Shown here: positions 1 through 10,059 of the stretch, in pieces
How the letters are laid out: each line of letters starts with the position of its first letter
Numbering within the stretch: position 1 is the stretch's first letter
Program-made: the position numbers and the translations under genes
Notes under the pieces: generated by a model
The model's input: only the letters and a program-made list of their open reading frames with translations
What the model was told of the DNA's origin: nothing
Databases searched by the model: none
IMG/VR virus record: IMGVR_UViG_2713896898_000004
Span: 1-10,059 of that record
DNA from: a virus
Taxonomy: Duplodnaviria > Heunggongvirae > Uroviricota > Caudoviricetes
Direction: 5' to 3' (one strand)
Length of the DNA stretch: 10,059 nucleotides

Positions 1-543
1 CGCGTCAATGTAATCCAGCACAGCGTTAAGTCTGGTTGTTTCTGCCTGTGTCAGTTTACGTCCGGCCTGCAATTTCAGTTGAATCAGACTGATGGAAGCC
101 ATTGCAGTATCAATCAGCGACTGGCGCTGTGCTTCTGCTGCATCTACTGCGGCGCTGCGCTGTGCCCCGGTATCCGTCACCCATTTCTCACCATCCCATT
201 TATCGTATGACGTTAACGGAGCGAGAGTGGTTGTATTTTCAGGATAATCTCCCGGTACTGTAATTTCTTTTGCTTCTCCTGTTTCAGTGTTATAGACCGT
301 TTCACCGCGATGGTCTGGCACATACTCCCATGAGTTTAAATCTGCTGAACGGCAGATAGCATAACCAGCTTTATGTGTGCCAGGTGCATCTAAACAGGAA
401 TACGCCGGAATACCAACACCTACAGCAAGAAATTCGGTTGATGCAGAAATATATTCCCTTGTCTCACTGTTATAGTTGTAAACGATAATGTTTCCTTCCT
501 GTACGGCAATAAGCTCATTGTTTAATATCGCGTTATTCATCAT
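1..543 (-). CDS. Tail fiber assembly protein (Tfa-type chaperone); 5' portion only, the 3' end lies beyond the window start
   Basis: Minus-strand frame starts ATGATGAAT at 543-535; its ATG (543-541) overlaps the TGA stop (542-540) of the upstream cassette (ATGA coupling). Hand translation: MMNNAILNNELIAVQEGNIIVYNYNSETREYISASTEFLAVGVGIPAYSCLDAPGTHKAGYAICRSADLNSWEYVPDHRGETVYNTETGEAKEITVPGDYPENTTTLAPLTSYDKWDGEKWVTDT..., open to position 1. The HRGxTVY and KWDGxxWV pattern is typical of phage Tfa chaperones. Absent from the ORF track because there is no stop inside the window. Confidence 0.75.
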   Translation of the reverse strand, partial: MMNNAILNNELIAVQEGNIIVYNYNSETREYISASTEFLAVGVGIPAYSCLDAPGTHKAGYAICRSADLNSWEYVPDHRGETVYNTETGEAKEITVPGDYPENTTTLAPLTSYDKWDGEKWVTDTGAQRSAAVDAAEAQRQSLIDTAMASISLIQLKLQAGRKLTQAETTRLNAVLDYIDA

Positions 544-1067
544 GCAGCTCTCACAATATAGTTAAATGCAATATTTCGCGGGCGTGTTTCACTACCGCCG
601 GGAATCTTAAAGGCATTAAATACTCCGCCGCCCGACTGACTTATTCCATCTGTATACAGCCCGCCTCCTGCACTGTCGCTGATTGCAAATGTTTTTGATG
701 GTGAACTGTTTGAGGCCGGTCCCCAGTATTTCAATTCGAGCTTTCTAACCTCATCTCTCTGAATACTCAATAAAGCACGTCCGGCATCAATAGCACGCCC
801 ATCATCCCAGCCACGAATAAATTCACCGCGTAAATCAGGCAGTTTTCCTGACGGGTACGCTGTGGCTAGTTTGGGATACTTCAGCTTATCAAAGGCAGCA
901 CCATTGCATTTTAGCCAGCCCTCTGGAGGTGTGGCTGAAGGCCACGGAACTGTTACACCAACAGGCAACGCAGAACCTTCCCCCAAACCAACGTTTTTAA
1001 CTTCGAAAACAGAGCTATCTAATAGCATTTTTACTAACAGAAACAGGATGCTTTTTATGCAAATTGG
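540..1067 (-). CDS. Tail fiber C-terminal variable (receptor-binding) cassette, Mu Sv'-like; probably silent in this orientation
   Basis: Track ORF 540-1028 (162 aa) has tail-fiber/tail-collar-like motifs (WLKCNGAAF...YPKL...LPDLRGEFIRGWD). The frame stays open 13 codons upstream of the first ATG to a stop at 1068-1070, with no convincing RBS. Followed by the Tfa gene with ATGA overlap and head-to-head with the invertase, as in Mu G-segment/gin and P1 C-segment/cin. Confidence 0.6.
   Translation of the reverse strand, partial: PICIKSILFLLVKMLLDSSVFEVKNVGLGEGSALPVGVTVPWPSATPPEGWLKCNGAAFDKLKYPKLATAYPSGKLPDLRGEFIRGWDDGRAIDAGRALLSIQRDEVRKLELKYWGPASNSSPSKTFAISDSAGGGLYTDGISQSGGGVFNAFKIPGGSETRPRNIAFNYIVRAA
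978..1003. other. Candidate gix/hix-like 26-bp invertase crossover site (12 + AA core + 12)
   Basis: TTCCCCCAAACC-AA-CGTTTTTAACTT. Left half matches the gix left half TTCCTGTAAACC at 9/12 (recalled consensus); right half matches hix GGTTTTTGATAA at 7/12; central AA dinucleotide. Lies inside codons 9-17 (EVKNVGLGE) of the tail-fiber cassette, about 55 bp from the invertase start. Confidence 0.35.
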
Positions 1068-1656
1068 CTATATTCGCGTATCAACAAATGACCAGAACAC
1101 GGATTTGCAACGCAATGCGCTCAATAGCGCAGGATGTGAACTGATTTTTGAAGATAAAATCAGCGGAACAAAATCAGCCAGACCGGGATTGAAAAAACTG
1201 CTCAGAACGTTATCAGCGGGGGATACGCTCGTTGTCTGGAAACTGGACAGGCTGGGCAGAAGCATGAAACACCTGATCACACTGATTGAGGAATTGCGGA
1301 AAAAAGGTGTCAATTTTCGTAGTCTGACGGATTCAATTGATACCAGCACCCCAATGGGACGATTTTTCTTCCACGTGATGGGCGCCCTGGCTGAAATGGA
1401 ACGTGAATTAATTGTAGAGCGTACACTGGCCGGACTGGCAGCAGCCCGCGCACAGGGGCGAATTGGTGGGCGTCGCCCGAAACTGACAAAAGAGCAACAT
1501 GAGCAAATAGCGAGGCTGATTAAAAACGGCCACGACAGAAAACAGCTGGCCATAATTTACGACATCGGTATATCGACGATTTATCGTTATCACCCTGTAG
1601 GTGACACGCAACCCGGAGGAATAATTGAGAATACTCAGGAAACAAAAAACCGCTAA
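1057..1656 (+). CDS. Serine DNA invertase, Hin/Gin/Cin/Pin family
   Basis: MQIGYIRVSTNDQNTDLQRNAL...DTLVVWKLDRLGRSMKHL...SLTDSIDTSTPMGRFFFHVMGALAEMERELIVERTLAGLAAARAQGRIGGR... is near-identical in motif content to Gin/Hin (catalytic Ser in YIRVST, C-terminal HTH). Start chosen at ATG 1057 (AGGA 9 nt upstream) rather than the track's 862, which overlaps the tail-fiber cassette. The stop TAA 1654-1656 lies in a terminator stem. Confidence 0.93.
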   Translation: MQIGYIRVSTNDQNTDLQRNALNSAGCELIFEDKISGTKSARPGLKKLLRTLSAGDTLVVWKLDRLGRSMKHLITLIEELRKKGVNFRSLTDSIDTSTPMGRFFFHVMGALAEMERELIVERTLAGLAAARAQGRIGGRRPKLTKEQHEQIARLIKNGHDRKQLAIIYDIGISTIYRYHPVGDTQPGGIIENTQETKNR

Positions 1657-1677
1657 TCTGAACATTAGCGGTTTTTA
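1645..1677. terminator. Bidirectional intrinsic terminator between the convergent invertase and U genes
   Basis: Perfect 13-bp stem AAAAACCGCTAAT / ATTAGCGGTTTTT with a 6-nt loop (CTGAAC); A-run on one side, T-run on the other; sits between stops at 1656 (+) and 1685 (-). Confidence 0.65.
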
Positions 1678-1684
1678 CGTTAAA

Positions 1685-2173
1685 TCAGAACACCCCTTTA
1701 ACTGAGCTGACCACATTGTTAAGGGATGATGTCACCTTATCTTTAAGACCGGACAGCATATCACTGAACGATGAGGATTGCAGGCGCTCCCGCAAATCCT
1801 CATCACAGCGTTCAAGGGTCAGGGAAAACTCTATCTTTTTCGCTTTCCCGTAGCGATCCAGTTCAGAGCGGGTCGTGCTCGTTTCAGTCAGAACATACAT
1901 GCCGTAAATCTGCCCGACGCCATCAATCAGAGGCCACGGGCGTCCCGCATACGCCTGCGTGGTCAGCAGCGACAGCGACACTTCGCCGCCTGTAATCTCA
2001 GGATAAAGCACGCCAGAAAGAACGATGCGATCATCACCTGCACCGATATACTGCCAGCTTGCTGAACGGTTAACGCGCTCGTTTTTCACATGTCGCCAGC
2101 TTTTGTTTTGCTGTAACTGCTGATGCGGCAATGTGCGCAATTCAAAAACAAACATGCCGTAGATCATCATCAT
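1685..2173 (-). CDS. U: P2-like tail protein gpU
   Basis: 162-aa ORF directly downstream of the tape measure gene; AAGGAG RBS overlaps the T stop. MMMIYGMFVFELRTLP...GVLYPEITGG...GRPWPLIDGVGQIYGMYVL resembles P2 gpU. Gene order T-U matches P2. Confidence 0.85.
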   Translation of the reverse strand: MMMIYGMFVFELRTLPHQQLQQNKSWRHVKNERVNRSASWQYIGAGDDRIVLSGVLYPEITGGEVSLSLLTTQAYAGRPWPLIDGVGQIYGMYVLTETSTTRSELDRYGKAKKIEFSLTLERCDEDLRERLQSSSFSDMLSGLKDKVTSSLNNVVSSVKGVF

Positions 2174-2184
2174 GGCACGACTCC

Positions 2185-5022
2185 TTACTCTTTATCATAA
2201 AAGCTTCCACGCCCGGCACGGGTACGCCGCTCCAGTTCTGCCCTGACCATTTCGCCGACCAGTTTCGCCAGTTCGCGGGGATTCTGCGTAACAACGTTAT
2301 GCAGATGGACATGAATTTCACCACCAAATCCGGGGGTCGCAGCCTCCCGGCTGCGGGAAGATGCGGAAACGGGCGCAACTGGCGCACGTGCGGCCTCCAC
2401 GACCGGACGGGAGCTTGCTGCAACAACAGGGGGCAGCGCCGGAGATAACGGAGCCGGGGGCGCGGGAGTGATATTGATTGCAGGAAGAGCCTTGTTGCTC
2501 TGCGCAACCTTTCGCTCCTGCCACTCCCCACGAACAGCAAGCGCACGGGGCAGGTTCTTAAAGACAATATCACCGGGGCCGATACGCTTTTTCGTCTCAT
2601 CAACCAGCCTGCCTGTGTTATCTGCAATTTTGCTGAGCCTGCGCAGCGTGCCAGTGTTGTTGTCCGTGAGCGGCTTGTTGTCTTTAGGCTTATCGCCTCC
2701 GGTCCCTGTTTCCGCAGATTTCGGCGGATTGATTTTTGCCAGGTCCCCCTGAAGTAAAGCAACCTTGTCCTGAAGAATGGCCGCACGCTGCGCGTCTTCG
2801 ATTTTCTTTCTCGCCCTTTCCGCTTCATCTGGAAGGACGCCAAGTTTTTCCAGTATCCATGCCAGCGTATCCAGCAGCATTTTTGCAGGCGTCAGGACAA
2901 GCTGTAACGCACCGCCAAGAACGTTGCCGAACACCTCGCCAGCACTGGTGCATTTATCCAGCGTTTCCTTGCTGGATTCCATCGGTGACAGCAGCGATGT
3001 AAACCAGTTAAAGACCTGAATCACGCCATCACGAACCAGTTCGAAAACAGGGCCAAACCGTTCAAAGGTTTCGCGTAACGGGGCCAGCCGCTCCATAATC
3101 CCGCTGAACACCCCGGCAAAAAATGCCCTGATTGGGTCCCAGTATTTCCAGATGAGAACGGCAGCTCCGGCAAGCGCAGCTACGATAAGACCGACCGGGC
3201 TGAACAACGCCCCGATAGCGCCTCCCAGTAAAGAGACGGAACCCGCCACCATTCCCCACAGCGCTGGCAGGACCCTGACAGCATTCATTGATCCGGTCAG
3301 GAGGGAAAAACCAAGACGCAGTTTTGCCAGCGGGCCAGCAAGCACCCCAAGAGCCAGTGACAACGAGCCAACCGTTGCAGTCATTGCCAGCAGCGCACCG
3401 CCTGCAATCAGTAGCTGGCGCGTCAGTGCCGGATGGGCCTGCGCCAGCTCCGTCACCTTTGAGACCACCCGAGTGAGCCACTGCGTGACAGAGCGCAGCG
3501 GACCGTCAATCAGATCCGCAATGCGGATACGCAGCCCCTCCCATGCACTGCCGAGTGATTTCAGGTCGCCATCAAGGTTATTGGCCATAACCTTTGCCGT
3601 GCGTTCAGCCTCACCGCGTGCGCCTTCAAGTTCTTTTCTCAGTTTGGGCAGAGAACCGTCACCTGCCGCATCAACGAGAGCCATAAATGACGTGAAGGCC
3701 TCTTCTCCGGCTATGTCCTTAAAGAACGATACCCGGTCAACTTCCCCGTATTTGCGGGTGGCTTTATAAAGGTCGGCCAGCACATCCTCCATCGGGCGCA
3801 TTTTGCCGTTCGCATCAGAGACAGCCACACCAAGCTCTTTCAGCGCCTCAGCTGCCGCCTTTGGCGGTGATGCCAGACGAGCAAGGCTGGCACGCATTGC
3901 CGTCCCGGCATCACTCCCTCTGATACCCATATTCGCCAGCACGCCCGCCATCGCTGCGGCCTGCTCCAGCGATATTCCCAGCTTACCCGCCACCGGACCT
4001 GCATATTTCATGGTTTCGCCCAGCGCGCGAAGGTCGGTGTTAGTACGGGTAAACGCCGCAGTAAGTGTGTCGCCGACCCGGTCCATCTGGTCAGCAGAGA
4101 GGCCGAACTGCGTCAGGATATTTGAGCCAATATCCGCCGTCTCGCCAAGGTCCATACCGCCAGCCGTTGCCATGCTCAGCACGCCGGGAAGCGCAGCCTG
4201 AATGGCTTCTGGTGTGAAGCCAGCCATAGCAAGAAATGCCTGCCCACTGGCGGCATCACTCGCAGTAAACTGCGTTTCAGAGCCGAGCTTTAGCGCCTGC
4301 TCACGCAGCGCCTTAAACTGCGGGCTGTTCTGGTCAATTCGCGTCAGCGCCTGCACACGGGACATCTCTTTCCCGAATCCGATAGCGGGCTGCAAAAAAC
4401 GCCCGGCAGCATAGCCGCCAGCCGCTGCCGCACCAGTTGCCAGCGCACCACCCGTTTTCAGTTTTCCCGCTGTTTCCTGCGCGCGTGAATACTGCTCACG
4501 CGCCCGCGTTACACGCGCAAGCGCCTGTCGTTCGCGTTCAAGCTGGTTGTTGTACTGTTCGGTGCGTCTGATGGCCTGCTGGATGGTGTTATCGCTGCCT
4601 GTCAGGGAAATACCGTGGCGTTTAAGCTCTCCGCCAAGCTCCCGCATTTTCTGAATTTCCCGTGTGCGCGATTCATTCAGGCGTTCAAGCCGGGTGCTTA
4701 ACTGCTGCATCAGCTTTTGTTGTTTTTCGCTGAGCACCGTACCCGTGCGTTGTAACTGATGAAGGGCGTTAAGCTGGCGTCGTGCTTTCACGATGCCAGC
4801 ATCCGCTTTACTGACAGCATCGCGGGCGCGCTCAAATGAACGCGCCTGACGCTCGAGATTTTTGATCGCCCCCTGCGTTCGCTGGATGGAGTCACCAAGC
4901 TGTCCCATCAGGCGGCGGGCGTTTTCGGCTGGCCGGGTCAGCCTGTCAACAGCACTGAAGGCGACCCGAATGTCAAGAGTCTTCATCGTCTGCATTCCCA
5001 CTGCGAAGTGCCGCCCGCTCAC
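2185..5022 (-). CDS. T: Tail tape measure protein (gpT-like)
   Basis: 945-aa ORF with a coiled-coil-rich N-terminal region (repeated Q/R/E/L-rich heptads), a central hydrophobic Gly/Ala-rich segment and an Ala/Pro-rich C-terminus; sits between E/E' and U as in P2. The true start may be an internal Met (MQTMKTL...), since E' overlaps the 5' end. Confidence 0.9.
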   Translation of the reverse strand: MSGRHFAVGMQTMKTLDIRVAFSAVDRLTRPAENARRLMGQLGDSIQRTQGAIKNLERQARSFERARDAVSKADAGIVKARRQLNALHQLQRTGTVLSEKQQKLMQQLSTRLERLNESRTREIQKMRELGGELKRHGISLTGSDNTIQQAIRRTEQYNNQLERERQALARVTRAREQYSRAQETAGKLKTGGALATGAAAAGGYAAGRFLQPAIGFGKEMSRVQALTRIDQNSPQFKALREQALKLGSETQFTASDAASGQAFLAMAGFTPEAIQAALPGVLSMATAGGMDLGETADIGSNILTQFGLSADQMDRVGDTLTAAFTRTNTDLRALGETMKYAGPVAGKLGISLEQAAAMAGVLANMGIRGSDAGTAMRASLARLASPPKAAAEALKELGVAVSDANGKMRPMEDVLADLYKATRKYGEVDRVSFFKDIAGEEAFTSFMALVDAAGDGSLPKLRKELEGARGEAERTAKVMANNLDGDLKSLGSAWEGLRIRIADLIDGPLRSVTQWLTRVVSKVTELAQAHPALTRQLLIAGGALLAMTATVGSLSLALGVLAGPLAKLRLGFSLLTGSMNAVRVLPALWGMVAGSVSLLGGAIGALFSPVGLIVAALAGAAVLIWKYWDPIRAFFAGVFSGIMERLAPLRETFERFGPVFELVRDGVIQVFNWFTSLLSPMESSKETLDKCTSAGEVFGNVLGGALQLVLTPAKMLLDTLAWILEKLGVLPDEAERARKKIEDAQRAAILQDKVALLQGDLAKINPPKSAETGTGGDKPKDNKPLTDNNTGTLRRLSKIADNTGRLVDETKKRIGPGDIVFKNLPRALAVRGEWQERKVAQSNKALPAINITPAPPAPLSPALPPVVAASSRPVVEAARAPVAPVSASSRSREAATPGFGGEIHVHLHNVVTQNPRELAKLVGEMVRAELERRTRAGRGSFYDKE

Positions 5023-5191
5023 GCCAGCTAACCACTTCGCCGGGCGTCATCATGAAGATTTCGGCGGGCGACCAGTTAAAAATAACGGCAATATCTGCCA
5101 CAAAGTCTTCTATGTGCTCAAAGCACACAACCGTGATCAGGCTTCCGTCGCCTGTTCGTTCTTCCCGCCAGAGTCCGCACCGCTCAAAAAA
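4973..5191 (-). CDS. E': E' extension, expressed as an E+E' fusion by -1 programmed ribosomal frameshift
   Basis: The -1 frame relative to E is open from the slippery site to a stop at 4973-4975 and overlaps the 5' end of T, exactly as for P2 E+E'. The track's 78-aa ORF 4973-5209 covers this frame. Confidence 0.65.
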   Translation of the reverse strand, partial: FFERCGLWREERTGDGSLITVVCFEHIEDFVADIAVIFNWSPAEIFMMTPGEVVSWRERAALRSGNADDEDS

Positions 5192-5505
5192 TTTACGGCA
5201 ACCACACATAACTGAATAAAGTCACGGGATGCCATTTTTTTGATCGTCACTTCATCCAGTCGCGGTGATGTCACGCGTGACAACAGCGTAAACATGGATT
5301 CCGCTTTCAGATTCAGCACATCAGACAGCGACAGACCACGCAGGGATCCAGCCTGCTCAATAGCCCCGGTAATCTCCACATACGTGATTTTTTCGTCGCC
5401 TCGCTCAATTGGCTGGGTAAGTTTTACGCCGCGCTCGCCGGTTTCTTTCGCAGTATCAGCAACCACCACAGCGTTTTCAGTATTGGTATTTTTCGTCTCT
5501 TTCAT
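5137..5505 (-). CDS. E: Tail assembly chaperone gpE (frame-0 product)
   Basis: 122-aa ORF; AAGGAG 7 nt upstream of ATG 5505; position between FII and T as in P2; contains the T6G slippery site near its 3' end. Confidence 0.8.
   Translation of the reverse strand: MKETKNTNTENAVVVADTAKETGERGVKLTQPIERGDEKITYVEITGAIEQAGSLRGLSLSDVLNLKAESMFTLLSRVTSPRLDEVTIKKMASRDFIQLCVVAVNFLSGADSGGKNEQATEA
5185..5191 (-). other. Slippery heptamer T TTT TTG (T6G) for the E to E+E' -1 frameshift
   Basis: Minus strand reads GTA AAT TTT TTG AGC in the E frame; a -1 slip gives AAA TTT TTT GAG CGG..., continuing into the E' frame. T6G is the slip-site type described for the P2 FETUD operon. Confidence 0.6.
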
Positions 5506-5524
5506 CAGAAAACTCCTTTCAGTC

Positions 5525-5546
5525 AGAGGCGACGCACTGCGCCGCC
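5525..5546 (-). other. Stem-loop between FII and E (possible partial terminator / mRNA processing or stability element)
   Basis: Inverted repeat AGGCGACGCA / TGCGCCGCCT (9 of 10, with a G-U possible in RNA) in the 54-bp FII-E gap; no U-run follows, so not a canonical intrinsic terminator. Confidence 0.3.
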
Positions 5547-5559
5547 TGCATATTACTTA

Positions 5560-6072
5560 TCAGCCGAGCCCGAGCGCGGAGCGGATGCGGTCGGGTACAA
5601 TGTCCTTGCCATCCTTCCGGTAGATGTGGTTCACCAGGTCAATTTCCCACACCGGACGATCGTTAATACTCAGCTTGTAGTAGGTGTTTTTGACAGCGTA
5701 AGTGTGTGACGTGGCTTCGCCCTGTTTGGCCTCCCCCATATCAATTTCCGTCACACGCCCGCGCATCTCGATTTCATACAGGTCGCTTTCTGCATCGGTG
5801 TAGTATTCACCCGCAAAACGCAGCAGCGTGCCGTCCATTGTTCCGCCATATTTAAGGAACAGCGCACGAACGGCGCCACCCATGACAAAACTCGCATCAA
5901 GCGCGGAATCGTCCAGGCCGAGGTCGATACTCACCGCCCCCATCATGCCACCACCACGATAGCTGTCGGTTTTACGCGTCAGTTTAGGCGGGGTGACAGA
6001 CGTCACCTTACCCACTTCATTTTCACCATCCACAAACAGCGTAAAAAAACGAAGATGTTTTGGTACGGCCAT
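5560..6072 (-). CDS. FII: Major tail tube protein (gpFII-like)
   Basis: 170-aa ORF; the start ATG overlaps the FI stop (TAATG); size and position match P2 FII. Confidence 0.9.
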   Translation of the reverse strand: MAVPKHLRFFTLFVDGENEVGKVTSVTPPKLTRKTDSYRGGGMMGAVSIDLGLDDSALDASFVMGGAVRALFLKYGGTMDGTLLRFAGEYYTDAESDLYEIEMRGRVTEIDMGEAKQGEATSHTYAVKNTYYKLSINDRPVWEIDLVNHIYRKDGKDIVPDRIRSALGLG

Positions 6073-7256
6073 TAAGCACCTCCAAGCACTGCAAATGCAG
6101 GACCAAAGAACTCATCAGTGAACGCCTGGTAAAGCTCCATATCTTCCAGCGGAGGAACGGGCGTATATTTATAGCGAATACGCACGCGCCCCTGTCGTAA
6201 TTCTGTGGTGCTGTTATCCACGATGTCATACCAGCACGATGCGCCAATCAGTTTCCCGGCAGTAACCAGCGAATCCAGTTTTGCCCTGATGGCACTGATG
6301 ACGTCCTTCACGTTCGCGGGCGTTAGTGGACTGTCGATGGTTTCAAACTGCGCTTCCGCAATTGAATCAGCCAGCACCTGTGCGGTTCGGGTATACACCT
6401 CAAAGATGTAGGCGTTCGTTTCCGGTGTGCGGTTGCCCCAGAAGCGGAACCCGTTGCGGCGAATGATGGTTGTGATTTCTTTGTTGTTGAGGCTGTTGGC
6501 ATCGCTGTCATCAGCCTGCAACGACCAGAACACATGCCTGGACATCCCCAGCACATTTTTAACCGGAACGTTGGACAGCGATTTGTGCCAGCCCTGTTCA
6601 TGGTCAATGTACGCACGAAGGCCGCACGCATAGGCTGGCGCGGGGAAAACCTCATTCTCGCCACTTTTCGGGTTGTAAGCGATGAAGTCCGGCCACAGGA
6701 GCATCAGCTCGCGTTCGTTGAATTTTTCACGGTATGCAATGGCTTCAGCCATCGTGTTACAGCCATGACAGGAGGCATACACAAACGCGCGCAGTTTACC
6801 TGCAATCACGCACAGGGATTTTGTCACCGCCTCCGTGTCCAGCCCCGGCGCGGCCAGAATACGCGGACGGTATCCGATGCTTTCATCCTGCTCTGCAACA
6901 AGCAGCGCATACATCCCCGTATAGCTGCCGTCGGATTCAGAACCACCGATAACCAGTTGATCCTGTGTTTTTCCGTCTTCTTCTTTGTGTTCAGCCACGC
7001 GAACGACGATCACCTTTGTGCTCACCTGGTCTGCAATGGGTTTCAGCGCACGGTACAGCGTCCCCGTTGTCCCGCATTTTCCCAGCACGTCATTGACGCG
7101 GGTCACTAATGCAGGCTTGTTCAGCGGGAACAGCTTCGCGTCCGCATCGTCCGCCGTTGCCACGATACCGATAACGCTGGAATCAACGTCGTTAATTGCT
7201 GTTACCAGGTCGGTACTTTCCGTAACGCGGGCGCCATGAAAGCGAGTTTCACTCAT
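6072..7256 (-). CDS. FI: Contractile tail sheath protein (gpFI-like)
   Basis: 394-aa ORF, first gene of the minus-strand block; size and order (FI-FII-E-T-U) match the P2 tail operon. Confidence 0.9.
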   Translation of the reverse strand: MSETRFHGARVTESTDLVTAINDVDSSVIGIVATADDADAKLFPLNKPALVTRVNDVLGKCGTTGTLYRALKPIADQVSTKVIVVRVAEHKEEDGKTQDQLVIGGSESDGSYTGMYALLVAEQDESIGYRPRILAAPGLDTEAVTKSLCVIAGKLRAFVYASCHGCNTMAEAIAYREKFNERELMLLWPDFIAYNPKSGENEVFPAPAYACGLRAYIDHEQGWHKSLSNVPVKNVLGMSRHVFWSLQADDSDANSLNNKEITTIIRRNGFRFWGNRTPETNAYIFEVYTRTAQVLADSIAEAQFETIDSPLTPANVKDVISAIRAKLDSLVTAGKLIGASCWYDIVDNSTTELRQGRVRIRYKYTPVPPLEDMELYQAFTDEFFGPAFAVLGGA

Positions 7257-7413
7257 AGTTCCAGCCCCTTGTATCCGTTAAATGATTCGGCAACAATCAT
7301 CACCCACCACGCGCGTAATCTCATCCCTGCGCCGTTCTTGCCGCCCGGCGACAACAAAAAGCAGTAACCCCGCCCGCACACACATGCGACCATGCTGCAC
7401 AGGGAGGGAGCCG
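7257..7413. promoter_or_regulatory. Divergent FI / D intergenic region; candidate late-promoter region with an imperfect TGT-N12-ACA-like dyad at 7338-7355
   Basis: 157-bp gap between the divergently oriented FI and D starts; TGC-CGCCCGGCGACA-ACA resembles the dyad element of P2 late promoters (recalled consensus TGT-N12-ACA); strong SD GGGAGGGAG before the D ATG. Confidence 0.3.
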
Positions 7414-8523
7414 ATGATTGACACCACCATGCAACTGTTCAACCAGAGTACTGACCCCGTGAAGATGCCTGATTTTGATATTCTCGCGGAGGGGAAAACG
7501 CTGTCCGGTGTGACAGAACGCCTGATGAGCCTGTCACTGACCGACAACCGGGGATTTGAAGCAGACCAGCTAACCATCACGCTGGATGATGCTGATGGTC
7601 AGTTGCAGTTGCCGCCACGGGGCGCTCGCCTGACGGTTCTCATTGGCTGGAAAGGCGAACCGCTGACAGAAAAAGGCACTTACATTGTTGATGAAATTGC
7701 TCATGAAGGACCGCCCGACAGACTGACCATTTCAGCCAGAAGCGCAGATTTTCGGGATGAATTTAACGTCAAGCGCGAAGTATCCTGGCATGATGTGACC
7801 GTTGAACGCGTGGTGTCTGCAATTGCTCACCGATACGGCCTGAAACCGCAAATCAGCGAAATGCTGATGGATATTGAAATCGACCACGCTGACCAGACCG
7901 AAGAAAGCGACATGTCCTTCCTTACACGCATGGCGGAAATGCTGGGCGCAATCACCACGGTAAAAAGCGGTAATCTGTTATTCATCATGCCAGGTGGTGG
8001 CGTGAACGCGCAGGGAAAACCATTACCATCGTTTGCCATCACACGCAGCAGCGGCGATCGCCATCAGTTTCGCATTGCTGACCGCGAGGCGTATACGGGG
8101 GTACGCGCTTACTGGCTTGATCTTAATTACGGGAAAAAGAAAAAAGTCAGCGTGAAACGCCGCAAACCGCCAAAACCCAAAAAGGAGAAAAGCAGCAGCC
8201 GTGAAGGTGACTATATGGAAGGTGCGGAAGGCAACGTGTTTGTGTTACGCAAGACTTATCAGAACGAGCAGGCAGCAAGACGCGCAGCGGCGGCAAAGTG
8301 GCAGCAGCTACAACGCGGAGCCGCATCATTCTCCATCACGCTGGCGCGTGGACGCGCAGAACTCTACCCCGAAATGCATGGCACGGTAACAGGATTTAAA
8401 AGCGAGATTGATAATCAGGACTGGATTATTGCAAAAGCCGAGCACTCCATTGATAACAGCGGCTTTACCACGCAGCTTGAGCTTGAGGCAAAAATCCAGG
8501 AATGGATAGCAGAAACAGAGTGA
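7414..8523 (+). CDS. D: P2-like tail protein / late control gene D product (gpD)
   Basis: Start set at ATG 7414 (MIDTTMQLFNQ..., GGGAGGGAG SD) rather than the track's 7282. The 369-aa product is gpD-like in length and sequence character and is followed by ogr as in P2. Confidence 0.85.
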   Translation: MIDTTMQLFNQSTDPVKMPDFDILAEGKTLSGVTERLMSLSLTDNRGFEADQLTITLDDADGQLQLPPRGARLTVLIGWKGEPLTEKGTYIVDEIAHEGPPDRLTISARSADFRDEFNVKREVSWHDVTVERVVSAIAHRYGLKPQISEMLMDIEIDHADQTEESDMSFLTRMAEMLGAITTVKSGNLLFIMPGGGVNAQGKPLPSFAITRSSGDRHQFRIADREAYTGVRAYWLDLNYGKKKKVSVKRRKPPKPKKEKSSSREGDYMEGAEGNVFVLRKTYQNEQAARRAAAAKWQQLQRGAASFSITLARGRAELYPEMHGTVTGFKSEIDNQDWIIAKAEHSIDNSGFTTQLELEAKIQEWIAETE

Positions 8524-8565
8524 GCAACTTAGAATAGCGGCAGCACCACGTTAAGGGAGGTCGCT

Positions 8566-8826
8566 ATGTTCCGTTGTCCGCTTTGTGGCGCATCTGCCCG
8601 AATCCGCACCAGTCGTTCGGAAAATGATTCAGATACCGTACGGAAAAAATATTACCAGTGTAACAACCTGGAATGCGGCGTATGCTTCTCAACACTGGAG
8701 GCTTTCCATAAATTCACATCGAAACACGCCCCCGGCGTTCACTCTTCAGAGGGCATCCCGTGGAATGAGCTACCAGCTTCGCACAGGGGAAACAACCAGA
8801 TGAGTTTGCCATTACCTCAGAATTAA
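8566..8826 (+). CDS. ogr: Ogr/Delta-family zinc-finger late transcription activator
   Basis: MFRCPLCGASARIRTSR...YYQCNNLECGVCF: Cys4 pattern CPLC...CxxxxC typical of P2 Ogr; AAGGGAGG SD 5 nt upstream of the ATG; located directly after D. Confidence 0.85.
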   Translation: MFRCPLCGASARIRTSRSENDSDTVRKKYYQCNNLECGVCFSTLEAFHKFTSKHAPGVHSSEGIPWNELPASHRGNNQMSLPLPQN

Positions 8827-8835
8827 CAGGCTGAA

Positions 8836-8864
8836 TTGCCGGAGTAACAAAAAAGCGATAGATT
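8836..8864 (+). promoter_or_regulatory. Sigma-70-like promoter for the hok-family mRNA (TTGCCG-17 bp-TAGATT)
   Basis: -35 TTGCCG (8836-8841), 17-bp spacer, -10 TAGATT (8859-8864); predicted start near 8871, giving a roughly 400-nt transcript to the terminator at 9277, as expected for hok mRNAs. Confidence 0.45.
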
Positions 8865-8886
8865 ACGCGCGGGTGCCTTTCGGCTG

Positions 8887-9099
8887 ATGGCTGGAGGGAA
8901 TACCCGAAGGCCGGATGTGGAAAGGCCCCGGAAAACATCTCTGTTTAACCGAGGCCCTGACCATCTAACCTTAGCAAGTGATAGGTTAGCGCCTCCCCAA
9001 AAAAGGAGCAAGCGCTATGTCGCAAAAATCGCTTATGGCCATCACGTTCTGCGTGACGGTAATCCTCATCATCTGGATGCTGCACGGTTCGCTGTGTGA
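8887..9099 (+). CDS. mok-like overlapping reading frame (translational coupling frame for hok)
   Basis: 70-aa ORF in a different frame that starts upstream of and overlaps the first 83 nt of the hok-like ORF, the arrangement known for mok/hok. Confidence 0.4.
   Translation: MAGGNTRRPDVERPRKTSLFNRGPDHLTLASDRLAPPQKRSKRYVAKIAYGHHVLRDGNPHHLDAARFAV
8890..8990 (-). ncRNA. Predicted Sok-like antisense RNA (position approximate, promoter not resolved)
   Basis: By analogy with hok/sok loci an antisense RNA complementary to the mok translation-initiation region is expected; the hok leader contains a hairpin CTAACCT...AGGTTAG (8966-8989). No clear minus-strand promoter could be fixed by eye. Confidence 0.2.
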
Positions 9100-9157
9100 A
9101 ATACGGATGAGCTTCTGGGGAGCGGAGTTTGCGGCGTTCTTACAGTGTAAGCAGTAA
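9017..9157 (+). CDS. Hok/Gef-family type I toxin (small membrane peptide)
   Basis: 46-aa ORF, too short for the ORF track: MSQKSLMAITFCVTVILIIWMLHGSLCEIRMSFWGAEFAAFLQCKQ. It has an N-terminal transmembrane helix, the SLCE(I/L)R motif and a C-terminal E-x-AAF-L-x-CK, matching Hok-family peptides (closest in pattern to HokA as recalled). AAAAGGAG SD 8 nt upstream of the ATG. Confidence 0.8.
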   Translation: MSQKSLMAITFCVTVILIIWMLHGSLCEIRMSFWGAEFAAFLQCKQ

Positions 9158-9242
9158 GGAAACCGCGACGGGGGAGCAATCCCCCGTCAATCGGTTGCTA
9201 AGGCTGGCCGAAGTGGCACCCTATCCCATGGACACAAACAAG

Positions 9243-9277
9243 AAAACCCGCAGCGTAAAAACTGCGGGTTTTCTTTT
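9243..9277. terminator. Rho-independent terminator (bidirectional-capable) ending the hok-family transcript
   Basis: Stem CCCGCAG / CTGCGGG (9247-9253 / 9262-9268) with loop CGTAAAAA, followed by TTTTCTTTT and preceded by AGAAAA. Confidence 0.75.
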
Positions 9278-9348
9278 GGAGCTCTCACTTAGCTAAGGTA
9301 CCGTTAACAACACACATAATGCTCGCAAAACAAACCAGTTAAAAGTGA

Positions 9349-9630
9349 TTACTCAGCATTCTCCTGCTTCCATTGCCGGATCATTTCATCCGTAACATCA
9401 CTCTCATAACATACCACGTCATACCCTCCAGTACGGCTATATGCACTGCGTCTACCACATCTACTACCATTCCTTGCATGATTATAAGGACACGCACAAT
9501 TGCCTGGATACGATTCAATGGATTCTTTAATTATTTCTTTCTTGATCTGAGCATCAGACTTTCCTGTTGCTGCATACCCACTAAAAGATACCAAACAAAA
9601 ACAGATTGCCATTAATAAACCACATCGCAT
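9349..9630 (-). CDS. Small secreted cysteine-containing protein of unknown function (AT-rich cargo gene)
   Basis: Track ORF 9349-9744. The internal Met at 9630 starts a classic Sec signal peptide (MRCGLLMAICFCLVSFSGYA|ATGK); the mature part of about 73 aa has 4 Cys (GNCACPY...SRCGRRSAY...VVCYESDV). GC content is visibly far lower than the flanking phage genes. Confidence 0.5.
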   Translation of the reverse strand: MRCGLLMAICFCLVSFSGYAATGKSDAQIKKEIIKESIESYPGNCACPYNHARNGSRCGRRSAYSRTGGYDVVCYESDVTDEMIRQWKQENAE

Positions 9631-9852
9631 ACCGATACACTCTATTACTAACCAATCATAACCCACATCATAAAATCGAGATGTGGAGTACAACACCTTT
9701 AACAAGAAGGTGTCATAACGATAATATGCCGTGCAATTCATCAAAAAAAAGATCTATATCAAAGAGATAGAGCTCTTATCAGTGCTGCAGACATCGGCAT
9801 TCGAGGCAGCAGAAAAACAGTAAATCTGACGAATTTGCCTTTTCTCAGGATG

Positions 9853-10059
9853 TTGTCAGATTAAAAAAGACAGATTAGCGCAGGTACCTTTTGGTGGATG
9901 GCAGGAGGAAAAATGAAGTCGAGTGGAAAAATCCCAGAAAAATTTTTGTTTAACCGAGGTCCTAGTTCACTATGCGAAATACGGAGGAGCTGCAGGAGAA
10001 TTCGGCTTCATCCTTAGAGTTTAAACAGCACGTGCACTACTATTGTTTCTGCATATCGC
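9853..10059 (+). pseudogene. Second, degenerate hok/mok-leader paralog (internally deleted; runs off the window end)
   Basis: Roughly 65-70% identity by eye to 8836-8960 (shared TTGyCr...AAAAAG...GATGGCxGGAGG...TGTTTAACCGAGGyCCT), then jumps to a match with the hok SLCEIR-coding segment (GTTCACTATGCGAAATACGGAGGAGC vs 9093-9118, 22/26). The hok SD, start and transmembrane region are missing and the promoter spacer is only 12 nt. Confidence 0.4.

Follow-up and report, generated by a model that had tools for sequence, protein, structure and literature searches.

Several phages and prophages carry a switch in which a DNA invertase exchanges one tail-fibre tip for another and so changes the host range. 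In the G segment of phage Mu, which is served by Gin, and also in the C segment of P1, which is served by Cin, the crossover takes place inside coding sequence and the invertase gene lies just outside the segment. In Mu the constant N-terminal part of S is encoded outside the segment, and the segment itself holds two convergent sets of a variable S part and U. The P segment of e14 in E. coli K-12 (stfP/tfaP, tfaE/stfE, pinE) has a silent Collar-type stfE that is located with tfaE head-to-head with pinE. For the module of a P88-type prophage of EPEC E2348/69, whole-genome sequencing and PCR have demonstrated inversion (Goldberg et al. 2014; PMC4272514 Table S1). Recombination in this invertase subfamily involves an enhancer that is bound by Fis and lies within the 5' portion of the invertase gene, some 100 bp away from a recombination site (PMC3798978).

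The DNA analysed here, referred to as the window, is an entire draft contig of 10,059 bp from Escherichia (GCA_001514625.1, BBVH01). We read it, with a probability of about 0.9, as the right arm of a P88-like Escherichia prophage (Xuanwuvirus, Peduoviridae) that carries the invertase-proximal half of an invertible tail-fibre segment of the Mu-G/e14-P type. The invertible system of the window is already known and the module is an ordinary representative of its kind. P88 itself (Xuanwuvirus P88, Peduoviridae) aligns in one piece to window positions 1063-9277 with 91% identity, and the window keeps its unusual gene order, with the invertase gene facing an oppositely oriented U-T-E-FII-FI block that is followed by D and ogr on the strand of the invertase gene (P2-type tail; Pfam calls). 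All genes of the tail block are intact. As the orientation of the block from the sheath gene to gpU is discordant with P2, a large inversion of this block was considered and dropped, since P88-like phages are normally ordered in this way. The invertase and gpU genes converge, and between them a terminator scan found a hairpin with a 13-bp stem (1645-1676) that overlaps the stop codon of the invertase gene and is flanked by an A-run and a T-run on both strands; it is likely to be a bidirectional terminator. Rfam and tRNA scans across the window gave no matches.

Despite this shared backbone P88 differs from the window in its Mu-like gix sites, the Gin-like N-terminal half of its invertase, and its cassettes, indicating that the invertible module is exchangeable between similar prophages. 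The EPEC prophage (NC_011601.1, 1.8917-1.8937 Mb) has the same prophage type and gene order as the window, aligns to positions 780-7282 with 89.8% identity, encodes an invertase that is 94% identical, and shares the first 20 bases of the invertase-proximal site, i.e. the inner half-site, the core and the beginning of the outer half. This equivalent site contains the published EPEC inversion boundary at 1893703 (PMC4272514). The EPEC module has three sites, three cassettes and four isomers, whereas the lineage of the window has two sites (as seen in its relative L012) and combines a gp53-like cassette with a mosaic Collar cassette. The e14 segment has the same layout as the window, its PinE and TfaE being 82% and 84% identical to the corresponding proteins and its invertase-proximal site matching in 21 of 26 bases, but e14 is a defective lambdoid element with a decayed fibre body, and the C-terminal part of its cassette is only 53% identical. 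Mu has different gix half-sites (TTCCTGTAAACC...), a segment of 3 kb instead of ~1.9 kb, other cassette domains and membership in another phage family.

The invertase gene (1057-1656, + strand) encodes a protein of 199 amino acids with an N-terminal resolvase domain (Pfam Resolvase, 2.3e-51) and a C-terminal HTH_7 domain (1.5e-12), placing it in the Gin/Pin/Cin/Hin subfamily of serine DNA invertases, for which we required Ser9/10 in an RVST motif and a total length of ~185-200 amino acids. The context of the catalytic, nucleophilic Ser9, RVSTNDQ, is conserved, residues 1-181 align to Gin with MQIGYIRVSTNDQ being kept, and the protein matches the Mu Gin structures 4m6f/3uj3 (E 1e-88) as well as the DNA-binding domain of Hin (1hcr, 5.5e-11). 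It is 75% identical to Mu Gin and 100% identical to the invertases of the relatives L003 and L012, and the index of the collection lists the same protein in 988 blocks. The original prediction of a Hin/Gin-family invertase located head-to-head with a tail-fibre cassette was thus borne out, the cassette lying at 540-1028 on the - strand.

Directly upstream of the invertase gene, the spacer read from the sequence at 1004-1056 (+ strand) contains AGGA at 1045-1048, the likely ribosome binding site. A strict promoter scan returned nothing in this spacer; a weak promoter that overlaps the outer half-site of the recombination site is possible. Within the 5' part of the gene, two 15-mers of the form G-N13-C (1078-1092 and 1127-1141) delimit a candidate Fis-dependent recombinational enhancer at 1078-1141. 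They may be equivalent to the Fis sites of hin. A consensus scan found their positions kept in gin, P88 and L001, a result confounded by the conserved codons with which the 15-mers overlap, and the conservation of synonymous sites there is only modestly raised. The switch of the window is presumably Fis-dependent.

The recombination site itself was located at 978-1003 and consists of two imperfect inverted 12-bp half-sites, the inner one being TTCCCCCAAACC and the outer one CGTTTTTAACTT, that flank the 2-bp core AA (990-991). It lies upstream of the invertase gene and stops 53 nt short of its ATG, and this distance amounts to 53-54 nt in the window, e14 (54 nt) and Mu alike. When both strands were searched with the relaxed consensus TTCYCCCAAACCAASGTTT, allowing up to 3 mismatches, 978-1003 was the sole match in 10 kb with 0.01 expected. 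The 26-bp site that had been proposed here as gix/hix-like therefore stands as a unique site; it resembles the sites of both e14 and Mu, with the correction that it is nearer to the pix site of e14 than to gix of Mu. It is identical to site 3 of L003 and L009 and, as predicted, covers codons 9-17 of the cassette ORF. This position was expected to be the junction of constant and variable fibre parts, and indeed L012 has the same sequence in frame within its fibre gene H, where ...LAYLGLGE is continued by GSALPVG... across the junction. The site search on both strands detected no inverted partner of 978-1003 anywhere in the 10-kb window. The partner cannot be read in this assembly as the window is the entire contig and ends inside a Tfa gene; L012 and all intact relatives have a second inverted site with a matching TT/AA core. 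The partner expected in the H gene is of the type inverted TTCTCGCATACC-TT-GGTTTGGGRGAA.

The cassette ORF (162 amino acids; Pfam Collar, 9.3e-15) is composed of a fixed flank, which provides codons 1-12 (1028-993), and an invertible part that is limited to the stretch between the site core (990/991) and 540. Above the ATG (1028-1026) the frame of the ORF remains open for exactly 13 codons until a TAG at 1070-1068 is reached, in agreement with the original prediction, which had also described the cassette as lacking both promoter and ribosome binding site. This holds true, too: the sequence upstream of the ATG, ttagtaaaaATG, contains no Shine-Dalgarno motif, and a sigma-70 scan of 400-1800 on both strands gave 0 promoter-like sites with 2.2 expected. 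The cassette is followed, as anticipated, by its own Tfa chaperone gene, Tfa1 (1-543, - strand; Pfam Caudo_TAP, 5.5e-22), most of which is situated outside the interval 540-1656 considered earlier. The start of Tfa1 overlaps the cassette stop (ATGATG/TGA), and its end is cut by the contig boundary with ~20 C-terminal residues missing; Tfa1 is 97.8% identical to Tfa1 of L003, which like e14 TfaE has 200 amino acids. According to the Pfam calls this is the one cassette and Tfa set in the window. An exact 100-mer search of IMG/VR yielded two contigs that have sequence in common with the window in the Tfa gene only.

In the orientation captured by the contig the Collar-type cassette and its Tfa gene (1-990, - strand) would be cut off from the promoter and the N-terminal body of H, and would for this reason be silent. 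One might argue instead that the 162-residue ORF is not silent and, starting at the ATG at 1028, yields a separate collar-domain protein, e.g. by read-through from the convergent tail operon, as the ORF begins with ATG and is located on the strand of the late operon from sheath to gpU, from which it is separated only by the hairpin terminator and by the invertase gene in antisense. However, we regard this as barely conceivable given the missing Shine-Dalgarno motif and promoter-like sites. Moreover, codons 1-12 belong to the flank and the outer half-site and differ between relatives (L001, L022), and the product would be devoid of the N-terminal body (Phage_tail_fib domain) that is present in the fused forms.

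Evidence for a silent half of an invertible segment comes from natural relatives of the window. In P88, L001, L003 and L009-L018 the constant part of H is followed by a site, a cassette with its Tfa gene, a second Tfa gene and cassette in convergent orientation, a further site, and the invertase gene, which is the arrangement predicted when the partner site and the expressed cassette were placed to the left of the window. Among them L012, from the sister assembly GCA_001514645.1, is a contig with 99.93% identity to window positions 977-7656. Window positions 1-994 are present there on the other strand and joined in frame to H to give a protein of 499 amino acids, so that the cassette of the window is the one fused to H in L012 with a difference of 1 nt (window position 793). 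Inverting L012 in silico between its two site cores, which are 1,863 bp apart, resulted in a single 7,656-bp alignment to window positions 1-7656 with 21 mismatches (99.73%) and no gaps; only 5 mismatches occur over 176-7656, and the mismatches cluster at 8-175. The flip also converted the hybrid invertase-proximal site of L012 into that of 978-1003 with 26 of 26 bases, confirming that L012 is the opposite isomer and that inversion at this site, as had been proposed, restores colinearity. L003 had been considered as a clean inversion isomer as well and was rejected because the cassette of the window proved to be a mosaic when compared with it; L012 was used instead. The reciprocal left junction predicted from the flip exists in nature, in contig L023, which matches flipped L012 with 100.000% identity over 4,845 bp and stops 99 bp before the start of the window.

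The second set, a gp53-like cassette with Tfa2, was found outside the window, in the relatives L012, L021 and L023. The predicted fusion of the constant part of H to the gp53-like domain (473 amino acids) was present in >150 E. coli contigs, and isomers with this fusion were traced to DRR621057, GCA_958327015.1, SRR29490113 and GCA_029601845.1 (via P0001, P0002 and P0003). In each of the 12 loci scanned the inner half-site variant (TTCCCCC or TTCTCCC) goes with its own cassette and the outer half-sites remain with H or with the invertase gene.

The difference in orientation could in principle result from homologous recombination between inverted repeats, or from misassembly, rather than from the invertase. 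Relatives with three sites do contain a 236-nt inverted repeat of 85% identity between their Collar cassettes, the mosaic structure of the window cassette points to one or more homologous exchanges in its past, draft contigs from short reads can be chimeric, and the mismatches cluster at 8-175. Yet we consider these explanations highly improbable. At the junctions the window and L012 share only about 18 bp of inverted identity (977-994), making efficient RecA-dependent recombination unlikely, and the distinguishing bases confine the crossover to the 11-bp interval 982-992, which includes the canonical AA core. In addition, L023 is an independent contig with the reciprocal junction, and in EPEC the orthologous module flips reproducibly at these same positions (PMC4272514). 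What is observed in the window and its relatives comprises the identities of the genes, the site with its geometry, and near-identical prophages that differ in precisely this inversion; the natural isomers together with the EPEC experiment on an orthologue with 94% identity indirectly suggest that the invertase catalyses the inversion.

The invertase is probably active in the strain of the window. The opposite case, i.e. that the partner site or H has been lost or has decayed in this strain so that switching has ended, is unlikely. It would be compatible with the unobserved partner on a contig that ends inside Tfa, and H is pseudogenised or fragmented in L001, L017 and L018, suggesting that some copies of the module are relics. 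In contrast, the window has an intact invertase of the widely listed sequence given above, a site that is intact and the same as in three-site relatives, and a wholly intact tail gene block, and the sister module is complete with as few as the 5 mismatches mentioned.

In the proposed mechanism of the functional switch, invertase dimers would bind the two inverted 26-bp sites, 978-1003 and the one inside H off the contig, and strand exchange at the 2-bp core would flip a segment of ~1.86 kb that holds two convergent sets, each with a C-terminal receptor-binding cassette and a Tfa chaperone gene. In the captured orientation H is predicted to be joined to the other cassette, which encodes the gp53-like C-terminal domain, giving the 473-residue fibre, and inversion would yield the 499-residue H-Collar fibre instead. 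The receptor specificity of the phage would consequently alternate, and inversion may change its host range, as known for the family.

The Collar cassette is chimeric, with its 5' 240 nt derived from paralogue C and its 3' part together with Tfa derived from paralogue A. It may have arisen by homologous recombination between cassettes that the invertase had set in direct orientation. The two-site switch might be a collapsed three-site "shufflon" in which such recombination both deletes sites and generates new receptor-binding chimeras, an idea to which we give somewhat less than an even chance. If true, programmed inversion would also drive the diversification of tail fibres and go beyond two-state switching.

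Beyond annotation the finding matters little: the contig can be annotated as the arm of a P88-like prophage that carries the tail genes and the invertase, and this explains the short "phage tail protein" that gene callers place beside a "recombinase". For genome comparisons it is a warning that, where near-identical strains differ in this segment of ~1.9 kb, the cause is programmed inversion and the difference carries no phylogenetic signal. Which tail fibre is expressed, and therefore which host range is predicted for the induced phage, is set by the orientation of the segment, and this may differ between cultures and assemblies.

The plus-strand gene at 1057-1656 encodes an invertase, and its assignment to the Hin/Gin family in the original prediction was borne out by Pfam Resolvase (2.3e-51) and HTH_7 (1.5e-12) domains and by residues 1-181, which align with sequences from crystal structures of Mu Gin (E 1e-88) and retain the catalytic serine motif. 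Identity is 75% with Gin and 82% with PinE of e14, a cryptic prophage of E. coli K-12. The crossover site predicted at 978-1003, TTCCCCCAAACC-AA-CGTTTTTAACTT, is the one place in the window that fits a relaxed consensus of invertase sites (0.01 expected). Its position stands, but the designation as gix-like has to be modified: by its sequence the site is better called pix-like, since 21 of its 26 bases agree with TTCTCCCAAACCAACGTTTATGAAAA, the e14 site proximal to the invertase, and since it has a similar spacing to the invertase start (53 nt in the window, 54 nt in e14 and Mu). The invertase and gpU genes converge on a hairpin (1645-1676; 13-bp stem flanked by A and T runs) that overlaps the invertase stop codon and probably terminates transcription in both directions. 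Transcripts reading through it from the late tail operon would be antisense to the invertase gene and would carry the silent cassette in the sense direction.

The opposite isomer is present in a locus of the sister assembly GCA_001514645.1 (BBVI01000008.1; L012). Window 977-7656 aligns with L012 on the plus strand (99.93%) and window 1-994 on the minus strand (98.2%), the two alignments overlapping only in 977-994, inside the predicted site, and in L012 the cassette continues the reading frame of H, the tail-fibre gene with the constant N-terminal body, resulting in a 499-aa fibre. The two L012 sites are TTCTCGCATACC-TT-GGTTTGGGGGAA (4061-4086) and TTCTCCCAAACC-AA-CGTTTTTAACTT (5922-5947). When the segment between the two cores of L012 was inverted in silico, the result aligned to window 1-7656 in a single ungapped piece (99.73%, 21 mismatches) and its invertase-proximal site was exactly the window 26-mer; judging from the bases in which the parental sites differ, the crossover lies within window 982-992, the interval with the AA core. 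Of the 21 mismatches, 16 are concentrated in 8-175, the 3' part of the Tfa (tail-fibre assembly chaperone) gene beside the contig end, and could stem from assembly noise or from gene conversion with a further prophage copy of Tfa; the remaining five fall in 176-7656. It is exactly this inversion that distinguishes near-identical prophages. General recombination as the origin of the orientation difference is poorly supported, a RecA-type event being unlikely because the shared inverted sequence is just 18 bp.

An assembly artefact behind the orientation difference is poorly supported as well. In flipped L012 H is joined in frame to the other cassette, with its gp53-like C-terminal domain, to form a protein of 473 aa, and proteins 95-100% identical to this predicted fusion occur in more than 150 E. 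coli contigs. One contig from the Logan assembly of DRR621057 (L023), whose end falls 99 bp short of the window start, is 100.000% identical to flipped L012 over 4,845 bp, fusion junction included, demonstrating that the reciprocal junction exists in nature in a sequence-identical background. This agrees with the prediction that the partner site and the expressed cassette lie left of the window.

The minus-strand cassette (540-1028; 162 aa, phage tail Collar domain) had been described as open just 13 codons above its first ATG and as lacking a promoter and a ribosome-binding site. Reading of the sequence confirmed exactly 13 open codons above the ATG at 1028 and no Shine-Dalgarno sequence ahead of it, and a promoter scan of 400-1800 on either strand found none; that the 162-aa ORF is expressed independently is poorly supported. 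The gene following the cassette is, as claimed, its own chaperone gene (Caudo_TAP; 1-543, minus strand), the protein being cut ~20 residues early by the contig end. This break lies just short of the conserved overlap of two convergent Tfa genes. Comparison with three-site relatives (window 540-1040 against 8055-8509 and 9883-10413 of L003, the closest complete-genome relative) revealed a mosaic, in which 1040 to ~800 matches cassette C and the invertase flank at 100%, the 5' 240 nt being the cassette C part, and ~790 to 1 matches cassette A and Tfa1 at 99-100%. Further, the alignments of L012 with the three-site locus L013 overlap by 236 nt, as they should if Collar paralogues in direct orientation had undergone a deletion between them. 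Mosaic and overlap together suggest that the two-site module is a collapsed three-site module, generated by deletion between paralogous cassettes.

The complete modules of L001 (a related prophage), phage P88 and L003 match the predicted layout exactly: constant H, a site, a cassette with its Tfa facing a convergent Tfa' with its cassette', a second site, and the invertase. Isomers of one module family comprise two-site loci (L010, L011, L012, L015) and three-site loci with either Collar cassette A (L009, also L003) or Collar cassette C (L013, L014, L016) expressed. In a half-site scan of twelve loci (L009-L019 and L021) the outer half-sites were fixed in 12/12, TTCTCGCATACC next to H and CGTTT... 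next to the invertase, and in all of them the inner variants TTCCCCC or TTCTCCC moved with their cassettes, which is the footprint that would be expected from strand exchange at the central dinucleotide. An exact-sequence lookup of the invertase protein gave ten distinct places, all belonging to this family of isomers, and in two of them (L017, L018) H is decayed. With H decayed in some relatives, the window might conceivably hold a frozen relic that lacks its partner; however, its invertase, site and tail genes are all intact, and the module of the sister strain is complete. The identities of genes and sites and their geometry are established.

The window spans all of contig BBVH01000060.1 from the draft assembly GCA_001514625.1, both ends (1 and 10,059) being assembly breaks, and its gene content is that of the right arm of a P2-related prophage. 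Within 1685-8826 the sheath-tube-E-T-U block (gpU, tape measure, gpE/E', tube and sheath, 1685-7256, all minus strand) lies opposite to gpD (7414-8523) and ogr (8566-8826), both on the plus strand, unlike in P2. A rearrangement suspected from this inverted block was rejected, as P88-like phages (Xuanwuvirus, Peduoviridae) normally have this order, in which sheath and gpD diverge from a control region at ~7257-7413. Window 1063-9277 aligns with P88 in one piece (91%), and a place covering at least 80% of the window is present in 775 of the 5,426 complete genomes of E. coli. L003 carries an extra 1-kb hypothetical gene (18017-19039) between gpD and ogr, which the window lacks (gpD end 8523, ogr start 8566); the interval looks like a cargo (moron) insertion hotspot. 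Downstream of ogr a plus-strand hok/gef-like ORF (9017-9157, 46 aa) has a weak Pfam HOK_GEF match, and scanning the whole window gave no Rfam family, e.g. Sok, at threshold. A minus-strand hypothetical ORF (9349-9744; called as 93 aa at 9349-9630) without Pfam match has a hydrophobic N-terminus and several cysteines and is conserved at the same place in L001, whose tRNA-Leu/Cys/Gly cluster starts ~110 bp past the equivalent of the window right end.

Searching the 5' part of the invertase gene for Fis sites, we identified two candidate G-N13-C 15-mers (1078-1092 and 1127-1141), 49 bp apart, the first centred ~95 bp from the site core, at what we take to be the positions of the hin Fis sites. 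Both are kept in gin, P88 and L001, but they overlap strongly conserved codons, and synonymous-site conservation is only modestly raised there. In Hin and Gin systems, invertase dimers at two inverted 26-bp sites and a Fis-bound enhancer form an invertasome, in which cleavage at the 2-bp core is followed by strand exchange through subunit rotation (PMC3798978).

The original interpretation was correct, and the window system is a textbook one, of which a direct orthologue has been experimentally shown to invert. Whole-genome sequencing detected inversion in P2-like prophages of EPEC E2348/69 (Goldberg et al. 2014, PMC4272514), among them a three-repeat locus (inversions at 1891695-1893703 and 1892127-1893703) with four isomers whose coexistence was confirmed by PCR; inversion of the e14 segment was also shown (PMC4272514). 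In a domain-wide survey of programmed inversions tail-fibre inversions were a major class (PMC9881135). The three-repeat EPEC locus (L022), a P88-type prophage, shows 89.8% identity in its alignment with window 780-7282, the two invertases are 94% identical, and the invertase-proximal site of the locus, TTCCCCCAAACCAACGTTTTCGTTTT, within which the published right boundary of both inversions lies, has its first 20 bases in common with the window site.

The H-gp53/Tfa2/Tfa1'/Collar'/invertase module also occurs in two prophages of classical P2 gene order (L021, 2675-6246; L019, 8001-10460), where the sheath gene comes after the invertase on the same strand, which indicates exchange of the invertible module between Peduoviridae lineages. 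With the segment oriented as in the window, the Collar cassette and its Tfa would be silent, and the H-gp53-like fibre would be expressed with Tfa2. Inversion would swap the two cassette/Tfa sets, so that the receptor specificity of the released phage would alternate.

Follow-up and report, generated by a model that had tools for sequence, protein, structure and literature searches.

Why do the tail genes of this P2-like prophage read in two directions, and how could the separated genes still be expressed together? In the annotated records of P2, 186, PSP3, and Fels-2, FI through D and ogr lie on one strand, as the first-pass annotation of this DNA had stated. In the 10,059-nucleotide stretch analyzed here (the window), by contrast, FI to U are on the minus strand and D is on the plus strand, so that the single-strand FI-FII-E-T-U-D (FETUD) operon is absent. 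The first-pass annotation rightly called this layout non-canonical relative to P2, and offered three explanations for it: an ancient inversion fixed in the lineage, a recent rearrangement, or an assembly artefact. The data presented below support the first, while the distribution of the layout speaks against the other two. The joint explanation that we favor, at a probability of roughly 0.8, is that the window represents an arm of a P88-type prophage that would combine an old, fixed inversion of the FI-U block with a bidirectional Ogr-dependent promoter in the FI-D spacer.

The gene map was built from open reading frames and Pfam matches across the window (Table 1), and it confirms the directions read in the first pass, i.e., FI-FII-E-T-U leftward and the invertase, D, and ogr rightward. 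The FI-U block (1685-7256, 5.57 kb) lies entirely on the minus strand, and FI and D diverge from a gap of 157 bp (7257-7413), the same interval that had been described initially.

Table 1. Features of the window, with the evidence for each or the position predicted from it.
Feature	Coordinates	Strand	Basis or remark
Silent alternative tail-fibre C-terminal cassette (H')	540..1028	-	Pfam Collar domain, E 9.3e-15
Gin/Hin-type serine DNA invertase	1057..1656	+	Resolvase N-terminal domain (E 5.6e-51) and HTH_7
Predicted bidirectional intrinsic-terminator hairpin	1645..1676	both	13-bp stem between A-run and T-run
Tail protein U	1685..2173	-	Pfam Phage_P2_GpU, E 5.8e-39
Tape measure protein T	2185..~4995	-	Pfam PhageMin_Tail, E 4.9e-59
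Tail assembly chaperones E / E+E'	4973..5505 (E 5137-5505; E' frame 4973-5209)	-	tblastn and slippery site
Tail tube protein FII	5560..6072	-	Pfam Phage_tube, E 1.8e-45
Tail sheath protein FI	6072..7256	-	Pfam Phage_sheath_1, Gp18_domIII_N, Phage_sheath_1C
Predicted -10 hexamer GATGAT, leftward FI late promoter	7296..7301	-	predicted start ~7289
Predicted Ogr (late activator) binding site TCT-N12-ACAACAA	about 7336..7356	both	dyad centre 7344.5; conserved in relatives
Predicted extended -10 TG-c-GACCAT, rightward D promoter	7385..7393	+	predicted start ~7400
Baseplate hub / late control protein D	7414..8523	+	Pfam Phage_GPD, E 4.5e-17
ogr, zinc-finger late transcription activator	8566..8826	+	Pfam Ogr_Delta, E 2.4e-14

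The Peduoviridae tail module is complete. U, T, FII, FI, and D were recognized by Pfam above the gathering score, and E, for which neither Pfam nor NCBIfam returned a match, was identified from three lines of evidence: its position, tblastn matches to E genes in relatives, and a T7G slippery site of the P2 type (TTTTTTG) at 5191-5185 on the minus strand, inside the E/E' overlap. E+E' is predicted to be made by a -1 frameshift into the 4973-5209 frame. The T reading frame is open up to a GTG at 5022, but the length of P88 T makes a start at the ATG of 4995 or 4986 more likely. The D start at 7414 is backed by the ribosome-binding site GGGAGGGAG and by start codons aligned in 47 relatives. U shares 94% identity with the P88 protein; for D, identity is 97% to the P88 protein and about 49% to that of P2. 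In addition, an Ogr/Delta-type C4 zinc-finger activator is encoded beside D, as expected of a member of the P2-like tail modules; it has four cysteines (CX2C-X24-CX4C) and 41% identity to P2 Ogr. NCBIfam gave no match for a 70-aa ORF (8887-9099) or a 131-aa ORF (9349-9744), and no RNA family was found at Rfam gathering thresholds in the whole window, including the hok/gef locus.

Between positions 1063 and 9277, the window forms a single collinear piece with P88, P884B11, Shae_phiSM, Chuche, and PhiR44_2 (90-93% identity), and 500465-2 is also among the independently sequenced phage genomes that are collinear with it in one piece. The match to Xuanwuvirus extends over 81-82% of the window at 90.8-91.3% identity in one aligned piece, a comparison of the 10 kb rather than of whole genomes. 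P88 and the other Xuanwuvirus members P884B11 and Citrobacter phage Shae_phiSM (about 91% nucleotide identity over 1063-9277) share the order and strands of the window: H and G (+), G' and H' (-), the invertase (+), U, T, E', E, FII, and FI (-), and D (+), with ogr and hok/gef coming after D. The strands annotated in P88 and Shae_phiSM are identical to ours, and tblastn maps agree; the P88 record leaves ogr unannotated, although the P88 DNA contains it. The GTTCT-N11-GACAACAAAAAG element of the window recurs in the FI-D spacer of Xuanwuvirus, which is 157-158 bp long. Two parts of the window are not shared with P88 and match other E. coli prophages: the final ~800 bp (9277-10059) and, to the left of 1063, the tail-fibre cassette. 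We take the window to be the right arm of an E. coli prophage that is P2-like and of the P88 type (Xuanwuvirus). The layout yields functional virions, since P88 can be induced and is lytic, and phiSM is active as a temperate phage (PMC6456863).

The first-pass annotation implied that this arrangement was rare, which the data do not support: the divergent FI/D layout is common in related prophages and constitutes a subfamily architecture, the very outcome that the first pass had named as refuting its reading. Of 5426 complete E. coli genomes, 1355 have an unbroken FI/D junction and 621 an unbroken invertase/U junction. The same order, with U, T, E, FII, and FI on the minus strand followed by D and ogr on the plus strand, is also present in Senquatrovirus SEN4, Reginaelenavirus Kp4871-3, and Reipivirus Kp4849-1. 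Among relatives whose D is at least 61% identical and that have enough context to read the layout, it is divergent in each of the 43 informative genome loci, which span more than 20 genera of Enterobacterales. It is equally divergent in all 80 IMG/VR contigs representing the best 80 loci of a D-alignment scan (D at least 61% identical), every one of which belongs to the inverted clade; canonical lineages were checked via individual phage records. Outside the clade, the canonical order was found in nine of nine phages from eight other Peduoviridae genera, namely the four suggested for comparison in the first pass (P2, 186, PSP3, and Fels-2) along with Kapieceevirus, Gegevirus, phiE202, Mannheimia 587AP1, and Yersinia YenM_201.16. 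The D proteins of these canonical-order phages are at most 52% identical to that of the window.

Because the relatives with D at 61% identity or above are all divergent whereas the nine phages outside the clade are canonical, the FI-U inversion is, as judged from sequence comparison, old and fixed in one Peduoviridae clade, whose D and ogr have stayed in the ancestral orientation. The FETUD order fits P2 and several genera without being a defining trait of Peduoviridae, as four ICTV genera of the family have the divergent layout instead. What was already known of this layout consists of database records and taxonomy rather than a published analysis: our literature search found no paper describing the inversion, and the full texts on P88, SEN4, and phiSM are silent on inversion, orientation, and gene order.

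The internal order of the block is the one found in P2 (and in 186, PSP3, and Fels-2), that is, FI, FII, E/E' with the T7G site, T, and U, then D and ogr, although the window proteins share only about 40-50% identity with those of P2. In P2, all seven genes occupy one strand, and PF drives D, which overlaps the end of U. In the window, by contrast, FI-U is inverted as a unit and D is 5.2 kb away from U; since it is separated from U and faces away from FI, D falls outside the FI transcript. Yersinia phage vB_YenM_201.16 (Duonihilunusvirus) and Fels-2 provide the uninverted counterpart: their modules come in the same order, down to the invertible tail-fibre cassette and the invertase that separates H' from the sheath operon, but FI-U is canonical and co-directional with the invertase and D.

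An assembly artefact or a recent, strain-specific inversion would find a motive only in the a priori expectation set by P2 gene order, and we regard either as extremely improbable. Both junctions are uninterrupted in hundreds to thousands of complete genomes and in independent phage genomes, the same layout occurs in 123 of 123 informative related loci (the 43 genome loci and the best 80 from IMG/VR), no flanking inverted repeats are present to drive flipping, and the junction spacer holds conserved regulatory-looking elements. The distribution of the layout is itself sufficient to refute both, and they were excluded. The direct adjacency of a Gin/Hin-type invertase to the block raises the further idea of a programmed switch, in which the enzyme flips FI-U and both orientations coexist. 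This idea, which we find scarcely credible, was rejected because no long or meaningful inverted repeats and no second crossover-like site bracket 1685-7256, and because all 123 related loci are in one orientation only. Moreover, SEN4, Kp4871-3, Kp4849-1, and most genome loci are inverted with no invertase match, whereas Fels-2 and YenM_201.16 have an invertase yet retain the canonical orientation.

We therefore keep to a fixed inversion that is not the work of the neighboring invertase, which is proposed to switch the tail-fibre cassette only. The invertase sits as in P88, beside the G'/H' cassette expected to be its target, and its counterparts in the P88 and Shae_phiSM records are both annotated as DNA invertase. 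The tail-fibre cassette to its left is probably the true invertible segment, with its left boundary beyond the window. The invertase crossover site was sought by self-search and against the "Mu-like inversion crossover site" annotated in 186, with no convincing match; our guess would place it near 990-1030. The H' cassette, which is context outside the inverted block, has the position and strand of the P88 gp42 tail-fibre fragment, and the earlier suggestion that the expressed tail-fibre gene lies on the plus strand left of the window agrees with the P88 and Shae_phiSM arrangement of H and G (+), G' and H' (-), and invertase (+).

On the other side of the invertase, the predicted hairpin contains the invertase stop codon (1654-1656) and is followed by the U stop codon (1685-1687). 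It folds at -15.6 kcal/mol on the plus strand and -18.4 on the minus strand (z -4.9 and -6.0), and none of 200 shuffled versions folded equally well. The first-pass reading that U and the invertase converge on a bidirectional terminator was fair, in that the hairpin folds on both strands; it would serve as the terminator common to the invertase transcript (+) and the FI-U operon (-).

Across the aligned FI-D spacers of 47 distinct relatives, T(G/C)T-N12-ACAACAA is the most conserved element; T(G/C)T-N12-ACAA stands at the same aligned position in 44 of the 47, and the remaining three have a CCT left half. The FI start codon (ATG) is 78.5-88.5 bp from the centre of this site, and the ATG of D in most cases 67.5-71.5 bp. 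The consensus of P2 late promoters is TGT-N12-ACA (PMC3931495), from which TCT-N12-ACA at 7336-7353 departs by one mismatch. P2 relies for its late expression on an Ogr-type zinc-finger activator and a site of the TGT-N12-ACA type upstream of FI, the combination predicted for the window. Ogr-dependent P2 late promoters also need the alpha subunit of RNA polymerase (they are rpoA109-sensitive), have their dyad centred some 55 bp upstream of the start, and lack a -35 consensus. The exact consensus has no match in the window, and 20 of the 47 relatives have it at the aligned position; the site emerged only from the alignment, which showed its left half to vary between TGT, TCT, and CCT. A weight matrix built from FI-D sites only retrieved the P-O late-promoter spacer as the best non-self match in P88, Kp4871-3, and Kp4849-1 (three genera), and in SEN4 its top three matches were PV, P-O, and FI-D. 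In P88, the P-O and FI-D spacers have the sequence GTTCT-N12-ACAACAAAAG in common.

Flanking this site, -10-like hexamers occur on both sides at 44-49 nt from the dyad centre. Among the 47 relatives, conservation is 80% or higher for four bases of the FI-side hexamer (G1, A2, A5, and T6), and on the D side for A2 and T6 of the hexamer and for a TG at 41-42 from the dyad centre, one base upstream of the hexamer. Both hexamers, GATGAT and GACCAT, are weak, and the spacer has no -35-like element, the -35 region being a conserved GC-rich run. A generic sigma-70 scan called nothing in the spacer, as is expected if the promoters are activator-dependent. The site-to-start distance was estimated from the conserved -10-like hexamers alone, and gives a predicted D leader of only ~14 nt. 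This short leader, the weak hexamers, and the TCT left half of the site count against the promoter prediction. Conservation of the spacer could partly reflect shared descent rather than constraint, yet the flanking spacer positions vary freely and these elements do not.

This geometry resembles the divergent PP/PO pair of P2, for which the GenBank record annotates one activator site (3057-3087) serving pP and pO, with mapped starts at 3016 and 3127 that are each 55.5 bp from the TGT-N12-CCA centre. In PP/PO (mapped) as in FI/D (predicted), the starts are 111 bp apart with one dyad midway, the operons are ~150 bp apart, and the weak -10 hexamers retain A2 and T6. The genes served differ, being P and O in P2 (experimentally mapped) and FI and D in the window (predicted). 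Because the spacer site and -10 geometry match the PP/PO pair, D probably has its own Ogr-dependent late promoter, with a predicted activator site in common with FI. The earlier expectation that D needs a late promoter of its own thus gains comparative support from the conserved Ogr-type site and the predicted -10 before D.

We propose that the FI-U block was inverted, relative to P2, together with its own late promoter, and that the 157-bp spacer would now act as a bidirectional Ogr-dependent late promoter built like PP/PO. A single dyad, T(G/C)T-N12-ACA, would bind Ogr; the leftward start, ~55.5 bp from the dyad centre, would yield an FI-FII-E-T-U transcript ending at the hairpin, and the rightward start, at the same distance, a D transcript that probably runs into ogr. 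The inversion would have carried the PF activator site beside D, and only a -10 element would have had to arise for D. That the symmetric Ogr site of the displaced PF was co-opted in both directions, creating a second PP/PO-like promoter in which one dimer site coordinates both transcripts, is the account toward which we lean. No description of such a promoter in the P88/SEN4 clade was found in the literature.

Alternatively, the layout may be fixed in the clade with D and ogr transcribed from an Ogr-independent promoter (early/middle or constitutive sigma-70) and the dyad serving FI only. The activator gene in P2 and 186 has its own Ogr-independent promoter, the late cascade could not start here without some Ogr-independent transcription of ogr, a sigma-70-like match is present within the 3' end of D (8386-8415), and an extended -10 such as the conserved D-side TG-n-hexamer can work without an activator. 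We nevertheless consider this explanation unlikely. The D-side and FI-side -10 elements are equidistant from the dyad centre in 47 relatives, at the distance found in the experimentally mapped PP/PO, and a GC-rich run in place of a -35-like element is what would be expected of activator-dependent P2 late promoters. Moreover, D is a structural baseplate protein needed late, along with FI-U.

The layout is therefore ordinary, being the standard architecture of one of the commonest P2-like prophage groups of E. coli and other Enterobacterales, and about a quarter of complete E. coli genomes carry it. For this reason, annotators and prophage-finding pipelines should not call it a misassembly or a degraded prophage. 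If the bidirectional Ogr-dependent promoter exists as predicted, one activator dimer site would coordinate the sheath/tube/tape-measure operon and the baseplate-hub gene, and ogr might be positively autoregulated through read-through from D. The clade would then offer a natural example of an operon that was split by inversion yet stays co-regulated, because its predicted activator site is a dyad able to serve both directions.

A gene map of the window was built from six-frame ORFs and Pfam scans (see table), and wherever the first-pass annotation could be checked against this map it was correct: FI to U read leftward, and D and ogr read rightward. FI and D start divergently from a gap of 157 bp (7257-7413), and U and the serine invertase converge on a hairpin with an A-run and a T-run (1645-1676), both as described earlier. 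The hairpin encloses the invertase stop codon, with the U stop codon 9 bp past it, and has folding energies of -15.6 kcal/mol on the plus strand and -18.4 kcal/mol on the minus strand; none of 200 shuffles was as stable. A P2-type slippery site, TTTTTTG, lies within the E/E' overlap on the minus strand (5191-5185). No tRNA genes were found in the window.

Genes and open reading frames mapped in the window
Feature	Position	Strand	Domain or basis
Tail-fibre C-terminal cassette	540-1028	-	Collar domain
Serine invertase	1057-1656	+	Resolvase + HTH_7
U	1685-2173	-	Phage_P2_GpU
T	2185-~4995	-	PhageMin_Tail
E	5137-5505	-	tblastn to relatives; E' frame 4973-5209
FII	5560-6072	-	Phage_tube
FI	6072-7256	-	Sheath domains
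D	7414-8523	+	Phage_GPD
ogr	8566-8826	+	Ogr_Delta
ORF	9349-9744	-	In low-GC tail

The element is a member of the Peduoviridae closest to Xuanwuvirus (P88). In megablast searches of phage genomes, positions 1063-9277 formed one collinear alignment, 90-93% identical, with Escherichia phage P88, Xuanwuvirus P884B11, Citrobacter phage Shae_phiSM, and phages 500465-2, Chuche, and PhiR44_2. With strands as in the window, the P88 and Shae_phiSM records carry the expressed tail-fibre genes H and G (+), the silent cassette G' and H' (-), the invertase (+), U, T, E', E, FII, and FI (-), and D (+); an ogr gene that lacks annotation follows D by tblastn. Among 5426 complete E. coli genomes, the FI/D junction was intact in 1355 (1.2-kb junction probe) and the invertase/U junction in 621. 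These collinear phage genomes and intact junctions rule out both a misassembly and a recent inversion private to this element, either of which had been considered possible. The divergent FI/D layout is not unusual, and the rarity implied by calling it non-canonical did not hold up. The inverted layout is already known, because deposited, annotated, ICTV-classified genomes carry it, as does one in four of the complete E. coli genomes; the papers on P88, SEN4, and phiSM do not comment on the inversion.

The inverted block is also annotated in Salmonella phage SEN4 (Senquatrovirus), which has no invertase and whose D is 64% identical, and tblastn mapping placed the same layout in Klebsiella phages Kp4871-3 (Reginaelenavirus) and Kp4849-1 (Reipivirus). 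A scan for D, sampling one genome per bacterial species, recovered 47 loci. They span more than 20 Enterobacterales genera, among them Salmonella, Klebsiella, Enterobacter, Citrobacter, Serratia, Erwinia, Pantoea, Pectobacterium, Brenneria, Edwardsiella, Kosakonia, and Symbiopectobacterium. Relatives commonly share the divergent layout: U, T, E, FII, and FI on the minus strand were followed by D and ogr on the plus strand in all 43 loci with enough context (the other four of the 47 are truncated), and the best 80 IMG/VR contigs, with D 61-99% identical, were divergent without exception. The canonical single-strand order was found in P2, 186, PSP3, Fels-2, Klebsiella Kapieceevirus and Gegevirus, Burkholderia phiE202, Mannheimia 587AP1, and Yersinia YenM_201.16; in these nine phages, on which the canonical order outside the inverted clade rests, D is at most 52% identical to that of the window. 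The simplest reading is one old FI-U inversion, fixed in a clade now spanning at least four ICTV genera, which supports the earlier suggestion of an ancient inversion fixed in this lineage.

No inverted repeats of meaningful size were found bracketing the FI-U block. The invertase is unrelated to the inversion, because in Fels-2 and YenM_201.16 an invertase and a switchable fibre cassette occur alongside FI to D in canonical orientation. The inverted arrangement is functional, since the inducible P88 is lytic and phiSM an active temperate phage (PMC6456863).

The window is mosaic. Left of 1063, the tail-fibre/assembly cassette is unmatched in P88, and 1-1060 is instead 82-87% identical to other phages, among them pro483, a P2 isolate, Klebsiella phages, and the P1-like vB_EcoM-813R1; the best-matching E. 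coli strain also differs between parts of the window. This mosaicism is typical of the horizontal exchange of fibre cassettes. Some relatives bear insertions in or close to the module and appear to be decaying prophage copies. In the first tblastn map, the FI-D distance was 783 bp in Trabulsiella odontotermitis (L052), with extra spacer sequence between the putative Ogr site and D, and 846 bp in Klebsiella sp. WOUb02 (L044), where an N-terminal D segment lies at the normal distance from FI and the large figure may reflect disruption within D. In phages 520873 and 503458, and likewise in E. coli 510016, IS100 elements sit inside the tail region. D loci 96-98% identical in two Firmicutes assemblies, Vagococcus sp. 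WN89Y (L009) and a Planococcaceae MAG (L050), are most likely Enterobacteriaceae DNA contamination and not a real host jump.

D needs its own promoter, because it faces away from FI and the sole upstream gene on its strand, the invertase, ends at the terminator hairpin. The separate promoter postulated for D is further supported by a conserved site and a putative -10 element before the gene. Across 47 distinct aligned FI-D spacers, the most conserved element was T(G/C)T-N12-ACAACAA, at the same aligned position in 44, the left half being CCT in the other three. In sequence, it matches the Ogr-dependent late-promoter consensus of P2, quoted as TGT-N12-ACA in PMC3931495 (citing Christie & Calendar 1985; Julien & Calendar 1995); the exact consensus was not found in the window, where the element reads TCT-TGCCGCCCGGCG-ACAACAA (7336-7356). 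Conserved -10-like hexamers lie 44-49 nt from the dyad centre on both sides, with the pattern GAxxAT toward FI (GATGAT, 7301-7296, in the window) and xAxxxT after a conserved TG-n toward D (TG-c-GACCAT, 7385-7393). We consider it unlikely that this TG-n reflects an activator-independent extended -10 promoter driving D. The spacer would instead act as a PP/PO-like bidirectional Ogr-dependent promoter, although both of its -10 elements are weak. Starts are predicted at ~7289 (-) and ~7400 (+), a separation of 111 bp that places each start 55.5 bp from the centre. The divergent pP/pO pair of P2 has the same spacing: in its GenBank record a single activator site (3057-3087) serves both promoters, and the mapped starts at 3016 and 3127 are likewise separated by 111 bp, with the TGT-N12-CCA centre 55.5 bp from either.

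A weight matrix built from the FI-D sites only gave independent support: the P-O spacer was the best other genome-wide match in P88, Kp4871-3, and Kp4849-1, and the top three matches in SEN4 were the PV, P-O, and FI-D spacers. The P88 P-O spacer reads GTTCT-N12-ACAACAAAAG, nearly the same as the P88 FI-D site. The best SEN4 match (L057 9257-9283) lies in the S-V gap, as does PV in P2; in P88, V is not preceded by an intergenic gap of its own, and the third P88 match (L056 18638-18664) falls inside a DUF2570 lysis-region gene ~450 bp upstream of R. Late-promoter number and placement may differ among these genera. Upstream, the D frame stays open as far as an ATG at 7282 (7282-7413, +), and P88 gp50 (L001 14173-14304) is an annotated 43-aa "hypothetical protein" spanning the FI start and spacer. 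Neither is kept in relatives, where the spacer aligns as promoter DNA without coding function, and both are likely annotation artefacts.

Lying 42 bp downstream of D, ogr probably shares its transcript. There must also be a promoter for ogr that does not depend on Ogr, for which a sigma-70-like match at 8386-8415 is a candidate. Beyond ogr is a hok/gef-family toxin gene (9017-9157, +), labelled "MokW-like host killing" in the P88 record and "Hok/Gef family protein" in that of E. coli 510016, with hairpins nearby at 9166-9189 and 9240-9275. The latter is strong (-23.4 kcal/mol), just past the gene and roughly at the end of P88 similarity (9277); a search of this region against Rfam at gathering thresholds gave no hok/sok RNA family. 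The low-GC tail (9277-10059, GC 39%) is absent from P88 and 99.7% identical to E. coli 510016, where it contains a hypothetical gene corresponding to 9349-9630 and directly precedes the leuZ-cysT-glyW tRNA cluster and pgsA/uvrC. The ORF in this tail has no Pfam or NCBIfam match, and the tail probably represents a moron gene where the prophage ends, beside a tRNA-Leu attachment site.

Overall, the element differs from P2 only by the FI-U orientation and by D being split off the operon. The inversion would have brought the dyad site of PF, the Ogr-dependent late promoter of the P2 FETUD operon, beside D, and the proposed bidirectional promoter is a small, testable addition to a known layout.

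Follow-up and report, generated by a model that had tools for sequence, protein, structure and literature searches.

Among toxin–antitoxin systems of type I, the reference is hok/sok (parB) of plasmid R1, and the two-state design of its hok mRNA was described by Gerdes and co-workers. Most of the chromosomal hok loci of Escherichia coli K-12 are thought to be silent relics. A prophage-borne example is hokW-sokW of the Stx2 prophage Sp5, which has been shown experimentally to be a toxin–antitoxin system of type I and has a toxin, HokW, of 51 residues (Takada et al. 2021, PMC8621323). A more recent preprint (2025–26; 10.1101/2025.08.07.668861) catalogues 44,248 Hok homologs, with hok enriched in prophages and toxicity seen for the tested representatives of many Hok clusters; it leaves Mok and the prophage role of hok open. 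When we searched the literature, no publication dealing with hok in P88 or other P2-like phages came up.

The locus described here is within a 10,059-nucleotide stretch of viral DNA (IMG/VR record IMGVR_UViG_2713896898_000004, positions 1 to 10,059), which we refer to as the window; its coordinates are used throughout, and features are on the + strand unless noted otherwise. In common with R1 hok/sok there is a small Hok/Gef toxin with an LCEIR core, a predicted mRNA with pairing between its 5′ and 3′ ends, a hairpin that the 5′ end can form locally instead, an antisense-target hairpin, a stable hairpin past the stop codon followed by a 3′ element and a terminator, and a putative antisense promoter at the equivalent position, overlapping the region of the toxin ribosome-binding site. 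There are also several departures from R1. The toxin has 46 residues rather than 52 and a HokA-like C-terminus (EFAAFLQCK), there is no conserved mok frame, the leader scores under the gathering threshold of the Rfam model RF01794, and the carrier of the locus is not a plasmid but a P2-like phage. The peptide is, over the LCEIR core, 39% identical to what we take to be the sequence of R1 Hok. We interpret the region as a hok/sok-family type I toxin–antitoxin module that is a lineage-conserved moron of the P88-like (Xuanwuvirus) P2-type phages, located between ogr and the variable att-adjacent region, and we put the probability of this interpretation at about 0.85.

Genomic context and distribution

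The DNA of the window comes from an E. coli prophage of the P2 type and makes up its right arm, with tail genes followed by gene D (7282–8523) and then ogr (8566–8826), which codes for the late-gene activator with an Ogr/Delta zinc finger (Pfam Ogr_Delta, 53.4 bits) and is the upstream neighbour of hok. Among sequenced phages, those nearest to it are P88, Chuche and P884B11, of the genus Xuanwuvirus (family Peduoviridae), which are 93–94% identical to the window up to position 9277; the homology to P88 and Chuche stops at this position, at the hok terminator. The closest complete genome is that of E. coli strain 510016, in which the matching region adjoins the leuZ tRNA-Leu gene. In P2, ogr is directly followed by a terminator, attP and int, and there is no hok module at that junction. 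The module is present at the same junction in P88 (NC_026014, gp52), Chuche, Xuanwuvirus P884B11 and 500465-2, and in the first three of these it is immediately after ogr and annotated as "MokW-like host killing" (phrog_251). From promoter to terminator, the copies in P88, Chuche, P884B11 and the RefSeq E. coli genomes are 93–100% identical in nucleotide sequence to the window. An earlier sequence-only reading of this DNA had placed the module right after ogr, at the right-arm cargo position of a prophage. This is borne out: the module of this P2-like prophage has ogr on one side and the attachment/integrase region on the other, and in P88 and Chuche the order is ogr, hok module, a variable gene, and int. 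The gene beyond the hok terminator varies among phages, and the slot adjoining the module is a site of variable cargo; a clearly dead copy is present 600 bp downstream. The possibility that the module is host DNA beside the prophage was rejected because packaged phage genomes carry it.

We gathered 96 hok-bearing loci from viral contigs, a set in which each species is represented by a single genome, annotated phages, plasmids and E. coli genomes. In 82 of these ogr is upstream on the same strand, and in 78 of the 82 the two are separated by a fixed 193–196 nt, which argues that the P88-like lineage carries the module as a fixed feature and not as sporadic cargo of one prophage. The 465-bp locus is present in 1578 of 5426 complete E. 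coli genomes (about 29%). A unit extending from the promoter to the 3′ element (window 8850–9221) is also found in other contexts: in Stx phages such as 933W and Sp5, where it is downstream of lom (82% identity), on IncI1 plasmids, and next to ykgM. Its occurrence after lom and on plasmids indicates that the module is not dependent on ogr.

The presence of a relative in Sp5 raises the question of its relationship to hokW-sokW, which is likewise a prophage-borne hok-family type I system and has the same PHROG family name (phrog_251). The Sp5 relative of the window locus, with 82% identical DNA, is a separate copy encoding 46 residues and located downstream of lom. We rejected the identification of the window locus as hokW-sokW, as HokW is longer and the 3.4-kb Sp5 stretch that holds the window relative does not contain the published hokW primers.

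The toxin gene

The hok gene (9017–9157) codes for a 46-residue peptide (MSQKSLMAITFCVTVILIIWMLHGSLCEIRMSFWGAEFAAFLQCKQ) with one N-terminal hydrophobic helix, no charged residues from position 6 to 22, SLCEIR at 25–30, and EFAAFLQCK at the C-terminus; a Shine-Dalgarno sequence (AAGGAG, 9003–9008) is 8 nt before the ATG. The sequence-only reading had placed this product in the Hok/Gef family, and this is confirmed by the match to Pfam HOK_GEF (PF01848; 30.3 bits against a gathering score of 22, E = 3.1e-7), which aligns residues 7–44 with positions 5–42 of the 42-position profile, as well as by a match to phrog_251, ‘MokW-like host killing’ (E = 3e-23). The residues C27, E28 and C44 are invariant among 26 relatives of the peptide, and the reading frame is intact in all 52 of the distinct full-length copies examined.

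The position of the protein within the family is less simple. The nearest NCBIfam model is that of HokA, the product of a chromosomal gene of E. coli K-12, and presumably HokA has in common with the window toxin a C-terminus of the form EFAAFL-CK. However, the scores do not reach the NCBIfam cut-offs either for the HokA equivalog (NF007290; 35.1 versus 89) or for the Hok subfamily (NF007279; 23.7 versus 73), and as these are far below the thresholds the protein is a Hok-family member but not a HokA ortholog. On these comparisons it represents a distinct 46-residue Hok subfamily.

The same reading had taken the ORF to be unannotated, which is not the case in public records, where an identical 46-residue protein is listed as "Hok/Gef family protein" (RefSeq WP_000078911.1) and phage records also annotate it. 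With an identical RefSeq protein, a widespread locus and a published survey of Hok homologs, the recognition of this gene as hok is correct but already known.

Predicted structure of the hok mRNA

A 407-nt RNA extending from 8871 to 9277 has a predicted fold of −186 kcal/mol, compared with −135 ± 6.6 kcal/mol for shuffled sequences (z = −7.8; none of 100 shuffles is as good). In the minimum-free-energy structure the 5′ end at 8871–8885 pairs with 9206–9213 (8 bp, two of them G-U) and with 9215–9221 (7 bp), with U9214 bulged; the 15 bp together amount to −27 kcal/mol. These segments contain a tac-like 5′ element (GGGTGCCTTTCGGC at 8871–8884; feature 8871–8885) and an fbi-like 3′ fold-back element (GCCGAAGTGGCACCC at 9207–9221; feature 9206–9221). 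The 5′ 15-mer was scored against all 20-nt sites in the 10-kb window, on the + and − strands alike. Apart from its own reverse complement, it pairs best with 9203–9222 (−27.8 kcal/mol), and on the + strand the runner-up is an internal site at 8911 (−21.8 kcal/mol). The long-range pairing suggested by the sequence-only reading is therefore found in the fold of 8871–9277, and it is with the best non-trivial partner in the window.

The internal site (8911–8930) is a candidate for the alternative partner of the 5′ element. With the 3′ element removed, a local 5′ hairpin (8871–8929) would form through it, and in an RNA trimmed to the GNRA hairpin (8871–9192) the 5′ end is predicted to refold onto the same site; the RNAalifold consensus (see below) includes the corresponding helix (columns 8–14 with 47–53). 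The 3′-shortened mRNA is also predicted to form an antisense-target hairpin (8951–8995) with a 14-nt apical loop (8966–8979), which corresponds to the third hairpin of RF01794. The predicted refolding is what the two-state design of R1 hok mRNA would call for. Three further elements are in or near the coding region. One is a hairpin that would sequester the hok Shine-Dalgarno sequence (8987–9017), in which CUCC at 8993–8996 pairs with GGAG at 9005–9008 (helices 8 and 9, 95–99% paired). A second is a downstream box (9128–9137) that pairs with the hok start region (9017–9026) in the full-length minimum-free-energy fold and in the consensus (columns 155–164 with 269–278; 99% paired). The third is a hairpin of 9 bp with a GCAA (GNRA) loop at 9167–9188, just past the stop codon, which is the likely stop point of 3′ exonucleolytic trimming in this model. 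For the transcript as a whole the prediction is a closed structure that is conserved among homologs, with the 5′ end locked to a 3′ element and with both the ribosome-binding site and the start codon paired. In the predicted truncated fold the hok ribosome-binding site does not open (its unpaired probability is 0.13, versus 0.33 in the full-length fold), and the activation step is therefore not accounted for.

A search with the Rfam hok-leader model RF01794 (filed as ‘sok’) gives a match to 8871–9005 that spans the entire model, positions 1–157 (E = 1.9e-7, 40.9 bits), although this was seen only in a permissive search, and nothing in the window scores above the Rfam gathering thresholds (59 for RF01794). 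The score marks a relative that is diverged, yet significant. Of the full hok mRNA architecture claimed earlier, the end pairing, the GNRA hairpin at 9167–9188 and the terminator are all present, but the mok frame is not supported. Together, the Pfam and phrog_251 matches, the fold and the end pairing support the assignment as a Hok/Gef-family type I toxin locus with hok-type mRNA architecture.

The proposed mok-like frame is a 70-codon frame (8887–9099) that overlaps the hok start, and its ATG, at +17 of the mRNA, has no Shine-Dalgarno sequence. It exists in the window, but relatives neither conserve it nor give any sign of coding constraint on it. Just 12–13 of the 52 distinct copies have it open into hok. 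In most relatives it is closed 37–46 nt before the hok start; in P88/Chuche-type copies this is by a stop codon, with no ATG or GTG frame overlapping that start. Homologs differ by insertions or deletions of 1–2 nt inside the frame, which indicates that it is not under coding constraint, and its translation has no Pfam, NCBIfam or PHROG match. The frame is probably not a gene, and hok, unlike in R1, is probably translated with no coupling to a conserved mok frame.

Comparative analysis of the RNA structure

An alignment of 21 diverse copies of the locus yields an RNAalifold consensus of 97 pairs, in which 96.9% of cells are paired, compared with about 40% when the partners are slid. Changes on both sides of a pair are seen at 21 pairs versus 7.1 ± 2.0 for shuffles (none of the 500 attains 21), with the consensus structure tested coming from the same 21-homolog alignment. 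One example is the GNRA hairpin, where four of the nine pairs have changed on both sides, and the two apical pairs have done so in 9 and 7 sequences respectively.

The 5′–3′ helix behaves differently. It is paired in 92% of cells, compared with 56% or less when slid, but in fixed alignment columns its covariation is no better than that of shuffles (250 of 500), because the 5′ arm is nearly invariant (column identity 97.5% across the 21 homologs). As insertions and deletions shift the register, the duplex was recomputed separately for each sequence, and each of the 15 distinct variants where it is computable still forms it (−21.6 to −30.1 kcal/mol). Two distant homologs, in Salmonella diarizonae (CGAU/AUCG) and Citrobacter braakii (CGACC/GGUCG), have re-registered compensatory changes relative to the CGGC/GCCG of the window, and the 3′ element of P88/Chuche-type copies is slightly different (GGTCGATAAGGCACCC) but still pairs. 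The case for the 5′–3′ helix comes from this retention of pairing together with the two distant homologs. We note that some relatives (L087/L088) have a mismatched 5′ element.

Putative promoters and antisense RNA

The putative hok promoter (8836–8864) has a −35 hexamer TTGCCG at 8836–8841, a 17-nt spacer, and a −10 hexamer TAGATT at 8859–8864, with a predicted +1 at G8871. It is present as described in the sequence-only reading, and is the sole such pair on the + strand within 8780–8900. It was not recovered in a consensus scan, since the scan requires 9 of 12 matching positions and this promoter has 8. The hexamers found in other lineages differ from these (TTGAAA/TAGAAT and TTGCCC/TAAATT) but occupy exactly the same places, which argues for a real promoter with initiation at G8871. 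The Rfam hok-leader model also begins at 8871.

On the − strand, a putative sok promoter (9011–8983) has a −35 hexamer TTGCTC (9011 to 9006), a 17-nt spacer and a −10 hexamer TAACCT (8988 to 8983), with 6 of 12 positions matching the consensus. The −10 box (AGGTTA on the + strand) is invariant in all 21 homologs, and the −35 in the Sp5-type copy is TTGACT. Both promoters are weak consensus matches (8 of 12 for hok and 6 of 12 for the antisense), and this was counted against a toxin–antitoxin module. From the positions of the promoter boxes we infer a Sok-like antisense RNA of ~60 nt at 8977–8917 (− strand), which would have a 14-nt single-stranded 5′ tail (8977–8964), a stem-loop (8958–8922) and a 3′ end of UUUCC (predicted fold −24.8 kcal/mol, z = −3.1). 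The tail is complementary to the loop (8966–8979) exposed in the predicted truncated mRNA. The least conserved stretch of the leader is 8957–8972 (identity 0.72–0.79 in the 21 homologs), and this variability is as expected for a specificity determinant.

These comparisons bear on whether the locus is simply a relic, with an intact toxin ORF but decayed regulation (no mok and weak promoters), that is never expressed. The lack of conservation of the mok frame, the weakness of the promoters, the dead copy 600 bp downstream and the mismatched 5′ element in L087/L088 all fit such a view. It would be difficult to reconcile, however, with an ORF that is intact in every distinct full-length copy, with RNA helices that stay paired through compensatory changes, with promoter hexamers that hold their positions across lineages in spite of sequence turnover, or with retention of the locus in more than a quarter of complete E. 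coli genomes, and we regard silence of this kind as very improbable.

Terminator and possible read-through from ogr

A bidirectional intrinsic terminator at 9240–9279 follows the GNRA hairpin and the 3′ element, as had been claimed, and has its stem within 9240–9275 followed by TTTTCTTTT; it is common to a convergent minus-strand ORF. A scan of the + strand found no terminator between the ogr stop codon (8826) and 9240, and the hok terminator is therefore the first one past ogr and the late tail operon. We considered that it might be the P2 ogr terminator displaced by insertion of the module, but this was rejected as the two sequences have no resemblance.

The arrangement suggests another possible role for the module, in which transcripts begun at the ogr promoter or in the late tail operon would continue through hok to 9240–9279 and, during lytic growth, outnumber the antisense RNA. 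Hok would then help to permeabilise the membrane and speed phage release, with post-segregational killing not being the main role. This concerns the function of the module and not its identity. The stop codon of ogr is only 9 nt from the hok −35 hexamer, there is no + strand terminator before 9240, and the ogr–hok spacing is fixed across the lineage, whereas in P2 the terminator right after ogr ends the transcript of ogr as well as the F operon. In Sp5, moreover, hokW-sokW raised lysis and phage yield after mitomycin C (PMC8621323). Against this, a 5′-extended transcript would keep the 3′ lock and the sequestered ribosome-binding site, and the module is also present after lom in Stx phages and on plasmids. 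The missing terminator after ogr would favour a link to lytic growth, but as an account of the main role of the module we consider assistance in lysis fairly unlikely. A more elaborate version, which we think unlikely and offer only as a speculation, is that the widespread 46-residue Hok subfamily represents a mok-less form of hok/sok, in which the antisense RNA and the end pairing directly control the hok ribosome-binding site and start codon (the latter paired with the EFAAF codons at 9128–9137), and that the module of the P88-like phages may be tied to late transcription through the missing terminator after ogr, and act in the timing of lysis and not in addiction.

Possible mechanism and roles

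For the toxin–antitoxin module that we favour, a sequence of events can be proposed by analogy with hok/sok of plasmid R1. The weak promoter would give rise to a stable full-length mRNA that is translationally inert, and slow 3′ trimming to the GNRA hairpin would remove the 3′ element. The 5′ end may then refold on the internal site near 8911, with the antisense-target hairpin presenting its loop (8966–8979). A short and unstable antisense RNA (from about 8977 to 8917) would bind the loop through its 14-nt tail and lead to degradation of the mRNA. Once the antisense RNA is no longer synthesised, Hok would be made and the inner membrane damaged. Prophage addiction, exclusion of superinfecting phages and help in lysis are all possible roles, and they are not mutually exclusive. 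The sequence-only reading had suggested that the module could stabilise the prophage or contribute to abortive infection or persistence.

The first two of these could be served by the same chain of events, with either a shut-off of host transcription by a superinfecting phage or loss of the prophage leading to decay of the antisense RNA and killing of the cell by Hok. Hok/sok of R1 acts in post-segregational killing and reportedly excludes phage T4 (Gerdes 1986; Pecota and Wood 1996), and we counted this in favour of such a role. P2-like phages are also known to carry defence morons, and the slot beside the module is one of variable cargo. However, no PADLOC model matches the 46-residue protein, and the Hok survey (10.1101/2025.08.07.668861) reports no enrichment of hok near defence systems. 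A function in abortive infection or prophage addiction seems to us unlikely.

As a discovery the locus carries little weight, since RefSeq and phage records already give the peptide a name and Hok homologs have been surveyed. Its value is as a clean and very common example with which to ask what hok loci do in prophages, and as a model for how a hok mRNA gets activated without a conserved mok frame.

The region between hok and leuZ

A second hok locus (plus strand, positions 9853–10024) lies ~600 bp downstream of the intact hok module and is dead. It carries a promoter-like TTGTCA...GACAGATTA, and its leader is 76% identical to positions 8849–8958. A deletion of ~135 nt follows the leader. It takes out the promoter for the antisense RNA, the ribosome-binding site with the start codon, and the membrane helix, and the sequence rejoins at the ...CEIR... 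codons. The dead copy is within a stretch of ~320 bp adjoining the tRNA-Leu gene leuZ, and this stretch is found even in strain MS 124-1, as part of an island that is unrelated. Two homologous prophages at leuZ show insertion-sequence damage. In strain 510016 (L001) the tail sheath gene is interrupted by IS100, and in EDL933 (L097) an IS30 has taken the place of the last part of gene D together with ogr and the hok module; the ORF downstream is still there, as is the dead copy of hok.

The bidirectional terminator at 9240–9275 serves both hok and a convergent minus-strand ORF (9349–9744; 9349–9630 in the RefSeq version). The product (93 aa) is Cys-rich with a signal-peptide-like N-terminus; it is labelled 'hypothetical' in RefSeq, is a member of phrog_27544 (unknown function), and has no match in Pfam or PADLOC. 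Variable cargo occupies the slot just past the hok terminator, after position 9277 (loci L002, L003, and L030), including a 243-nt ORF in P88 and a Com/Mom-like methyltransferase pair in phage Chuche. In four loci (L023, L030, L060, and L068) the 3′ element is separated from the terminator by an insert of ~390 bp, coding for a zinc-ribbon membrane protein that is TM2-like by eye only.

Variation among hok loci

Near-identical E. coli-type hok loci are present in genome_contigs records titled Planococcaceae, Vagococcus and Xanthomonas pisi (L004, L005, and L008), which are assemblies from unrelated taxa. All three are on contigs that are short or of unclear origin, and they look like contamination rather than transfer. 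We also note two viral contigs (L087 and L088) in which the 5′ end of the predicted hok mRNA reads GGACACC, yet the 3′ element is still GGCACCC. Three pairs of the end-lock, the pairing of the 5′ and 3′ elements, are thus broken, and these copies are either recombinant or inactive.

A further pairing joins the hok start codon region (9017–9026) to the EFAAF codons (9128–9137), and this helix is almost invariant among the 21 aligned homologs. Nucleotide conservation at the EFAAF codons is 96–98%, and pairing with the start region may be the reason that it is so high.

Follow-up and report, generated by a model that had tools for sequence, protein, structure and literature searches.

A single-gene AT-rich cargo cassette in a P2-like prophage at leuZ encodes a predicted exported four-cysteine protein of a large unannotated family

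Towards the right end of the viral DNA analysed here, a stretch of 10,059 nucleotides hereafter called the window, an AT-rich segment with one small minus-strand open reading frame (ORF) lies between an intact hok locus and a degenerate copy of it. This raises the questions of what kind of element the segment is, how it came to be flanked by two hok copies, and what the small protein encoded in it may do for the phage or its host. On balance, we favour the explanation that the segment is a moron of P2-like prophages residing at leuZ, that its product is an exported four-cysteine domain which would serve as an envelope-binding module, and that the flanking hok copies are old paralogues; taken as a whole, this explanation appears somewhat probable to us. 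The features concerned are collected in Table 1.

Table 1. Coordinates of the features in the window and the basis of their assignment
Feature	Position (nt)	Strand	Basis or remark
Tail genes (tape measure, tube, sheath)	before ogr		P2-like core
gpD	7282-8523		P2-like core
ogr, late-gene activator	8566-8826	+	Pfam Ogr_Delta 2.4e-14; RefSeq annotation in a 99.4% identical genome
hok/mok/sok type I toxin-antitoxin locus, intact	8851-9160	+	mok ORF 8887-9099, hok 9017-9157
GC-rich hairpin with T-runs on both strands	9240-9275	both	terminator scan and sequence reading
AT-rich island, cargo cassette	9281-9862	none	39.5% GC
Small ORF, 93 aa plus stop	9349-9630	-	ORF list; RefSeq WP_071596708.1
Predicted mature 73-aa four-Cys domain	9570-9352	-	alignment, heuristics
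Predicted signal peptide, residues 1-20	9630-9571	-	n/h/c heuristics
Presumed promoter and 5′ UTR of the small ORF	9631-9820	-	about 190 nt kept in a 79%-identical copy elsewhere
Degenerate hok copy	9863-10028	+	leader 9863-9963 joined to hok 3′ coding end 9965-10028

The window represents the right arm of a P2-like Escherichia coli prophage integrated in the tRNA-Leu gene leuZ, and ogr is the final core gene of this prophage ahead of the cargo slot. In every E. coli genome inspected, the island is adjoined by the leuZ-cysT-glyW tRNA cluster, which lies upstream of pgsA. In strain A17 the intact prophage is found between yecA and leuZ, with a 124-bp exact direct repeat at both ends (attL and attR) that corresponds to the 3′ half of leuZ together with its downstream terminator, and in a genome sharing 99.4% identity with the window attR is reached 42 nt after the last position of the window. 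Because the att repeats bracket the region, the integrated element encompasses everything from ogr to the degenerate hok copy, with hok and the island in between, and the possibility that the island is bacterial DNA outside the prophage is ruled out by the repeats on both sides. Judging from these att repeats, the island would also be packaged in virions.

The interval between ogr and attR is a variable cargo slot. The same slot holds hok followed by a DUF4177-like gene in phage P88, and a YafO toxin module follows ogr, with no hok, in an enterotoxigenic (ETEC4085) prophage whose tail genes show 98% identity. Matches to at least one part of window positions 8560-10059 (ogr, hok, island and degenerate hok) occur in about 1,694 E. 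coli genomes, and the island itself is present in 618 of 5,426 complete E. coli genomes (about 1 in 9), O157:H7, O26, O111 and ETEC strains among them. In these genomes the gene is located at this one end of the prophage beside leuZ, with no annotation beyond ‘hypothetical protein’. The leuZ-type integrase occurs in 525-608 genomes and the island in 576-618, and these similar counts indicate that the island is nearly fixed within the lineage carrying this integrase; most other P2-like prophages are without it. The comparison of related P2-like prophages proposed in the preliminary description thus has a split outcome, with variable presence among these prophages in general and near fixation within the leuZ-type lineage.

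The full protein is encoded by none of 50,697 phage genome records, and in IMG/VR 76 viral contigs carry family members, about 40 of them of the E. coli type and located near contig ends. The sole phage record with a leuZ-type integrase, NC_049344.1 (‘Escherichia phage 520873’; L021/L022), was considered as a leuZ-type phage without the island and was rejected, as the record ends before the island: it is a predicted prophage that runs from inside host yecA to the middle of hok, with host DNA at one end and with the true right end, comprising the island, the degenerate hok and attR, missing.

That the segment around 9300-9800 has a GC content below that of the flanking genes, as first described from the sequence, is confirmed by calculation. 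Positions 9281-9862 have 39.5% GC compared with 53.2% for positions 1-9280, which is the lowest value of any 582-nt window in the whole stretch; the windows of this size left of position 9000 have a mean of 53.5% (sd 4.2, minimum 43.0). The coding sequence of the small ORF likewise has a GC3 of 0.31, compared with 0.56-0.61 in the tail genes. The bracketing att repeats, the other genes that occupy the slot in close relatives and this deviant base composition together uphold the initial view of the island as horizontally acquired cargo.

The island constitutes a self-contained cargo cassette (‘moron’), in which one gene is preceded by a presumed regulatory region and followed by a shared terminator acting in both directions. 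This terminator is predicted to be the hairpin at 9240-9275, for which the minus-strand scan gives 15 pairs followed by GTTTGTG..., and the plus strand reads CCCGCAG...CTGCGGGTTTTCTTTT; it would serve the convergent hok and small-ORF transcripts in common. Upstream of the small ORF, strong conservation marks a block at about 9719-9787 within the region 9631-9820, which also has two short inverted repeats, at 9663-9686 and 9693-9713. A promoter consensus scan found no sigma-70 consensus on the small-ORF strand, and the promoter is presumed from the conserved upstream block. The cassette is also found in another setting, namely on an E. coli contig where a 79%-identical copy of the small ORF is flanked by the copA promoter region on one side and by an IS5 end on the other (L023, 5670-6560). 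This copy keeps the upstream block of about 190 nt and is followed by a hairpin terminator of its own, with neither ogr nor hok visible there, which indicates that the cassette moves as a unit and also occurs outside the leuZ prophage. In the copA-linked copy, the first inverted repeat, CCACATC/GATGTGG, is changed to CCTCATA/TATGAGG, which includes a compensatory A-T to T-A change; in O157 the repeat has a mismatch, and the sequences are too few for calling a conserved RNA structure.

With regard to the flanks, the left hok copy is recognized by Pfam HOK_GEF (30.3 bits, cut-off 22), with the NCBIfam HokA-like model below its cut-off and Rfam sok at 40.9 bits (E 1.9e-7), under the gathering score of 59. 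The right copy aligns with it by blastn in two pieces, 9863-9963 with 8851-8958 (75% identity, E 3e-15) and 9965-10028 with 9087-9154 (69%, E 1e-6), and these alignments substantiate the described position of the island between an intact hok locus and a degenerate one. The right copy has a 128-nt internal deletion, through which the sok region as well as the start and the transmembrane part of hok have been lost, and Rfam finds no sok match in it.

The preliminary description had gone further and suggested insertion of the island into a hok site or duplication of such a site. As a recent event this is not supported, since the two copies are only 69-75% identical and are therefore not a fresh duplication produced by the arrival of the island, and since the deletion in the right copy is internal and not at the island boundary. 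P2-like prophages of Salmonella enterica at the same leuZ site (L009, 7900-9550) carry hok leader copies in a tandem array of three between ogr and attR. Two of them have intact 46-aa hok genes, and the third is truncated after about five codons of hok, precisely at the point where a convergent small ORF with 68% identity begins; in these prophages the small ORF is located between the hok array and attR, and not between two hok copies. Truncation of hok exactly at the small-ORF junction is seen only in Salmonella, so that insertion into a hok site agrees with the Salmonella junction and disagrees with that of E. coli. The Salmonella arrangement implies that the small ORF sits in an array of old hok paralogues, and together with the 69-75% identity it leads us to reject the two copies as a target duplication. 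The att-proximal hok array of this phage lineage has been reshuffled by recombination, and the copies flanking the island are old paralogues of that array, not made by the insertion. Of the two flanks, the left one qualifies as a complete Hok/Sok locus of the type known from P2-like phages (‘MokW-like host killing’) and the right one descends from such a locus, whereas the small ORF is unrelated to hok and, across bacteria, mostly occurs without a hok nearby.

The minus-strand ORF noticed at the outset is borne out, with its length of 94 aa to be corrected to 93 aa (MRCGLL...ENAE); in RefSeq the same protein (WP_071596708.1) is annotated as ‘hypothetical protein’ in the 99.4% identical genome. 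A longer version of 130-131 aa starting from an upstream TTG is given in ORF lists and by metagenome gene callers, but its extension is not conserved in the family. The small ORF is a real gene under purifying selection. Pairwise dN/dS is 0.10-0.22 when the window copy is compared with E. coli copies (95-98% identical) and with diverged copies (79% and 73% identical), synonymous sites being saturated in the comparison with the Salmonella copy (68%), and among the loci retrieved, each of the 35 full-length copies of the E. coli type is intact. The 73%-identical copy has the same layout, with ogr-hok and the gene convergent, and copies of 68-79% identity are retained beside ogr-hok in other E. 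coli and Salmonella prophages. A search of the literature on leuZ or P2-like prophages with hok and ogr, and on the RefSeq accessions, found nothing on this gene.

These results bear directly on the reading that the ORF is non-functional and that the island consists either of flanking bacterial DNA or of a remnant decaying between two prophage ends. The degenerate hok copy alongside does resemble debris, the phage-database records of the lineage end before the island, and no free-phage genome has it; however, the island lies inside the att repeats, dN/dS is 0.1-0.2, the 35 copies are all intact, the copies of 68-79% identity have been kept beside ogr-hok in other prophages, and the protein is conserved across phyla. 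This reading is therefore largely refuted, and we consider it extremely improbable.

The product of the gene has the features of an exported protein. Its N-terminus, MRCGLLMAICFCLVSFSGYA, continued by ATGK after the predicted cleavage site, comprises a basic n-region (R2), a hydrophobic core and small residues at -3/-1; the core, LLMAICFCLVSF, has a Kyte-Doolittle value of 3.16 over 10 aa, and G-Y-A at residues 18-20 is followed by A. By n/h/c-region heuristics this is the layout of a Sec-type signal peptide (charged n-region, h-region of at least 10 residues, small residues at -3/-1), and an equivalent signal-like N-terminus is present in 27 of the 27 aligned relatives, although the sequence there is unconserved. 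The Sec signal peptide and the mature part of about 73 aa with four cysteines, both claimed earlier, are thus recovered by these heuristics and shared by the relatives. Three further cysteines are situated within the signal peptide, where they are preceded by I or F (A-I-C, C-F-C), and a lipobox L-[AS]-[GA]-C is absent.

In the mature part, the four cysteines C45, C47, C58 and C74 are invariant in the 27-sequence alignment and belong to 18 invariant residues, the others being S37, Y41, G43, P48, Y49, G55, G59, R61, S62, A63, S65, G68, G69 and Y75. An AF2 model of the mature domain has a pLDDT of 91.8 and a pTM of 0.78, and it has no structural relative in the PDB or BFVD; when the family profile was searched against PDB sequences, only TGF-beta mimic proteins came up, at an E of about 0.8, which was dismissed as chance. 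We propose that the 93-aa precursor would leave the cytoplasm through the Sec pathway and lose its first 20 or so residues by cleavage, and that the product would be a 73-aa periplasmic domain in which two helices pack a conserved loop core, G-N-C-x-C-P-Y...N-G-S-x-C-G-x-R-S-A-Y-S-x-x-G-G...C-Y. Two disulfides probably staple this domain, and the likely pairs are C45-C58 and C47-C74, because a phage mini-version of the protein keeps only the equivalents of C45 and C58.

This mini-version is a 53-aa ‘transmembrane anchored protein’ of lambdoid/P22-like phages of E. coli and Klebsiella, which consists of a signal peptide and the core loop and which matches the family profile with an hhalign probability of 96.9% (E 1.8e-10). 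It retains a two-Cys peptide of 30 aa after the signal peptide. Like phrog_14503/‘transmembrane anchored protein’, to which the gp43 of phage TL-2011b belongs (L025, 3441-3602), the small-ORF protein has a signal peptide and the core loop, the shared loop being G-x-C...G-S-R-C-G-G-R-S-A-x-S-R-P-G-G; unlike it, the mini-proteins are without both helices and without two of the four cysteines, and the name ‘transmembrane anchored’ merely reflects their signal peptide. Mini-proteins, of which Klebsiella phage ST512-KPC3phi13.3 provides another example (L026, 2935-3093), are located in moron regions beside ant/arc and a YafO-family toxin, and they are common in E. coli, with more than 1,000 contigs.

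The product had been described as belonging to no known family, and this stands, as scans of the protein and 95 relatives against Pfam, NCBIfam and PADLOC gave nothing above cut-off. The best Pfam match of the protein is Sclerostin at 17.9 bits (cut-off 27), NCBIfam gives none, and no family of PADLOC-DB 2.0 matches at E<=1; the Sclerostin match and a Ragweed-allergen one were treated as chance resemblances of the cysteine pattern. In PHROGs, phrog_27544 is the same protein (2e-58) and is annotated as function unknown. The family itself is large: at least 2,252 representatives of 50%-identity clusters are found at E<=1e-3, with 1,397 at E<=1e-10, and it spans Proteobacteria and beyond, with strong conservation across phyla. 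A word index gives 221 matches at 50-60% identity in Pseudomonas, Geobacteraceae, alpha-proteobacteria and Salmonella, and at least 430 species genomes have a family member, including many of Acinetobacter, Kosakonia, Pectobacterium and Aeromonas.

The genomic contexts of the family elsewhere are mostly mobile or accessory. They include a prophage end at which the family member lies between tail-fibre genes and AbiU2 plus a serine recombinase, and islands with HSDR_N, phage tail genes, TrwB-like or DUF4224 genes. In 15 Acinetobacter species the family member is always directly downstream of cysN on the same strand (loci including L045, L051, L059, L061, L066, L070, L073 and L075), often with a PadR-like regulator or a thioredoxin-like gene near, the latter in 5 loci; in Kosakonia the member has another fixed context. 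These Acinetobacter and Kosakonia copies look non-phage, and the Acinetobacter one resembles a stable gene of the chromosome rather than phage cargo. In 80 species loci and in 8 contexts inspected by hand, no neighbour gene is conserved across genera, and synteny is found within a genus only.

The Acinetobacter contexts, namely cysN upstream in 15 cases and a thioredoxin-like gene near in five, together with the invariant C-x-C-P motif, might point to a small periplasmic redox or metal-binding protein acting through C-x-C, which is CPC in most members. This synteny is, however, confined to one genus, and the His/Met ligands typical of periplasmic metal sites are not present. Moreover, the mini-version keeps one Cys of the C-x-C plus the counterpart of C58, which speaks for structural disulfides rather than a vicinal redox pair; the two-Cys homologue thus makes C-x-C less likely as such a pair, and we regard a redox or metal-binding function as very unlikely.

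More is suggested by the proteins in which the domain is joined to others, as surveyed in the best 150 of the 2,252 family representatives. Among the longer members (n=58), SH3_3 is present in 14, PG_binding_1 in 3, PG_binding_2 in 1 and TonB_C in 1. The same best 150 of 2,252 include fusions to a staphylococcal-type nuclease (SNase, in both orders) and to a GmrSD_C/HNH nuclease, and also tandem copies of the domain, up to two within a 604-aa protein (examples of fusions and tandems are P0130, P0191, P0222, P0233, P0202, P0121, P0123 and P0161). All of these partners have extracytoplasmic roles, either at the wall or with extracellular DNA, and they do not by themselves identify the ligand; the domain could be the active part of the fusion proteins, not an anchor.

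Based on the fusions to SH3_3, PG_binding_1/PG_binding_2, TonB_C and the secreted nucleases (SNase, GmrSD_C), we tentatively propose that the domain may act outside the cytoplasm as a module that binds a conserved envelope ligand, either peptidoglycan or some other anionic polymer, a proposal that we consider possible and far from assured. Made alone from the prophage, the domain would then occupy or shield this envelope ligand in the periplasm of the lysogen, which would be a lysogenic-conversion function. The nuclease fusions could instead be taken to mean that the protein is a stand-alone form of an extracellular or periplasmic nucleic-acid-binding or nuclease-accessory domain, and the invariant Arg/Ser/Tyr residues (R61, S62, Y64, S65) would suit phosphate binding. 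However, the SNase (both orders) and GmrSD_C/HNH fusions amount to 4 of about 70 long members, those to SH3 and PG-binding domains are commoner, and the modelled structure has no similarity to known DNA-binding folds; a role in nucleic-acid binding is therefore improbable in our view.

A broader version of the envelope proposal is that the domain of about 70 aa represents an undescribed extracytoplasmic fold and family acting on the envelope, for example by binding peptidoglycan or by inhibiting wall-degrading enzymes, and that several unrelated lineages of temperate phages would have captured it for lysogenic conversion or exclusion. The capturing lineages would be the P2-like phages of E. 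coli (O157:H7 and O26 included) and Salmonella, the serine-recombinase prophage, and the lambdoid phages with the 30-aa mini form. We rate this broader version as rather unlikely to be correct in full.

The exclusion function can also be considered in its own right, that is, as a periplasmic anti-phage or superinfection-exclusion factor which blocks DNA entry or neutralises the wall-degrading enzymes of incoming phages or competitors, to the benefit of the lysogen. Such a factor would be at home in the variable cargo slot of a temperate phage; relatives of the protein occur at prophage ends beside AbiU2 and a recombinase, the mini-version lies in a lambdoid moron region next to a YafO toxin and ant, and the peptidoglycan-related fusions fit an envelope role. 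Nevertheless, the protein has no PADLOC match and is without the lipobox or membrane anchor typical of most exclusion proteins known so far, the family members of Acinetobacter and Kosakonia are chromosomal and syntenic, and the slot between ogr and attR falls outside the described defence hotspots of P2, which are GpA-GpQ, int-att and the tail region (PMC13586616). The report of Rousset et al. makes no mention of ogr, hok, attR or gpD (PMC9122126). We think it unlikely that the protein is an exclusion factor, and the defence or host-interaction role raised in the preliminary description finds little support.

For the locus as a whole, the closest parallels to the envelope-directed cargo that we favour are found among prophage morons. 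Well-known examples of morons or lysogenic-conversion cargo are bor and lom of lambda, and tin, old and Z/fun of P2. Like such morons, the island lies between attL and attR, is replaced in close relatives and deviates in base composition; it is a single AT-rich gene with its own upstream region and terminator, occupies a variable position of a temperate phage and is absent from close relatives, and its product is predicted to be directed to the envelope. Unlike the examples, the product is predicted to be soluble and periplasmic, with neither a lipobox nor a beta-barrel. Therefore, on present evidence, the locus is an uncharacterised prophage moron and not a new kind of system, and its novelty lies not in the architecture but in the size and conservation of an unannotated family without structural relatives. 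Identifying the ligand would annotate thousands of proteins, and it could reveal a new way for temperate phages to modify the host envelope.

Among known domains, the Excalibur extracellular Ca-binding domain (PF05901) resembles the family only in its lifestyle, being likewise a small extracytoplasmic loop with a Cys bridge, found either by itself or joined to SNase-type secreted nucleases, and its motif D-x-D-x-D-G-x-x-C-E is one to which the family loop N-x-x-x-N-G-x-x-C-G is loosely similar. However, no Pfam match to Excalibur was found in the 27, 58 and 10 members scanned, and the corresponding motif of the family reads N-x-A-R-N-G-S-x-C-G, in which the acidic Ca ligands are replaced, with a different Cys spacing and four cysteines.

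Several further observations concern variation in other parts of the prophage. A second variable slot is found between gpD and ogr in related prophages, where it contains a YecA-family protein, a 487-aa hypothetical protein or a 217-aa hypothetical protein (L003, 3852-4991; L005, 39639-41102; L001, 11204-11857), and it is empty in the window (8523 to 8566). By the tail-fibre/assembly genes, at about 860-1660 (plus strand) and 190-780 of the window, a recombinase-family (invertase-like) gene is annotated in near-identical genomes; the gene is located in a second lower-GC stretch (about 43%) and probably represents a switch for tail-fibre inversion. IS100 interrupts the prophage tail sheath gene in the genome most similar to the window (L001, 6915-8716), and in O157:H7 (L002, 3442-5681) gpD, ogr and hok are replaced by IS30 and IS3-family elements, with the small ORF still intact.

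Follow-up and report, generated by a model that had tools for sequence, protein, structure and literature searches.

A second, incomplete copy of a hok/sok locus occupies the right-hand end of the window, the 10,059-nucleotide stretch analysed here (positions 1–10,059 of IMG/VR record IMGVR_UViG_2713896898_000004). This copy (9853–10040; hereafter copy 2) is very probably a non-functional, decayed relic, fixed in the P2-like phages that integrate at leuZ after one old deletion of about 128 bp, the term deletion being used by comparison with a 75%-identical paralog that lies about 1 kb upstream in the same window (copy 1). It is an ordinary pseudogene, i.e. a decayed member of a known family. 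The first-pass annotation, made from the letters alone, had described it as a decayed paralog with its leader fused to the 3' end of the toxin gene, a description supported by the alignment of the two copies, by a junction common to all alleles and by relaxed constraint.

Extension of the sequence beyond the window placed it at the right end of a P2-like prophage in the tRNA-Leu gene leuZ of Escherichia coli, with gpD, ogr, the intact hok locus (copy 1), an AT-rich stretch and copy 2 following one another in that order (Table 1). E. coli 510016 matches the window with 99.2–99.9% identity and continues beyond it with about 45 bp, the terminator of the glyW-cysT-leuZ operon with the 3'ETS, leuZ itself (tRNA-Leu(UAA), minus strand), pgsA, and uvrC, while strain 55989 has this prophage inserted between yecA and leuZ. 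The late genes gpD and ogr, followed by an att repeat that is also present at the int-proximal end, identify a P2-like (Peduoviridae) right end at a tRNA attachment site, and the right-end region is 93–95% identical to that of Xuanwuvirus phages.

Table 1. Features of the prophage right end, with positions in the window unless another sequence is named; identities are means among five full alleles.
Feature	Position	Strand	Basis or remark	Mean identity (%)
Tail genes	within window	-		
gpD	7282–8523		Phage_GPD domain	
ogr	8566–8826		Ogr_Delta domain	
Copy 1, putative hok promoter	8836–8864	+	TTGCCG 8836–8841, 17 nt, TAGATT 8859–8864; read from sequence	
Copy 1, leader block	8849–8958	+	Homologous to copy 2 9863–9963; pairwise BLAST	96.9
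Segment missing from copy 2	8959–9086 (128 bp)	+	Breakpoints from pairwise BLAST	
Copy 1, putative sok promoter	9011–8983	-	TTGCTC (-35, 9006–9011), 17 nt, TAACCT (-10, 8983–8988); by analogy with R1 sok and sokW	
Copy 1, hok SD	9003–9008	+	Inside the segment missing from copy 2	
Copy 1, hok CDS	9017–9157	+	Hok toxin, 46 aa, intact; ATG 9017; first 23 codons form the transmembrane helix	98.9
Copy 1, hok 3' coding end	9087–9160	+	Homologous to copy 2 9965–10040; alignment	
Copy 1, hok mRNA terminator hairpin	9240–9275	+	End of the module shared with other P2-like phages	
AT-rich module, small secreted-type ORF between both hok copies	9349–9630	-	phrog_27544, E = 2e-58; function unknown	96.8
Copy 2, degenerate hok promoter	9853–9876	+	TTGTCA 9853–9858, 12-nt spacer, CAGATT 9871–9876; read from sequence	
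Copy 2, leader remnant	9863–9963	+	Pairwise BLAST; GC 0.41 vs 0.56 in copy 1	87.9
Copy 2, deletion junction	9964	+	One base vs 128 bp (8959–9086) of copy 1	
Copy 2, remnant of hok 3' coding end	9965–10040	+	Alignment, translation	85.4
Spurious ORF (MRNTEELQ...)	9971–10059, off window end	+	Not a gene	
Start of attP/attR P arm	10055–10059, off window end	+	First ATCGCCAC repeat	93.5 (P arm)
att repeat (124 bp)	L001 7569–7692 (starts about 45 bp past window end); L008 6028–6151			100

The relationship between the two copies first appears as a 17-mer, TGTTTAACCGAGGYCCT, which occurs exactly twice in the window (8942–8958 and 9947–9963) with no occurrence expected from 200 shuffles. Significant similarity reaches well beyond this short repeat, since pairwise BLAST returned two collinear blocks, the first joining 9863–9963 to 8849–8958 (83 of 110 positions identical, 75%; E = 3e-13) and the second joining 9965–9999 to 9087–9121 (28 of 35, 80%; E = 4e-5), followed by weaker similarity that fades near 10040, the equivalent of position 9160, where the hok ORF ends. 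These blocks bear out the earlier proposal of a second conserved hok leader about 1 kb downstream, and their breakpoints set the 128 bp of 8959–9086 against the single base 9964; the segment thus absent from copy 2 is the equivalent of the one holding the hok Shine-Dalgarno sequence (SD), start codon and transmembrane helix, as had been suggested. A phage database of 2.3 Gb likewise contains hok loci that match the copy 2 leader (E = 7e-8). Translation in the hok frame gives SSLCEIRRSCRRIRLHP* for copy 2 and GSLCEIRMSFWGAEFAAFLQCKQ* for copy 1, copy 2 being frameshifted relative to copy 1 and having lost the original stop. An extension of the homology further upstream, into ogr or gpD, had been hinted at by the short repeat families D1 and D5, and was discarded because the Smith-Waterman score of 23 was equalled or exceeded in 47 of 300 shuffles.

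Copy 1 (8836–9277) served as the control hok/sok locus and was recognised by its protein family and mRNA fold, the RNA model alone remaining below threshold. Its ORF matches Pfam HOK_GEF (PF01848; 30.3 bits, cutoff 22) and phrog_251, 'MokW-like host killing' (E = 3e-23), and is annotated as Hok/Gef in RefSeq. Pairing between the 5' and 3' ends is a hallmark of hok mRNAs, and the fold of the copy 1 mRNA (8871–9277; z = -7.77 against shuffles) pairs the 5' end with a 3' element. In Rfam, the model named sok (RF01794) aligns to 8871–9005 with 40.9 bits, under its gathering score of 59, the match starting about 7 nt downstream of the putative hok promoter. By analogy with known loci, the Sok promoter and the Sok 5' end would lie within 8976–9011. 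Across alleles, the interval 8959–9016, which would comprise the sok promoter and target, is 73–97% identical, compared with 95–100% for the leader and 98–100% for the hok coding sequence, a variability that may reflect diversified antitoxin specificity.

Both protein matches, together with the long-range 5'-3' mRNA fold, make copy 1 a member of the group represented by hokW-sokW of the Stx2 prophage Sp5 and by hok-sok of plasmid R1 (type I toxin-antitoxin), and the hok locus of Stx2 phages is 83.6% identical to it at the DNA level; hokW-sokW is an experimentally demonstrated prophage toxin-antitoxin system (PMC8621323). Homology to hok/sok was likewise found for copy 2, which holds a promoter, a leader and a C-terminal coding sequence of this type by descent. 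Unlike these systems, however, it is devoid of the putative sok promoter region, SD, start codon, helix, 3' UTR fold-back element and terminator, while its C-terminal remnant is frameshifted and its promoter spacer measures 11–12 nt; as such, it cannot act as a toxin-antitoxin system.

No intact Hok ORF of about 50 amino acids with SD, start codon and N-terminal helix was found in copy 2, the short end in the hok frame being all that is left, nor was an antisense sok gene with its own promoter overlapping the hok SD region, the putative counterpart in copy 1 (8976–9011) falling inside the deleted segment. Neither 3' UTR homology nor a terminator was detected between copy 2 and the att core. 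The spacer of about 12 nt reported by the first-pass annotation was confirmed in the window and measures 11–12 nt in all alleles versus 17 nt in copy 1, and a consensus promoter scan of copy 2 called no promoter on either strand. A structured RNA was also considered and rejected, with negative results from the single-sequence fold (z = -0.13, no better than shuffles), the alignment fold (compensatory changes in 0 of 38 predicted pairs) and Rfam, where RF01794 gave no match to copy 2 at E ≤ 10 in searches of 1,760 bp and 371 bp. The differences of copy 2 from copy 1 are biased from G/C to A/T (23 vs 10, p = 0.035).

Extension past 10059 also settled the status of the frame opening at ATG 9971, which could not be judged from the window, by bringing 3'ETS-leuZ and leuZ into view downstream. 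The frame stays open for 83 codons in the window allele (L001), as a small protein gene explaining the region would require, but its course is antisense to the 3'ETS-leuZ terminator and to leuZ, within which it ends. Other alleles have a stop after 5 or 14 codons or a frameshift caused by 1-nt indels, and none of the RefSeq genomes examined carries an annotation for the frame. Allele comparison rules it out as protein-coding, and there is next to no chance that a real gene starts here.

Copy 2 was detected by blastn in 615 of 5,426 complete E. coli genomes (~11%), in one piece and with 87–100% identity, all other matches being copy-1-type leaders with 74–78% identity. The same deletion junction recurs in these 615 genomes, in nine aligned alleles and in 25 viral contigs from IMG/VR. 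No intact progenitor was found in the collections of complete E. coli, phages, plasmids, IMG/VR and GTDB species, where every match was either the deleted form or a copy-1-type locus with about 75% identity. No other segment of the region is as poorly conserved as copy 2 (Table 1), and its alleles present scattered one-nucleotide indels alongside several invariant blocks of 10–20 nt. Its drift appears neutral.

The uniform junction and the invariant blocks could nonetheless hint at a residual role in cis; with retention universal and a few blocks invariant, a function in cis or as RNA keeps a low probability. Copy 2 might be kept as accessory DNA of attP (an IHF/Cox bending site or a spacer), as an insulator that separates the moron from the leuZ operon, or as a leader-derived RNA titrating antisense RNAs of the Sok type, a proposal favoured by its retention everywhere with a single junction, by its short invariant blocks and by its position 15–200 bp from the putative integrase arm sites. 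It is nevertheless improbable, given that divergence is the highest of the region, that neither a fold signal nor covariation was found, that the 12-nt spacer leaves no usable promoter, that the putative target of the Sok 5' tail belongs to the missing segment, and that one-nucleotide indels are scattered over the alleles. A bolder version, in which the relic would have been domesticated as attP-proximal DNA in every leuZ-integrating P2-like phage, for the spacing or bending of the P arm or through a leader-derived RNA cross-talking with the Sok of copy 1, is highly improbable; if it were true, such an RNA from copy 2 would tune toxin release on induction.

The first-pass annotation had offered, as an alternative to decay, that the two leaders were a target duplicated upon acquisition of the AT-rich module, i.e. 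direct repeats produced by an insertion (target or junction duplication) rather than an independent decayed paralog. Both copies do flank the AT-rich ORF in direct orientation, and the GC content drops at 9278, the module itself having a value of 0.35–0.45. The copies, however, share only 75–80% identity, against 95–100% between alleles of copy 1, and they are not equivalent, one being a full locus and the other having a 128-bp gap and no 3' UTR. Moreover, ogr and copy 1 are shared at 93–95% identity with P2-like phages that carry neither the AT-rich module nor copy 2, and the check proposed at the time, whether the copies flank an insertion in related genomes, yielded no single-copy 'empty' site joined to a leuZ-type P arm in complete E. 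coli genomes. Since similarity of ogr-hok to these phages stops at the hok terminator and allele identity drops after it, duplication by insertion of the module is disfavoured and must be considered exceedingly unlikely.

The phages sharing ogr-hok at this level are of the Xuanwuvirus type (P88, Chuche, P884B11 and others), and their matches in the phage database, where they were found to have neither AT-rich module nor copy 2, stop at 9225–9277, i.e. at the hok terminator. Immediately past the terminator (9278–9348), allele identity falls sharply, to 67–96%, in keeping with a recombination joint, and 9225–9348 looks like such a joint, with a widespread ogr-hok module on one side and attP-specific DNA on the other. 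On this comparison of sequences, copy 1 is a separate evolutionary unit, part of an ogr-hok module exchanged among P2-like phages. Near-identical enterobacterial ogr-hok sequences were also met in two assemblies labelled as Firmicutes, a Planococcaceae MAG (L038) and a Vagococcus sp. (L041), both probably contaminated records. As for the AT-rich module, the product of its ORF, labelled hypothetical protein in RefSeq, has a signal-peptide-like N-terminus and conserved cysteines; because it is 96.8% conserved among alleles, the ORF is probably an expressed moron.

The att repeat extends from the 3'ETS-leuZ terminator to the anticodon loop of leuZ, thus including 3'ETS-leuZ and the 3' half of the tRNA gene. 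The attL and attR copies of strain 55989 do not differ from each other, the empty site of K-12 has one copy, and the repeat restores leuZ on integration. Relative to the repeat, copy 2 is on the phage side, and it also occurs in two attP-form contigs of IMG/VR (L018 and L021, the latter from a 34.9-kb contig), which carry gpD, ogr, hok, the AT-rich ORF, copy 2, the att core and a tyrosine integrase. For these two reasons, copy 2 is phage DNA, and its derivation from a host-side leftover of an older element was rejected.

Some 15 bp separate the end of copy 2 from the first ATCGCCAC repeat. These repeats, which flank the att core on both arms, are candidate integrase arm-type sites, with five matches in L021 against 0.64 expected. 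Just past copy 2, the motif is found at 11-bp spacing, as ATCGCCACACC, ATCGCCACTCC and ACCGCCATTGC, and it occurs once more on the int side of the core, all copies having one orientation (window 10055 onward; L001 7521–7553; L021 3705–3712 and 3959–3977).

As in other tRNA-integrating temperate phages, whose attP contains the 3' portion of the tRNA gene that they target, the 124-bp repeat restores the target, and accessory genes (here hok and the AT-rich ORF) are situated between the last late gene, ogr, and attP; a difference is that the repeat extends past the tRNA to cover the operon terminator and the entire 3'ETS-leuZ sRNA sponge. Given this extent, it is the phage that supplies lysogens with the 3' half of leuZ in use and with the 3'ETS-leuZ sponge RNA, the displaced host copy adjoining int. 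Some strains retain only the last 190–430 bp of the prophage beside leuZ (L004 1–4000, L006 1–4000 and L012 1–3000), these remnants consisting of part or all of copy 2 with the att region and being abutted by IS1 or ISEc52, past which restriction, TIR-domain, PD-(D/E)XK or Tn10-derived genes are found. In L012, the copy 2 leader has lost its 5' part to the IS1 insertion. A turnover hotspot thus seems to exist at leuZ. A literature search yielded nothing specific on this hok relic or on a hok locus beside the leuZ att site, leuZ being no more than named among the prophage integration sites of STEC (PMC8767318).

The following course of events is proposed for the decay. One old deletion would have taken about 128 bp and, with them, the ribosome-binding site, start codon and membrane helix of hok as well as the putative promoter and 5' end of sok. 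Also lost would be the 3' UTR, including its fold-back element and terminator, leaving the remnant to abut the putative integrase arm sites, and the spacer of the hok promoter would have shrunk to 11–12 nt. Owing to the deletion, the lost 3' UTR and the shortened spacer, copy 2 would make neither toxin nor antitoxin, and since then it would have been in neutral drift. Its location, with a retained moron gene on one side and the essential attP on the other, would explain why it has been carried along as a passenger; in the leuZ-integrating P2-like lineage it is a fixed part of the accessory region that separates ogr from attP.

The classic degenerate hok-sok loci of E. coli K-12 are chromosomal, and in most of them the inactivating event was an IS insertion, a point mutation or a rearrangement. 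Copy 2 differs from them in combining an internal deletion with a 3' truncation, in being phage-borne beside attP, and in being fixed across the leuZ-integrating lineage. Degenerate chromosomal hok-sok loci coexisting with intact ones have been described in enteric bacteria (Pedersen and Gerdes, 1999, as relayed by PMC2887945), and copy 2 resembles them in being degenerated and seemingly non-functional, with intact paralogs in the same genome.

The importance of copy 2 beyond annotation is little. The unannotated 200 bp that adjoin leuZ in roughly 11% of the complete E. coli genomes are to be read, very probably, as a hok/sok pseudogene of a P2-like phage rather than as a gene or an sRNA. Copy 2 also marks the border at which the exchangeable ogr-hok module would end and attP-specific DNA begin, and it provides a dated example of the decay of a toxin-antitoxin locus in a phage genome, with a functional paralog 1 kb away.
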